DNA from: Thalassovita sp.
GTDB taxonomy: Bacteria; Pseudomonadota; Alphaproteobacteria; Rhodobacterales; Rhodobacteraceae
Length of the DNA stretch: 64,000 bases
Reading direction: 5' to 3'
NCBI RefSeq assembly: GCF_965218685.1
Contig: NZ_OZ244657.1
Location: 55,639 to 119,638 of the forward strand
A program made the position numbers and the translations under genes. A model generated the notes under the pieces. It made no database searches, was not told the DNA's origin, and saw nothing but the letters and a program-made list of their open reading frames with translations. Of this stretch, positions 1-64,000 are shown one piece after another (within the stretch, counting starts at the first letter, position 1; every line of letters begins with the position of its first letter).

Positions 1-363
1 CACAACGCGCGGGTGATCCGAGTCATAGCCGCGGTGCGTGGCCAGGTCGAACGCAACCGAAACGCCCTGCTGACCAGCGGCCAAGTTGCGGCGGTAGAAA
101 GCGTTGGATTCCTCGGCGGTCGAGAATCCAGCATACTGGCGGATCGTCCAGGGACGGCCCGCGTACATGGTGGCCTTCACCCCGCGCGTGAACGGGCCAA
201 AGCCCGGCAACCCGCCCATATGGGGCAGATCTGCGGTGTCCTCGGCGGTGTACAGCGGCTGGACGGGGATGCCCTCCAGCGTGTCCCAGGTCAGATCGTC
301 CAGCGGCCGGCCGCGCAGTTCTTTCTCGGCAAGCTTACGCCACTCGTCCTTCGTATTGGTCAT
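1..363 (-). CDS. scpA: Methylmalonyl-CoA mutase, N-terminal part (runs off window start; absent from ORF track)
   Basis: Manual translation from ATG at 363: [39 protein letters not shown]...[64 protein letters not shown]. Classic MCM N-terminus; AAGGA RBS upstream; next to pcc genes. Confidence 0.97.
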
Positions 364-515
364 GAGCGTGTCCTTCTTTCGCTTCCGCCCCTTGGGCGGT
401 CATTCTGGCTGTTAGTGCCGTGTCTGCCCCACCCAGATGGCCGGGGATGAATTTGGTGTGTTTTGTGGTCGCAATCGGCGCAAGGCTTCCTATATCATTG
501 AGAACAGGAGGGCCC

Positions 516-962
516 ATGCTGACGCGTTTACTGTTTGGAATCACTTTGCTTTTGGCCGCGCCCGCGCTGGCCGAAGAGGTCGTACCCGATACGCCCACGC
601 TGACAGTCATCGAGGATGCCGAGGTCACGCTGGACCAGTTCCAGTGGACCGCGCGGCCCATCGTGGTGTTTGCCGACGCCAAGGCCGATCCGCGTTTCGA
701 CGAACAGATGCGGTTCCTTGAAGCGGACATTCCCGGCTTGCTGGAACGCGACGTGGTCGTTTTGATCGATACCGATCCGCGCGGCAAATCCCCGCTGCGC
801 CAGGCGTTGCGCCCGCGCGGCTTCATGCTGGCGCTGATCGACAAGGACGGCGACGTAAAGCTGCGCAAACCTGCCCCCTGGACCGTCCGCGAGATCACGC
901 GGTCCATCGACAAATGGCCATCGCGGCAGCAAGAGATCAAGGTCGACCTGGGCAAGGAATAG
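516..962 (+). CDS. DUF4174-family exported protein
   Basis: AGGAGG RBS before ATG 516; signal peptide MLTRLLFGITLLLAAPALA; WTARPIVVFAD...LLERDVVV...LRQALRPRGFMLALIDKDGDVKLRK pattern. Confidence 0.75.
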   Translation: MLTRLLFGITLLLAAPALAEEVVPDTPTLTVIEDAEVTLDQFQWTARPIVVFADAKADPRFDEQMRFLEADIPGLLERDVVVLIDTDPRGKSPLRQALRPRGFMLALIDKDGDVKLRKPAPWTVREITRSIDKWPSRQQEIKVDLGKE

Positions 963-969
963 GGGTGCA

Positions 970-1488
970 TCACACATCCCCCCGCGAAAAATAAACCCGC
1001 TGTGCCGCCCTGTCGACGATCGCCAGCGTATTGCCGTCGCGCTGGAAAATCAGGATGCCGCCCTTGGCCTGCAAAGCCGTCAGATAGGCAGCCCGCCAAT
1101 CATCCTTCAGACAATCGCGCGCGCCCAGCCCCGAGGCTAGAACGGCGTTGCCAACGCTCATATCCATCGAGTTGATTTGAGCCGAGATGTCAGACGGGCT
1201 CAGGTCCGGTGTCTGAAAACTGGCCGTGCCAACCTGCTTAAGCAGGCTCAGCCCCTCGCGGATGGTGACGGCGTGGGGCGCAGTGGATTTCACCTCGGCC
1301 GAGGCAAGCTCGAACACGCCCGCCGTGCAGCCAAATTGTGATGCAAAGTGCAACGTGGCGCCAATATCGACCCATTTGTCGACCTGGGCGCGCACGTCTG
1401 TTTCTTTGTCCTGAGCGCAGCCCGCCAAGGTGGCCAGAGCCAAGGCTCCGGCCAGTATGGACAGGGGGATGGGCTGCGCCATGGCCAT
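970..1488 (-). CDS. Hypothetical lipoprotein
   Basis: Lipobox LAGC after a hydrophobic stretch; starts 3 nt after the pccA stop. Confidence 0.7.
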   Translation of the reverse strand: MAMAQPIPLSILAGALALATLAGCAQDKETDVRAQVDKWVDIGATLHFASQFGCTAGVFELASAEVKSTAPHAVTIREGLSLLKQVGTASFQTPDLSPSDISAQINSMDMSVGNAVLASGLGARDCLKDDWRAAYLTALQAKGGILIFQRDGNTLAIVDRAAQRVYFSRGDV

Positions 1489-1491
1489 GGG

Positions 1492-3540
1492 TTATTCGAA
1501 CTCCATGATCACTTCGTCGACGGCCAGGCTGTCGCCCGCGCCAGCGTTGATCTTGGAGACGGTGCCCTTCTTCTCGGCGCGCAGGATGTTTTCCATCTTC
1601 ATCGCTTCGATGGTGCACAGGGCCTGGCCCTCTTGGACTTCGTCGCCAACCTCGACGTCGATTTTCACCACCAGACCCGGCATCGGGCACAGCAGCATTT
1701 TCGAGGTATCGGGCGGCAGTTTTTCCGGCATCAGCTGGGCCAGTTCGGCCTGACGCGGGCTGCGCACGCGGACCTTCAGATCTGCGCCACGGCTGCGGAT
1801 GCGGAACCCTTGGGTGATCTTGTCCACTTTCAGCACCAGGCCGTCATCCTCGCCCAGGGCGATGGTGGCCAGGCTGTCGCCCGGGGTCCAGTCGCTGGAA
1901 ACACGAAGCGCGGTACCATCGGCAAAGCTGACGGTCGAGCCAGCCTGATCCGCGTCGATGCTGACCGGGAATTCCTTGTCCTGCAGCGACACAACCCAGT
2001 CCGAGCCTACGTGGCGTTCGTGGTTGTCCATCCGGCCCGACACACGGGTGCGGCGGATTTCGGCAACGCGGTGCATTGCGGCGGCCGAGGCTGCGATCTT
2101 GCGCAGGGTGTCCTCGGGCAGTTCAACGCCCTCGAACCCTTCGGGATACTGTTCTTCGATGAAGGCGGTGGTCATGTCACCTGCGATAAAGATCGGGTGA
2201 TCCATCACTGCGCTGACAAAGGGCAGATTGTGGCCGATGCCTTCCAGCTCGAAGCTGTCCAGCGCGTTGCGCATCGCCTCGATCGCCTGGTCGCGGGTGG
2301 GCGCCCAGGTACACAGTTTGGCGATCATCGGGTCATAGTACATGCTGATCTCGCCGCCTTCATAGACGCCGGTATCGTTCCGCACTGCGGTGGCGCCTTC
2401 GGTGGCATCATCGGCCCATTTGCCGTTGATCTGCATCGGGCCAGCGGCCACCTCGGCCGGGGGGCGATAGCGGGTCAGACGCCCGATCGAGGGCAGGAAG
2501 TTCCGATAGGGATCTTCGGCGTAAACGCGGTTCTCGATGGCCCAGCCGTTCAGCTGCACGTCGTCCTGAGTAATGCTCAGCGGCTCGCCATTGGCGACGC
2601 GGATCATCTGTTCCACAAGGTCAACACCGGTGATCAGCTCGGTCACAGGGTGTTCCACCTGCAGACGCGTGTTCATTTCCAGGAAGTAGAAGTTTTTCTG
2701 ACCATCGACGATGAATTCCACGGTGCCTGCGCTGGTGTAGCCAACGGCCTGCGCCAGTGCGACGGCCTGTTCGCCCATCGCCTTACGCGTGGCTTCGTCC
2801 AGGAAGGGGCTGGGGGCCTCTTCGACAACTTTCTGGTTCCGGCGCTGGATCGAGCATTCGCGCTCGCCCAGGTACACACCATTGCCATGGGCGTCGCACA
2901 GAACCTGAATTTCGATGTGACGGGGCTGGGTCACGAATTTCTCGATAAAGATACGGTCATCGCCGAACGAGTTCGCGGCTTCGTTCTTGGACGACTGGAA
3001 CCCTTCGCGGCATTCGTCATCGTTCCAGGCGATCCGCATGCCCTTACCGCCGCCACCGGCCGAGGCTTTGATCATCACCGGATAGCCGATCTCATTCGAG
3101 ATTTTCACGGCCTCTTCGGCATCTTCGATCAGGCCCATGTAACCGGGCACGGTGCTGACGTTGGCCTCTTGGGCGATCTTCTTCGAGGTGATCTTGTCAC
3201 CCATCGACACGATCGCACCCTTGGGCGGGCCAACAAAGGCAACACCGGCGTCTTCCAGGGCCTCGGCGAACTTGCTGTTTTCCGACAAGAAGCCATAGCC
3301 CGGATGCACGGCCTCGGCGCCCGATTGCTTGATCGCGTCCATCACCTTGTCGATCACGATATAGGACTGGTTGGCGGGCGGCGGGCCGATATGCACAGCC
3401 TCGTCGGCCATCTGCACATGCAGCGCCTGTTTATCTGCGTCCGAGTAGATGGCTACGGTTTTGATACCCATCTTCCGGGCGGTCTTGATCACCCGGCAAG
3501 CGATCTCGCCCCGGTTTGCAATCAGGATCTTATTGAACAT
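1492..3540 (-). CDS. pccA: Propionyl-CoA carboxylase alpha subunit (biotin carboxylase + biotin carrier)
   Basis: KILIANRGEIA, GYGFLSEN, GGGGKGMR, ERECSIQRRNQK, EMNTRLQVEH and C-terminal EAMKME biotinylation motif. Confidence 0.97.
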   Translation of the reverse strand: MFNKILIANRGEIACRVIKTARKMGIKTVAIYSDADKQALHVQMADEAVHIGPPPANQSYIVIDKVMDAIKQSGAEAVHPGYGFLSENSKFAEALEDAGVAFVGPPKGAIVSMGDKITSKKIAQEANVSTVPGYMGLIEDAEEAVKISNEIGYPVMIKASAGGGGKGMRIAWNDDECREGFQSSKNEAANSFGDDRIFIEKFVTQPRHIEIQVLCDAHGNGVYLGERECSIQRRNQKVVEEAPSPFLDEATRKAMGEQAVALAQAVGYTSAGTVEFIVDGQKNFYFLEMNTRLQVEHPVTELITGVDLVEQMIRVANGEPLSITQDDVQLNGWAIENRVYAEDPYRNFLPSIGRLTRYRPPAEVAAGPMQINGKWADDATEGATAVRNDTGVYEGGEISMYYDPMIAKLCTWAPTRDQAIEAMRNALDSFELEGIGHNLPFVSAVMDHPIFIAGDMTTAFIEEQYPEGFEGVELPEDTLRKIAASAAAMHRVAEIRRTRVSGRMDNHERHVGSDWVVSLQDKEFPVSIDADQAGSTVSFADGTALRVSSDWTPGDSLATIALGEDDGLVLKVDKITQGFRIRSRGADLKVRVRSPRQAELAQLMPEKLPPDTSKMLLCPMPGLVVKIDVEVGDEVQEGQALCTIEAMKMENILRAEKKGTVSKINAGAGDSLAVDEVIMEFE

Positions 3541-3937
3541 TTATCGTCCCTTCCGGTCTTGGCCCCGTTTGTGTCCAAGGGGCAATGGCAGTGAAATCCC
3601 CGATCCGGCGGCGCACCGCTGCGGGGATCTGGGTCTGGTTGGGCTGACGGGCAGCCGGCCGGCCTTGCGCGGGCAAGGGTCGGCGAAAACTGTGGGGGAT
3701 GGTGCACGGGGCACCAAAAAAGACGGGCGGGCAAGCCAAATTATGGCTGCGCCGCCCAACAGGGGAAGGGTAACGGTAAAGACAAATCGTCCGAACCCGC
3801 TCATCTCGGGTCTCCACTACACGTTCCACGTTGGGGTAATCGCCACGCACTTCCAAGCGGCCAAGCGTTCGCGCGCCCATTTGGGCCGCTTCCCGCTCAA
3901 TCTTCTTAGGGTTGCGCGAAAACATGCCGATCACCAT
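3530..3937 (-). CDS. Hypothetical protein (135 aa); a competing frame exists at 3541..3804
   Basis: Start overlaps the upstream stop (ATGGTGA) and the stop overlaps the pccA start by 11 nt, as expected for a coupled operon gene. No recognisable domain. Confidence 0.45.
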   Translation of the reverse strand: MVIGMFSRNPKKIEREAAQMGARTLGRLEVRGDYPNVERVVETRDERVRTICLYRYPSPVGRRSHNLACPPVFFGAPCTIPHSFRRPLPAQGRPAARQPNQTQIPAAVRRRIGDFTAIAPWTQTGPRPEGTINVQ

Positions 3938-4287
3938 TCGACTTCTTCAAAAGCCTCGGGGAACGAGGCGCGGGCGACGGCCTCGTCGATGACCAGCATC
4001 GCGTCATAGCTTGCCGGGTCAAAGGGCTCTTCTGCGGGGAGGACTTCGCGGCCAAAAAGCCAGCTCAGGCGGCCTGCATCCAGGTTGCCACGCTCGAATG
4101 GCTGGTCCCCGAAGTGCTGCCACAACGCCGCCATAAAGGCCACGTCCGCGCGCCGGTCGGCGGGGCGACGGTCGCGAAAACGTTCGCGCTTGGTCAGCGG
4201 GGTCACGCCTTTGGGATTGGCGCGGCGGATGGTGAACTGAAAATCGGTGCTGGGCATGCGCCCAGGGAATCCTCGGTGCTTCAGCAT
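3931..4287 (-). CDS. Hypothetical protein of the pcc cluster
   Basis: GGAGA RBS; natural-looking sequence (FQFTIRRANPKG...FERGNLDAGRLSWLFGREV) co-oriented between pccB and pccA. Confidence 0.7.
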   Translation of the reverse strand: MLKHRGFPGRMPSTDFQFTIRRANPKGVTPLTKRERFRDRRPADRRADVAFMAALWQHFGDQPFERGNLDAGRLSWLFGREVLPAEEPFDPASYDAMLVIDEAVARASFPEAFEEVEW

Positions 4288-4365
4288 GGGGTCTCTCCCA
4301 GGCCGGAACCGAGGCGAATCAGGCCGGGCGCAGAGGCCCAGCCTGTTTGCGTCAGGGACAGGCCC

Positions 4366-4506
4366 TTATTTGTATTTGCCGGTAAAGACTGGTTCTGCGC
4401 TGATGGGCTCGGGTTCGACGACCACGAACTCTTCTTGCGGCTGTGCGCAAGCAGCCAGGAAGGACGCGGCGCAAAGGGCCACGACGATCTGGAATTTCTT
4501 CGACAT
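4366..4506 (-). CDS. Small lipoprotein, 46 aa (absent from ORF track)
   Basis: Manual translation MSKKFQIVVALCAASFLAAC-AQPQEEFVVVEPEPISAEPVFTGKYK*; AGGAG RBS; lipobox LAAC. Confidence 0.8.
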   Translation of the reverse strand: MSKKFQIVVALCAASFLAACAQPQEEFVVVEPEPISAEPVFTGKYK

Positions 4507-4714
4507 TTGCTACTCCTGTAATCTTGGTGCGCGGGGGTTTGGTCCCCCGACTGCCTCATGCATGATTTACGGGCGGCACAGGTGCCACCGGAGCGAAGCA
4601 TAGCCGATTTGGCTGCAAATAGGTATCGCCCGCGCAGGCCAGCACGGGTTTGTGGCGCGAAAGCCTCAAATCGGTGATTGGGTGAAGTTCGATCCGCAAC
4701 ATATTGTGGGTACA

Positions 4715-5140
4715 TCAGAAAACCTCCCAGATGCAGGAGCCGTTTTCGATGCGGAAAGCCTCGAAATACTGGACAACCGAAGGGGCAGTGGCGCCGAATT
4801 CCAGCGGCTTTTCGGCCATCGAGATGATGACTTGCGCCACATCCTGACCCGCGGCCACCAGGGTCGGCACAGCCACTTGGGCGCACAGAACGGGGAAGTC
4901 TTGCTCGACCTGGGCAAAGCCCACGCCCTGCGCCAGGGCCGGCGCAACAAAGCGGAAACGGGCCTGACCCGTTCCATCCGGCAGCGTATCGACAAAGTAT
5001 TCCTGAAGCGCCACAGACAAGCCCGAAGGCAAATCTTGATAGGAGGGCACGGCGGGGGCCTCCTCTTGCACGCCCGCCGTGGCCGCAGACGCCAGAAGGC
5101 ACCCTCCAAACGCGGCTAATATCTTGGTTGCGCTACTCAT
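4715..5140 (-). CDS. DUF6497-like exported protein
   Basis: Signal peptide, then LPSGLSVALQE...ARFRFVAP...DFPVLC...YFEAFRIENGSCIWEVF pattern recalled from Rhodobacteraceae proteins. Confidence 0.65.
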   Translation of the reverse strand: MSSATKILAAFGGCLLASAATAGVQEEAPAVPSYQDLPSGLSVALQEYFVDTLPDGTGQARFRFVAPALAQGVGFAQVEQDFPVLCAQVAVPTLVAAGQDVAQVIISMAEKPLEFGATAPSVVQYFEAFRIENGSCIWEVF

Positions 5141-5519
5141 AGCAGAACTTCCCGGCGTATGTCACCCAGCGAATAGCATTCTTCCGATCCGCCAGCATTT
5201 CGCGCAATTTATCTTCACTCTTTCCCTTGGGGAAAGGCATGCGATCCATACGCCCCCCCGCGGTAACGTGCAGCATGTCGCCGGCGTCCTCGACGCGCAC
5301 GACAGGGGAAAATCCACGCAGGTTTTGCAGCAAACGCCACATGTCCTGCCGGATCTGAGTAGCCAGACGGAGCTTGCCGCAACGCGGCAGCGTCACCTGC
5401 GCCGAGAAATCAAAGCGCACAGGCAGGGAACGCGCCAAGGTCAGCGCGCCCTCGTCCCGTTGGATATGCCACTTTGATCGGCTCACGTCCGTCCTTTCGA
5501 AACCTGTCCAAGGCCACAC
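5133..5519 (-). CDS. Hypothetical protein downstream of pccB (true start may be a GTG about 11 codons in)
   Basis: Co-oriented; stop overlaps the next gene by 8 nt; RLATQIRQDMWRLLQNLRGFSPVV motif. Confidence 0.6.
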   Translation of the reverse strand: MWPWTGFERTDVSRSKWHIQRDEGALTLARSLPVRFDFSAQVTLPRCGKLRLATQIRQDMWRLLQNLRGFSPVVRVEDAGDMLHVTAGGRMDRMPFPKGKSEDKLREMLADRKNAIRWVTYAGKFCYE

Positions 5520-5575
5520 CCAATCGAGTGTGACGCGTGGAAAATGCGGGGGCTATGGCGCCCCCACCCTGTCCA

Positions 5576-7108
5576 TTACAGCGGGATGTTGTCGTGCTTC
5601 TTCCAGGGGTTCTGCAGCTTTTTGTTGCGCAGGCTGGCAAAGGCACGCGACACGCGGCGGCGGGTCGATTTGGGCTGGATCACCTCGTCGATGAAGCCAC
5701 GTTCAGCCGCCACAAACGGGTTGGCGAAACGGTCTTCGTAATCGGCGGTGTGTTGCGCGATCTTGTCAGCATCGCCCAGATCGGCACGGTGGATGATCTC
5801 GGTCGCGCCCTTGGCACCCATCACCGCAATTTCCGCAGTCGGCCAGGCATAGTTGAAATCACCGCGCAGGTGCTTGGAGGCCATCACGTCATAGGCGCCG
5901 CCATAAGCCTTGCGGGTGATGACGGTGACCTTGGGAACGGTGGCTTCGCCATAGGCGAACAGCAGTTTCGCACCGTGCTTGATCACGCCGCCATATTCCT
6001 GCGAGGTGCCGGGCAAGAAGCCAGGCACGTCCACCAGGGTCAGGATCGGAATTTCGAACGCATCACAGAAACGAACGAAACGCGCGGCCTTGCGGCTGCT
6101 GTCGATGTCCAGACAACCCGCCAGAACCATCGGCTGGTTGGCAACAACGCCCACGGTCTGACCTTCCATGCGGATGAAACCGGTGATGATGTTCTTGGCG
6201 AAGTCTTCCTGAATCTCATAGAAATCCGCCTCGTCCGCGATTTTCAGGATCAGTTCCTTCATATCGTAGGGGGTATTGGCGTTTTCAGGGATCAGGGTAT
6301 CCAGCGATTCCTCGACCCGATCGGGCTCGTCAAAGAACGGGCGCACGGGCGGTTTTTCGCGGTTGTTCAGCGGCAGGAAGTCGACCAGGCGGCGAACTTC
6401 GGCAAGCGCTTCGACGTCGTTTTCAAACGCGCCATCGGCGACCGAAGATTTCTTGGTGTGGGTGCTTGCGCCGCCCAGCTCCTCGGCGGTGACGACCTCG
6501 TTGGTGACGGTTTTCACAACGTCAGGGCCGGTCACGAACATGTACGAGCTGTCCTTCACCATGAAGATGAAGTCGGTCATCGCGGGCGAATACACGGCAC
6601 CACCGGCGCAGGGGCCCATGATCACCGAAATCTGCGGGATCACACCCGAGGCCATGATGTTGCGCTGGAAAATCTCGGCATAGCCAGCCAGCGCATCCAC
6701 GCCTTCCTGGATCCGGGCGCCGCCCGAATCGTTCAGGCCAATCACAGGCGCACCGTTCTGCATGGCCATGTCCATGATCTTGCAGATCTTCATCGCGTGG
6801 GTCGCAGACACCGAGCCCCCCAGAACCGTAAAGTCCTGGCTGAACACATAGACCATACGGCCGTTAATGGTGCCCCACCCGGTGATGACGCCATCACCTG
6901 CGGGTTTTTGATTTTCCATACCGAAATCAGTGCAGCGGTGCGACACAAACATGTCGAACTCTTCAAACGAATCTTCGTCCAGCAGCAGCTCGATCCGCTC
7001 GCGGGCGGTCAGCTTGCCCTTGGCGTGCTGGCTGTCGATACGTTTTTGACCCCCACCCAAACGGGCGTCGGCGCGGCGGCTTTCCAGTTCCTGGAGGATA
7101 TCTTTCAT
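5576..7108 (-). CDS. pccB: Propionyl-CoA carboxylase beta subunit (carboxyltransferase)
   Basis: [65 protein letters not shown]; start set at MKDIL after a GAAGGG RBS. Confidence 0.97.
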
Positions 7109-7167
7109 GTCGGTCCCCTTCTGAATTGAATCGGGTATAAGGGCACGTGCTGCACACGCAAAGACAT

Positions 7168-7217
7168 TTTCGGCAAATTTGCAAATTTTTGGCAAGCGGA
7201 TGAAGGCGAATTGCAAA
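7168..7217. promoter_or_regulatory. Candidate PccR operator between pccB and the divergent MFS gene
   Basis: Perfect palindrome TTTGCAAA at 7178-7185 flanked by degenerate copies (TTCGGCAAA, TTTGGCAA, ATTGCAAA 7210-7217). TTTGCAAA is the established PccR half-site. Confidence 0.75.
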
Positions 7218-7310
7218 TGTGCTAATTCGTGCCGTTACGTGGCGCCATTTGATCCAGAACTCAGACGTCGGTGGTGGACAAACTGTCGCGCCCGTTTTAA
7301 TTATTCGCAC

Positions 7311-8528
7311 ATGAACAGTAGACCTGCGGCCCGATATCTGAACCGGACCTCTGCACCCCATATTTCGACACTGATTTTCCTGGCCGGCATCTCGGCCCTG
7401 GTCATGAACATTTTCCTGCCGTCCTTGCCGGCAATGTCCGATCATTTCGGGGTTGAATACAGCTTTATGCAGCTGTCCGTCGCGCTCTATCTGGGTGTGA
7501 GCGGGTTTTTGCAGATTTTCATCGGCCCGCTGTCGGACAAATTCGGCCGCCGGCCCGTGGTTCTGACGGGCGTGTCGATTTATTGCCTGGCCACCATCGG
7601 CTGCCTCATGGCGCAAAGCGGCGAGGTTTTCATGATCTTCCGCATGCTTCAGGCCGTGATCGCTGTCGGCCTTGTGCTGTCCCGCGCCGTGATCCGGGAC
7701 ATGGTGCCCGGCGCGCAGGCGGCCTCGATGATCGGTTATGTCACCATGGGCATGTCGCTGGTGCCGATGCTGGGCCCGGCTTTGGGCGGTTACCTGCAAG
7801 AACATTTCGGCTGGCAATCCAACTTCTACGTCCTGCTGGCCGTTGGTCTGTTTCTGCTGGCGCTGATCTGGGCCGATCTTGGAGAGACCGCGCCGAAATC
7901 GGACAACTCGCTGGTTCAGCAGTTTCGCGAATATCCCGAGCTTCTGACCTCGCCGCGGTTCTGGGGCTATTGCATGGCAGCGGCCTTCGGCTCGGGGGCG
8001 TTTTTTGCCTATCTGGGCGGGGCGCCCTTTGTCGGCATCAACGTCTATGACCTGGAGCCCGCACAGCTGGGCACCTATTTCATGGCGCCGGGCGTGGGGT
8101 ATTTCGCTGGCAACTTCCTTTCAGGTCGGTATTCAGCGCGGGTGGGGATCAATCGCATGGTTCTGCTCGGAGCGCTGATCGCCTGCATTGGCCCGCTGAT
8201 CCCGCTAAGCCTGCATCTGCTTGGCGCGAACACCGCGTTCACCTTTTTTGGCAGTATCGTTTTCATCGGCCTGGGCAACGGCATGACCCTGCCGAACGCC
8301 AACGCTGGTATGCTTTCGGTGCGCCCTCATCTGGCCGGCACGGCCGCTGGGCTGGGCGGAGCCATCATGATCGGAGGCGGCGCGGCCCTGTCCGCGCTGG
8401 CGGGCGCGATGCTGACGCCAGGCTCGGGGGATTTGCCTTTGCTGACACTGATGCTGACGACCTGCGCCCTGTCCATCGTCGCGATCTTGCTGGTAATCCG
8501 GCGCGAGCGTCAGCTGGGAACGCTCTGA
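7311..8528 (+). CDS. Bcr/CflA-family MFS efflux transporter
   Basis: NIFLPSLP, GPLSDKFGRRPV (MFS motif A), RMLQA, PMLGPALGG; about 12 hydrophobic segments. Confidence 0.9.
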   Translation: MNSRPAARYLNRTSAPHISTLIFLAGISALVMNIFLPSLPAMSDHFGVEYSFMQLSVALYLGVSGFLQIFIGPLSDKFGRRPVVLTGVSIYCLATIGCLMAQSGEVFMIFRMLQAVIAVGLVLSRAVIRDMVPGAQAASMIGYVTMGMSLVPMLGPALGGYLQEHFGWQSNFYVLLAVGLFLLALIWADLGETAPKSDNSLVQQFREYPELLTSPRFWGYCMAAAFGSGAFFAYLGGAPFVGINVYDLEPAQLGTYFMAPGVGYFAGNFLSGRYSARVGINRMVLLGALIACIGPLIPLSLHLLGANTAFTFFGSIVFIGLGNGMTLPNANAGMLSVRPHLAGTAAGLGGAIMIGGGAALSALAGAMLTPGSGDLPLLTLMLTTCALSIVAILLVIRRERQLGTL

Positions 8529-8547
8529 GCCCTCTTGCCGCAACGGG

Positions 8548-8585
8548 TTTGCAAAGCTACCCTGACCCCACAGTTAATTTGCAAA
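8548..8585. promoter_or_regulatory. Two PccR sites upstream of pccR (probable autoregulation)
   Basis: TTTGCAAA at 8548-8555 and 8578-8585, ending 13 nt before the pccR ATG. Confidence 0.75.
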
Positions 8586-8598
8586 CGCCCGAGGCATC

Positions 8599-9996
8599 AT
8601 GGCCACCCAAAAACTTTATGCCGGTGCAAAACTGCGCGAGACCCGCACGCGGCTGGCGCTGACGCAAAAGGAATTCGCCGCCAAGCTGGGCGTGTCCCTG
8701 CCCTATCTGAACCAGATGGAGAACAACAACCGCCCGGTGTCCACCACCGTGGTGTTGGCCTTGGCGCAAGAGTTCGGCTTTGACGTTACCGAGCTGAGCA
8801 CGGGCGATTCTGAACGGCTGGTCAGTGACATGCGCGAAGCGATGGCCGATCCGGTCTTTGCCGATGCCTCGCCGCCGCTGGCGGATTTGCGTCTGACCGC
8901 CTCGAACGCGCCGGCCTTGGCCCGCGCCTTTCTGGATCTGCACCGCGCGTATCGGCAAACCCACGAACGGCTGGCCAGTCTGGACGAAGCTTTGGGCCGC
9001 GAGGACAGCCGCACCCAGCCCAGCCCCTGGGACGAGGTTCGCGACTTTTTCCATTATTGCGACAACTACATCGACGCTGTGGACCGTGCCGCCGAGCATT
9101 TCGCCCAAGGTGCAGGCGAGCAAGGCATCCGCACTCACGCCATGCACACCCTGCGCGCCGCCGGGATTACGGTCAAATCGCAGGCCTGCGACACGACCCG
9201 CTTTTTCGATCGTGAAAGCCGCATCCTGATCCTGTCCAACCGCGCCGCACCCGAAACCCAGACCTTTCAGTTGCTGCTGCAAATCGCGTTGCTGCATCAG
9301 GACAAGCTGCTTGAGGCAACGCTGGATCTGGCCCGTTTCCAAACCGAAGAGGCCCGCTCGATCGCGAAAATCGGGCTGGCCAACTATTTCGCGGGGGCCA
9401 GTCTGATGCCCTATGGCGCTTTTCTGGCCGCCGCGCAGGCCACGCGCCACGATCTGGAACTGCTGGCCCACCAGTTCGGCGCCTCGATCGAGCAGGTCGC
9501 CCATCGACTTTCGACACTCCAGCGGCCCAGCGCCAAGGGTATTCCGTTCTTCTTTGTCCGTGTCGATCAGGCCGGCACGATCACCAAACGCCACAGCGCC
9601 ACACGCCTGCAATTCGCCCGTTTCGGCGGGGCATGCCCGCTGTGGAACGTGCACCAAGCCTTTGAAACACCAGGCCGTTTTCTGCGCCAGTTGGCCGAGA
9701 CCCCGGACGGCGTGCGCTATATCAGCCTGGCGCGGGATGTCTCGAAACCAGCGGGCAGTTTTGGTGCGCCGGTGCGCCGTTTCGCGATCTCTTTGGGCTG
9801 CGAGGTGCGCCACGCGCATGATCTGGTCTATGCCGATGATCTGGATCTGACCAACCCTAAAGCTTACGAGCCCATCGGGATTTCCTGCCGGATCTGCGAA
9901 CGCAAAGACTGCCACCAACGCTCAGTTCCGCCATTGGAACGCAGGCTAACCATTGACGCGAATGAGCGCGGTCTGCTGCCATACCGGGTGGATTGA
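8599..9996 (+). CDS. pccR: ScfR-family short-chain acyl-CoA regulator PccR
   Basis: N-terminal XRE HTH (LTQKEFAAKLGVSLPYLNQMENNNRP), ANYFAGA, FGASIEQVAHRLSTLQRP, GGACPLWNVH, CRICERKDCHQR; pcc context. Confidence 0.93.
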   Translation: MATQKLYAGAKLRETRTRLALTQKEFAAKLGVSLPYLNQMENNNRPVSTTVVLALAQEFGFDVTELSTGDSERLVSDMREAMADPVFADASPPLADLRLTASNAPALARAFLDLHRAYRQTHERLASLDEALGREDSRTQPSPWDEVRDFFHYCDNYIDAVDRAAEHFAQGAGEQGIRTHAMHTLRAAGITVKSQACDTTRFFDRESRILILSNRAAPETQTFQLLLQIALLHQDKLLEATLDLARFQTEEARSIAKIGLANYFAGASLMPYGAFLAAAQATRHDLELLAHQFGASIEQVAHRLSTLQRPSAKGIPFFFVRVDQAGTITKRHSATRLQFARFGGACPLWNVHQAFETPGRFLRQLAETPDGVRYISLARDVSKPAGSFGAPVRRFAISLGCEVRHAHDLVYADDLDLTNPKAYEPIGISCRICERKDCHQRSVPPLERRLTIDANERGLLPYRVD

Positions 9997-10796
9997 TGCG
10001 GCGACTGGTTTTCAAGCTGGTGCTGCTGGCCGGCATCGTTCTGGCCGTGGCCGCCGCTGCAAGTCAGGCGGAAAGGTTTCTGTTCTACCCCTTCGATCCG
10101 CGCCATGTTTCGCCGCAGGATGCGGGCCTGTCCGGCGTCACCGAAACCCGCTTAAGCACCCCGGATGGGGAAACCCTGATCGTCTGGTCGGCGCCCCCGA
10201 AAGGTGGCATGCCGGTGATCCTGTATTTTCACGGAAACGCCGGAAACCTGGCTGTGCGCGCGGCGCGGTTTCAACGGATGATGGACCAGGGGTTCGGGCT
10301 GATTGCACCGGCCTATCGCGGATCATCCGGCAGTACCGGCACCCCGTCCGAGGAAACCCTGATTGCTGATGCCAAGCTTGTCGCCGCCCATCCCGGCTGG
10401 CCCAAATCGGACAAGCGCGCGATCTATGGCGAAAGCTTGGGCACCGCTGTTGCCATCGCGCTGCTTGCCCAAGGGGGCAATGCAGACGCCCTACTGCTTG
10501 AGGCGCCACTGACTTCGATCCAGGCGATGGCGCAGACGCATTACCCCTCGCTTGCACCCTTGACCGATAAGTTGCGCAATCAATGGCCCTCGCTTAGCCG
10601 CGCCCAGCATCTGAAGCTGCCGATGATGATCATACACGGAACCGAGGACACGCTGATTCCCATAGAAATGGGGCGGCAGATCCATGCTGCCGCCCCATCT
10701 AAGGACAAATCGTTCCTTGCCGTCAAAGGCGCCGGCCATACCGACCTTTGGCGCAACTGGACCATGACCCGCATGTGGCGGTTCCTAGCCCGGTAG
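9996..10796 (+). CDS. Alpha/beta hydrolase with N-terminal anchor
   Basis: YFHGNAG oxyanion motif, GESLG nucleophile elbow, HGTEDTLIP, GAGHTD; TGATG coupling to pccR. Confidence 0.85.
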   Translation: MRRLVFKLVLLAGIVLAVAAAASQAERFLFYPFDPRHVSPQDAGLSGVTETRLSTPDGETLIVWSAPPKGGMPVILYFHGNAGNLAVRAARFQRMMDQGFGLIAPAYRGSSGSTGTPSEETLIADAKLVAAHPGWPKSDKRAIYGESLGTAVAIALLAQGGNADALLLEAPLTSIQAMAQTHYPSLAPLTDKLRNQWPSLSRAQHLKLPMMIIHGTEDTLIPIEMGRQIHAAAPSKDKSFLAVKGAGHTDLWRNWTMTRMWRFLAR

Positions 10797-10803
10797 ACTG
10801 GCC

Positions 10804-11046
10804 TCAGGCGGTTTCCTTGATCATCGCATAAAGCTCGTCTTTCAGGACCGAGCGGCGCTTGCGCATATCATTTTCGGCAAGCTGCTCAACGGGTTCCACG
10901 TTGGTTTCAGCGCGGTGCACGGCGCGGTTCAGCTCGTGGTATTCCTCGGCCAGTTTGGCGAAATGAGCATTGGATTGCTTCAGCTGGCTGATGGCAGCAG
11001 CATGTTCGGGGAACTCTTCATGAAGCTCGTGGGGGGTATTCGACAT
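10804..11046 (-). CDS. YdcH/DUF465-family protein
   Basis: HELHEEFPE...LKQSNAHFAKLAEEYHELNRAVHRAE...LKDEL coiled-coil pattern; GGAGA RBS. Confidence 0.85.
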   Translation of the reverse strand: MSNTPHELHEEFPEHAAAISQLKQSNAHFAKLAEEYHELNRAVHRAETNVEPVEQLAENDMRKRRSVLKDELYAMIKETA

Positions 11047-11148
11047 CGCGCGATCTCCTTCCTGTCGTTAGTTTCAACAGAGCCTACCCAAGCCACATGC
11101 AAGCGACCTTGATACGGATCAACCCAATCGCGCAAACAGGCAAAAAGC

Positions 11149-11706
11149 TCACACCATGTCTGCCCCGTATTCCAGGATCAAAGGCACGATCAGGTCTTCT
11201 TCATCCTCAAGATGTCGGATCAGGTAACGCTGGAACGCTTGTTGCACCGCCAAAAGGTCCGCCACGTCGATTCGCGCAACGTCACCGGCCTGAATCTCGC
11301 GCAACACCAAATTGGATTGCTCGGCTAATTGCGCCATCTGGTCGTCCAGCGCATGGTGGTCTGCGTCCAGCAGGTCGAACCCGTCCAGCAAACGCGCATC
11401 CAACCCCCGAAACATAGGGAAATAGTGGTCGTCTTCGATCCCGTGATGGCCATGCAGCTGGTCCAGCAAAAACCCCGTCAATCGCGGCATCTCGGCGCCA
11501 TAACGCGGCGCGCGCGCGTCCAGCATCGCCTGCGTATCGCGCACCAAGCGTGTCATCACCTGGCGAAACATCCCGTGCCGCTCCAGCCAAAACGCCGTCA
11601 GCCCATTAAAATGGGCATGCCCTGTCCACATGTCCCGAGGGTACTGAGCGCGCAACACCTGCAAGTGCTCTGGCAACCCGTCGCGTAATTCCAATCGATT
11701 CAACAT
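11149..11706 (-). CDS. Hemerythrin/HHE cation-binding domain protein
   Basis: H...HHxxE (LHGHHGIED), DHH and HxxxEE (HLEDEEDL) ligand spacing. Confidence 0.75.
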   Translation of the reverse strand: MLNRLELRDGLPEHLQVLRAQYPRDMWTGHAHFNGLTAFWLERHGMFRQVMTRLVRDTQAMLDARAPRYGAEMPRLTGFLLDQLHGHHGIEDDHYFPMFRGLDARLLDGFDLLDADHHALDDQMAQLAEQSNLVLREIQAGDVARIDVADLLAVQQAFQRYLIRHLEDEEDLIVPLILEYGADMV

Positions 11707-11803
11707 CACAAACGCCAAACATCATTTTCATTTTCAAAATATCTTAGGGATGCGCAAAAATAATCCCCGATTTTCGTAGGAGGGGGCTGCGCGCCCCTTC
11801 CGC

Positions 11804-13450
11804 TTATCGCTGCGCGTTTCTCCAGTCCGGGTGCATCCAGGGGGCCAGGTTTTCCGGCCCCAGAGGATCACGCCCCAACAGCAAATCGCTGACCTTCTCG
11901 CCCACCATAATCGACGGGGCGTTCAGGTTGCCATTGGTAATCCGCGGGAAAATCGAGCTGTCAGCAACCCGCAGCCCGTCCACACCAATCACCCGCGCCT
12001 GCGGATCAACCACTGCCAGCGGATCGTCCGCACGCCCCATCCGGCAGGTGCCGCAGGGGTGATAGGCACTTTCGGCGTGCTCGCGAATAAAGCTGTCCAG
12101 TTCGTCATCGGTTTGCAGATCGGCGCCGGGCTGAATCTCGTGTTTCAGGAAGGGTTTGAACGCCTCTTGCCCGAACACCTCGCGCGTCAGGCGCAGGCAT
12201 TGGCGGAAATCACGCCAATCGCTTTCTTCGGACATATAATTGAAGCGGATCACCGGCGCGTCCTTGGGATCGGCCGAGCGCAAGGTCACTGCCCCGCGCG
12301 ATTCGCTGCGCATCGGACCGACATGGGCCTGGAATCCATGCCCCTCGGCGGCAGCCTTGCCATCATAGCGTACGGCGATGGGCAAGAAGTGGTACTGAAT
12401 GTCCGGATAATCAACGCCCGCGTTCGAGCGGATAAACCCAGCGCTTTCGAACTGGTTACTTGCCCCCAGCCCCTTGCCGGTAAGCAGCCATTGCGCGCCG
12501 ATCACCCCTTTCCAGATCAGGTTCCAATATTTGTACAAAGTCACCGGCTGGCTGGCCGCCATCTGCATATAAACCTCAAGGTGATCTTGCAGGTTCGCGC
12601 CCACGCCGGGCCGGTCCGCCACCACGTCAATCCCATGCTCGGCCAGATGCGCGCCCGCGCCGATCCCCGATTGCATCAGCAGCTTGGGCGAATTGATGGA
12701 CGAGGCCGCCAGCACCACCTCGCGCCGCGCGCGGATGATCTGACGCTGGCCGCCCCGCTCGATCTCAACCCCGACGGCGCGGCCTTCTTCGATCACCACT
12801 TTGCAGGCCAACCCCCGCACCACATCCACGTTGTAATGCTTCCTGGCAGGCTTCAGATAGGCATTCGCGGCTGACCAGCGCCGCCCCTTGTAAACCGTCT
12901 GCTCCATCGGGCCGAAACCCTCTTGCTGCTGACCGTTGTAGTCCTGTGTCACCGGGTATCCGGCCTGCTTTCCGGCCTCAACAAAGGCATGAAACAGAGG
13001 GTTCTTGCGCGGCCCACGCGTGACATGCAAAGGCCCGTCCGTCCCCCGATATTCCGAGGTCCCGCCGTGCCATGTCTCCATCCGTTTGAAATAGGGCAGC
13101 ACGTCGGCATAACCCCAGCCATCTGCGCCAACCTCGGCCCAGTGATCGAAATCACAGGCATGGCCGCGCACAAACACCATCCCGTTGATCGAGGACGACC
13201 CCCCGATCACCTTGCCCCGCGGCGTCGCCAAACGGCGGTTGTCCAAATGCGGCTCGGGCTCGGATTGGTACCCCCAGTCGTAAATCCCCATATTCATTGG
13301 ATAGGACAAAGCCGCCGGCATCTGGATGAACGGCCCGGCATCGCTGCCGCCGTACTCGATCACCAACACGCTCGCCCCGGCCTCGCCCAACCGATAAGCC
13401 ATGGCGCAGCCAGCACTGCCTGCGCCCACGATCACGAAATCCGCTTCCAT
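11804..13450 (-). CDS. betA: Choline dehydrogenase (GMC oxidoreductase)
   Basis: GAGSAG FAD motif, [42 protein letters not shown]; bet operon context. Confidence 0.96.
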
Positions 13451-13480
13451 TGTCATTGCTCCGCTTGGCCGCTCCATGAC

Positions 13481-13531
13481 CCGCGCCTCTCGGGACGGGG
13501 GTGGGCGGGCGGGCCGGCCCGAGAGGCGCGG
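13481..13531. repeat. REP-like palindrome between betB and betA
   Basis: Perfect 14-bp inverted repeat CCGCGCCTCTCGGG (13481-13494) / CCCGAGAGGCGCGG (13518-13531) with a G-rich loop. Confidence 0.7.
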
Positions 13532-13541
13532 CCCAAAGGTG

Positions 13542-15002
13542 TCAGAAAGGCGCCTCAACAGCATCCATGCGCACGAAAACCGATTTCAGCTGCGAATAAT
13601 GCTCGATGGCCGCCTTGGAATTCTCACGCCCCACGCCCGAGGCTTTCACACCACCGAACGGCACCTCCACGGGCGCGTCATTGTAGGAATTGATGAAACA
13701 GGTGCCCGCCTGGAACCCCGCCACCATCCGATGAGCCCGCGCCAGATCACGGGTGAACACACCCGCCGCCAGCCCGAACTCGGTATCGTTGGCCCGCGCC
13801 AGAACCTCGTCTTCCTCCTCGAAGTCCAACACGCACATCACCGGGCCAAAAATCTCTTCGCGCGCGATCACCATGTTGTCGCGAACATCGGCAAACACCG
13901 TCGGTTCGATGAAAAACCCTTTATTGTCCAGTCTCTTACCACCACAGACCAGCCGAGCGCCCTCTTCCTGGCCCTTGGCGACATAGCGCTCCACGATGGC
14001 CAGCTGACCTTCGGACACCATGGGGCCAAAGCTGACATCCTCGTCCATCGGATCGCCGATTTTGGCATCCGCCAACCGTTCGGTCAGGCGCTTCAGGAAT
14101 GCCTCTTTGATGCCCTTTTGCACGAACACCCGCGTCCCGTTCGAGCACACCTGCCCCGAGGAATAGAAGTTCCCCAGGATCGCGCCACCCACAGCATCCT
14201 CGATATCCGCATCATCGAAAATCACCAGGGGGGACTTCCCGCCCAGCTCCATCGTGACGTGTTTCATCTGGCCCGCTGCGGCGGCATAAACCTTGCGCCC
14301 CGTGGGCACCGATCCGGTCAAGGACACCTTATCCACACGCGGGTCAGTCACCAGGTTCCCGCCGACTTCGCCCATGCCCTGGACAACGTTGAACAGCCCT
14401 GCAGGCAGGCCTGCCTCGTGCAGAATTTCAGCGACTTTCAGTGCACAAAGCGGCGTGGTTTCCGAGGGTTTGAACACCATCGCATTGCCGCAGGCCAGCG
14501 CCGGCGCGGCCTTCCAGCAGGCGATCTGCGTGGGATAGTTCCACGCGCCGATGCCGACACAAACCCCCAACGCCTCGCGCACCGTGTAGGCCCAGTTGCC
14601 ATCGCCCAGCGGGATATGCTCGCCGGTCAGGGACGCGGCCAGCCCCCCGAAATATTCCAACGCATCCGCGCCCGAGCTCGCGTCGGCCACCAGCGTTTCC
14701 TGTAGGGGTTTGCCGGTGTCATAGGTCTCTAGAATCGACAGGTCGCGATTGCGGTCGCGGATTATATCAGCCGCACGGCGCAGGATGCGGCCGCGCTCGG
14801 TGCCCGGCAACGCCGCCCATTCCGCCTGAGCCTCTCTGGCTGCGTTTAACGCCGCATCAATCACGGACGGAGTGGCAGCATGCACGGTCGCGATCACCTC
14901 GCCGGTGGCAGGATAGATCACCTCGATCGGCGTGCCCTCTGTGTCCTCAAGATAGGCGCCGTTCACGAAATGGCTGGCAGTGGGTTGAGTCGGATAGGTC
15001 AT
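13542..15002 (-). CDS. betB: Betaine aldehyde dehydrogenase
   Basis: [37 protein letters not shown] (catalytic Cys), EEIFGPV; start at MTYPTQP. Confidence 0.96.
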
Positions 15003-15024
15003 TGTTTTTCCTATAGGTTTGGGG

Positions 15025-16539
15025 TCATTCCCCACGAGGGAACCGTTGCCCCTCTTCCAGATCATTCAGGTCCATGTGGTTGCGCATGTAGCGCTCGGAT
15101 GCTTTTTGCAGCGGCTGATAATCCCACGGGTAATAGCCGCCCTGACGCAAGGCCTCGTAGACCACCCAGCGGCGGGCCTGGCTTTCGCGGACATCGGCAT
15201 CAAAACGGTCCAGATCCCAGCGTGCCTGCGATTTCGCACGCAGGCTGGCCAGGGTTCCGGCATGTTCGGGGACATCGGCAAGGTTGGTCCGCTCGTGCGG
15301 GTCGGCCTCAAGATCGAACAGCTGATCGGGGTCCAGTGCGCAGCGATTATACTTCCATTTACCATAGCGCAGGCTGACCATCGGCGCATAAGAGGCCTCG
15401 GCCGCGTATTCCATTGCGACGGGGCTGGTCCGTTCCGCCCCCTGCCCCAAAGGCACCAGGGTTTCGCCCGTCGTCCAGGGCATCACCTCGTCCATGGGGG
15501 CGCCCGCCAGATCGCAAAGCGTGGGGCAAATGTCGATATTGCTGACCGGATCAGTGACCAATCCGGGCTGCATCTGCGGGGCCGCGATCATGATCGGCAC
15601 CCGCGAGGACCCTTCGTAAAAGCTCATCTTGAACCAAAGTCCGCGCTCGCCCAGCATGTCTCCGTGATCGCTGACAAACAGGATAATGGTATTGTCCGTC
15701 TGGCGCGTGCTGTCCAGAACGTTCAGGATTTCTCCTATTTTATCATCTAGATAGCTGATATTGGCGAAATAGGCGCGGCGGGATCTGCGCACGTCCTCGG
15801 GGGTGATATCAAAGGACCGCCAGTCGTTTGCGTCAAAAATCCGCTGGGAATGCGCGTCCTGCTCCTCATAGGGAATGGGCGGGACCGTGGGCTCCAGATG
15901 CTGGCAATCCTCGTAGAGATCCCAGTATTTTTTCCGCGCCACATAGGGATCATGCGGATGGGTAAAGCTGACGGTCAGACACCAGGGGCGATCATCCTTG
16001 CCGCGCGCCAGATCATAGATTTTGCGGGTCGCGTGATAGGCGACTTCGTCATCATATTCCATCTGGTTGCTGATCTCGGCCACGCCCGCACCCGTCACCG
16101 AGCCCATGTTGTGATACCACCAGTCAATCCGCTCGCCGGGTTTGCGATAATCCGGCGTCCAACCGAAATCGGCGGGGTAAATATCGGTGGTCAGGCGCTC
16201 TTCGAACCCGTGCAGCTGGTCGGGGCCAACAAAGTGCATCTTGCCGGACAGCGCGGTCTGATACCCGGCGCGGCGCAAATGGTGCGCATAGGTCGGGATC
16301 GAGGAGGTAAACTCGGCCGCGTTATCATAGACCCGCGTCGCACTGGGCAACTGGCCGGACATGAACGACGCCCGCCCCGGCGCACACAGCGGCGAGGCGG
16401 TGTAGGCATTGCGAAACCGGGTCGAGCGCGCAGCCAGCGCCTTTAGGTTCGGGGCATGCAACCAGTCGGCAGGACCATCGGGAAATAGCGTTCCGTTTAG
16501 CTGGTCTACCATTAGTATCAAGATGTTAGGCTTGCCCAT
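15025..16539 (-). CDS. betC: Choline sulfatase
   Basis: [10 protein letters not shown], sulfatase CxPxR motif (LCAPGRAS), [15 protein letters not shown]; bet operon. Confidence 0.95.
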
Positions 16540-17113
16540 CGGCGCGCTCCAATCGAGGCAAACAGCCCATTATCAGCCGCACGACACTTTCGGCATCTTC
16601 TTGGTCCATCCCTAACGACTGGCGCAGATAGGCCCCGTCGATCAGGGCGGCAATCCGCTCGGCCAGTACGTCGGATTGATCCCCGCAAATCGGCCGCAGC
16701 GCGTGGCGCAAGTTGGATCGCAACCGGAGCTGATAGACCACCAACAGGCGCCGTGCCTCTTCGGATTTTTGCGCCAGAACATAGAAATTCAGCCAGGCCG
16801 CCACGACCTCGCGCCTGAAGTTCATCTGGCTGAAACTGGCGCGCACAATCGCCTCGACCCGCCCTTGCGAAGTGGTTGCCTGATGCAGCGCCGCGCGCAC
16901 CTCGGCGCCGTAAACCGTTAGCGTATACCGCATAGCCGCCAGAAAGATTTGTTCTTTACCACCAAAGTAATGATGCGCCAGCGCGCTGGACATGCCGGCA
17001 CGTTTCGCGATCTGGCTGACCGTGACATCCAGGGACCCGGCCGCCCCGATCTCGGCGATCGTCGCTTTGATCAGCGATGCGCGGCGGATAGGCTCCATTC
17101 CCAGCTTAGGCAT
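16526..17113 (-). CDS. betI: Choline-responsive TetR repressor
   Basis: MPKLGMEPIRR N-terminus, TetR HTH, WLNFY...RLRSNL. Confidence 0.95.
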   Translation of the reverse strand: MPKLGMEPIRRASLIKATIAEIGAAGSLDVTVSQIAKRAGMSSALAHHYFGGKEQIFLAAMRYTLTVYGAEVRAALHQATTSQGRVEAIVRASFSQMNFRREVVAAWLNFYVLAQKSEEARRLLVVYQLRLRSNLRHALRPICGDQSDVLAERIAALIDGAYLRQSLGMDQEDAESVVRLIMGCLPRLERADGQA

Positions 17114-17150
17114 AACAAACTCCTTGCTATGCTAGGCTAGATGGCTTTTT

Positions 17151-17164
17151 ATTGACTCGTCAAT
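17151..17164. promoter_or_regulatory. BetI operator between divergent betI and choX
   Basis: Palindrome ATTGAC-TC-GTCAAT fits the BetI ATTGA-N4-TCAAT box. Confidence 0.85.
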
Positions 17165-17186
17165 CAAGAAAAACCGGGAGGTCACC

Positions 17187-18110
17187 ATGACCCTGAAGTC
17201 CACACTTTCTGTCCTGGCCATGCTGGCCGCCACCCCTGCCCTGGCCGATTGCACCGAGGTCACATTCTCGGATGTTGGCTGGACCGACATCACCGCCACG
17301 ACCGCCGCCACCACCGTGGTGCTGGACGCGCTGGGATATGACACCGACATCAAGGTCCTGTCCGTTCCGGTGACCTATACCTCGCTGGCCAAAGGTGACA
17401 TCGACATCTTCCTGGGCAACTGGATGCCCACGATGGAGGCCGACATCGCCCCCTACCGCGAGGCAGGCACCGTCGACACCGTCAAGGCCAACCTTTACGG
17501 CGCAAAATACACTCTGGCCGTGAACAAGGCCGCGGCCGATCTGGGCATCAAGGATTTCGCCGACATCGCTACCCACAAAGACGCGCTGGACGCCGAGATC
17601 TATGGCATCGAGCCCGGCAATGACGGCAACCGTCTGATCATGGACATGATCGCCGCCAATGCCTTTGGCCTTGACGGGTTTGAAGTGGTCGAAAGCTCGG
17701 AACAGGGCATGCTGGCCCAAGTCGCCCGCGCCGACCGTAAAAACGATCCGGTCGTCTTCCTGGGCTGGGAACCTCACCCCATGAACGCCAACTTTGACAT
17801 GTCCTACCTGACGGGCGGGGATGACTGGTTTGGCCCCGATCTTGGCGGCGCCACTGTCTTTACCAACACCCGCGCAGGCTACGTCAGCGAATGCCCCAAT
17901 GTTGGCAAGCTTCTGACCAACCTGGAATTCACCCTGGCCATGGAAAACGAGATCATGGGCGCCATCCTCAACGAGGGCACCGATCCCGAAAAGGCCGCAA
18001 TGGACTGGCTCAAGGCGAACCCCACCGCCTTCATGCCCTGGCTGGACGGTGTGACCACCCTTGATGGCGGCAATGCCACCGCCGCTGTCAACGCAGCACT
18101 CGGCCTGTAA
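17187..18110 (+). CDS. choX: Choline ABC transporter substrate-binding protein
   Basis: Signal peptide; SDVGWTDITATT, LGNWMP, YGIEPGNDGN, LGWEPHPMN. Confidence 0.93.
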   Translation: MTLKSTLSVLAMLAATPALADCTEVTFSDVGWTDITATTAATTVVLDALGYDTDIKVLSVPVTYTSLAKGDIDIFLGNWMPTMEADIAPYREAGTVDTVKANLYGAKYTLAVNKAAADLGIKDFADIATHKDALDAEIYGIEPGNDGNRLIMDMIAANAFGLDGFEVVESSEQGMLAQVARADRKNDPVVFLGWEPHPMNANFDMSYLTGGDDWFGPDLGGATVFTNTRAGYVSECPNVGKLLTNLEFTLAMENEIMGAILNEGTDPEKAAMDWLKANPTAFMPWLDGVTTLDGGNATAAVNAALGL

Positions 18111-18115
18111 GTCAG

Positions 18116-18202
18116 GCCCGGCCTCCTCGGGCTCCCTCCCCCCGGCCACGGGGGGAGGACAGGAGGGGGGCCGAGGCGCAGAGACAGGGCGCAGCCCTGC
18201 CC
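18116..18202. repeat. GC-rich hairpin element after choX
   Basis: CCTCCCCCC-GGCCAC-GGGGGGAGG stem nested in a longer imperfect stem, followed by an AGGGC-GCA-GCCCT hairpin. Confidence 0.55.
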
Positions 18203-18297
18203 GTTTGGCAACGCTTGATTGACATTCCGGCCCCGCTTGGGTGCCATAGCGCGCAAGACATGCCCAAACGCCCCCTTCCCTAAAAAAGAGAAGACCC

Positions 18298-19134
18298 ATG
18301 GACTGGATCACCGAAACCAAAATCCCGATTGGCAAGCTTGCCGCCCGGATCTTCGACTGGCTCCAGCTGCATGGTGCGCTGTTCTTCGACGGCCTCTCTG
18401 ACGCTCTCGAGGCGCTGATTGACGGTATCCTCTGGGTACTGCAAACCCCACATCCGCTTATTATCATCGCTTTGTTTGCGGCGCTGACCTTCGCGATCCA
18501 ACGAAACTGGAAACCGGCGCTTATGGTGGCGGTCGGCTTTCTGTTCATCCTCAACCAGGACTATTGGGAGGAAACCACCGAATCCCTGACGCTGGTGCTG
18601 TCGGCCTGTGTGGTCTGCATGGGGCTGGGTGTGCCTATCGGTATCGCCGCCGCGCACAGGCCCAAGCTCTATCAGGCCATGCGCCCGGTGCTGGACCTGA
18701 TGCAGACGCTGCCCACATTCGTCTACCTGATCCCGGCCATCGTGTTTTTTGGTATCGGCATGGTGCCCGGACTGATCGCCACCGTGATCTTTGTGCTGCC
18801 CGCGCCGATCCGCCTGACGCATCTGGGGGTCACCTCGACCCCGCAACCTCTGCTCGAGGCCGCGCAGGCCTTTGGGGCCACGCCGCGCCAGACCCTGCTG
18901 AAGGTCGAGCTTCCCTATGCTCTGCCCCAGATCATGGCAGGCCTGAACCAAACCATCATGTTGTCCCTGTCGATGGTCGTCATCGCCGCGCTTGTGGGCG
19001 CGGACGGGCTGGGTGTGCCGGTGGTGCGAGCTTTGAACCGCGTAGACACCGCTTTGGGTTTTGAATCGGGCTTCGTGATCGTGGTTCTGGCCATCCTTCT
19101 GGACCGAATGCTGCGTGTGGAGGGCAAAAAATGA
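18298..19134 (+). CDS. choW: Choline ABC transporter permease
   Basis: MDWITETKIPIG, LDLMQTLPTFVYLIP, EAA loop (LLEAAQAFGAT). Confidence 0.93.
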   Translation: MDWITETKIPIGKLAARIFDWLQLHGALFFDGLSDALEALIDGILWVLQTPHPLIIIALFAALTFAIQRNWKPALMVAVGFLFILNQDYWEETTESLTLVLSACVVCMGLGVPIGIAAAHRPKLYQAMRPVLDLMQTLPTFVYLIPAIVFFGIGMVPGLIATVIFVLPAPIRLTHLGVTSTPQPLLEAAQAFGATPRQTLLKVELPYALPQIMAGLNQTIMLSLSMVVIAALVGADGLGVPVVRALNRVDTALGFESGFVIVVLAILLDRMLRVEGKK

Positions 19135-20159
19135 CCACCAAGACAGCCGTAAAATTCGACAATGTTTCCATCGTGTTCGGCGATCATCCAGAACGCGCCC
19201 TTCCCCTGATGGACGAGGGCCAGACCCGCGCACAGGTCCAGGAGGCGACGGATCAGGTGCTGGGCGTCCACAACTGTTCGCTGGACGTGAAAGAGGGCGA
19301 AATTCTTGTGCTGATGGGCTTGTCCGGTTCGGGCAAATCCACGTTATTGCGGGCAGTAAACGGGCTGAACCCGGTCGTGCGCGGCACCACTTTTGTCGGG
19401 GACGGAACCGAGCTGGTGGACGTCACCCATACCGATAAGTCCACCCTGCGCCGTATCCGGATGGAACGCGTGGCCATGGTGTTTCAGCAATTCGGCCTGC
19501 TGCCGTGGCGCTCGGTCCGGGAAAATGTCGGGCTGGGGCTGGAACTTGCGGGCGTGCCCAAATCCGAACGTGCAGCCCGCGTAGAAACGCAATTGGAACT
19601 GGTGGGCCTGGCCGATTGGGCCGACCACCGCGTGGCAGAACTGTCTGGCGGGATGCAACAACGCGTAGGCCTGGCTCGCGCCTTTGCCACCGAAGCCCCG
19701 ATCCTGTTGATGGATGAACCATTCTCGGCGCTGGACCCGTTGATCCGCGCGCATTTGCAGGACGAATTGCTGGATCTTCAGCAAAAACTGCAACGCACCA
19801 TCATTTTCGTCAGCCATGATCTGGACGAGGCATTCAAGCTGGGCAACCGCATCGCCATCATGGAAGGCGGACGGATCGTCCAATGCGGCACCCCGCAAGA
19901 GATTTTCACAGACCCCGCAACGGATTACGTGGCCGAGTTCGTGGCGCATATGAACCCGCTGGGGGTGCTGAGCGCGGCAGATGTAATGCATCCCGCCAAG
20001 GGCGAGGCTGTTTCGAGCGTCGCGGCAGACACGCCGATCAAAGAGGTCATGACAATGACAGCAGATGGCCCTGTTGCAGTGATCGAAGGCGGGCAGACGC
20101 TGGGCCACGTCACCTCGGAAACGATCCTGGCAAAACTGCTGGATCCGCGCGGCAGTTAA
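19131..20159 (+). CDS. choV: Choline ABC transporter ATPase
   Basis: Walker A GLSGSGKS, LSGGMQQR, LLMDEPFSALD; ATGA overlap with choW. Confidence 0.93.
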   Translation: MTTKTAVKFDNVSIVFGDHPERALPLMDEGQTRAQVQEATDQVLGVHNCSLDVKEGEILVLMGLSGSGKSTLLRAVNGLNPVVRGTTFVGDGTELVDVTHTDKSTLRRIRMERVAMVFQQFGLLPWRSVRENVGLGLELAGVPKSERAARVETQLELVGLADWADHRVAELSGGMQQRVGLARAFATEAPILLMDEPFSALDPLIRAHLQDELLDLQQKLQRTIIFVSHDLDEAFKLGNRIAIMEGGRIVQCGTPQEIFTDPATDYVAEFVAHMNPLGVLSAADVMHPAKGEAVSSVAADTPIKEVMTMTADGPVAVIEGGQTLGHVTSETILAKLLDPRGS

Positions 20160-21061
20160 ACCTTGGTGGCTACCGCGACCGGGGTGCGGGTCCGGCGCTT
20201 CAGCACGGCCTCGCGCCAGGTGATGAACGTGACCGAGCTCAGGATCACCATGCCCCCCACCATGACCCACAGGTCCAGCCCCTCGTCGAACACGAAATAC
20301 CCAAGCAGGCTGGCCCAAAGCAGCTGCAAAAACGTCACCGGCTGGGTCACCGTCACCGGGGCCGCGGCAAAGGCCAGCGTCATGGTGTAATGCCCCGCCG
20401 TGGCCAGCAAGGCGACCCCGGTCAACAGCCCCAAAGCGCGCAAGTCGGGCGTTACCCAATTGGCGATCGCCACGGGCGCCAGCCCGATGGTCACGAAAAT
20501 CGACAGCATCCCCACGACAACGGCAGCATTGGTCTGATCGGTCAGGCGCTTGGCCAGCAGGTACGAGGCTCCGAATACAACGGCGGCCAGCAGCATGGCC
20601 AGGTGGCCATCCCCGACCTCGCGAAAACCGGGCCGTAGAATAATAAGAGCGCCGACCAGGGCCGTGATCACCGCCAAAACCCGCCTCAGTGCCAGTTTTT
20701 CACCCAAAAACAGGGCCGCGCCCAAGGTAACATAGATCGGAGAAAGATAGTTCAGCGCCGTTACGTCCGCGATCGGGATGCGCGCCATGGCATAGAACCA
20801 CAGCCCCACCCCGACCGAGTGCGCCAGTCCGCGCAGCGTGAACAGGCCCCATTGCCGTCGTGTCAGCCCCGCCCGCAGAATCGGCCGCATCATGGGCAAC
20901 ACAAAGATCATCCCAATCGCATAGCGCAAGAACGCAGCCTGCGTGGCCGGAATGACCGGACCCAGGGTTTTGACAAGGGCGGTGACTCCGACGAACAGGG
21001 CCCCGGTAACCAGCATCCACAGAATGCCGGCCACGGGTTGTTGAGGTCGCGAATTGTTCAT
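20156..21061 (-). CDS. DMT/EamA-family transporter
   Basis: Two EamA repeats, ten hydrophobic helices, LGEKL motif. Confidence 0.85.
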   Translation of the reverse strand: MNNSRPQQPVAGILWMLVTGALFVGVTALVKTLGPVIPATQAAFLRYAIGMIFVLPMMRPILRAGLTRRQWGLFTLRGLAHSVGVGLWFYAMARIPIADVTALNYLSPIYVTLGAALFLGEKLALRRVLAVITALVGALIILRPGFREVGDGHLAMLLAAVVFGASYLLAKRLTDQTNAAVVVGMLSIFVTIGLAPVAIANWVTPDLRALGLLTGVALLATAGHYTMTLAFAAAPVTVTQPVTFLQLLWASLLGYFVFDEGLDLWVMVGGMVILSSVTFITWREAVLKRRTRTPVAVATKV

Positions 21062-21098
21062 ATGTGTATTATCTGCCGGACCTAAACCAAGCGCAAGC

Positions 21099-21692
21099 TC
21101 AAACCAGCAGGCTCAGCGCGACGGACCACATGATGCATCCCACAAAGGCATCCAGAACCCGCCACGCGACGGGCCGTTCGAACAAGGGCGCAAGACGCCG
21201 CGCGCCATAGCCCAGCGAAAAGAAGAACGCAAAGCTGGCCGTTATGGCCCCCAGCGCGAAATGCAGCCTGTCAGGATATTGCGCCGCGACCGAACCCAAC
21301 AGCACCACCGTATCCAGATAGACATGCGGATTGGCCCATGTCAGCAGCAGGCAGGTGACCAGAACCCCGCCCAGACTTGCACGCCCCGATTGGGCCGCTT
21401 GCAGGTTCTCTCCGCCCTTCCAGGCCGCCCAAAAGGCTCGCGCGCCATAGATCAGCAGGAACGCCGCCCCACCCCAACGCATCACCGGCTCTAACCAGGG
21501 CAGCCGATTGACCAGCGCCCCGAATCCCGACACGCCCGCCGCTATCAGGATCGCATCCGACAGCGCACAGGTCAGGCAAACCGCAAAGACATGCTCGCGC
21601 CGGATGCCCTGCCGCAACACGAATGCATTCTGCGCACCGATAGCCATGATCAAAGACAGGCCCAGCCAAAATCCCGCGGTCAAAGACGTCAT
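21099..21692 (-). CDS. argO: LysE/ArgO-family amino acid exporter
   Basis: IMAIGAQNAFVLRQG and TWANPHVYLDTVVLLGS signatures. Confidence 0.88.
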   Translation of the reverse strand: MTSLTAGFWLGLSLIMAIGAQNAFVLRQGIRREHVFAVCLTCALSDAILIAAGVSGFGALVNRLPWLEPVMRWGGAAFLLIYGARAFWAAWKGGENLQAAQSGRASLGGVLVTCLLLTWANPHVYLDTVVLLGSVAAQYPDRLHFALGAITASFAFFFSLGYGARRLAPLFERPVAWRVLDAFVGCIMWSVALSLLV

Positions 21693-21760
21693 GAAACCTA
21701 CTTGCCTGTTGTTGTGTTGGGCAAGGAACCCAAGCCCCAGCCGCCCGACAGTAGCTCAAT

Positions 21761-21789
21761 TTCCGGCAATCCCAAGCCGGAAGTTTTTT
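21761..21789 (+). terminator. Intrinsic terminator on + strand with no annotated + gene upstream
   Basis: TTCCGGC-AATCCCAA-GCCGGAA followed by G and six T. Confidence 0.55.
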
Positions 21790-21948
21790 GTCCACAGGTT
21801 TTTCCACTGCATTTGGAAGATTTGTGGAGAAATCTCTTTGATGTCAGAAATGGGATAGTAATTGCTAAATATCGAGGCGTAAAAACGCTATAAAAGGCTG
21901 ATATATATAAGTGAAGCCTCACGCAAACCCGTTCGATCTTGTGGATAA
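21788..21948. promoter_or_regulatory. DnaA-box cluster flanking an AT-rich segment
   Basis: TTGTCCACA 21788-21796, TTTTCCACT 21800-21808, TGTGGAGAA 21823-21831 (one mismatch each) and perfect TGTGGATAA 21940-21948; AT-rich stretch about 21845-21912. Confidence 0.65.
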
Positions 21949-22001
21949 CCCTCCGCAGGTCGCGTCAATCCTGACGACTACGCGCGCCCAGGAATGAAAT
22001 A

Positions 22002-22024
22002 GGCCAGTCCGATCCGGACTGGCC
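22002..22024. terminator. Hairpin terminator downstream of yebC
   Basis: GGCCAGTCC-GATCC-GGACTGGCC with T-rich flanks on both strands. Confidence 0.7.
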
Positions 22025-22048
22025 CTTTCGCATAACTATGTGTGGGAA

Positions 22049-22789
22049 TCAAAGCTGATCCATCACCTCGTCCGAGGCTTCGAAGTTGGTGGTGACGCGC
22101 TGCACATCGTCGTCATCTTCCAAGGCATCAATCAGCTTCATCAGCTTTTGCATGTCTTCCAGACCCAGCTCGGTGGTGGTCTGCGGTTTCCACACCAGCT
22201 TGGTCGAGTCCGACTCGCCCAGCTCAGCCTCAAGCGCGTTCGACACCTCGTTCAGGTCCGTATCGGCACACCAGATGATGTGACCATCTTCGCTGCTTTC
22301 CACATCTTCGGCGCCAGCCTCGATTGCGGCCATCATCACGGTGTCCGCATCCCCAACGGATGCCGAGTATGTCACCTCGCCCTTGCGATCGAACATGAAG
22401 CCGACCGAACCGGTTTCACCCAGGTTGCCGCCGTTCTTGGTAAAGGTAGACCGCACGACCGAGGCGGTGCGGTTCCGGTTGTCAGTCATCGCCTCGACGA
22501 TCACGGCAACACCGTTGGGGCCATAGCCCTCGTAGCGGATTTCTTCGTAATCGTCGCCGTCGCCTGCGGTCGATTTCTTGATCGCGCGTTCAATCACGTC
22601 CTTGGGGACGGATTGCGACTTGGCCTCTTTCACGGCCAGGCGCAGGCGCGGGTTCTTGTCCGGATCAGGGTCGCCCATTTTCGCGGCGACGGTGATTTCC
22701 TTCGACAGTTTGGAAAACAGCTTCGAACGGGCGGCGTCTTGCCGGCCTTTACGGTGCTGGATGTTTGCCCATTTAGAGTGGCCGGCCAT
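22049..22789 (-). CDS. yebC: YebC/PmpR-family protein
   Basis: [38 protein letters not shown] signatures. Confidence 0.97.
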
Positions 22790-22910
22790 CGGTGCCTCCA
22801 TCATCTGAATACATTTCGTCGCGTCTCTATAAGTCAGGCGGGGGGCGGGCCGCAAGGAGGTTGCGTTCATCGCGGCCATGCGATTGTCTGGCAGGCAGGA
22901 GGCCCAGCCC

Positions 22911-24683
22911 ATGACCACAGACCAGATTATCCTGTTTTCCCTGTTCGGCGGTGTTTTCGCCATGCTTCTGTGGGGTCGGTTCCGCTATGACCTGGTGGCG
23001 TTTTCTGCGCTGATGGTGGGGGTGGTGCTGGGCGTGGTGCCGGTGAAAGACGCATTTTCTGGTTTCGGCCACTCGGCCACGCTGGTTGTGGCGCTGGTGC
23101 TGGTGGTCTCGGCCGGATTGGTACGATCAGGCGCGGTGTTCCTGATCACGCGCACCATGGTGGACAGCAGTCGCGCCCTGGGGGGGCATATCGCGCTGAT
23201 GGGCGGATTCGGCGGCATCCTGTCGGCCTTCATGAACAATGTCGCCGCGCTGGCGCTGCTGATGCCGGTGGATATTCAAACCGCGCATAAGGCGGGCCGC
23301 AGCCCGGGGCTGAGCCTGATGCCGCTGAGTTTCGCAACCATCCTTGGCGGCATGGCCACGCTGATCGGCACCCCGCCCAACATCATCATCGCGGCGATCC
23401 GCGAGGAATCCTTGGGCGAGCCGTTTTCCATGTTCGATTTCGCCCCCGTGGGCGGGCTGACGGCCATTGCGGGGCTGATTTTCGTCGCCCTGATCGGCTG
23501 GCGCCTGATCCCAAAACGCGAGGATGCCACCGCGCAAGTGGCTGAACTTGGAGACTATATTGCCGAGCTAACCGTACCGGAAGGCAACAAGCTGATCGGT
23601 CAACGTCTGGAAGAGCTGTACGAGGAGGCAGAAAAAGCGGACGTGGCCATTATCGGGCTGATCCGCGACGGAAAACGCCGCTATGGCCGGTCGCGATACA
23701 CCATGTTGCAGGCCGAGGACGCGCTGGTACTGGAGGCAAGTCCCGATGCGCTGGACGAATTCCGCTCGGCCCTGTCGCTGGCCTTTTCGGATGAAAAACG
23801 CGAAAGCCTTCTGAAGGCCGAGGGTGACGGGCTGGAGGTGATCGAGGCCGTGGTGCCCGTTGAATCCCGCCTGAATGGACGCACCGCACAAGCCGTGGGG
23901 CTGGCGTGGCGGCAACGCTCGGTCCTTCTGGGGATTTCACGACGGGGGAAATCCATCCGTCAACAAGTCCGTAAAACCGAGGTCGAGGCCGGGGATATCC
24001 TGTTGCTGCTGGTTCCGCGCGGCACCGGGGCTGACGTGATGGATTGGCTGGGCGTCCTGCCACTGGCAAGTCGCGGCCTGTCGGTGACCGAAAACTCGAA
24101 AACCTGGCTGGCCATTGGCCTGTTCGCAGCCGCCGTGCTGGCCGCCAGCCTGGGCCTTGTTTATCTGCCCGTGGCGCTGGGTCTGGTCGTTGTGGCCTAT
24201 GTGCTCAGCAAGATCCTGCCCCTGCAGGAGCTTTACGACCATATCGAATGGCCCGTGGTGGTCTTGCTGGGCTCGATGATCCCGCTGGGGGCGGCGCTGG
24301 AAACCTCGGGCGGGACCGAGCTGATCGCCAGCAGCTTGGTGAACCTGACCCAAGGCTGGCCCGCCTGGGCCATTCTTACAGTTCTGATGGTGGTGACGAT
24401 GACCCTGTCAGACGTATTGAACAATACCGCCACGGCCATTGTCGCGGCCCCCATCGGCATCCAGATGGCGCAGCAACTGGGTGTGAATCCCGACCCGTTC
24501 CTGATGGCCGTTGCAATCGCTGCCTCGGCCGCCTTTCTGACGCCCATCGGGCACAAGAACAACACGCTGGTGCTGGGCCCTGGTGGGTATCACTTTGGTG
24601 ACTACTGGCGCATGGGTCTGCCGCTTGAAATTCTGGTCGTTAGTGTCTCGATCCCATTGATCCTGATCTTCTGGCCGCTGTAA
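22911..24683 (+). CDS. SLC13-family permease with TrkA-C domains (copy 1)
   Basis: [22 protein letters not shown], two central TrkA-C repeats, [14 protein letters not shown]...GGYHFGDY. Confidence 0.9.
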
Positions 24684-24687
24684 CCTC

Positions 24688-26466
24688 TTAAAGCGGAAAG
24701 AAAAACGGGATCAGCGCAGAAGCCAGAATGCCCATGCTCAGGTTCAGCGGCACGCCTACCTTCATGAAATCGGTGAACCGATATCCGCCCGGACCGTAGA
24801 CCAGCATGTTGGTCTGGTACCCGATGGGCGTTGCAAAGCTGCACGAGGCCGCCAGCATCACCGCCACCACCAAGGGCCGCGGATCAACGCCCAGCGCACT
24901 GGCCAGCCCCATGGCAATCGGGGTCACCACCACGGCAACGGCGTTGTTCGACACCATCTCTGTCAGAACAGAGGTCAGCAGGTACACCGCCCAGATCATC
25001 AGGAAAGGCGGCATTGCGGACAGGGCCGGTTCAACAAAGCCCACAACCATCTCGACAGCGCCGGTGTGTTGCAGCGATGCGCCAATGGCCAGCATCGCGA
25101 AAATCAACGCCAGCAAACGTCCATCGATATAGGAAAATGCCTCGTCTGAATCGATGCAGCGGGTGATCAGCACCAGCGCCACGGCCAGTGTCGCCAGCAG
25201 CAGGATCGGTGCCAGACCAAAGCCCGCCAGAACGACCACGCCAAACAGCGCCGCGATGGCAATGGGGGCCTGACTGCGGCGGAACGCTTTGGCCGAGGGA
25301 TGGCTTACATCCACCATATCCATGTCTGCGGCCAGACGCTGGATATCATCGGGCGAGCCCTCAAGCAGCAAGGTATCCCCCACGCGCACCACCAGGTTTT
25401 GCAGATTCGAGCCGATATTCTGGTTTCGACGGTGCACGGCCAAAGGATACACACCATAGCGACGGCGCAAACGCATCTCGCCCAACGAGCGACCCACCAT
25501 TTTACAGCCCGGCGTGATCAGCACCTCGACTGTCTGCGTTTCCACGGCCGAAACCTGGTCCATACGCTTAAGGCTTTTGTTGCGCTGAAGGCTCAGCAGC
25601 TCGGTCATCTGGGTTCGCAGGATGACACGGTCACCGACCTGTAGCTCGACCCCTTTCATATCATGACGCAAGGACTGATCGCCCCGGATCACGTCAATCA
25701 GGCGCACGCCTTCGCGTTTGAACAGCTGCACGGATTGCACTTCGCGGCCGATCAGGTTGGAATCGGGGGGAATCACGGCCTCGGTGAAGAACTTCATCCG
25801 GCTTTTGTCTGACAGCATGCTGGCCATGCTGGTGCGGTCTGGCAGCAGAAAGCGACCAAAGACCACAAGGTACAGCATCCCCCAGAGGACCAGAATAACG
25901 GCCAGGGGCGTGACCTCGAAGATAGAAAAAGCCTTCAGCCCCTGCGCCCGCGCGACACCATCCACCAGCAGGTTGGTCGAGGTTCCCACCAGGGTCAGCG
26001 TCCCGCCGATTATCGCGGCATAACTAAGCGGAATCAGCAGCTTGCTGGCCCCAACCCCCAAGGTCCGGCTTAGCTGCACAAAGACCGGGATCATCACCAC
26101 GACCACCGGCGTATTATTCATCACCGCCGAGGCCAGAACCACAAAGGCCAGCAGCATCGCGATCGCCATTTTGGGATTTGTTCTGGCCTGCTTGTCAGCC
26201 AGAACCGTAAAGGCGTCCAAGGCGCCCGTCCGCACAAGCGCGCCCATCACGATGAACATCATCGCAATCGTCCATGGAGCGGGGTTGGACAGAACGCTCA
26301 GCGCGGCGTCATAGGGCAGCAGACCAAAGACCAGCATGAACCCAACGCCGAAAATGGCAACGACCTCGGTTGGAAAGACTTCTTTGACGAAAAGGACGAA
26401 CATGCCCAACACGACCAAAAGCGCCAAGATCGCCTGCGTGGACTGGGACAGATGGAAAAGATCCAT
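24688..26466 (-). CDS. SLC13-family permease with TrkA-C domains (copy 2)
   Basis: SAVMNNTPVV, GGTLTLVGTSTNLLV, TrkA-C repeats, SFATPIGYQTNMLVYGPGGYRFTDF. Confidence 0.9.
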   Translation of the reverse strand: MDLFHLSQSTQAILALLVVLGMFVLFVKEVFPTEVVAIFGVGFMLVFGLLPYDAALSVLSNPAPWTIAMMFIVMGALVRTGALDAFTVLADKQARTNPKMAIAMLLAFVVLASAVMNNTPVVVVMIPVFVQLSRTLGVGASKLLIPLSYAAIIGGTLTLVGTSTNLLVDGVARAQGLKAFSIFEVTPLAVILVLWGMLYLVVFGRFLLPDRTSMASMLSDKSRMKFFTEAVIPPDSNLIGREVQSVQLFKREGVRLIDVIRGDQSLRHDMKGVELQVGDRVILRTQMTELLSLQRNKSLKRMDQVSAVETQTVEVLITPGCKMVGRSLGEMRLRRRYGVYPLAVHRRNQNIGSNLQNLVVRVGDTLLLEGSPDDIQRLAADMDMVDVSHPSAKAFRRSQAPIAIAALFGVVVLAGFGLAPILLLATLAVALVLITRCIDSDEAFSYIDGRLLALIFAMLAIGASLQHTGAVEMVVGFVEPALSAMPPFLMIWAVYLLTSVLTEMVSNNAVAVVVTPIAMGLASALGVDPRPLVVAVMLAASCSFATPIGYQTNMLVYGPGGYRFTDFMKVGVPLNLSMGILASALIPFFFPL

Positions 26467-26574
26467 ATAGATATCCTGTGCAATCAATTCGAAATAGTGT
26501 CGCCCAAGCCGTCACAACGGGCAAGAGGGCATCTGCACCCCAGCCCGAATTGTCCGGCTTGGAAAAAAATGTGA

Positions 26575-27387
26575 TTATAAACCAGACTGTTGCAAGCGTC
26601 CGCCCTGACGGATCATGCGGATTTCCTTGGCCAGCCCGGTCTTGTCGTCAGTCTCGACATAAACACCGGAAAGGGTGGCCTCGGCGGCGGCGGGGGTAAA
26701 GCGCCCCTTGACCATGCCGGTCACGAAACGGCGCATCGGCTCGGCTTTTTCCATGCCGATCACGCTGTCATAATCGCCGCACATGCCCGCGTCGGACAGG
26801 AACCCGGTGCCCTTGGGCAGGATCTGGGCGTCCCCCGTTGGTACGTGGGTATGCGTGCCCACAACAAGGCTGGCGCGGCCGTCGCAGAAATGCCCCACGC
26901 CCATCTTTTCGCTGGTCGCTTCGCAATGGATGTCCACCAACGCCGCCTGCACCGATCCGCCCAGCGTGTGACGCTTAAGCACCTCGTCAATGGTAGAGAA
27001 CGGATCATCAAAGGCGCGTTTCATGAACACGTTGCCCAGCACCTGAGCCACCAGGATCCTGCGCCCGCGCCGGTCCTGGAATACCCGCGCGCCCAACCCC
27101 GGAGCGGCCTTTGCATAGTTCAAAGGCCGCAGCACCCGGGGTTCGCTTTCGATGAACTGCAACATGTCTTTTTGGTCGAACGCATGATCGCCCAAGGTCA
27201 GAACGTCGGCGCCCGCCTCAAGCAGCACCTTCGCATGAGCTCCGGTCAGCCCAGCGCCGTTGCTGGCGTTCTCGCCATTTACGACGACGAAATCCAGCTT
27301 CCACTCGTCACGCAGACGCGGCAGGTTTTCACTTACGGCCCGCCGTCCGGCGCGACCCATCACATCACCAAGGAATAGTATCTTCAT
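26575..27387 (-). CDS. ymdB: TIGR00282/YmdB-family metallophosphoesterase
   Basis: LFLGDVMG, NGEN, DIHCEATSEK, GTHTHVPT, DAGMCG. Confidence 0.9.
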   Translation of the reverse strand: MKILFLGDVMGRAGRRAVSENLPRLRDEWKLDFVVVNGENASNGAGLTGAHAKVLLEAGADVLTLGDHAFDQKDMLQFIESEPRVLRPLNYAKAAPGLGARVFQDRRGRRILVAQVLGNVFMKRAFDDPFSTIDEVLKRHTLGGSVQAALVDIHCEATSEKMGVGHFCDGRASLVVGTHTHVPTGDAQILPKGTGFLSDAGMCGDYDSVIGMEKAEPMRRFVTGMVKGRFTPAAAEATLSGVYVETDDKTGLAKEIRMIRQGGRLQQSGL

Positions 27388-27456
27388 AAGAACTGCCTAG
27401 GCCGCGGCGGCGCGACAGGCAAGGGTGAACATCGCCAATCAGGGCGTCGAAGGCCG

Positions 27457-28017
27457 CTAAGCCAGTGTCAGAACGCCCTGTTCGGTCACGATCATGTCCA
27501 AAGGCTGGTCTGTAGGCTCCAGCGGCAGGACCTCGGCCTCTTGCGCGGCATAGGCAAAGCCGATGGCCAGCGTCGCCCGGCGCGCGCGCAATTGCTGCAA
27601 CGTTCGATCGTAATACCCCCCGCCATAGCCCAGCCGCCCGCCTTTGCGGTCAAAGGCCACCAGCGGGACGATCACGATCTCGGGTTCGAAAAAGTCATCC
27701 TGGGCGGGAATTTGCGCGCCAAAAGGGCCCTCTTTCATCTTGCAGCCCGGCTCCCATCTGGAAAACTTCAGCGGCTGCCCCTCGCCCGTGATCACCGGCA
27801 CGCCGACGGGTCCATGGGCCGAGGCCTCTTCCATCGCGGGCAGCGGGTTAATCTCGGTTCGGATGGGCATGTATCCGGCCAGCGGCACCCCCCGAAAACC
27901 TGCCAGCACCTGCGAAAGATGCCCCGCGCGTCCGACCAGCCCGGCCCCATGCGCAGATTTGCGCCGGGCGAAGGCGGCCTTGCGCGCTGCGGCCTTTTGC
28001 GCGGCCAGATCGCTCAT
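27457..28017 (-). CDS. ygfA: 5-formyltetrahydrofolate cyclo-ligase
   Basis: VPLVAFDRKGGRLGYGGGYYDR signature; start overlaps the mgtE stop. Confidence 0.93.
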   Translation of the reverse strand: MSDLAAQKAAARKAAFARRKSAHGAGLVGRAGHLSQVLAGFRGVPLAGYMPIRTEINPLPAMEEASAHGPVGVPVITGEGQPLKFSRWEPGCKMKEGPFGAQIPAQDDFFEPEIVIVPLVAFDRKGGRLGYGGGYYDRTLQQLRARRATLAIGFAYAAQEAEVLPLEPTDQPLDMIVTEQGVLTLA

Positions 28018-29411
28018 AACAGGACCGAGGCAGCAAGTCCGAGGAAGGCGAAAAAGCCCACCACATCTGTCACCGTGGTCACGAACGGCCCCGAGGCCAG
28101 CGCCGGGTCCACGCCGAAACGGTCCAGCGCCATTGGGATGATGATACCTCCGATCGCGGCAGCCACTTGCGTCAGCACCATGGCCACGCCAATCACGATC
28201 GCCAGCATGGGCACCCCGAACCACAGCGCGGCAACGCCGGCCATAACAACGCCGAACAACACACCGTTCAGCGCACCAACGGAAATCTCGCGCCAAACCA
28301 CGCGCATGGCGTTTTGCGCCGTCAGGTCACGCGTGGCCAGCGCCCGCACCGTCACCGTCATGGTCTGAGTGCCCGCATTTCCCCCCATCGAGGCAACGAT
28401 CGGCATCAACACGGCCAAGGCAACCATTTGGTCGATGGTTTCAGCAAACATATCGATCACCAACGAGGCCAGGATCGCCGTGAACAGGTTCACGAACAGC
28501 CACGTTGCGCGGCCCTTGGCCGCCTCGAGGATGCTGTCGGACAGGCTGGCCTCGTCGCTCACACCGGCCAGGCGCAGAATGTCCTCTTCGTGTTCTTCAT
28601 CCAGAACAGTCATGGCATCGTCGATGGTGATGACACCGACCAGCCGACCGTCCTCGTCCACCACAGGAGCCGAGATCAGGTGATACTGGTTGAACGCATA
28701 GGCGACATCGCCTTCGTCCTGCATCACCGGAATGACCCGAAACGCCTCTTCCACGATCTGGGTCAGCGGCACGTCCCGGCCCGAGGACATGATCTTGCCC
28801 AGGGTCACGTTCCCCATCGGATGCATCCGCGGATCAACAAGGATCACGTGGTAAAACTGGTCGGGCAAGTCCTCGGCATGGCGCAGAAAGTCAATCGCGT
28901 CACCCACCGTCCAATGTTCGGGCGCGGTAACGACCTCGCGTTGCATAAGACGGCCCGCGGCGTATTCGGGATAGCTGAGCGCCTGTTCAACCGCGACCCT
29001 GTCGCTGTCTTCCAGCGCCTCAAGGATCGCCTCTTGCTGGGGCTCGTCCAGATCTTCGACCAGATCGACAACGTCGTCGGTTTCCAGCTCACGCACGGCT
29101 TCGGCCAGAATATCCGGATGCAAGACGGCGATAATTTCTTCCCGGATGCTCTCGTCCAGTTCCGACAGGATATCGCCGTCGAAGTCCTGACCAAACAGCA
29201 GCACAAGACGGCGCCGGTCAAAGGTATTGAGCTGTTCCAGAAGGTCGGCGATGTCGGCAGGGTGCAGAGGTTCCAGCAGCTCGCGCAGCTTGCTGGCGTC
29301 TTCTGTGTCCACCGCGTACAGAATTGCAGCGACGTCACGCTTGACCAGCTTGTACTCACCCTTTTCAAGGATTTCAGGCTGGGTGCTTTCGATGCTGGTG
29401 TCTTCGCTCAT
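28014..29411 (-). CDS. mgtE: Magnesium transporter MgtE
   Basis: LHPADIA N-domain, CBS pair (AGRLM...GVITIDD), ASMGGNAGTQ, DPALASGPFVTTVTD. Confidence 0.95.
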   Translation of the reverse strand: MSEDTSIESTQPEILEKGEYKLVKRDVAAILYAVDTEDASKLRELLEPLHPADIADLLEQLNTFDRRRLVLLFGQDFDGDILSELDESIREEIIAVLHPDILAEAVRELETDDVVDLVEDLDEPQQEAILEALEDSDRVAVEQALSYPEYAAGRLMQREVVTAPEHWTVGDAIDFLRHAEDLPDQFYHVILVDPRMHPMGNVTLGKIMSSGRDVPLTQIVEEAFRVIPVMQDEGDVAYAFNQYHLISAPVVDEDGRLVGVITIDDAMTVLDEEHEEDILRLAGVSDEASLSDSILEAAKGRATWLFVNLFTAILASLVIDMFAETIDQMVALAVLMPIVASMGGNAGTQTMTVTVRALATRDLTAQNAMRVVWREISVGALNGVLFGVVMAGVAALWFGVPMLAIVIGVAMVLTQVAAAIGGIIIPMALDRFGVDPALASGPFVTTVTDVVGFFAFLGLAASVLL

Positions 29412-29540
29412 CGCGCCCTCCTGGTTTGCCCTGTTTGCCGTCACGTTTGTCATAAAGGAAGGTCAGGGCAGGAAACAATGGGCGGCGGCGATTTACCTGC
29501 GAATTCTGACGCAATACGGTGATTTGAAAAGGAACGTGCC

Positions 29541-30857
29541 ATGAACAGTGACATTCTTCTTCTGGGGCAGACGCTGAGCTTTGCCGCCGACCCGTTTCAG
29601 CAAGGCCCCGAGGCCGCGCAGATCCACGCACGCGGGGCTGTGCTGATCCGTGATGGCCTGATCATGGAAACCGGTCCGGCGGATGACCTGCGCGCGGCCT
29701 ATCCGCAAGCCGTTGTGACCGATCACGGTGATGCGCTGATCATGGCCGGCTTCATCGACGCGCATGTTCATTATCCCCAGACTGCAATGATCGCCAGCTG
29801 GGGCAAGCGGCTGATCGACTGGTTGAACCACTATACCTTCCCCGAAGAACAGCAGTTCGCAGACCCCGCCTATGCCGCAGAAATCGCGGGACGCTATCTG
29901 GATCTGACCCTGGCCAATGGCACAACCAGCGTGGTCAGCTTTTGCACCATTCACCCCGCCAGCGTAGAGGCGTTCTTTGGCGCCGCGCAACAACGTGGCC
30001 AGCGCGTGGTGGCCGGTAAAACCTGCATGGACCGTGATACGGCACCCGATTTTCTGCGCGACACGGCGCAATCCGCTTATGACGACAGCAAGGCCCTATT
30101 GGAGAAATGGCACGGGACTGACCGTCTGTCCTATGCGATCACGCCCCGGTTTTCACCGACGTCAACCCCCGATCAGCTTGCGGCCCTAGGCGCCTTGTGG
30201 GCCGAACACCCCGATTGCCTGATGCAAACGCACCTTTCCGAACAGGTGGACGAAATCGCCTGGGTCAAATCGCTGTACCCCGAGGCGCGCGATTATCTGG
30301 ATACCTACGAGGAACACGGGCTTTTGCGCCCCGGCGGCATGTACGGCCACGCAATCCACCTTGAGGACCGCGAAAAGGATCGCCTGTTGGAGGTAGACGC
30401 CGCGCTGGTGCATTGTCCGACATCTAACACGTTTATCGGCTCGGGCCTGTTTGATATGGGCGGGCTGATGGCTGACGGGCACCGGATCGGGCTGGCGACG
30501 GACACGGGCGGGGGCTCGTCCTTTTCCATGCTTCGGACCATGGCGGCGGCCTATGAGATCGGCCAGTTGCGTCATCGCCCCCTGCACCCGTCCGAGCTGT
30601 TGTGGCTGGCCACCACCGGGTCTGCCCGCGCCATACGAATGGAGGATAAGATCGGCAACCTGGCGCCGGGGATGGAGGCGGATATCGTCGTGCTGGACTT
30701 GGCGTCGACCCCCGCAATCGCGCAACGCAGCGCCCGCGCCGAAGACCTGTGGGAAGCTGTCTTTCCCACCATCATGATGGGTGACGATCGTGCAATCTCA
30801 GCGGTTTACCTGGCCGGTCAGCGCACGCATTTGCCGCCCAAATCCATCACCCAGTAA
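29541..30857 (+). CDS. guaD: Guanine deaminase
   Basis: GFIDAHVHYPQ, ITPRFSPTS, MQTHLSE, YGHAIH, HCPTSN, LATDTGGG. Confidence 0.93.
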   Translation: MNSDILLLGQTLSFAADPFQQGPEAAQIHARGAVLIRDGLIMETGPADDLRAAYPQAVVTDHGDALIMAGFIDAHVHYPQTAMIASWGKRLIDWLNHYTFPEEQQFADPAYAAEIAGRYLDLTLANGTTSVVSFCTIHPASVEAFFGAAQQRGQRVVAGKTCMDRDTAPDFLRDTAQSAYDDSKALLEKWHGTDRLSYAITPRFSPTSTPDQLAALGALWAEHPDCLMQTHLSEQVDEIAWVKSLYPEARDYLDTYEEHGLLRPGGMYGHAIHLEDREKDRLLEVDAALVHCPTSNTFIGSGLFDMGGLMADGHRIGLATDTGGGSSFSMLRTMAAAYEIGQLRHRPLHPSELLWLATTGSARAIRMEDKIGNLAPGMEADIVVLDLASTPAIAQRSARAEDLWEAVFPTIMMGDDRAISAVYLAGQRTHLPPKSITQ

Positions 30858-31276
30858 CCCCCGGCCGAGCCGATCCCAACATGGGTATACTTGGGGTTCA
30901 GCATGTTGCGGCGATGCGGGGGCGAGTTCATCCACATCTGGATCGCCTGTTCCTCGGTCTTGGCTTTTTCCGTCAGGTTTTCGGCAAGCGACGCAACGCA
31001 ATACCCCTCGTCCGAAACGCGTTTATCAAAATTCACCCCATCGGGATTGACGTGAGCGTAAAAGCCCCGCCGAACCATGTCGTTGGCGTGGTGCTGTGCC
31101 GCGCGGGTCAGGGCCCCGTTATATTTCAAGGGAGGAACGCCCGCGTTTAGACGCACCTGTTTCAACGTCAGGCTGCCGGATGTGGCCACCGCCGCCGGAG
31201 CCATGTTCGTGGTCGTAGACTGGCACCCGGCCAGCCCGATTGCGCAGATCACTGCAAGCCCAAGCGTTTTCTTCAT
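30818..31276 (-). CDS. CAP/SCP-domain lipoprotein
   Basis: Lipobox LAGC; AQHHANDM, AEN, WMNSPPHRRNML, VGIG CAP motifs. Confidence 0.85.
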   Translation of the reverse strand: MKKTLGLAVICAIGLAGCQSTTTNMAPAAVATSGSLTLKQVRLNAGVPPLKYNGALTRAAQHHANDMVRRGFYAHVNPDGVNFDKRVSDEGYCVASLAENLTEKAKTEEQAIQMWMNSPPHRRNMLNPKYTHVGIGSAGGYWVMDLGGKCVR

Positions 31277-31287
31277 TGCCCTGCCCT

Positions 31288-32634
31288 TTAGCTCATCAAT
31301 TTGTGCACCAGTTGCGTCTGTCGCGCGATCAGGGCCTGGGTGTCGATCGTCACCACATGGCCATCGCGCACGATCTGGCGTCCTTCGACGAAAAGATAGC
31401 GCACCTTTCGCGGCCCTGCCAATAACAAGGCGGCCGGATCCCAGCTGCCGGCGCTTTCCAGCCCAGAGGTGTCCCAAATGGCGATGTCAGCGCGTTTTCC
31501 GACGCTGATCTGGCCGCAATCGGGGCGGTTCAGCACCTCGGCGCCGCCGCGTGTCGCGATGCGCAGGGCCTCGCGGGCGCTCATTGCGTCGGCGCCTTTT
31601 GTAACCCGCTGCAACAGCATCGCCTGACGGGCCTCTTCCATCAGGTTCGAGCTGTCATTGCTGGCCGAACCATCGACCCCCAGTCCCACCGGCACGCCTG
31701 CATCCCGCATCGCGCGGACGGGGGCGATCCCGCTGCCCAGGCGACAGTTCGAGCAAGGGCAATGCGCAACGCCCGTGCGAGTGCGGGCAAAAAGGTCAAT
31801 CTCGGCCCCGTCCAGTTTCACGCAATGAGCATGCCAGACGTCATCGCCGGTCCAGCCCAGATCCTCGGCGTATTGACCCGGGCGACAGCCAAATTTTTCC
31901 AGACTATAGGCGATATCCTCGTCGTTTTCGGCCAGATGGGTATGCAACATCACACCCTTGTCCCGCGCCAGCAGGGCGGCGTCGCGCATCAGCTCTCGGC
32001 TGACGGAAAAGGGCGAGCACGGGGCGATCCCAACGCGGGTCATCGCACCTTCAGAGGGATCATGAAACGCGTCAACCACACGGATGCAGTCATTCAGGAT
32101 GGCTTCTTCACGCTCGACCAGGCTGTCAGGGGGCAGACCGCCGTCGCTTTCGCCGATGCTCATGGCCCCGCGCGTGGGGTGGAACCGCAAACCCAGTTCG
32201 CTGGCGGCGTGGATCGTGTCCTCCAGCCGTGCGCCGTTGGGATAAAGATACAGGTGATCCGAGCTGAGCGTGCAGCCAGACAGCGCCAGTTCCGCAAGAC
32301 CGATCTGGGCCGACACGAACATTTCCTCAGGTCCGAACTGTGCCCAGATGGGATACAGCGTCTGAAGCCAGCCAAACAGCAACGCGTCCTGCCCACCGGG
32401 AACGGCGCGGGTCAGGGTTTGATACAGGTGGTGGTGCGTATTCACCAAACCGGGTGTCACAACACAGCCGCGGGCCTCGACGATCTGACCGGCAGAGCTT
32501 AGGCCATGCCCGACAGCGGCGATCGAGCCATCGCGGATCAGGATATCAGCCCCGCGCAGCTCGGTTTCTGCATCGTCCATCGTCAGCAGATGGTCGGCGT
32601 TACGGATCAGGGTTTCGGTAAGGTTTGGCATCAT
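31288..32634 (-). CDS. 8-oxoguanine deaminase-like amidohydrolase
   Basis: PGLVNTHHHLYQTLTRA, APCSPFSV, HTHLAEN, WHAHCV, HCPCSNCRLGSG, GVDGSASND. Confidence 0.85.
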   Translation of the reverse strand: MMPNLTETLIRNADHLLTMDDAETELRGADILIRDGSIAAVGHGLSSAGQIVEARGCVVTPGLVNTHHHLYQTLTRAVPGGQDALLFGWLQTLYPIWAQFGPEEMFVSAQIGLAELALSGCTLSSDHLYLYPNGARLEDTIHAASELGLRFHPTRGAMSIGESDGGLPPDSLVEREEAILNDCIRVVDAFHDPSEGAMTRVGIAPCSPFSVSRELMRDAALLARDKGVMLHTHLAENDEDIAYSLEKFGCRPGQYAEDLGWTGDDVWHAHCVKLDGAEIDLFARTRTGVAHCPCSNCRLGSGIAPVRAMRDAGVPVGLGVDGSASNDSSNLMEEARQAMLLQRVTKGADAMSAREALRIATRGGAEVLNRPDCGQISVGKRADIAIWDTSGLESAGSWDPAALLLAGPRKVRYLFVEGRQIVRDGHVVTIDTQALIARQTQLVHKLMS

Positions 32635-32736
32635 GTCACACTCGGGTCTGGCCCCTTTCGGTCAGAGTGTGACACGGCGCGACAGAAAGGGACAAAGGAC
32701 TCGCGCCGTTATCCCAGTATGCTTACCCCGTTTCGG

Positions 32737-33528
32737 TCAATCAAGAGGCACATCGCGCAGAATTTCCAGCGCCGCGTTGTGCTGTTCAACCCCGGCCGCG
32801 GCGATGGCGCGCCCGCCTTCATGCGCCGGGCGACCCTGCCAATCGGTCACGATCCCGCCCGCGGCCTGGATCAACGCGATGGGCGCCTGAATGTCATAGT
32901 TGGACAGGCCTGCCTCGATCACCAAGTCAATATGGCCCGCCGCAAGCAGCGCATAGGCATAGCAATCCATGCCATATCGGGTCAGCTTGCACTGGCTGGC
33001 GACTTTGTGAAACCCTTCGGCCTCGGGCTTGGTGCCGACCTCGGGGAAGGTCGTGAAAATTATCGCCTCGGACAAGGGACGCGAGCCCATGGTGCGCAGT
33101 TCGCGATCCCCGTGAGGGCCCTGCATGGCGTGTTCGCCCAGACCGCCCCAGAACCGCTCGCCAATGTAAGGCTGATCGATCATCCCAAGAAATGGCCCCT
33201 TTTCATCCGAGGCCGCGATCAGCACGCCCCAGGTGGGCGTTCCGGACAAAAATCCACGCGTGCCGTCAATTGGGTCCAGAACCCAGGACACGCCGCTGGT
33301 GCCTGGGGTCGCGCCGAATTCCTCGCCGATGATCGCGTCATCAGGGCGCATTTTTGCCAAGACCGCACGCATTGCCTTTTCGGCGGCGTGATCGCCCGCA
33401 GTGACAGGATCAAAACCCGTAGCCCATTTGTTTTCGGCCTGCAGGCCGGGCTGACGAAAATAGGGACGGATCGCCTCGCGCGCGGCGTCGGCCAAAGCAT
33501 GAGCTGTCAAAAGAAGATCATCTTGCAT
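32737..33528 (-). CDS. hisN: Histidinol-phosphatase (inositol monophosphatase family)
   Basis: FDPVT, IGEEFG, WVLDPIDGTRGFLSGTPTWG, DCYAY, YDIQAP. Confidence 0.75.
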   Translation of the reverse strand: MQDDLLLTAHALADAAREAIRPYFRQPGLQAENKWATGFDPVTAGDHAAEKAMRAVLAKMRPDDAIIGEEFGATPGTSGVSWVLDPIDGTRGFLSGTPTWGVLIAASDEKGPFLGMIDQPYIGERFWGGLGEHAMQGPHGDRELRTMGSRPLSEAIIFTTFPEVGTKPEAEGFHKVASQCKLTRYGMDCYAYALLAAGHIDLVIEAGLSNYDIQAPIALIQAAGGIVTDWQGRPAHEGGRAIAAAGVEQHNAALEILRDVPLD

Positions 33529-33595
33529 GTCGAGGTCCTTGACCAATCTTATCCATAGGGGCGCCCATTGCGCCTACACCAAGGACCCCGACGGC

Positions 33596-33967
33596 TCAAG
33601 CCGCGTTGGACATGGCCCGCGCCAGATCCAGAAGATGCCGCCGCTGCGGCGCCGGAATGGAATAGTAAGCACGCAGCAGCTCTTGGGCTTCGCGTTTGTT
33701 GAATTTCTCGGTCTCCGTGCTGTCCGAACCGCCCTGCGCGGCCGTTTCGGTGTTCAGTTCTTCAAAGAGGTACTCGACGCTGACCTCAAGCGCCTGTGAA
33801 ATCCGCCATAACCGTGACGCGCTGACCCGGTTGGCCCCGGTTTCGTATTTCTGAATTTGCTGGAACTTGGTTCCAACACTCTCGGCCAGTTGCTGTTGGG
33901 TCATCCCCATCATCCACCGGCGCTGACGAATGCGCATGCCCACATGCACATCGATTGGATGCGCCAT
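33596..33967 (-). CDS. XRE-family HTH regulator, PraR/PhrR-like
   Basis: HPIDVHVGMRIRQRR...TQQQLAESVGTKFQQIQKYETGANRVSASRL matches the PraR/PhrR N-terminal pattern. Confidence 0.85.
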   Translation of the reverse strand: MAHPIDVHVGMRIRQRRWMMGMTQQQLAESVGTKFQQIQKYETGANRVSASRLWRISQALEVSVEYLFEELNTETAAQGGSDSTETEKFNKREAQELLRAYYSIPAPQRRHLLDLARAMSNAA

Positions 33968-34224
33968 TGTATTCGCTCCTTTCCACTCACATTTATCGCT
34001 TAAGCTGCACGAAACACACAACCCACTCGCCTTGCGATATTTTCACTGATGACAGCCGGGAGACTATCACCAATTCCTAATTGAACAACTAAGCGATTGC
34101 CTCAAAGGGGAATTCTGTCGAACTTGCAGCACAAGCGCCGTGAAACTACGGTACGTCCTGCGACCAAAGGGCCTATTTTTTCGCAGGTGCGCGCCTCGCA
34201 TAACACTCGCAACCGGAGGGAAAA

Positions 34225-35184
34225 ATGCGCGCATTTCATATTTTCAAGGCAGGACAGAACCCCGAACTGACAGATCTTGAACTGCCCCAGCCCGGCCCGG
34301 GCCAATTGCGGCTGCGGATCAAGGCTTGCGGGTTGAATTTTGCCGATTTGCTGATGATCAAGGGCAAATATCAGGACACACCGCAGGCCCCCTTTACCAT
34401 GGGCATGGAGGTTGGCGGCATCGTTGATGCCTTGGGCCCCGACACTGACGGCCCCGCCCTCGGCACACGCGTGGCGGTGTTTGGCGGTCAAGGCGGGCTG
34501 GCGGAATACGGCGTTTTCGATCTGAACCGCTGCGTCGAGATCCCCGACACCATGAGCTTCGAGGACGCCGCTGCCTTTCAGGTTGCCTATGGCACCAGCC
34601 ATGTCGCCCTGGAACACCGCGCGCGGATGCAACCGGGCGAAACGCTGCTGGTCACCGGCGCGGCCGGTGGTGTGGGGCTGACGGCGGTTGAGATCGGCAA
34701 ACTGATGGGTGCGACCGTGATTGCTTGCGCACGCGGAGCAGACAAGTTGCAGGTCGCCAAGGCCGCCGGCGCTGACCATCTGATCGACGCCAGGACCGAA
34801 GATATCCGGCAGGTTGTGCGCGATCTTGGCGGTGCGGATGTTGTCTATGACGCCGTGGGTGGCGAGCAATGGGAGGCCGCCTTTCGCGCCTGCAAACCCG
34901 AAGCCCGACTGCTTCCCATCGGCTTTGCCAGCGGAGATGTCCCGCAAATTCCAGCCAACCACCTTTTGGTGAAAAACCTTACTGTCTTAGGGGTTTACTG
35001 GGGTGGCTACCTGAAATTCCGTCCCGAAGTGATCACCGACAGCCTGCGCACCATGCTGGGCTGGTACGAAGAAGGTAAGCTGAAGCCCCACGTCAGCCAT
35101 GTCCTGCCGCTGGAGCAAGCCGCCGAAGGCCTGGAGCTGCTGCGCGCCCGCAAGTCCACGGGCAAAGTGGTGATCACGCCCTAA
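34225..35184 (+). CDS. NADPH:quinone oxidoreductase (zeta-crystallin/MDR family)
   Basis: CGLNFADLLM..GKYQ, GAAGGVG, GFASG, RKSTGKVVI. Confidence 0.88.
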   Translation: MRAFHIFKAGQNPELTDLELPQPGPGQLRLRIKACGLNFADLLMIKGKYQDTPQAPFTMGMEVGGIVDALGPDTDGPALGTRVAVFGGQGGLAEYGVFDLNRCVEIPDTMSFEDAAAFQVAYGTSHVALEHRARMQPGETLLVTGAAGGVGLTAVEIGKLMGATVIACARGADKLQVAKAAGADHLIDARTEDIRQVVRDLGGADVVYDAVGGEQWEAAFRACKPEARLLPIGFASGDVPQIPANHLLVKNLTVLGVYWGGYLKFRPEVITDSLRTMLGWYEEGKLKPHVSHVLPLEQAAEGLELLRARKSTGKVVITP

Positions 35185-35190
35185 GCGGCC

Positions 35191-36063
35191 TCACATCATC
35201 TGGTAGGACACGCGCAGCTGATCGGTGAGGTAATCCAGCACCTCGCCCTTCAGGCGTTTGCTGCCCTTCGCCGCTTGGTCGGACACGTACATGTTGATGT
35301 GCTGCGTCTCCAGTGCGGGCAAAACGCCGCCATGCTCGATCACCTCAAGATGCGCGGGTTCGGTGCCTGCGATCATGGTGTGGACGGCCAGATCGGCGCT
35401 GACCGTGGCCTCGATGGTGCGGTCGGATTCGGTTTCGACAGCAATTTCCCAATCAATGTCGGTGCCTTCCAGCGCCGCAATCGCGCCCAGGCGAAAAATA
35501 CAGTGCCGCCCGAATGCGAGCCGAAGCGGGCGCTGTTTCCACGCATGCCCCCCCGGCGCGCCAATCCAGCACAAAGGCTTGGTGGTCAGGGTTTCGCCAC
35601 CCGCCCCGACCTCGGATTCGGTGGTCAGAATCACGTCACATTCGCCGTTTTGGTGCTGCGCCATCAGATCGCGCGTATTCGACGAGATCAGATGCACCTT
35701 CATCCGCGGGAACTGGTGACTAAAGCGCTGCAGCACCTGCGGGACGGCCGGATAGACGATGTCATGCGGCACGCCCAGGGTCAGCTCGCCCTCGAAAACC
35801 TGGTCGGTCATGCGAGCCATCACCTCGTCGTTCAGATCGACCATGCGGCGCGCATAGCTGCGCAATTGCTCGCCTGCCGCTGTCAGGGCAATAGTTCGGT
35901 TCGAGCGGTCCAGCAATTGCTGGCCCAGCAACTCTTCCAGCCGTTTGAGCTGCATCGAGACAGCCGATTGCGTCAGGTTCAACGCCCCGGCCGCCCGCGT
36001 CACCCCGCCCAGATCGGCCACGGCCACGAAAGAGCGCAGGGTCGTTACATCCAAATTCCGCAT
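35191..36063 (-). CDS. LysR-family regulator
   Basis: LRSFVAVADLGGVTRAAGALNLTQSAVSMQLKRLE HTH plus a LysR substrate domain. Confidence 0.92.
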   Translation of the reverse strand: MRNLDVTTLRSFVAVADLGGVTRAAGALNLTQSAVSMQLKRLEELLGQQLLDRSNRTIALTAAGEQLRSYARRMVDLNDEVMARMTDQVFEGELTLGVPHDIVYPAVPQVLQRFSHQFPRMKVHLISSNTRDLMAQHQNGECDVILTTESEVGAGGETLTTKPLCWIGAPGGHAWKQRPLRLAFGRHCIFRLGAIAALEGTDIDWEIAVETESDRTIEATVSADLAVHTMIAGTEPAHLEVIEHGGVLPALETQHINMYVSDQAAKGSKRLKGEVLDYLTDQLRVSYQMM

Positions 36064-36066
36064 ATC

Positions 36067-36148
36067 ATCACCAACCTTGATGCTTCATCTAATAAACATT
36101 CATTTCCAATATGAATCACACTGCGTCATATACATCAACATAAATGAT
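36067..36148. promoter_or_regulatory. LysR T-N11-A boxes in the divergent promoter
   Basis: ATCA-N7-TGAT at 36067-36081 and 36134-36148 in an AT-rich intergenic region. Confidence 0.6.
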
Positions 36149-36184
36149 GAAAAGTCCACCAAGCATCACGAAGGAAGGTCAGCT

Positions 36185-36403
36185 ATGTTTACTCTCATCT
36201 CTTCTCACCGCGCCACGCTGCCCCGTGCCAGCCGTCCGTCGCTGATGGCCCGCGTTCTGGGGGCGCTCAGCCTGCATCGCCAGCGTCAGCGCCTTGCCCA
36301 GTTGGACGACGCCATGCTGCGTGACATCGGCCTGACCCGTGCCCAAGCGAACAAAGAGGCCGCCCGCCCCGTGTGGGACGCCCCCACGCATTGGCAAGGC
36401 TAA
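36185..36403 (+). CDS. DUF1127-domain small protein (72 aa)
   Basis: RQRQRLAQLDDAMLRDIGLTRAQA is the DUF1127 core; GAAGG RBS. Confidence 0.88.
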   Translation: MFTLISSHRATLPRASRPSLMARVLGALSLHRQRQRLAQLDDAMLRDIGLTRAQANKEAARPVWDAPTHWQG

Positions 36404-36445
36404 CTCAAATTAAAGCAGTTTCGGCGCGATTTCGCGCCGGAAAAC

Positions 36446-36474
36446 CTTGAAAAACCACCCGTTGTCACCGATAT
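36446..36474 (+). promoter_or_regulatory. Candidate RpoH-type promoter for yccA
   Basis: CTTGAA-N16-CCGATAT resembles the alphaproteobacterial RpoH consensus CTTGAA-N15/16-CCTATAT. Confidence 0.5.
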
Positions 36475-36525
36475 TTTAGCCAAGCCCGCGCGAACGGGCA
36501 TCAGTTTCACCTTTCGGAGGCTTTT

Positions 36526-37263
36526 ATGGCTGAATTCAACACGATGCGAGCGGCGGCCGGAACCCGCACCGCTGAAATCGACGCTGGGCTGCGCGCCCAC
36601 ATGAACAAGGTCTACGGGACCATGTCTATCGGCATGCTGCTGACTTTTGCAGTGGCTTGGGCCGTGGGCACCTCGCCTGCGCTGCTGGGCGTGTTCCGCG
36701 ACCCCATGACCCTGCAACCCAACATTCTGGGTTGGATTGTCATGTTCGCCCCGCTGATCATGGTCTTTGCTTTCGGCGCCGCCATCAACCGCCTGTCGGC
36801 AGCCGGGGCGCAGCTGTTCTTCTACGCTTTTGCGTCCGTCATGGGTCTGTCCCTGGCCTGGATTTTCGTGGCCTTCACCGGCTTCTCGATCGCCCAGGTG
36901 TTCCTGGTTACCTCGATCGCCTTCGCAGGCCTGTCGCTGGTAGGCTACACCACCAAGAAGGACCTGTCCGGCATGGGCACCTTCCTGATCATGGGTGTGA
37001 TCGGTCTGATCGTGGCTTCGATCATCAACATCTTCCTGGGCTCGCCCGCGATCATGTTCGCGATCTCGATCCTGGGTGTGCTGATCTTTGCCGGTCTGAC
37101 CGCCTATGACACGCAGAACATCAAGAACACCTACCTGGCCCACGCACAGCATGGCGATCAGGAATGGCTGGGTAAGGCCGCCATCATGGGCGCACTGAAC
37201 CTGTATCTGGACTTCATCAACATGTTCATGTTCCTGCTGCAGCTGCTGGGCAACCGCGAATAA
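36526..37263 (+). CDS. yccA: Bax inhibitor-1/YccA-family membrane protein
   Basis: IDAGLRAHMNKVY, GLTAYDTQNIK, ALNLYLDFINMF; seven TM segments. Confidence 0.9.
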   Translation: MAEFNTMRAAAGTRTAEIDAGLRAHMNKVYGTMSIGMLLTFAVAWAVGTSPALLGVFRDPMTLQPNILGWIVMFAPLIMVFAFGAAINRLSAAGAQLFFYAFASVMGLSLAWIFVAFTGFSIAQVFLVTSIAFAGLSLVGYTTKKDLSGMGTFLIMGVIGLIVASIINIFLGSPAIMFAISILGVLIFAGLTAYDTQNIKNTYLAHAQHGDQEWLGKAAIMGALNLYLDFINMFMFLLQLLGNRE

Positions 37264-37283
37264 GCGATACTGCCAGACAAACG

Positions 37284-37314
37284 AAAAGGGCCGGTCACTG
37301 CGACCGGCCCTTTT
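37284..37314. terminator. Bidirectional intrinsic terminator
   Basis: AAAAGGGCCGGTC-ACTGC-GACCGGCCCTTTT between converging genes. Confidence 0.9.
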
Positions 37315-37317
37315 TCG

Positions 37318-38004
37318 TTAGATAAGCACCTCGAACAGCTGCCCCACCCCTGAGGTGATGCCCATGGCCACGCTGCCCCAGAACAGCACCCGCACCACGG
37401 CAGGCAGGACCTGCGCACCGCCCAGACGCGCGCCAGTGCCCCCCAGCAGCGTCAGCGCCAGCAGGGTCATCGCGGCCACGACCCAAACCACCGACTGCCC
37501 CGGGGCCAGTACCGCACCCGCCAAGGGAATCGAGGCCCCCATAGCAAATGCCACACCCGAGGCCACAGCTGCCTGCAGCGGCTGAGAGCTGGCCAACTCG
37601 GTCAGGCCAAGTTCCTCGCGGGCATGGGCGTCCAGCGCGTCATGGGCGGTCAGTTGCAGGGCAACTTCACGGGCGATCTTGCGATCCACGCCGCGCGCAA
37701 TCAGGCCATCTGCCAGCTCGCCCAGTTCGTAAATCGGGTTTTCTTCCAGCGCTTTGCGTTCCCGTTCCAGATCCGCAGCCTCGATATCCGACTGGGCCGA
37801 AACCGAGACATATTCCCCCGCCGCCATCGAAAACGCCCCCGCCGAAAGCCCGGCCAGCCCCGTCAGCAGCAACCCCGAGCGGTCCACCCCCGCAGCGGCA
37901 ACCCCGACCAGCAGGCTGGCCGTGGACAAGATGCCGTCATTGGCGCCCAAAATGGCAGCGCGCAACCAGCCGGATCGGTTGATGAAATGGCCCTCTTTAG
38001 GCAT
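37318..38004 (-). CDS. VIT1/CCC1-family Fe/Mn transporter
   Basis: LRAAILGANDGILS, AFSMAAGEYVSV, HAREELG. Confidence 0.92.
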   Translation of the reverse strand: MPKEGHFINRSGWLRAAILGANDGILSTASLLVGVAAAGVDRSGLLLTGLAGLSAGAFSMAAGEYVSVSAQSDIEAADLERERKALEENPIYELGELADGLIARGVDRKIAREVALQLTAHDALDAHAREELGLTELASSQPLQAAVASGVAFAMGASIPLAGAVLAPGQSVVWVVAAMTLLALTLLGGTGARLGGAQVLPAVVRVLFWGSVAMGITSGVGQLFEVLI

Positions 38005-38047
38005 GGGGACGGCTCCTGCGATGCATTTGCATATGCCCTAAGACGCG

Positions 38048-38070
38048 AAAGGCCACGCAATCGCGTGGCC
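38048..38070 (-). terminator. Terminator hairpin after rpmG
   Basis: GGCCACGC-AATC-GCGTGGCC followed by TTT on the minus strand. Confidence 0.55.
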
Positions 38071-38097
38071 CAAAGCGTCATACGGAAAGGGGATCAA

Positions 38098-38265
38098 TTA
38101 CTTGATCTTGCCTTCCTTATACTCGACGTGCTTGCGCGCGACGGGGTCGTATTTACGCACAACCATTTTTTCGGTCATGGTCTTTGCGTTCTTTTTGGTC
38201 ACGTAGAAGTGGCCCGTGTCTGCGGTCGAGTTCAGACGGATTTTGATAGTTGCCGGCTTCGCCAT
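38098..38265 (-). CDS. rpmG: 50S ribosomal protein L33 (55 aa, no Cys; absent from ORF track)
   Basis: Manual translation [55 protein letters not shown]. Confidence 0.97.
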
Positions 38266-38328
38266 ATTAAAACTCCGTTCATCGGTTTACGAGGCAGTCG
38301 GGCCGCCCGTGGAATCCTTGAAGCCTGC

Positions 38329-38356
38329 CTTTTAAGGGTTATGGGGCCCGAGTCAA
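38329..38356 (-). promoter_or_regulatory. Sigma70-type promoter for rpmG
   Basis: TTGACT-N16-TAAAAG on the minus strand. Confidence 0.5.
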
Positions 38357-38408
38357 CCGATATTCTGCGCGCCCTTTGCATTCGGGGGCGCTTTGACGAA
38401 AGCCGGGG

Positions 38409-39134
38409 CTACAGCGCGGGTTTTCCCATCGCCTGGTGGATGCCGGAAACCTTGTCATCGGACAGGCCCAGGGCGCTGGCAAGGCCGGAAAGATATTGTT
38501 TTTCCGGATCGGTATTCACAGTGATCGCCATCAGCGCGGCCGAATAGACCTGCGCCTTGGCGGCCTCTCCGGTTTCGGTGGCCAGACCATTCACATCAAT
38601 GGGGGCGTCCAGTTCCGAGGTTACAAAGGCGACCTCCTCTTCGCTGGCCTCGCTCAGGTGCTCCAGGATCTTGGCGCGCTCTTCGGCGTCAATCTCGCCG
38701 TCGGCTTTGGCGGCCTGGATCATGGCCCGGATCATGAGGCGAGCGTTTTCCTCGGCCATCACACCGATGGGGGTGCCGGCGGTCATTGCCTCGAACAAAG
38801 AGGACATACCGCCTGCGCCTGCGGTCGCAGCGCCAGTCATCGCTGACATCAGCCCGGCCATGCCGGCCTCGGCCGCCTCCGAGGCGCCCTTGGTCTGCGC
38901 CCCGAACATACCCATCATGTTTTCCAGCGCGTCCTTGCCCGCGGTCATCCCCATTTTTCCGGCCATTTCCTCCATCTGGGTGTTCATCTGCGCCATTGGG
39001 CTGTCATCACCGCCGGTCATCTTTTTCATGGCGTCCTGCACACCTTCCATCCCGCCCATCTGACGAAACTTGTCCACGCCGCGCGCTGCAGCAAAGCCAA
39101 CGGCTAGGGTCGCAAGGGTTCTTACAAAGCTCAT
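38409..39134 (-). CDS. DUF533/TerB-like protein with Met/Gly-rich linker
   Basis: LMIRAMIQAAKADGEIDAEE...QVYSAALMAI..EKQYLSGLASALGL C-terminal domain. Confidence 0.8.
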   Translation of the reverse strand: MSFVRTLATLAVGFAAARGVDKFRQMGGMEGVQDAMKKMTGGDDSPMAQMNTQMEEMAGKMGMTAGKDALENMMGMFGAQTKGASEAAEAGMAGLMSAMTGAATAGAGGMSSLFEAMTAGTPIGVMAEENARLMIRAMIQAAKADGEIDAEERAKILEHLSEASEEEVAFVTSELDAPIDVNGLATETGEAAKAQVYSAALMAITVNTDPEKQYLSGLASALGLSDDKVSGIHQAMGKPAL

Positions 39135-39230
39135 GAGGGGATCTCCGGTGTTCTGTTACGTTGCGTCCATTTTGCGACCTAGCCTGCAGCGCGCCAAGCT
39201 TTTTCCGAGAAATTTGGGCAATTTATGCGC

Positions 39231-39619
39231 GGAGAGCCTGTAAGCCGGATTCTGTCCGGGCGCTTGCGCACCCTGGATGACCATTCTTCTAAACGCGCTG
39301 TTACCAACGCGCCTCTAGCTGCCAACCCGGGCCTCTGGGTCAAAGCGTACCCTGCGGTGATATCGGGCAAGCCCGATCAACCCCGCGCGAGGCCCCTATT
39401 CGGCATTGCTCCGGGTGGGGCTTGCCGTGCCGGTCCTGTTACCAGTCCCGCGGTGAGCTCTTACCTCACCGTTTCACCCTTACCCAGCACGCTGGGCGGT
39501 CTGTTTTCTGTGGCGCTTTCCCTGGGGTTGCCCCCGCCGGGCGTTACCCGGCACCCTTGCCTTGTGGAGTCCGGACTTTCCTCCTGCGTCTTGCGACACA
39601 AGCGGCCATCCAGCTCTCC
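39231..39619 (-). ncRNA. rnpB: RNase P RNA, class A
   Basis: Minus strand has GAGGAAAGUCCGGACUCC, GGGAAAGCGCCACAGAAA, GGGUGAAACGG, GAGCAA and ACAGAAUCCGGCUUA; 5' GGAGAG pairs with 3' CUCUCC. Confidence 0.97.
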
Positions 39620-39629
39620 GCGCTGGGAT

Positions 39630-39658
39630 CACTTAGGCGTTGGAAAGGGTCCGGTCAA
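39630..39658 (-). promoter_or_regulatory. Sigma70-type promoter for rnpB
   Basis: TTGACC-N17-TAAGTG just upstream of the P1 helix, overlapping the amidase stop. Confidence 0.6.
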
Positions 39659-40377
39659 CCGTCCTGCTTGACCGGAAAGCGCGTGGCCAAGTCATGGGCC
39701 ACCGCGATGGCATAGCCCCGGTTGTCCGGACCGGCGCAGCCAAAACGGGTGCAAAAGGCGTTATAGACATGAATCGGGGCCATATCGTTATCGGGCATGA
39801 CATAGCCAAAGGTCTTTAGCGATTTGCCGATTTCCAGGATGGCCAGCGCGTCCCACCCCTCTTGTCCGGCGTAATCAGCACGCTGGATGTCGGGCCAGAC
39901 GGACAGGCCCTGCAGTGCCAACCGCCGCCAGTCAAAGCGCGCACCCGGGTCCTGCTTGCGGTCCGGGGCCATGTCCGAATGGCCGATTACCCTTTCGGGC
40001 GGGATATTCCAGCGCTTCATGGTCCCGGTCAGCAAGCGTTCCAACGCGGCCATCTGCGGTTCAGGAAAAGGGCAATCGCCCCGGTTTGCCAGCTCGATCC
40101 CGATCGAGCGCGAGTTCACATCCGAAACCCCACCCCATTTACCGGCTCCCGCGTGCCAGGCGCGCTTGTCCTCGTCCACAAGCTGCCAGATCTGGCCGCT
40201 TTCAGAGATCAGGTAATGGGCGGAAACTTCGACCTCGGGATCGCAAAGACGCTCCAGCGCCGCCTTGGCCGTGTCCATCGCCGTGTAGTGCAAAACAACC
40301 ATGTCCGGGGTCGCGCCCTCGCGCCGTTCACCGAAACTGGGGGACGGGCAGGACAGGATTTCAGCCGGAGCACTCAC
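39655..40377 (-). CDS. N-acetylmuramoyl-L-alanine amidase (Amidase_2, AmpD/AmiD-like)
   Basis: VVLHYT, VSAHYLI, AWHAG, NSRSIGIEL, IGHSD...RKQDPG. Confidence 0.92.
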   Translation of the reverse strand: MSAPAEILSCPSPSFGERREGATPDMVVLHYTAMDTAKAALERLCDPEVEVSAHYLISESGQIWQLVDEDKRAWHAGAGKWGGVSDVNSRSIGIELANRGDCPFPEPQMAALERLLTGTMKRWNIPPERVIGHSDMAPDRKQDPGARFDWRRLALQGLSVWPDIQRADYAGQEGWDALAILEIGKSLKTFGYVMPDNDMAPIHVYNAFCTRFGCAGPDNRGYAIAVAHDLATRFPVKQDG

Positions 40378-40383
40378 GCGCGA

Positions 40384-41157
40384 TTAGCCCCCAGAGGCCT
40401 TGCGGAACGGGCGCGGATCCCAGCTGCAGGCATAACCGTCCCCATCAGGGTCCAGGCCCCGGCGGTCACGTTTGGGCCCGCCACGTTTCAGGAAATCGGT
40501 TTGCGCCAGATCAGGCGAGGCATACGCCGCGCAGTTACGCGCCGCCCGCGCATCGGTGTTCAAAGGCGAGCGTTTATACAGCTTGTTGCCCATCGGGTTG
40601 TCGGTTCTCAGCGCGTATTCCACGATATTGGGGCCACTGGCGCCGGTGCGGGTGGGCACGGCCGTGGGCTGCACGACCTCGTATTGCGCACGGTTCTGGG
40701 CCAGCCGTTCGGCATCGCTTTCGATGGACCGCTGTGCCGAAACGGTATTGAAGTCATTCTCCGAGGAAATACCAGGGTGGTTCATCTGTACGGGCGCGGG
40801 ATTGGACGGGTTGGCGTCCACCGGCTTTTCGCCCGAGTTCAGAGCAGCGGCCGTAGCTGCTGCGATGCTTTCAGCCTCGGTTTCCGGTTGCCCCAAGGCA
40901 CCTTCGCGCGTGGCCGAAAGCGGCTGGGTCCCGCTGGGCACAGTACCCGAGACACCGGTCCGGCTGGGCTCTAGCGATTCTTCTGAAACCGCCAGGGGCG
41001 CGGGCAGGACGTCGCCCGCCAACGCGGCCTCGCGCTGCGCCTGTTGGCGCTGGAAGTCCGAGTAGCTACCGAAACCAACACCTGCGCCGCTGTCAGGGAT
41101 CGAGGGCTCGCACCCCGCCAAACCCATCAGGGCCACACCGCATAGTAGATACCGCAT
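40384..41157 (-). CDS. Hypothetical lipoprotein
   Basis: MRYLLCGVALMGLAGC lipobox; C-terminal CAAY...AQTDFLKRGGPKRDRRGLDPDGDGYACSW with an Excalibur-like DxDxDGxxC tail. Confidence 0.75.
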   Translation of the reverse strand: MRYLLCGVALMGLAGCEPSIPDSGAGVGFGSYSDFQRQQAQREAALAGDVLPAPLAVSEESLEPSRTGVSGTVPSGTQPLSATREGALGQPETEAESIAAATAAALNSGEKPVDANPSNPAPVQMNHPGISSENDFNTVSAQRSIESDAERLAQNRAQYEVVQPTAVPTRTGASGPNIVEYALRTDNPMGNKLYKRSPLNTDARAARNCAAYASPDLAQTDFLKRGGPKRDRRGLDPDGDGYACSWDPRPFRKASGG

Positions 41158-41192
41158 CGAAACCGTCCTGCCTTGGATCATTGGGCGAAGTT

Positions 41193-42680
41193 TTACCACC
41201 ACTGTCCGGGTTTGGCTACAAATCCGGCTGCTTGCTCAAGGGCATAGGCGGTATTCAGCAAGTCGCCTTCTTCCCACGGACGCCCGATCAGCTGCAGACC
41301 CAGCGGCAAGCCCTGCTTGTCCAGCCCGGTGGGCACGCTGACGCCCGGCAGACCGGCCAGGTTCACCGTCACAGTGAACACGTCGTTCAGATACATTTTG
41401 ACCGGATCGTCCTCGTTCATCTCTCCCAGACCAAAGGCCGAGGACGGCGTCGCGGGCGTCAGGATCGCATCCACACCGGCGGCAAAGACGTCATCAAAGT
41501 CTTTCTTGATCAGCGCACGAACGCGGCGGGCCCGGTTGTAATAGGCATCATAGAAACCAGCCGACAGAACGTAGGTGCCCACCATCACGCGGCGCTGCAC
41601 CTCGTGACCGAAGCCCTCGGCGCGGGTTTTTTCATACATCTCGGTGATGCCGTCACCCGCAGCCAGCGTCGCGCGGTGGCCGTAGCGCACCCCGTCATAG
41701 CGCGCCAGGTTCGAGGAAGCCTCGGCCGGGGCAATCACATAGTAAGCGGGCAGCGCATATTTGGTGTGCGGCAGGCTGATATCGACGATCTCGGCGCCCG
41801 CGTCCTTCAGCATCGCAGTACCGTCATCCCACAGCTTCACGATCTCTTCAGGGGTGCCGTCCAGACGGTATTCCTTGGGGATACCGATTTTCTTGCCCTT
41901 GATATCGCCGGTCAGCATGGCCTCGAAATTCGGGACGGCCAGATCGGCGCTTGTGCTGTCCTTGGGGTCGTGGCCCGACATGGCCTCCAGCATGATCGCG
42001 GCGTCGCGCACGGATTTCGTCATCGGCCCGGCCTGATCCAGCGACGAGGCAAAGGCGACGATGCCCCAACGCGAGCAACGGCCATAGGTGGGTTTGATCC
42101 CCACGGTGCCGGTGAAGGCACAGGGCTGACGGATCGAGCCGCCAGTGTCGGTGCCGGTCGCGGCCAGACACAGGTCAGCCGCCACAGCCGAGGCCGACCC
42201 ACCCGACGAGCCACCGGGCGTCAGCGGGGTGTCATCATTGCCCCGGCGCCACGGGTTCACTGCATTGCCATAAACGCTGGTTTCGTTCGAGCTACCCATG
42301 GCGAACTCGTCCATGTTCAGCTTGCCCAGCATGACCGAGCCTGCATCGAACAGTTTGCTGGTCACGGTGGATTCGTATTCGGGCTTGAAGCCTTCCAGAA
42401 TGCCGCTGGCGGCCTGGCTGAGCACACCCTTGGTGCAGAAAAGATCCTTGATGCCGACGGGCAAGCCGCACATGGCGGGCGCGTCACCGGCGGCCAGACG
42501 TTCGTCGGCGGCCTTGGCCTGCTCCAGCGCGATCTCGGGCGTTTTGTGCACAAAGGCGTTCAGCTCGCCCGCAGCCTCGATGGCGGCCAGGCAGGATTCG
42601 GTCAGCTCAACCGAGGTTACTTCCTTGGCGCGCAGTTTATCTCGGGCCTCGGCCAGGGTCAGTTTGTTCAGATCAGACAT
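41193..42680 (-). CDS. gatA: Glu-tRNA(Gln) amidotransferase subunit A
   Basis: [46 protein letters not shown]. Confidence 0.97.
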
Positions 42681-42967
42681 TACTCAACCACCTTGGGAAC
42701 TGCGAAAAAGCCTTCGCGCGCGTCGGGTGCGTTTTTCAGGATCTTGTCCTGATAATCGCCATCGGTCACCACGTCTTCGCGGCGTTTCAGGCGCATCGGC
42801 GTGACCGAGGTCATCGGCTCTACGCCTTCCACATCCACCTCGTTGAGCTGTTCGATGAAGCCCAGGATGGTGTTGAATTCATTCGCCAGCGCGGGCAATG
42901 CGTCGTCTTCCACCTTGATGCGGGCCAGCTTGGCCACTTTCGCAGCGGTCTGCGTGTCGATCGACAT
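42680..42967 (-). CDS. gatC: Glu-tRNA(Gln) amidotransferase subunit C
   Basis: [30 protein letters not shown]. Confidence 0.95.
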
Positions 42968-43182
42968 CGGCAACTCTCCGTATTCCAGTCTTTGATGCGT
43001 TTAACGCCCTGCCCCGCGCTCCGCAAGCATCAGCGCCCCTGCCAAAGCCCTGTCCGGGTCATTCGGGCGTCTTCTTGGCGAAAATTCCCCCCAAGGCATG
43101 CACGCCCCGTCAAATGCCCTGCTGGTCAAATTAACCCTGCATGCTAGGATTTCCCCCGAGGAACCAAAAAGGAGGAGCGATC

Positions 43183-43875
43183 ATGAAAATCACCTGGCTG
43201 GGCCATGCGGGTTTCCGAATCGAGATTGAGGATCAGGTCCTGCTGATCGATCCATGGCTGACTGGCAACCCACTGTTCCCCGAGGACAGCCGCGACACCG
43301 CCATCAAGGGTGCGACGGCGATCCTGCTGACCCATGGCCACGGCGACCACATCGGCGACACCCTTCCCATCGCCAAGAAACTGAACATCCCCGTGCTGGG
43401 GATCTATGACCTGATGAGCTTTTGGGAGGAAAAAGAAGGGATCCAAGTGGTCGGCTTCAACAAGGGTGGCACCGTCAAACAGGGTCAGGTTGCGATCACC
43501 ATGGTGAACGCCGTGCACAGCTCGTCCATGCGCGGGCCAAACGCTCCGGTTTATTGCGGGGCCGAGGCAGGGTTCATGATCGCGGGCGAAGGGCACACGA
43601 TCTATCTGACTGGTGACACGGACGTGATGTCGGACATGAAAATCTTCAACGACCTGCACAAACCCGACATCGGCATTCTGTGCGCGGGCGGCCATTTCAC
43701 CATGGATATGAGGCGCGCCTCTTATGCGGCGAAGACCTTCTTCAACTTCACCACGGTGATCCCCTGCCACTACCGCACCTTCCCGATCCTGGAACAATCG
43801 GCCGAGCTGATGAAGGAAGAGCTGCAAGGCGTCGACGTGATCGAGCCTCAGGTGATGGTGCCGATCGCGCTGTAA
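43183..43875 (+). CDS. UPF0173 metallo-beta-lactamase-fold hydrolase
   Basis: ITWLGHA, LIDPW, THGHGDH, GDT, PCHY; AGGAGGAG RBS. Confidence 0.88.
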   Translation: MKITWLGHAGFRIEIEDQVLLIDPWLTGNPLFPEDSRDTAIKGATAILLTHGHGDHIGDTLPIAKKLNIPVLGIYDLMSFWEEKEGIQVVGFNKGGTVKQGQVAITMVNAVHSSSMRGPNAPVYCGAEAGFMIAGEGHTIYLTGDTDVMSDMKIFNDLHKPDIGILCAGGHFTMDMRRASYAAKTFFNFTTVIPCHYRTFPILEQSAELMKEELQGVDVIEPQVMVPIAL

Positions 43876-43878
43876 GCA

Positions 43879-44328
43879 TCAGCGGCGCCCGGCAAAGAAC
43901 TCTTTCAGCAGCGCCTCGGATTGGGGCGTTGCAATGCCATCATAAACCTCGGGGACATGATGGCACTGCGGGTGGCTGAAAATGCGCGGGCCTTGGGCCA
44001 CGCCGCCGCTTTTGGGGTCAGCCGCCCCGTAATACACCCGTGCGATCCGCGCCACTGAAAGGGCCGTGGCGCACATCGGGCATGGCTCCAGCGTGACATA
44101 CAGATCATACCCCGGCAGACGTTCTGACCCCAGGGCGGCGCATCCCTCTCGGATCACCAGAACCTCGGCATGGGCAGTGGGATCGTTCAGCTCGCGCGTG
44201 CGGTTGCCAGCCCGCGCCACGACCTCGCCTTCGGGGGACACCAGCACAGCGCCCACCGGCACCTCGCCGCGGTCTGCGGCGGCACGCGCCTCCTCCAGCG
44301 CTTGATCCATGTAGCTGCGAAACACCAT
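43879..44328 (-). CDS. tadA: tRNA adenosine deaminase / nucleoside deaminase
   Basis: GEVPVGAV, DPTAHAE, TLEPCPMC, DPKSGG. Confidence 0.88.
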   Translation of the reverse strand: MVFRSYMDQALEEARAAADRGEVPVGAVLVSPEGEVVARAGNRTRELNDPTAHAEVLVIREGCAALGSERLPGYDLYVTLEPCPMCATALSVARIARVYYGAADPKSGGVAQGPRIFSHPQCHHVPEVYDGIATPQSEALLKEFFAGRR

Positions 44329-44414
44329 TCCCTGTCTTTGCCCGTCATTGAACGCTTTCGCAATGGGGGGAAATGGTATACCTGACGGGCTTGCCCCAGT
44401 TTCGGAACCGATCC

Positions 44415-45392
44415 ATGACCAATTCCACGCCCCCCAACACGCCCGAAGGCGACCGTATTGCCAAGGTCATCGCCCGTGCGGGCCGCGCCAGCCGCCGCGA
44501 AGCCGAGCGCCTGATCGAGCAGGGCCGCGTCACCGTCAACGGCAAGACAATCGACAGCCCGGCGCTGAACGTGACGGCCTCGGACCGGATCACCGTGGAC
44601 GGGCAACCTCTGGCCGAGGCGGAACCCGCGCGGCTGTGGATGTATCACAAACCCAGGGGCCTGGTGACCACCAACAGCGACGAACAGGGCCGCGAGACGA
44701 TCTTTGACGCCCTGCCCAAGGAATTGCCGCGTGTGATGACCGTCGGGCGGTTGGATTTGAACTCCGAAGGGCTGCTGTTGTTGACAAATGACGGCGAGCT
44801 GAAGCGCAAGCTGGAACTGCCCAGCACCGGCTGGCTGCGCAAATACCGCGTCCGCGTGAATGGCCGCGTCTCCGAGGAGATGCTGGAACCCTTGCGCAAG
44901 GGCCTGACCCACGAGGGTGTCAAATACCTGCCGATGGAGATTACTCTGGACCGCCAGCAGGGCGCCAATGCCTGGCTGACCGTCGGCCTGCGTGAGGGCA
45001 AGAACCGCGAGATCCGCCGCACGATGGAGGCCGTGGGCCTGTCTGTGAACCGTCTGATCCGCGTGTCCTATGGGCCGTTCCAGCTGGGACAGCTGAAACA
45101 GGGCGAGGTCGAGGAAATCCGCCGCAAAGTGCTGCGTGACCAATTAGGTATGCCAGCCGAGGACGACACCGGCGAAGCGCGCAAAGCCGTCGGCAAGAAA
45201 TTCGTACGCCGCAAGAAACGGACAGGTGATTTTGGCGGTCCGGGTCAACCTGGCCGGCCGCAACCGGCCGGCGATAAACGTGGCCCGGCACCCAAGGGCA
45301 AACCCCGCGCGGCAGATCCCGGCGCCCGTCTGGGAGACCGCAACAGCCGCAGCGGCAAACCCCCAAGGGGTCGGCCGACCAAACGTAAGTGA
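44415..45392 (+). CDS. rluB: rRNA pseudouridine synthase (RluB/RsuA family) with S4 domain and basic tail
   Basis: [51 protein letters not shown]. Confidence 0.88.
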
Positions 45393-45467
45393 CGCCCCTG
45401 ACTTAATCTTCCCCCTAGTATCGCCCCGCGCGATCTCCTACGTTTCAAAACAGGTAAAGCGTGGGGA

Positions 45468-45554
45468 ATGATGTCTGATACTGGTCTGCAAAAGCTGGCA
45501 TTTGTGCTGCTTGTCATATTGATCCTCTACGTCTCGATCGCAGGAGGCGTCTGA
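45468..45554 (+). CDS. 28-aa single-pass membrane peptide (unannotated)
   Basis: MMSDTGLQKLAFVLLVILILYVSIAGGV*; GGGGA before ATG; its last codons contain the AGGAGG RBS for the next gene, which starts 1 nt after its stop. Confidence 0.6.
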   Translation: MMSDTGLQKLAFVLLVILILYVSIAGGV

Positions 45555-45555
45555 G

Positions 45556-46434
45556 GTGGCCCAGAAATACGGTGGAAAATACAGCCCCCAGGGAGACACG
45601 GCCGCGCCTCGGGGTGGGTCGTTCCGGGCTGCGCGCCGCACGCGTGCGGGCGGGCGCGTGAACCTGCTGTTTCTTGCCCCGCTACCGCTGATCTGGTCCG
45701 CCTTCGGCAATGGCCCAGCGGCGCTGGTGCTGAACTTGGTTGCGCTTGGTGTGCTGCTGCTGGCTGCCTGGCTGACCCGCGAGGGACTGCTGGCACAAGA
45801 GGCATACGAGGCCCGCACCGTGGCCCGCCGCCCTGCCTTTCCGCGCAAGATCACGGGGTCACTGCTGACCGGGCTGGGCCTGGGCGTTGCAGGCTATGCC
45901 GCGACCAGCGGGCTGGTTGAACCGCTGGTCTACCTGGTGATCGGCGCCGTGCTGCATTTCCTGTCCTTCGGCCCCGATCCAATGAAAAACAAGGGGATGG
46001 AGGGCGTTGACACCTTCCAGACCGACCGCGTGGCCCGCGCCGTGGACGAAGCCGAGGCACATTTGACCGCCATGACCGACGCGATGAAACGCGCAGGCGA
46101 CCGGCAGATGATCACCCGGCTGGAGCAATTCCAGACCACCGCCCGCGACCTGTTCCGCACCGTTGAAAACGACCCGCGCGACCTGACCGCGGCCCGCAAA
46201 TACCTGTCTGTCTATCTGATGGGCGCCCGCGACGCGACGATCAAGTTCGCAGACATCTATGCCCGCACCGGCGATTCTCAGGCGCGCACTGACTATGCCG
46301 CCCTGCTGGATGATCTTGAGCAGAACTTCGCCGCCCGGACAGAAAAACTGTTGCTGGACGACCGCAGCGATCTGAATATCGAGATCGAGGTGCTGCGCGA
46401 CCGGCTGAAACGCGAAGGCCTGACCTCGCATTAA
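45556..46434 (+). CDS. XpaC-like (5-bromo-4-chloroindolyl phosphate hydrolysis family) membrane protein
   Basis: N-terminal TM block, then DPRDLTAARKYLSVYLMGARDAT...DLNIEIEVLRDRL; paired with telA. Confidence 0.82.
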   Translation: MAQKYGGKYSPQGDTAAPRGGSFRAARRTRAGGRVNLLFLAPLPLIWSAFGNGPAALVLNLVALGVLLLAAWLTREGLLAQEAYEARTVARRPAFPRKITGSLLTGLGLGVAGYAATSGLVEPLVYLVIGAVLHFLSFGPDPMKNKGMEGVDTFQTDRVARAVDEAEAHLTAMTDAMKRAGDRQMITRLEQFQTTARDLFRTVENDPRDLTAARKYLSVYLMGARDATIKFADIYARTGDSQARTDYAALLDDLEQNFAARTEKLLLDDRSDLNIEIEVLRDRLKREGLTSH

Positions 46435-46461
46435 CGATTACACGGAGTGAAAGGGAACATC

Positions 46462-47661
46462 ATGTCCGGAACGATTCAGCAAAAAGCCAAGGAAACCCTG
46501 GCCCTGGTCGAAGAGGTGAACGCCGTCGTCCTGCCCGAACCCACCGGCGCCGACGATGTGATCGCGCTGAAGCAGGCTGAACCTGCCACATCCGAGGAAA
46601 TCCGCGCCCGTATGTCCGAACTGGACATGTCTGACACCGGCTCGATCGTGCATTTCGGTTCGGCCGCGCAAGCCGAATTGCAGGAAATCAGCCAGGCGAT
46701 GCTGACGGATGTACGCAACAAGGACGTCGGCCCCGCCGGCGACAGCCTGCGCAACATCGTCACCACGATCCGCGGCTTTTCCGTCAGCGAACTGGACGTG
46801 CGCCGCGAGCGCAGCTGGTGGGAAAAACTGATCGGTCGCGCTGCGCCTTTTGCAAAGTTCACTGCCCAGTTCGAAAACGTTCAGGGTCAGATCGACAAGA
46901 TCACCGACGACCTGCTGAAACACGAGCACACGCTGCTGAAAGACATCAAGTCGCTGGACCTGCTGTACCAGAAAACCCTGGCCTTCTATGACGAACTGGC
47001 GCTGTATATCGCCGCCGGCGAAGCCAAGCTGGACGAGCTGGACAGCACCGACATCCCCGCGAAAGAGGCCGAGGTTCAGGCCGCCCCCGAGGCCGAGCAG
47101 GTGATGAAGGCCCAGGAATTGCGCGATCTGCGCGCCGCCCGTGACGATCTGGAACGCCGGGTGCATGACCTGAAACTGACCCGCCAGGTGACCATGCAGT
47201 CGCTGCCCTCGATCCGGCTGGTGCAGGAAAACGACAAGTCGCTGGTGACCAAGATCAACTCGACCCTCGTGAACACCGTGCCGCTGTGGGAAACCCAGCT
47301 GGCGCAGGCCGTCACCATTCAACGCTCCGCCGAGGCAGCCGCCGCCGTGCGCGACGCCAATGATCTGACCAACGAGCTGCTGACCGCCAACGCTGCCAAC
47401 CTGCGCGAAAGCAACAAGATGATCCGTCAGGAAATGGAGCGCGGCGTCTTTGACATCGAGGCCGTCAAACAGGCCAATGCCGACCTGATCGCAACGATCA
47501 ACGAAAGCCTTCAGATCGCCGACGAAGGCAAGGTCAAGCGCGCCGCTGCCGAAGAGGACCTGAAGAAAATGGAGGCCGAGCTGCGCGACACGCTGGCCGC
47601 TGCCAAGGCCCGCCGCGATGGTGTGGGCGACACCGCCGGCACCGCAGTCCCCGAGGCATAA
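46462..47661 (+). CDS. telA: Toxic anion resistance protein TelA/YaaN family
   Basis: Long helical protein with FGSAAQ, Q...IRLVQENDKSLVTKINSTLVNTVPLWETQL, TNELLTANA. Confidence 0.9.
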   Translation: MSGTIQQKAKETLALVEEVNAVVLPEPTGADDVIALKQAEPATSEEIRARMSELDMSDTGSIVHFGSAAQAELQEISQAMLTDVRNKDVGPAGDSLRNIVTTIRGFSVSELDVRRERSWWEKLIGRAAPFAKFTAQFENVQGQIDKITDDLLKHEHTLLKDIKSLDLLYQKTLAFYDELALYIAAGEAKLDELDSTDIPAKEAEVQAAPEAEQVMKAQELRDLRAARDDLERRVHDLKLTRQVTMQSLPSIRLVQENDKSLVTKINSTLVNTVPLWETQLAQAVTIQRSAEAAAAVRDANDLTNELLTANAANLRESNKMIRQEMERGVFDIEAVKQANADLIATINESLQIADEGKVKRAAAEEDLKKMEAELRDTLAAAKARRDGVGDTAGTAVPEA

Positions 47662-47667
47662 TCACGC

Positions 47668-48606
47668 GTGAAACTGTCCGGTATCATAAAAGGCATCGCC
47701 GTGGGGCTTACTCTGAGCCTTGCGGGCTGCATTGATGCCCCCGCCCCCCGATCCCCCGGCGCAGGGACGGATTCGGCCCAACCTTCGGCGCAAAGCCGGG
47801 CGCTGAAGACATACTATGCCCGTCTGCAGGCCGATCTGTTGGCTCAGGGGCTGCTGCGCTCTGGTGGGGGCGGGCCGGACACGCCCTTTACGGCCGATCT
47901 TCTGGCCCGCAACTTCGAGGCGATCGCCTTTTTCGATGAATACGAACGCGGCGCTGGCCTGCGGGCGTCACGCGCCGGCGCCGGGGTGCTGCGCCGCTGG
48001 AAAGAGCCGGTGCGTGTGGCCGTGCAATTCGGCCCTGATGTTCCGGCCGCGCAGCAAAGTCAGGACTTGGCGACCATCTCGAACTATGTTGCGCGCTTGC
48101 AGCGGGTCACCGGCCATCCAATGTCGATGCGCGGACGCGATGCCAATTTCCACGTGCTGATCATGTCCGAGGACGACCGCGCCACCATGCTCGCGCGCGT
48201 CCGTCAGATCGTGCCCAATATCAACCCCGCCTCGATGCAGGTGATTCAGAATATTCCGCGCTCGATCCACTGCCTTGTCCTTGCATTCTCGGACATCCGG
48301 GTGGACCACAATTATGCCAAGGCAATCGCTATCATTCGGGCCGAACACCCTGATCTTCTGCGCAAATCCTGCGTCCACGAGGAGATCGCACAGGGGTTGG
48401 GCCTGGCCAATGACAGCCCGGCCGCGCGACCCTCGATTTTCAATGACGATGACGAGTTTGCCCTGCTGACAACGCATGACGAAATGCTGCTGAAAATTCT
48501 CTATGATCGGCGGCTCCATGCAGGTATCAGCGCCGAGGCAGCCCGTCCCATTATCCGCCAGATCGCCCGCGAGCTGACAGGTGAAAAAGCTGGCGGATCC
48601 AGCTGA
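47668..48606 (+). CDS. DUF2927-family lipoprotein
   Basis: Lipobox LAGC; RRWKEPVRV, CVHEEIAQGLGLAND, SIFNDDDEFALLT..D..LLKILYDRRL. Confidence 0.8.
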   Translation: MKLSGIIKGIAVGLTLSLAGCIDAPAPRSPGAGTDSAQPSAQSRALKTYYARLQADLLAQGLLRSGGGGPDTPFTADLLARNFEAIAFFDEYERGAGLRASRAGAGVLRRWKEPVRVAVQFGPDVPAAQQSQDLATISNYVARLQRVTGHPMSMRGRDANFHVLIMSEDDRATMLARVRQIVPNINPASMQVIQNIPRSIHCLVLAFSDIRVDHNYAKAIAIIRAEHPDLLRKSCVHEEIAQGLGLANDSPAARPSIFNDDDEFALLTTHDEMLLKILYDRRLHAGISAEAARPIIRQIARELTGEKAGGSS

Positions 48607-48623
48607 ACAAAGGAGGCCCGACC

Positions 48624-49745
48624 ATGGGTATATTCGATTTTCTGACCGGAGAGTTCATCGACGTTATCCACTGGGTCGATGACAGCCGCGACACGATGGT
48701 CTGGCGGTTCGAGCGTGAGGACCACGAGATCAAATACGGCGCCAAGCTGACCGTCCGCGAAGGTCAGGCCGCCGTTTTCGTGCACGAAGGCCAGCTGGCA
48801 GATGTCTTCACCCCCGGCCTTTATATGTTGGAAACCAACAACATGCCGGTTCTGACCACGTTGCAGCACTGGGATCACGGGTTCAAATCTCCGTTCAAGT
48901 CCGAGATCTATTTCGTCAACACCACCCGGTTCAACGACCTGAAATGGGGCACCAAAAACCCCATCATGCTGCGTGATCCTGAATTCGGCCCGACCCGCAT
49001 TCGCGCCTATGGCACCTATTCGGTGCGCGTCACCGATCCGGCTCGTTTCCTGACCGAGATCGTCGGCACGGATGGCGAATTCACCATGGACGAAATAAGT
49101 TTCCAAGTGCGCAACATCATCGTGCAGGAATTTTCGCGCGCCATCGCGGCCTCGGGCATCCCTGTGCTGGACATGGCCGCGAACACGGCTGATCTGGGCA
49201 AGCTGATCGCGGCTGAAATCTCGGGGACCGTGGCCGAGTACGGGCTGTCGATCCCTGAGCTGTATATCGAAAACATCAGCCTGCCCCCCGCGGTCGAGGC
49301 CGCGCTGGACAAGCGGACTTCGATGGGGCTGGCGGGCGATCTGGGTAAGTTCACGCAGTATTCCGCCGCCGAGGCCATGACCGCCGCTGCGCAAACTCCG
49401 AACAGCGGCATGGGCGCGGGTCTGGGTGCTGGCATGGGCATGGCGATGGCACAGCAGATGGCCAACATGGGTCCATGGGGCGCACGTCCTGCTGCTGCCC
49501 CCGCCACAGCGGCACCTGTCGCGCCCCCGCCGCCACCGGTTGAAAAGGTCTGGCACATCGCCGAGGACGGTCAGACCAAGGGCCCGTACTCCAAGGCCTC
49601 TCTGGGCCGCATGGCCGCCAGCGGAGAACTAACGCGCGAAACCTTTGTTTGGACCGCAGGTCAGGATGGCTGGAAACACGCCGATGACGTGGCCGAGCTG
49701 GCGCAGCTGTTCACGGTGATGCCGCCGCCGCCGCCCATGGGCTGA
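48624..49745 (+). CDS. SPFH/band-7 (YdjI-like) protein with C-terminal GYF_2 (DUF4339) domain
   Basis: IKYGAKLTVREGQAAVF, KWGTKNPI, RAYGTYS, IENISLP; Gly/Met linker; WHIAEDGQTKGPY...TFVWTAGQDGWK. Confidence 0.88.
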   Translation: MGIFDFLTGEFIDVIHWVDDSRDTMVWRFEREDHEIKYGAKLTVREGQAAVFVHEGQLADVFTPGLYMLETNNMPVLTTLQHWDHGFKSPFKSEIYFVNTTRFNDLKWGTKNPIMLRDPEFGPTRIRAYGTYSVRVTDPARFLTEIVGTDGEFTMDEISFQVRNIIVQEFSRAIAASGIPVLDMAANTADLGKLIAAEISGTVAEYGLSIPELYIENISLPPAVEAALDKRTSMGLAGDLGKFTQYSAAEAMTAAAQTPNSGMGAGLGAGMGMAMAQQMANMGPWGARPAAAPATAAPVAPPPPPVEKVWHIAEDGQTKGPYSKASLGRMAASGELTRETFVWTAGQDGWKHADDVAELAQLFTVMPPPPPMG

Positions 49746-49763
49746 TCCAGAGCACTTGCACAC

Positions 49764-50144
49764 ATGACCCGGATCACACGCGGCCCAGACTGCGAAACCA
49801 CGGCCAAAAGCCTGCGCATCGAGGAAATTGCCCTGGCCCTGATGGGCGCGGGCGATTTGCCCGATGGCTACCTATCCGAAGGCGCCGTCTGGGACCGGAC
49901 CGAGGGCGCGATCTCGGGTCGCAACGCCATCCAGAAAACCCGCGCCGCCCTGCCCCGCTGCGAGACGATCCGCATGGAACAAGTGGTCAGCCACGGCAAG
50001 GCTGGCACGGCCTCGGGGTTGGTGACGCGGCCCGGTCAGGGCACCCGGCTGTTTTGCCACGTGATCCGGTTCACCTCGACCTCGGCCCAGACCGTCGCCC
50101 AAGTGGTCAGCTTTGAACATGCCCAGCGAAAAAATGTCCGATAA
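49764..50144 (+). CDS. SnoaL/NTF2-like small protein
   Basis: L.EGAVWDRTEG.ISGR.AI, VVSHGKAG, FCHVIRF pattern; operon position. Confidence 0.55.
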   Translation: MTRITRGPDCETTAKSLRIEEIALALMGAGDLPDGYLSEGAVWDRTEGAISGRNAIQKTRAALPRCETIRMEQVVSHGKAGTASGLVTRPGQGTRLFCHVIRFTSTSAQTVAQVVSFEHAQRKNVR

Positions 50145-51234
50145 CCTTATGAATGAACACCGTTTTCCCTGCGATCAATGCGGTGCTGACCTGCGGTTCG
50201 ACCCCGGTAAATCCCAACTGGTCTGCGACCATTGCGGAGCAACCGAAACGGTTAAGGACGATGGCCCCTGGTCCGGCGGCGCGATCCGCGAACTGGATTT
50301 CAAACAGGCGCTGAACAACCTTCTGCCCGCGCAGGAAATCGAGGAAACCCGCGTCACCAAATGCCCCAACTGCGGCGCTCAGGTCGAGTTTGACGAGGTG
50401 AACCACGCGCTGGAATGCCCCTTCTGCGCGACCCCCGTGGTGACCGATACCGGCACGCACCGGCATATCAAACCGCGCGGCGTTTTGCCCTTTGATCTGG
50501 ATGAGAAACAAGCGCGCGACGCGATGACCCGTTGGCTGGGCAAGCTGTGGTTCGCGCCCAATGGGTTGCAGGAATACGCTCGCAAGGGCCGCAAGATGGA
50601 TGGCATCTATGTCCCCTATTGGACCTTTGATGCGGATACCAAGTCCAGCTATCGCGGCGAACGCGGCACCCGTTATCAGGAAACCCGCACCGTTATGCGC
50701 GACGGCAAACGCCAGCAGGTGACAGTGACGAAAATCCGCTGGCGGGGGGTCTCGGGACGTGTGGCCCGGTTCTTTGACGATGTGCTGGTATTGGCCTCGC
50801 GCAGCCTGCCTGCGCGCTATACCGACGCGCTGGAACCCTGGGATCTGTCCGCGCTGGAACCTTACCGCCCCGAGTTTCTGGCCGGGTTCCGCGCCGAAGG
50901 ATACGCCGTTGAACTGGACGAAGGGTACGAGCTTGCCCGCACCAAGATGAACCGCGTGATCGAGCGCGACGTACGCTTTGATATCGGCGGCGATCAGCAA
51001 CGCATCCATGACATCCAAACCCAGATCAGCGACGTGACCTTCAAGCATGTGCTGCTGCCGGTCTGGCTGGCCGCTTACAAATACCGTGGGAAAACCTATC
51101 GTTTCGTTGTCAATGGCCAAACCGGCCGGGTACAAGGCGAACGGCCCTGGTCGGCGTGGAAGATCACCTTTGCTGTCATTTTTGGCCTGATCGTCGCCGG
51201 GATTGCCGGCTATTTCATCGCACAAAATCAATAA
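50134..51234 (+). CDS. Multi-zinc-ribbon membrane protein (YdjG-like; start 50134 or 50149)
   Basis: Four CxxC pairs (CDQC, CDHC, CPNC, CPFC), YVPYWTFD, VLLPVW, VVNGQTGRVQGERP, C-terminal TM helix. Confidence 0.85.
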   Translation: MSDNLMNEHRFPCDQCGADLRFDPGKSQLVCDHCGATETVKDDGPWSGGAIRELDFKQALNNLLPAQEIEETRVTKCPNCGAQVEFDEVNHALECPFCATPVVTDTGTHRHIKPRGVLPFDLDEKQARDAMTRWLGKLWFAPNGLQEYARKGRKMDGIYVPYWTFDADTKSSYRGERGTRYQETRTVMRDGKRQQVTVTKIRWRGVSGRVARFFDDVLVLASRSLPARYTDALEPWDLSALEPYRPEFLAGFRAEGYAVELDEGYELARTKMNRVIERDVRFDIGGDQQRIHDIQTQISDVTFKHVLLPVWLAAYKYRGKTYRFVVNGQTGRVQGERPWSAWKITFAVIFGLIVAGIAGYFIAQNQ

Positions 51235-51254
51235 CATGACCTTGGGGAGGGGCC

Positions 51255-51938
51255 ATGCAACGGGACTTCGAAGCGTTTAACGCTCTTATGCACAGCCGCC
51301 ATTCGTGCCGCGGCTTCAAACCTGACCCTGTGCCGCAAGAGGTGATCGAGCGTATCACCCTTGCCGCTTCCCGCGTGCCGACCTGGTGCAATGCGCAGCC
51401 CTGGCAGCTGCATATCACGCGCGGGACAGAAACCGACCGGTTCCGCACTGCGTTGCAAAAGGCCGCGACCACCCAGGCGCCTCAGCCCGACATGGCCTGG
51501 CCCCGCCGATACGAGGGAGTCTACAAGGACCGCCGCCGCACCTGCGGATTTCAGCTGTATGACTCGGTGGGGATCACCAAGGGCGACCGCCAAGGATCGG
51601 CGGCGCAGATGATGGAAAACTACGCCCTGTTCGGCGCCCCTCACGTGGCCATCGTGACCTCCGAGGATGATCTGGGCCCTTACGGCGCCATGGATTGTGG
51701 CGGTTTCATCGCAGCTTTCACCGTTGCTGCGCAGGCAGCCGGGGTGGCCTCGATCCCGCAAGCCGCCGTCGCCGCTTTTGCCCCCACCGTTCGCGCGTTT
51801 TTCGATATCCCCGCAGGGCGCAACATCCTGTGCGCCATCTCGTTCGGCTATGAAGATCCGGACCACCCCGCAAACGGTTTCCGAACCGAGCGCGCCGGGC
51901 TGGGCGAAATCATTCACTGGCATGGGAGCGACACATGA
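51255..51938 (+). CDS. Nitroreductase family protein
   Basis: [41 protein letters not shown]. Confidence 0.88.
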
Positions 51939-52372
51939 GAGCCCTTCTGCAACGTGTAAGCTCGGCCTCGGTCTCCGTGGACGACCAGGTGATCGGGCAG
52001 ACCGGCCCGGGCCTGCTGATCCTGATCTGCGCGATGCAGGGCGACACCGAGATGCAGGCCGACAAACTGGCGGCCAAGATCGCCAAGCTGCGGATTTTCA
52101 AGGATGACGCCGGTAAGATGAACTGCTCGGTCCGTGACATCGAAGGCTCGGCGCTGGTGGTCAGCCAATTCACGCTGGCCGCAGACACTGCGCGCGGTAA
52201 CCGTCCGGGATTTTCGACCGCCGCCCCGCCAGCCGAGGGCCAGCGTCTGTACGAGTATTTCGCCAAGAAACTGGCCGCCGAGGGCATCCCCGTGGAAACC
52301 GGCCAATTCGGTGCGGACATGGCTGTTTCGCTGATAAACGACGGTCCGGTGACAATCTGGATGGACATCTAA
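51935..52372 (+). CDS. dtd: D-aminoacyl-tRNA deacylase
   Basis: [34 protein letters not shown]. Confidence 0.96.
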
Positions 52373-52383
52373 GCGCCGCTGAA

Positions 52384-52424
52384 AAAGCTGACGCGGGAAC
52401 CTCCCAGCTCCCGCGTCGTGCTTT
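52384..52424. terminator. Hairpin between dtd and converging tRNA transcript
   Basis: GACGCGGGA-ACCTCCCAGC-TCCCGCGTC with AAAGC/GCTTT extension. Confidence 0.65.
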
Positions 52425-52709
52425 GCCCGGCCGCAAAACGGCCAGTAGGCCGGACCCTCGTCCCACGTCTGCCATAACGGTTTTCACCGCCCCATCCGCG
52501 CCCCTCAACGCGTCAGGAAACTGGCTGCGCTCCCACGTTGGTCACTGTCGGCGGGTTGACCTTACACCACGGGATCGAACCCAGCCGCGCCTTGATCGTC
52601 AGACGATCATATCACCCCGAGTCGTTCAACAGGATTTTTCGGGCCTGCAAAAGTTACCTTACGTCCCAAGCGGCGCCAGGTCGTAAAGTGGTTTAACGGT
52701 GCAACCAAG

Positions 52710-52796
52710 TGGTACGGGCGGCCGGACTCGAACCGGCACGGCCTATACGGCCTAGAGATTTTAAGTCTCCTGTGTCTACCATTCCACCACGCCCGC
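52710..52796 (-). tRNA. tRNA-Leu (anticodon TAA), 87 nt with encoded CCA
   Basis: GCGGGCG acceptor, D-loop AATGGTAGA, anticodon loop CTTAAAA, long variable arm GGCCGTATAGGCC, TTCGAGT T-loop, 3' ACCA. Confidence 0.97.
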
Positions 52797-52886
52797 AGCA
52801 GTCCCCCGAAAGGAAATCAGGGGCAGACGCCCAAGGGATAACCAAAGTCGCCGCCAAGGACCAGACGTGTTTTTACGCGGCCAGGA

Positions 52887-53426
52887 CTATAGTTCTTCGC
52901 CCTTGGGTGGCGGGATCAGATGACGTTCAGGCAGCCATGGGTTCAGCGTCAGCGCGTTCTTCAGAACGGCCTGTCCTGCCTCAGTCTGACCAAGGCCCAT
53001 CAAGGTCAAAGCCTTACCTGACAAAGCGCCCACATGGGCCGGTGACAAGCGCAACGCCTGTTCCAGATCCAGCAGCGCGGTCTCATAGTCCTGCTGCAGG
53101 AAACGGACGAACGCCCGCTGGTTGTAGCCCTCGGCATAGTCGGGGCAATAGGCGATCAGCCGGTCAAAGTCCTGCACGGCGCCCAGAAAATCATAAACCC
53201 CGCGTTTGCGGATACCGCTGTTCAGCAGCTCTTGTGCAGCCTCATCCGGGGCAGAAGTCCACAAGGCCCACATCTGATCCGAGATCGCCTGCCCCTCGGC
53301 CTCGGTCTTGGCGGCGCGTGCTTCGTTGAACAATTTCGACAGCGCCTGGGAATGATCCGGCGCGGCCGGACAAGCCCACGCGGGGGACGCCAGCATCGAA
53401 ACGCCTATGAGTGCAGGTTTCAACAT
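52887..53426 (-). CDS. Exported TPR-repeat protein
   Basis: Signal peptide; AEGYNQRAF, ALLDLEQAL.LSPAHVGALSGKA, ALTLNPW repeats. Confidence 0.8.
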   Translation of the reverse strand: MLKPALIGVSMLASPAWACPAAPDHSQALSKLFNEARAAKTEAEGQAISDQMWALWTSAPDEAAQELLNSGIRKRGVYDFLGAVQDFDRLIAYCPDYAEGYNQRAFVRFLQQDYETALLDLEQALRLSPAHVGALSGKALTLMGLGQTEAGQAVLKNALTLNPWLPERHLIPPPKGEEL

Positions 53427-53509
53427 ATCCGAATGATGGCGCGATCCATGCACCCGTCAAGCCCCGCAGCCATCTTGACCCCGCCCGCAAAACCATCAAT
53501 CGTGCGCCC

Positions 53510-54259
53510 ATGTTCCCGATCCGAGACCACAACCCGTCCCAAGGCACGCCCTTCGTCACCTATGCGCTGATCGCGGTGAACGTGGCCGTGTTTCTCAGCT
53601 ATGTTAATCTGTTCAACGATCCCTACGCGCTGAACGCCTTTTTCGCAGACTGGTCGCTGGTCCCGGCGAATATCTCGAATGGCGCGCGCTATGACACGTT
53701 GGTCACCACCATGTTCCTGCACGGCGGCTTTATGCACTTGGCCGGTAACATGCTGTTTTTGTGGATTTTTGGCGACAACCTAGAGGAAGAAATGGGCCAT
53801 TTCGGCTTCCTTCTCTTCTATCTGGCCGCGGGCTTGGGCGCGGCACTGACACATGTGGTCTCGGCCCCGTATTCGATGGTTCCCACCGTGGGCGCATCAG
53901 GCGCGATTGCGGGCGTGATGGGCGGCTACCTGCTGCTGTTCCCCAAGGCAAAGATAGACATTCTGCTGATCTTGATCGTGTTCTTCCGCATCTTCTCGGT
54001 CCCTGCCTGGGCGATGCTTGGCCTGTGGTTCGCGCTGCAGCTGCTCTCGGGCACAGGCGCGGACCCCGATACCGGAGGCGTCGCCTACTGGGCCCATGCG
54101 GGTGGTTTCGTCATCGGCTTCGTCCTGACCCTGCCGGTCTGGCTGAAACGCGGCGGCACCGGGTATTGGAACCGCACCCAAGGCCATCCGCCCCACCCCG
54201 AGGCCGCCTATCGTTTCGTCCCCACCAGCATTCCCACGGTGAAACGTCGGCGAAAATAG
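53510..54259 (+). CDS. Rhomboid intramembrane serine protease
   Basis: MFLHGGFMHLAGNM, GASG catalytic Ser, YWAHAGG catalytic His. Confidence 0.92.
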   Translation: MFPIRDHNPSQGTPFVTYALIAVNVAVFLSYVNLFNDPYALNAFFADWSLVPANISNGARYDTLVTTMFLHGGFMHLAGNMLFLWIFGDNLEEEMGHFGFLLFYLAAGLGAALTHVVSAPYSMVPTVGASGAIAGVMGGYLLLFPKAKIDILLILIVFFRIFSVPAWAMLGLWFALQLLSGTGADPDTGGVAYWAHAGGFVIGFVLTLPVWLKRGGTGYWNRTQGHPPHPEAAYRFVPTSIPTVKRRRK

Positions 54260-54301
54260 GCATCCATTCACGCTGTCATGGATTGAATGCCCCGGGGTGA
54301 A

Positions 54302-54381
54302 TGCGCGCAGCGCAGAGGGGCAACGCCCCTAACCCCGAGGCCGCAAGGCCGAGATATCCTGTGCGCGCGCCAGCGCGCCCC
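54302..54381 (+). repeat. Multi-hairpin intergenic repeat, copy A
   Basis: TGCGC-GCA-GCGCA, AGGGGC-AAC-GCCCCT, GGCC-GCAA-GGCC and GCGCGC-GCCA-GCGCGC-CCC; 3' half resembles 62847-62894. Confidence 0.6.
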
Positions 54382-54396
54382 GCTGGATCAATCAGA

Positions 54397-55191
54397 TCAA
54401 TCGCGCGCGCGGATGATCTTGGCAAAACGGTCGAAAATCTCACCGTTGGCAGCGACGATATCGCCATGCTCCAGCGGCTCGTGACCATTGCGGATCGGGC
54501 CAACCATGCCGCCAGCCTCTTGCACGATCAGATAGCCTGCTGCGATGTCCCAGATATTCAGCTCACGTTCCCAGAAACCGTCGTACCGGCCCGCGGCCAC
54601 ATAGGCCAAGTCCAGCGCAGCCGAGCCAAAGCGGCGCACGCCGGCGCATTCGGGCATAATCCGCGCCAGGTCCTGCAGCGTGGCAGGCAGCGTGTTCTTG
54701 CCCGCGAACGGGATACCGGTGGCAAAGATCGACTCGATCATGCGGGTGCGGCCCGATACACGCAGCCGGTTGCTGTCGTTCAGCCACGCGCCCATACCTT
54801 TTTCTGCATAGAACATCTCGTCCTTGGCAGCGTCGTAAATCACACCCGAAACGATCTGTCCCTTATGTTCCAGCGCGATCGAGATCGCCCAGTGCGGCAG
54901 ACCGTGCAAGAAGTTGGTAGTGCCGTCCAGCGGATCAACGATCCAACGGCGGGTGGGGTCCTGCCCGTTGATCTCGCCGCCCTCTTCGGCCAGCCAGCCA
55001 TAGGTCGGACGCGCGCCCAGAAGTTCTTCTTTCAGGATCGCCTCGGCGGCCAGGTCAGCCTTGGAAACAAAGTCACCTGCGCCCTTCATCGAAACCTGCA
55101 GGTTCTCGACCTCGCGGAAATCCTTGACCAGCGAACGGCCCGCCTTGCGCGCTGCCTTGATCATGATGTTAAGATTCGCACTGCCCTGCAT
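54397..55191 (-). CDS. suhB: Inositol monophosphatase SuhB
   Basis: KGAGDFVS.AD, AEEGG, WIVDPLDGTTNFLHG, RRFGSAALDLAYVA.GR.DGFWE, WDIAAG. Confidence 0.92.
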   Translation of the reverse strand: MQGSANLNIMIKAARKAGRSLVKDFREVENLQVSMKGAGDFVSKADLAAEAILKEELLGARPTYGWLAEEGGEINGQDPTRRWIVDPLDGTTNFLHGLPHWAISIALEHKGQIVSGVIYDAAKDEMFYAEKGMGAWLNDSNRLRVSGRTRMIESIFATGIPFAGKNTLPATLQDLARIMPECAGVRRFGSAALDLAYVAAGRYDGFWERELNIWDIAAGYLIVQEAGGMVGPIRNGHEPLEHGDIVAANGEIFDRFAKIIRARD

Positions 55192-55331
55192 CGGTCGGCT
55201 CCTGATTATCCAAGCCGCGCCTATACCCCCCAGCGCCCTGTTTGCCAAGGGCAAAGCGCGGAATCGAGGGGGTTTTGCAGGCGCAGCCCCCGGCCTTTGC
55301 GAACGTGACGCGGGAAAACAGATCGACCGCG

Positions 55332-56237
55332 TTACTGGCGCTGCAGCTTTACCGGTTCAGTACGGGCCAGCCGTGTGAAATGCGAGAAATACGGGCGCGT
55401 CGCATCATCGCTGCGAACGGCCGCATAAAGCCGCCGGTTCAGGCCGGCTTTCGTGATCGGGCGCGTGACATAGTCCGAGTTATATTTGACCTCGCGCACA
55501 ACCCAGTCCGGCAGAACGGCGACACCCCGGTTCGAGGCAACCAGCAACAGCATCATCGGCGTCAGCTCGACGCGGCGGATCGCGGCGGGCTCGACCCCGG
55601 CCGGTTCCAAAAGCAGTTTGAAGATGTCCAGGCGCGAGCGGTCCACCGGGTAGGCAAAAAGCGTCTCCCCTCGGAAATCCTCGGCCTCGACATAGGGTTG
55701 TTGCGCCAGCGGATGCTGGGCCGAAGCGACGAAGACAGGGGAATAGTCAAACAGCGGCAGGAATTCGACACCGGGGATGTCCTCGGGGTCGGACGAGATA
55801 ACCAGGTCGACCTCTTCCTTGACCAGCGCGGGCAGCGCGTCGAAGGCCAGGTTGGGACGGATGTCGATATCCACGTCAGGCCATGCCTTGCGAAACTGCT
55901 CAAGCACGGGGAACAGCCATTCAAAACAAGCGTGACATTCGATTGCGATATGCAACCGGCCCGTCTTGCCCGAGATGATACCGTTGAACTCTTCTTCAAG
56001 CCGCGCAAGTTCGGGCAGGATATTGTCAGCAGCGCGCAGCAGACGCATCCCTGCAGCGGACAGTTTCAGCGGCTTCGAGCGGCGCACGAACAGTTCGACC
56101 CCGGTCTGATCCTCCAGATGCTTGATCTGGTGGGACAAAGCCGACTGGGTAATGTTCAGCTGATCAGCGGCGCGGGCCATACCGCCGGCCTCGTGGATGG
56201 CTTTAACAGTGCGCAGATGGCGGATTTCGATATGCAT
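55332..56237 (-). CDS. metR: LysR regulator MetR
   Basis: IEIRHL..V, TQSALSHQIK, IECHACFEWL; divergent from metF. Confidence 0.92.
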   Translation of the reverse strand: MHIEIRHLRTVKAIHEAGGMARAADQLNITQSALSHQIKHLEDQTGVELFVRRSKPLKLSAAGMRLLRAADNILPELARLEEEFNGIISGKTGRLHIAIECHACFEWLFPVLEQFRKAWPDVDIDIRPNLAFDALPALVKEEVDLVISSDPEDIPGVEFLPLFDYSPVFVASAQHPLAQQPYVEAEDFRGETLFAYPVDRSRLDIFKLLLEPAGVEPAAIRRVELTPMMLLLVASNRGVAVLPDWVVREVKYNSDYVTRPITKAGLNRRLYAAVRSDDATRPYFSHFTRLARTEPVKLQRQ

Positions 56238-56239
56238 TA

Positions 56240-56283
56240 TGAATGAGACTCAAGTTGACCTTTAGTTTTATGAAGTTGTCTCA
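56240..56283. promoter_or_regulatory. Two MetR boxes
   Basis: TGAA-N5-CTCA at 56240-56252 and 56271-56283 (consensus TGAA-N5-TTCA). Confidence 0.75.
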
Positions 56284-56332
56284 CAAACCAGAATCTGCGA
56301 CAAGGGGGACCACCCTAGATATGGATAGACCG

Positions 56333-57199
56333 ATGACCGTCCCTGCGATTTCTTTTGAATTCTTCCCGCCTCAGAACCTGGAGGCGTCGTTCCGCCTTTG
56401 GGACACGGTGCAGGTTCTGGCCCCGATGGCCCCGCGTTTCGTGTCTGTCACCTATGGCGCAGGCGGCACCACCCGTGACCTGACCCGCGATGCCGTGGCC
56501 ACCATCCACAAGCATTCGGGCCTGAACGTGGCCGCGCACCTGACCTGCGTGAACGCAACCCGCGAGGAAACCCTGGCCATCGCCGACCAGTTCGCCGAGG
56601 CCGGCGTCAAGGAAATCGTCGCCCTGCGTGGCGATCCGCCCAAGGGCACCGGCGCGTTCCAGCAGCACCCCGACGGGTTCGCCAGCTCGGTCGAGCTGAT
56701 CGAGGCGCTGTCCGAGACCGGCAAGTTCAACATCCGCGTGGGCGCCTACCCTGAAAAGCACCCCGAAGCCTCCAGCGGCGCGGCCGATGTGGAATACCTC
56801 AAGCGCAAGTTCGACGCTGGCGCTGACGAGGCGCTGACCCAGTTCTTCTTCGAGGCCGACACTTTCTTCCGCTTCCGTGACGCTTGCGAAAAGGCCGGGA
56901 TCGACAAACCGATCATCCCCGGCATCCTGCCGATCGAGAACTGGAAAGGCGCGCGCAACTTTGCCCGCCGCTGCGGCACCGACGTGCCTGCATGGATGGA
57001 CGAAGCCTTTGAAAAGGCCGCCCGCGACGGGCGCGAGGATCTGCTGGCCACCGCCCTAGCGACCGAGCTGTGCAGCGATCTGATCGACGGCGGCGTGGAC
57101 AGCCTGCATTTCTACACGCTGAACCGGCCCGAGCTGACCCGCGATGTGTGCCATGCCCTGGGGGTCGCACCCAAAACCAACCTGGAAAACGTTGCGTAA
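56333..57199 (+). CDS. metF: 5,10-methylenetetrahydrofolate reductase
   Basis: SFEFFPP, SVTYGAGG, AHLTCV, ALRGDPP, AYPEKHP, TQFFF, HFYTLNR. Confidence 0.96.
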   Translation: MTVPAISFEFFPPQNLEASFRLWDTVQVLAPMAPRFVSVTYGAGGTTRDLTRDAVATIHKHSGLNVAAHLTCVNATREETLAIADQFAEAGVKEIVALRGDPPKGTGAFQQHPDGFASSVELIEALSETGKFNIRVGAYPEKHPEASSGAADVEYLKRKFDAGADEALTQFFFEADTFFRFRDACEKAGIDKPIIPGILPIENWKGARNFARRCGTDVPAWMDEAFEKAARDGREDLLATALATELCSDLIDGGVDSLHFYTLNRPELTRDVCHALGVAPKTNLENVA

Positions 57200-57266
57200 C
57201 GCCCTCTTGCCTGTCTGACAGTGCCGCGCCACCATTCACATGCGAATGATGAAAGGGAGGCGCGCA

Positions 57267-57755
57267 ATGGCGGAACGCAAGGTGGCACGCTCGATGCTGG
57301 ATTTGCCCACGCAGGACGAATTGCTGTCCATGTCGGGGCTGGAAACCATGCAAAAAATGGTCCGCGGTGAGCTTGCAGGCCCGCCGATCGCGCATCTGAT
57401 GGGGTATCGTCTGACCGAGGTGGATGACGGCCGCGCCGTGTTCACCGGCATCCCAAATTTCGAGGTTACCAACCCTATGGGCACGGTCCATGGCGGTTGG
57501 TACGGTACGCTGCTGGACAGCTGCATGGCCTGCGCGGTGATGACAAAAGTACCCCGGGGCAGCGTCTATACCACGTTGGAATACAAGATAAATATCCTGC
57601 GCCCCATCCCCCTGAGCACCAAGATCGAGGCCGTAGGCGTTGCCCAGCACGTCGGCCGATCCACCGGGATCGCGAACGGAGAAATCCGCGGCACCGAGGA
57701 TGGGCGGCTCTATGCCACCGGCTCGACCACCTGCATCGTCATGAAGCTGCGTTAA
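57267..57755 (+). CDS. PaaI-family hotdog thioesterase
   Basis: NPMGTVHGGWYGTLLDSCMACA, TTLEYKINILRP. Confidence 0.9.
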   Translation: MAERKVARSMLDLPTQDELLSMSGLETMQKMVRGELAGPPIAHLMGYRLTEVDDGRAVFTGIPNFEVTNPMGTVHGGWYGTLLDSCMACAVMTKVPRGSVYTTLEYKINILRPIPLSTKIEAVGVAQHVGRSTGIANGEIRGTEDGRLYATGSTTCIVMKLR

Positions 57756-58807
57756 CCCGTGGGCGCGGCGGTCAGACCGCCCGTCTGCTCGTGAACAGTT
57801 TCGTGCATCCGCTCGGACGGGTCGGCGCCGACCACGCGTTTGCTGCGGAACAAAAACAGTTTGCCCACTCCGCGCCATGTGCCCATGCGCGGCGCCTGCG
57901 CATCACAGGGGAACTGATCGCGCCAGCCCTCGGGCAATGGGAGCCCGCAGTCAGCCAGCCGCTCCAGCATCCAGACCAGCGGAATGTTCGACAGGGGCCG
58001 CGCGGCGGGGAACATCCCCACCTGCCCGCCCACATCTCCGTGGCTGCCATTGAACCAAACCTGTTCGACCTGACCCGGCGCGCAGTCCCGGCTGTCCCAC
58101 ATCACCGGGGCAAAGGCCTCGCGGTTTTCGTGCAGGGCCAGCGCCTGAAACCCGTGCTTGATCGAGCGGCCCAGCGCATGGTCATGGAACGAATGATGCG
58201 GTTCTGACCATTGCCACAGCACCGGCAGGCGCAGGCCCAGTGATTTCACCGTGTCCCAAACGCCGACGGCCTCGATCTCGACGTGGTCATGACAATAACG
58301 CTGACTGAACACCTGCGCGGCCTCGCTGCCGCGAGTGACCTGATAGTGGCGATAGGCCTGAGTGACCTGTCGTTCTGTGGCCTGCTCGGCCCGCAACAAG
58401 CCGACCCGGTCAATCACACCAGCCAGCGACCGCACCGCGAAGGCCCCGCGCGAATAGCCCAGCAGGATGATCTTGTCGCCGGGACGATACCGGCTGGCCA
58501 GATAGCCATAGGCGCGGCGGATTTGCCGGTTGATCCCGCGCCCCATCATCACGTCCAGGGTCTGGCGCCAATCCTCCCACTGAAGACCGGATTCGTAGTA
58601 CAAAGACACCGGAGCCCCCACTTGCGAAAGCAATCGATAGCTTAGCCCCGCGTTGGTCTCGTACCCCGGTTTCAGGCTCGAGGCCGTGCCGTCCAGAATG
58701 ATGACATGGGTCAGCGCCCCGCGCGTGTCGGGGCGGGGGGCCGGATGCCCCTCGCGCAGGCCGGGCCAGAACCGGCCCAGCAGGCGTTTACCCAGTTGTT
58801 TTAGCAT
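57752..58807 (-). CDS. DUF2235 (Tle1-like) alpha/beta hydrolase
   Basis: IILDGT, LGYSRGA (GxSxG), GVWDTV, ALALHENR, WFNGSHGDVGG. Confidence 0.85.
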   Translation of the reverse strand: MLKQLGKRLLGRFWPGLREGHPAPRPDTRGALTHVIILDGTASSLKPGYETNAGLSYRLLSQVGAPVSLYYESGLQWEDWRQTLDVMMGRGINRQIRRAYGYLASRYRPGDKIILLGYSRGAFAVRSLAGVIDRVGLLRAEQATERQVTQAYRHYQVTRGSEAAQVFSQRYCHDHVEIEAVGVWDTVKSLGLRLPVLWQWSEPHHSFHDHALGRSIKHGFQALALHENREAFAPVMWDSRDCAPGQVEQVWFNGSHGDVGGQVGMFPAARPLSNIPLVWMLERLADCGLPLPEGWRDQFPCDAQAPRMGTWRGVGKLFLFRSKRVVGADPSERMHETVHEQTGGLTAAPTG

Positions 58808-61082
58808 CCTCCAGATACTCCCATACGCGCAGCGGTGTCAGGGGCATGTCCACGTGGCGCACCCCGCGATCCCACAGCGCATCCAGTACCGCGTTGGTCG
58901 TCGCGGCCATTGATCCGACGGTCCCAGCCTCGCCGCAGCCCTTCATCCCCATTGGATTCGCGGTCGACGGCACGGGTTCGGTATCGAACGCGATAAAGGG
59001 CAAATCAGCGGCCCGGGGCATTGCGTAGTCCATGAACGTGGCGGTCAACAGCTGACCATCCTCGTCATAGACCGTGTGCTCCATCAGCGCCTGTCCCGCC
59101 CCCTGAGCGACGCCGCCATGCACCTGCCCCTCGGCCAGCAAGGGATTGATAAGGTTCCCGAAATCATCCACCACGGTGTAGCGCACCAGATCGGTTTTTC
59201 CGGTTTCGGGATCCACCTCTACCTCGGCCACATGGGCGCCGTTGGGGAAAGAGCGCGCCGGCAGCGTGGCCCGCTGCTCGTGCACCAACAGATCCTCGCG
59301 CCCGTCCGAGCGCGCCATCAGGGCAACCTCCATCACCGTTGGCGTCATGTTCGATCCGGGCGCTCGGAAGGTTTCATCGTCAAAGCTCACTTCCTCGGGG
59401 GCGACACCCAGCTTGTCGGCCAGGTACGGCGTGAAGGCCTCGATCATGCTGGACACGGTGGCCAGCGTGGCATTGCTTTGCGTGGTCACCGAGCGTGACC
59501 CCCCCGTGCCCCCACCCTGTTTGATCCGGTCGCTGTCACCCTGCACAACCTTGATCAGGTCGGCCGGAATGCCCGTCTGATCGCTCAGGAACCTGGCATA
59601 GACCGTTTCATGGCCCTGCCCGTTCGATTGTGTTCCGACATACAGCGTCACCGTACCATCCGCGTTAAACTCGACCTTGGCGCCTTCGGAAGGATCGCCC
59701 AGAATACTTTCGATATAGTAACACAGGCCCAGCCCACGCAGTTTGCCCTTCGCTTCACTTTGCTGTTTACGCCCCGTGAAGCCGCTGCGATCTGCCAGAT
59801 CGGCCACGCGGTCCAGCACGCGGGCAAAATCGCCCACGTCATAAGTTTCCCCCGTCGCGGCTTTGTAAGGGAACTGGTCGGGCCGAATGAAGTTGCGCTT
59901 GCGCAGCTCCCAGGGGTCCACGCCCAGTTGCCGCGCCGCCATGTCCATCAGCCTCTCAAGGACATAGATCGCCTCGGGGCGGCCCGCGCCGCGATAGGCA
60001 TCGACGTAGATCGTGTTGGTATAGAACCCTTCGACATGCAGAAAGGTGTCCTGCACGTCATAGGTCCCCATCAACACGCGCGAGAAAAGCTGTGTCTGGA
60101 TGATCTGCCCGAAATTCGAGTTATACGCGCCCAGGTTACAGGCCGTTTTCACCCGGTAGCCGATGATCTTGTTCGTGTCGTCAAAGGCCAGCGCAGCGGT
60201 GCTGACCAGATCCCGGCCATGGTGGTCGGACAGCATCGCTTCGGTCCGGTCAGACATCCAACGCACGGGGCGGCCCAACACCATCGCTGCATGTCCCAGC
60301 ACGTAATATTCCGGATAAGCAGGGGTTTTCATGCCAAAGCCGCCGCCCACGTCGGGATGTGTCACGCGCAGTTTATCGGGGTCGATATTCAATACCCGCG
60401 CCAGCTGCGCCTTGGGCCCCCAGACCCCCTGCCCGTTAAAACTGATGTGCAGACGGTCGCCATCATAGTCGGCAAAACACCCCCGCGGCTCCATCGCGTT
60501 CACGATTACCCGGTTGTCGCCAATCTCCATCTCGACCACACGCGCCGCGCGGTCAAACGCGGCCTGCGTGGCGGCCTCGTCGCCCATGGACCAATCAAAC
60601 GCCCGGTTATCTGGCACATCGTCATGCAAGGGCTCGCCGCCCTGCGCCATGTCCATTTTGGCGGGCAGTTCGTCGAAATCCAGCTCGATCAGTTCCGAAG
60701 CATCGCGAGCCTGATCCAGCGTATCGGCAAAGATCATCGCAATAGGCTCGCCCACAAAGCGCAGACGGTCCAGCGCCAGAATGGGCCGCGCGGGGCTGGC
60801 CGCATCGCTGCCGTCGCGGTTTTTCACCGTTATGCCCCAGACCGATTGCGTGATCCCCGCCGCCACCAGATCGGCACCGGTCAGAATCAAGTGCACGCCA
60901 TCAGCCTCGCGCGCGTCCTGAACGTCCAGCGTGGTGATCCGCGCATGGGCCACCGGCGAGCGCAGCACAAAGCACCGCAGCGCGCCCTCGGGCGTCACAT
61001 CATCCACATAGCGCCCATGTCCGGTCAGGAATCGCACATCCTCGACCCGCGTAATCGGCTGACTTTTCCCGAATTTCTCCAT
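58788..61082 (-). CDS. Xanthine dehydrogenase/CoxL-like molybdopterin-binding subunit
   Basis: RVEDVRFLTGHGRY, MEPRG, DVGGGFG, AYRGAGRPEA (form II motif), GQVHGGVAQG, KGCGEAG. Confidence 0.9.
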   Translation of the reverse strand: MEKFGKSQPITRVEDVRFLTGHGRYVDDVTPEGALRCFVLRSPVAHARITTLDVQDAREADGVHLILTGADLVAAGITQSVWGITVKNRDGSDAASPARPILALDRLRFVGEPIAMIFADTLDQARDASELIELDFDELPAKMDMAQGGEPLHDDVPDNRAFDWSMGDEAATQAAFDRAARVVEMEIGDNRVIVNAMEPRGCFADYDGDRLHISFNGQGVWGPKAQLARVLNIDPDKLRVTHPDVGGGFGMKTPAYPEYYVLGHAAMVLGRPVRWMSDRTEAMLSDHHGRDLVSTAALAFDDTNKIIGYRVKTACNLGAYNSNFGQIIQTQLFSRVLMGTYDVQDTFLHVEGFYTNTIYVDAYRGAGRPEAIYVLERLMDMAARQLGVDPWELRKRNFIRPDQFPYKAATGETYDVGDFARVLDRVADLADRSGFTGRKQQSEAKGKLRGLGLCYYIESILGDPSEGAKVEFNADGTVTLYVGTQSNGQGHETVYARFLSDQTGIPADLIKVVQGDSDRIKQGGGTGGSRSVTTQSNATLATVSSMIEAFTPYLADKLGVAPEEVSFDDETFRAPGSNMTPTVMEVALMARSDGREDLLVHEQRATLPARSFPNGAHVAEVEVDPETGKTDLVRYTVVDDFGNLINPLLAEGQVHGGVAQGAGQALMEHTVYDEDGQLLTATFMDYAMPRAADLPFIAFDTEPVPSTANPMGMKGCGEAGTVGSMAATTNAVLDALWDRGVRHVDMPLTPLRVWEYLEDAKTTG

Positions 61083-61150
61083 CGCTCGCCCTCTCTTGTC
61101 CCTCAGGGTCGAGAGTAGCCCCCACAGCCGCCCTGTCCAGAGCCAAGACC

Positions 61151-62272
61151 CTAAAGCGACGCAACGGTGATTGGATCTCCGACGCCATATCCGTTGAACC
61201 GCGTGGCTATGGCCAGCGAATAGGCTCCCATGCCGGAAAACAGCACATAGTCCCCCTCGGCCGTGTCCTCGGGGAAAGCGATGGGATCGGGCAGTTTGTC
61301 CAGGCTGTCACAGGTGGGACCGAACGCAATACGTTTCACGGGGTATCCACTGCGCGGAGTGCCGTCCGGCGCCATCACCTGCACACGGTCGTTGCCGCAG
61401 ATGTCGCGCAATTCGGACAGCGCACCATAAATGCCATCATTCAGGAACACCGCCCCGTTGGGCCGCAGGGCCTTAATCCGCGTGGCCAGGGTAAAGGCTT
61501 CGGCCACCATTGCGCGGCCGGGCTCGCAGACCAGCGCAGGAGGCGTCGTGAAATGCTTTCGCACAGCCTGTTCGATCCGGGCAAACACGCGCTCCAGATC
61601 CGGTGCGGGCCCCTGCCAGTGCGAGGCAAACCCGCCACCGACGTTCAACCGCTCCAGCCGGACGCCTGCGCGCTGCGCGACCTCGGCTGCCACGCGGATA
61701 TACGAAACCCAGGCCTCGGGGTCACGGCACTGCGTTCCGGGATGAAAGGTGATCGCAGGCCGGTGCCCGCGACGGGCGACCTCTTGCAACAGCGCGGTCG
61801 CGCCATCAGCGCCGACACCGAATTTCTCGCCGAAATCATAGGCAGCACCGGGAACAGGCAAGGCCAGGCGTACGCTGACCTCTATCGCACCCAGAGGGGC
61901 CAGTTTTTCAAGCTCGCTCTGACTGTCGACCGACGCCGAAACCACCCCATGGCGCCGCGCCGCCGCAACCTCTTCGGGGGTGCGCACCGGGTTATTGTAG
62001 TGCAAGGCCGCATCGGGGCTGATGGCACGCACCGCCTCCATTTCCGCCGGCGAGGCTACGTCAAACCCCTCGATCCCCGCTGCCACAAGATTAACCAGCA
62101 CATCGGCACGGCTGTTGGCCTTGACCGCATAGGTCACCACGCCCCCGAACCCGTCCAGAAACCGCCGTGCCTGCGCCTGCAAGCTGGCCGGACTGAAATA
62201 CATCACCGCATGGTCAGGACGATGCCGTCGCAAATGAGTCAGGGGATCGGGCCAAAGGGGATGTACGTGCAT
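61151..62272 (-). CDS. Group IV PLP-dependent ornithine/lysine decarboxylase
   Basis: YAVKANS (PLP Lys), FDVAS, NVGGGF, EPGR, GPTCDSLD, GMGAYS. Confidence 0.88.
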   Translation of the reverse strand: MHVHPLWPDPLTHLRRHRPDHAVMYFSPASLQAQARRFLDGFGGVVTYAVKANSRADVLVNLVAAGIEGFDVASPAEMEAVRAISPDAALHYNNPVRTPEEVAAARRHGVVSASVDSQSELEKLAPLGAIEVSVRLALPVPGAAYDFGEKFGVGADGATALLQEVARRGHRPAITFHPGTQCRDPEAWVSYIRVAAEVAQRAGVRLERLNVGGGFASHWQGPAPDLERVFARIEQAVRKHFTTPPALVCEPGRAMVAEAFTLATRIKALRPNGAVFLNDGIYGALSELRDICGNDRVQVMAPDGTPRSGYPVKRIAFGPTCDSLDKLPDPIAFPEDTAEGDYVLFSGMGAYSLAIATRFNGYGVGDPITVASL

Positions 62273-62387
62273 AAGAGGGGTCCTGTCGTTTACTGCGCCT
62301 CCTTCCATGGTGCGATGCGTTTTTGTCGATCTGGAGAGCATTTTCGACTATACTTAGTAAAACTTCAGTCATTTCGCCGAAAAAAAC

Positions 62388-62822
62388 ATGCCAAACGACC
62401 AAACAGACGCAAAACTCCTGACCCTTCTGGCCGAGAACGCCCGGATGCCCGTGGCAACCCTTGCCCGCCGTCTGGGCCTGGCCCGCACCACTGTCCAGGC
62501 CCGGCTGGAGAAACTGGAAACCAACGGAACCATCGCTGGCTATACCGTTCGTCTGGGCGCTTCCCAAACCCCGCAGCTGCGCGCCACCGTCCTGCTCAGC
62601 GTCGAGCCCCGCAGCAGCGCCGCAGTTCTGGCGCGCCTCAAACCCCTGCCACAGGTCCGTAAAGTCCACACAGCCAGCGGTCGCTTCGACCTGATCGCCA
62701 GCATCGCCGCCAAAACCACAGAAGAGCTGGACGCCGTCCTCGACCACATCGGCGAAGTCCCCGGCGTGCGCGCATCGGAAAGCCTCATCCACCTGTCCAC
62801 CAAACTGGATCGCACCAGCTGA
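62388..62822 (+). CDS. Lrp/AsnC-family regulator
   Basis: LAENARMPVATLARRLGLARTTVQARLEKLE...GTIAGY; divergent from the decarboxylase. Confidence 0.92.
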   Translation: MPNDQTDAKLLTLLAENARMPVATLARRLGLARTTVQARLEKLETNGTIAGYTVRLGASQTPQLRATVLLSVEPRSSAAVLARLKPLPQVRKVHTASGRFDLIASIAAKTTEELDAVLDHIGEVPGVRASESLIHLSTKLDRTS

Positions 62823-62829
62823 AACGCAG

Positions 62830-62894
62830 CGCCCACCCGAGAGGGCGGCCACAGGCCGACCTCGAGACATACAGCGCGTGCGTCAGCACGCCCC
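62830..62894 (+). repeat. Multi-hairpin intergenic repeat, copy B
   Basis: CGCCC-ACCCGAGA-GGGCG, GGCC-ACA-GGCC and GCGTGC-GTCA-GCACGC-CCC, followed by TTTT. Confidence 0.6.
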
Positions 62895-62975
62895 TTTTGG
62901 GACAAGCCGCTTTCCCTTCCCCGCCCAATTCGCTAGACGGGTCCGCAACGGAAAACCTGACGCGAGTGCTGGATC

Positions 62976-64000
62976 ATGGCGATGGAAAAGACCTTCAACG
63001 CGGCCGAAGCTGAAAACCGCCTGTACGAGGCATGGGAAAAGGCTGGCTGCTTTACTGCGGGCGCGAATGCAAAGCGCGCTGAAACCTTCTGCATCATGAT
63101 CCCTCCGCCCAACGTGACGGGCGCGTTGCACGTGGGCCACGCCTTCAACAACACCCTGCAGGATATTCTGGTGCGCTGGCACCGGATGCGCGGCTTTGAC
63201 ACCCTGTGGCAGCCCGGTCAGGACCACGCAGGCATCGCCACCCAGCTGCAGGTCGAAAAGATGCTGGCCGCACAAGGCAACGCAGGTCGGCGCGAGCTGG
63301 GCCGTGAAAAATTCCTGGACAAGGTCTGGGAGTGGAAGGGCCAATACGGCGACACGATCATCAATCAGCTGAAGCGTCTGGGCAGCAGCTGCGACTGGGA
63401 CCGCAACGCCTTTACCATGTCCGGCGCCCCCGGCGCGCCTGCCTCTGACCAGAACGGCAACTTCCATGACGCCGTGATCAAGGTCTTTGTCGAGATGTAC
63501 AACAAGGGCCTGATCTATCGCGGCAAGCGTCTGGTCAACTGGGACCCGCATTTTGAAACCGCCATTTCGGATCTGGAGGTCGAGAATATCGAGACCCCCG
63601 GCCATATGTGGCACTTCAAATACCCGCTGGCAGGCGGCCAGACCTATGAATACGTCGAAAAAGACGAAGACGGCAACGTCACCCTGCGCGAGACGCGCGA
63701 TTATATCTCGATCGCCACTACTCGCCCTGAAACCATGTTGGGTGATGGCGCTGTGGCCGTGCACCCCTCGGACGAACGCTATGCGCCCATCGTGGGCAAG
63801 CTGTGCGAAATCCCCGTCGGCCCCAAAGAGCACCGTCGCCTGATCCCGATCATCACCGATGAATATCCCGACAAAGATTTCGGCTCGGGTGCGGTGAAAA
63901 TCACCGGCGCGCATGATTTCAACGACTATCAGGTCGCCAAGCGCGGCGGCATCCCGATGTACCGCCTGATGGATACCCGCGGCCATATGCGTGCGGACGG
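62976..64000 (+). CDS. valS: Valyl-tRNA synthetase, N-terminal part (runs off window end; absent from ORF track)
   Basis: Manual translation [13 protein letters not shown]...[31 protein letters not shown]...[11 protein letters not shown]...[11 protein letters not shown]...[17 protein letters not shown]. Confidence 0.97.

Follow-up and report, generated by a model that had tools for sequence, protein, structure and literature searches.

Sites outside the origin that control the bacterial initiator have been worked out mainly in E. coli, as datA, DARS1 and DARS2, with simpler cases in Bacillus and Streptomyces. Among these, DARS2 needs both IHF and Fis, and the DBCs of Bacillus subtilis, like the Streptomyces cluster, are thought to lower initiation by way of DnaA binding. 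Alphaproteobacteria, as far as is known, depend on HdaA, CtrA and proteolysis. In the DBCs and the Streptomyces cluster, consensus DnaA boxes are reportedly packed closely together away from oriC, in part at gene ends, as is said to have been described in Ishikawa 2007, Okumura 2012 and Smulczyk-Krawczyszyn 2006. In E. coli, datA is active only with an IHF site separating boxes 2 and 3, and its effect depends on chromosomal position (PMC10380432). For the Rhodobacteraceae, an origin survey revealed that Ori-Finder often proposes ambiguous alternative origins (PMC6699656). Our search of the literature found no DnaA site of this kind described for Rhodobacterales or Alphaproteobacteria.

We have analyzed a window of 64,000 nucleotides, starting at position 55,639 of a Thalassovita sp. 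genome that consists of a single contig of 3,380,254 bp. An initial annotation of this window, made from the letters alone, had drawn attention to a group of DnaA boxes next to yebC, which it read either as an undescribed locus of the datA, DARS or Bacillus kind or as a relocated or secondary origin. The first of these proposals seems to hold insofar as the cluster is non-origin and mid-replichore, with a position that is kept throughout the genus and is mostly between convergent genes. Based on comparison of sequences, we surmise that the spacer harboring these boxes is a selected non-origin DnaA-binding control site, acting by titration or in the manner of datA/DARS, and would assign this reading a probability of roughly 0.6.

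Four DnaA boxes between an exporter gene and yebC

The boxes of the spacer (Table 1) have the arrangement > 3 bp > 14 bp < 108 bp <, and the placing of three near-consensus boxes within 44 bp, followed by a perfect one, was found to be exact. From box 3 to box 4, the non-box motif listed in Table 1 is the sole conserved block in the alignment of species sharing this arrangement (type A, see below). Terminators had been proposed on both sides of the spacer. The right hairpin, belonging to yebC, is indeed conserved, whereas the left one resembles a terminator on a single strand and has no gene preceding it on that strand; it is possibly the leftover terminator of a lost argP gene.

Table 1. Features of the exporter gene–yebC spacer, its flanks and related box sites (window positions unless a contig or locus is named)
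Feature	Position	Strand	Remarks
LysE/ArgO-type exporter gene	21099..21692	-	Pfam LysE 6e-40; start codon 96 bp from box 1
Spacer, exporter gene–yebC	21693-22048		356 bp; carries four DnaA boxes
Hairpin and T-run	21758..21785	+	directly left of box 1; terminator-like on + strand only
DnaA box 1, TTGTCCACA	21788-21796	+	1 mismatch
DnaA box 2, TTTTCCACT	21800-21808	+	2 mismatches; tandem to box 1, 3-bp gap
DnaA box 3, TTCTCCACA	21823-21831	-	1 mismatch; opposes boxes 1-2, 14-bp gap
Weak look-alike of sigma-54-type element, TGGGATAGTAATTGCT	21851-21866		seen by eye
Non-box motif AAAAGGCTGATATATATAAGTG (in relatives AAAGGACTCATTTTCGATAGCC)	21892..21913		type-A alignment
DnaA box 4, TTATCCACA	21940-21948	-	perfect; 108 bp beyond box 3
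yebC intrinsic terminator hairpin	22001..22025	-	conserved genus-wide in alignments
yebC (TACO1/YebC family)	22049..22789	-	Pfam and translation; stop codon upstream of cluster
Lone perfect DnaA box, TTATCCACA	14329-14337	+	7.5 kb off the cluster
Boxes of G015	C6:38500-46000 (L109), 2319-2420 and 5025-5156		two spacers
Boxes of G005	L111, 3302 and 5818-5850		matching two spacers, 2 + 1

For the exporter gene, the top NCBIfam models were those of the L-lysine exporter and ArgO, each of which scored under its own cut-off. A regulator of the ArgP/LysG family is normally paired with a LysE/ArgO-type exporter gene; a tblastn search of this genome for argP returned no match at 1e-10, and the exporter gene is therefore without its usual activator.

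A local transcriptional role is the main rival to a control site because the boxes of the window are positioned 96-260 bp upstream of the exporter gene. On this view, the cluster would be a DnaA-dependent operator of a neighboring transcript, whether the exporter gene, a small RNA from the spacer or, in the larger version of the cluster, argP or its antisense. DnaA does act as a transcription factor in Alphaproteobacteria, as exemplified by gcrA, ftsZ and podJ of Caulobacter (PMC8203912), and boxes are located upstream of the exporter gene in all 6 type-A species. However, scans of the sequence gave no sign of a structured RNA, a small ORF or a promoter: 1) Rfam models over 20500-23000 gave nothing matching at E up to 1; 2) a sigma-70 promoter scan of 21000-22800 found none; 3) six-frame ORFs of 17 spacers, compared all against all, included no conserved small ORF, the matches being solely antisense to the end of yebC or within close species pairs. 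We return to this rival below, together with the arrangement in other species.

DnaA boxes number 15 in this genome if they have to be perfect and 401 if up to 1 mismatch is allowed. At least 3 of the latter occur together in just two stretches of 200 bp, at genome 77,426 and 897,810, compared with a chance expectation of ~0.1 such clusters per genome (Poisson, from box density). The share of perfect boxes that falls into the cluster was 5/27 in the congener G001, 5/24 in G005 and 7/27 in G016. Separately, two perfect boxes face each other 35 bp apart at genome 1,835,812-1,835,864, in the spacer between convergent trpB and a 155-aa ORF upstream of pth, making this a second non-promoter DnaA-box site of this genome.

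The cluster in relation to the replication origin

Cumulative GC skew was lowest at 924,657 and peaked at 2,564,066. The most strand-biased octamer, GGGCAGGG, with 564 copies of which 91.5% are on the leading strand over the whole genome, behaves like a KOPS/FtsK-orienting motif and is a sharper form of the GGGNAGGG singled out in the initial annotation; it switches strand at 922.9-927.2 kb. At genome 11-168 kb, on both sides of the cluster (77.4 kb), 27 of 27 copies are on the - strand, in keeping with the earlier statement that KOPS-type octamers point the same way on either side, and the skew is negative both left and right of the cluster with no change of sign. Since skew and GGGCAGGG polarity are the same on both sides, the yebC cluster is not an origin, and the view that it is situated away from oriC was correct. 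Its flanks, the exporter gene and yebC, are likewise not of origin type.

Placing the origin by GC skew, a check that the initial annotation had recommended, led elsewhere, to the neighborhood of rho|maf (mnmE-rho | maf-aroE). Situated at genome 897.5-898.0 kb, the spacer between rho and maf harbors four boxes, each deviating from the consensus by no more than 1 mismatch, in ~200 bp. It also features TTAAGCACTGATTAA, a perfect CtrA box, and with 67% AT over 200 bp the top AT content of the scanned 890-940 kb, and is likely oriC. This putative oriC is ~25 kb left of the skew minimum and of the GGGCAGGG switch; five successive GGGCAGGG copies at 900-923 kb point in the 'wrong' direction, which suggests an inversion next to the origin, and a small inversion is one possible reason for the offset. 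The dnaA gene is at 1.035 Mb. From the yebC cluster to oriC there are 820 kb, corresponding to 24% of the genome, or about half-way along the replichore, and among the four closed genomes compared, the distance from the cluster to the rho-linked oriC, as a percentage of genome length, was 24.3 here, 23.9 in G001, 23.5 in G005 and 29.4 in G003.

A secondary, dormant or relic origin might be suspected from the several boxes adjoining an AT-rich stretch in this genome, as well as from the cluster of sister species, which has more consensus boxes than oriC and, with more perfect boxes than the origin itself, would mislead predictors that count boxes. We regard such an origin, including the relocated one of the initial annotation, as very improbable. 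Neither GC skew nor GGGCAGGG polarity changes at the cluster, here or in G001, and the true origin is 820 kb away. An AT-rich core does exist in this genome, but orthologous spacers have not conserved it (that of G011 is GC-rich there). The CtrA site TTAA-N7-TTAA is absent from all 17 spacers, unlike the rho|maf spacer which has one, and half of the larger cluster is inside coding sequence. The idea that the larger cluster serves as the origin of the sister species was rejected as well, with oriC being ~1 Mb off as judged by the position of rho in G001, G003 and G005 and by GGGCAGGGT polarity in G001; the latter puts the origin of G001 near 1.0-1.24 Mb, with no lasting switch at the cluster.

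Conservation, larger forms and a second box locus in the genus

Comparison of the spacer by blastn with 40 relatives revealed no conservation, and the same was true of 17 congeners. When DNA downstream of yebC was fetched from congeners and aligned by synteny (16 usable species, one genome per species), the boxes were recognizable amid spacer that could not otherwise be aligned. Conservation next to yebC, another point that the initial annotation had wished to see examined, was found in 15 of 16 species; with 1 mismatch tolerated, these carry 1-5 boxes, most of them perfect, within ~500 bp of the yebC stop, and at least 2 boxes in 14 species.

Six species, including this one (the others being G011, G006, G003, G010 and G014), have the order exporter gene, four boxes, yebC, which we call type A. 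Start-to-start spacings are 12, 35-36 and 106-117 bp, the last being the distance from box 3 to box 4 in those type-A species where both are within one mismatch, and the module > 3 > 14/15 < is present in the window, G011, G003 and G014. Box 1 is the best conserved of the four, reading TTATCCACA or TTATCCCCA, and box 2 is weak in all of these species, retaining CCAC/CAC only. Among alignment columns, 58% of those in boxes vs. 13% of those in the rest of the spacer were conserved in at least 5 of the 6 sequences (Fisher p = 1e-8). A scan for IHF sites with WATCAANNNNTTR, a consensus assumed for this lineage, gave single non-conserved matches in 2 of 6 type-A spacers with 1 mismatch allowed. The pattern of conservation indicates that the boxes are under selection, independent of the flanking genes.

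The boxes of the window are weaker than those in any relative, argP has been lost, and the 15 perfect boxes of this genome are the fewest among the genomes counted (tied with G003), all of which would be in line with a decaying and now neutral remnant of a larger ancestral cluster, or with a chance grouping. However, the four-box layout with its spacing has been kept in six species despite near-complete divergence of the spacer, and the low chance expectation given above also speaks against it; we find a neutral remnant quite improbable and continue with boxes maintained by selection.

In ten other species (type B), the gene of an ArgP/LysG-family regulator (NCBIfam 349 bits vs. a cut-off of 197) is inserted in the order between exporter gene and cluster, convergent with yebC. 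Here the cluster comprises 4-12 boxes over ~400-750 bp, extending across the spacer between argP and yebC and into the 3' half of the former, with several boxes within the gene; the boxes, up to 12 of them, are phased at 11-12 bp start to start. Judging from these two forms, the window most likely contains a reduced four-box form that remained after argP loss.

To appreciate the boxes inside argP, it is useful to look at eight type-B genes with pairwise protein identity of 57-92%. Among them, invariance is limited to 10% of third codon positions, and the longest invariant nucleotide run is 10 nt, TTATCCACAG being one of two such runs. At this run all eight genes encode V/L/I-I-H-R/S; the argP orthologues of other genera have unrelated residues at the same position, e.g. 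VTPT, CKLT, RRLH and PGLA. A second argP box, GTGGATAAG (V-D-K), is found in most of five species, and three other species have TTATCCACA in its place, in the opposite orientation and a few codons away. These data suggest that the DNA word itself has been selected for, to the detriment of the ArgP protein sequence. If so, the boxes inside argP would be a case of selection for DNA sites overriding that for protein sequence.

Outside the genus, none of 79 loci from other Rhodobacterales genera had at least 2 boxes within 700 bp downstream of yebC, and the yebC / argP / exporter synteny is widespread among those genera. Of 300 other genera of the family, each represented by one genome, no more than 7 have a tandem pair of perfect boxes, with every pair isolated, which rules out dense box arrays as a common family trait. 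As other genera are without boxes at yebC or dense arrays, the distribution indicates that the array arose within this genus, and as the element is confined to one genus, Rhodobacterales in general do not require it.

G015, the only species lacking boxes next to yebC, has 4 + 6 perfect boxes in two spacers of another locus (priA-fsa | orf-xerC-membrane protein | orf-ileS), amounting to 10 of its 29 perfect boxes. G005 has boxes at matching spacers (Table 1), and no boxes were present in the spacers of this locus in our genome. The priA-xerC-ileS locus is thus a second, variable DnaA-box locus of the genus.

These arrangements bear on the operator reading introduced above. In its favor, E. coli ArgP/IciA has been tied to the control of dnaA and nrd (PMC8203912), making a link between DnaA and argP conceivable, and inspection by eye picked out sigma-54-type -24/-12 elements (TGGCAT-N5-TTGCA) after the last box, toward yebC, in G007 (TGGCATAGCACTTGCA) and G016 (TGGCACGGGACCTGCA). 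Against it are the following: 1) in ten species the cluster is located between convergent 3' ends, at least 500 bp from the exporter promoter, and the type-B cluster is not in a promoter because it is between convergent argP and yebC; 2) box 1 is 87 to at least 190 bp away from the start codon of the exporter gene, depending on the species, with box-to-box distances fixed; 3) the dense cluster of G015 is at an unrelated locus; 4) 12 boxes are far above the usual gene operator. The boxes do not occupy a fixed place at the promoter of a conserved gene, as would be seen with a DnaA-regulated promoter. An operator of a single gene is hard to reconcile with conservation independent of the flanks, the convergent setting, up to 12 boxes, intrusion into coding sequence and rebuilding in G015. 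We therefore hold a local transcriptional role to be unlikely, albeit deserving of serious attention.

A structural role would also have some appeal, with the cluster being a roadblock to transcription or replication between convergent genes, or a landmark of the chromosome arm. The site is between convergent genes in most species, and both box loci known from the genus map, in the coordinates of this genome, to opposite arms, 820 kb (yebC) and 814-816 kb (priA-xerC) from oriC. We take this rough symmetry, the mirroring of the two loci about oriC, as a lead rather than a result. The symmetry is looser in G005 (1,084 vs. about 1,214 kb from oriC for the two loci), the yebC terminator is already strong, and we know of no precedent for DnaA boxes acting as a roadblock or landmark; a structural role is improbable in our estimation.

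A candidate DnaA control site and the known systems

Returning to the spacer as a non-origin control site, we surmise that several DnaA molecules would bind the phased boxes cooperatively, two in tandem across the 3-bp gap, a third opposite these and a fourth farther away. The locus may then act on the initiator, either by keeping DnaA from oriC (titration) or, like datA and DARS of E. coli, by altering its nucleotide state. With its place about halfway along the replichore, the locus would be duplicated in mid S-phase. We infer, from the features of the sequence, that DnaA binds here and that the effect is on initiation rather than on the neighboring genes. Among the points against this reading are the confinement to one genus, the lack of a conserved IHF consensus, the facing gap discussed below and the quality of the boxes in the window, with one perfect, two having 1 mismatch and one having 2.

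In a bolder and more doubtful version, which we put forward tentatively, the genus has evolved its own mid-replichore locus akin to datA/DARS2, whose array has rewritten part of argP, can be rebuilt elsewhere and sets timing through its own copying. If true, Alphaproteobacteria would thereby have their first known cis-acting DnaA control site. The genus would also provide a natural series of dose and position, from 0 boxes at yebC in G015 and 4 in this strain up to 12.

Compared with this genome's own oriC, the cluster is alike in having four DnaA boxes within ~200 bp, but the 67% AT, the CtrA box, the conserved mnmE-rho | maf-aroE neighborhood and the skew and GGGCAGGG switch within 25 kb pertain to oriC only. 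It resembles datA as an intergenic cluster of (here putatively) high-affinity boxes downstream of a gene and away from oriC, and differs from it in that datA is near oriC, whereas the present cluster has no conserved IHF consensus and no homology to datA.

The resemblance to DARS1 and DARS2 is that of a non-origin, non-coding site with a three-box core, and DARS2 is mid-replichore as is the cluster here. As read from MG1655, the E. coli DARS1 core consists of TTATCCACT, 5 bp, TGTGGATAA, 3 bp and TGTGTATTA, i.e. > 5 < 3 <, and the type-A module, viewed from the other strand, matches it in order, orientation and the 3-bp tandem gap. The exact DARS1 geometry is not reproduced, as the facing boxes are 14-15 bp apart (in G005, 6 bp), against 5 bp in DARS1, and the module is at most a possible DARS. 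Unlike the DARS core, the larger versions in the genus have many more boxes, and no conserved IHF consensus site was found in the spacers, in distinction to DARS1/DARS2.

The closest analogy is with the generic kind of DnaA-box cluster that Bacillus and Streptomyces have away from the origin. Those clusters belong to another phylum, share no sequence homology with ours and are near the origin, whereas the present one is mid-replichore, confined to one genus, made up of 4-12 boxes and partly in coding sequence with a changed protein. As befits a generic titration-type site such as the DBCs of B. subtilis, it is the boxes themselves that are conserved here and not the surrounding sequence. What the cluster has in common with both the DBCs and the Streptomyces cluster is an array of dense DnaA boxes outside oriC, far above chance.
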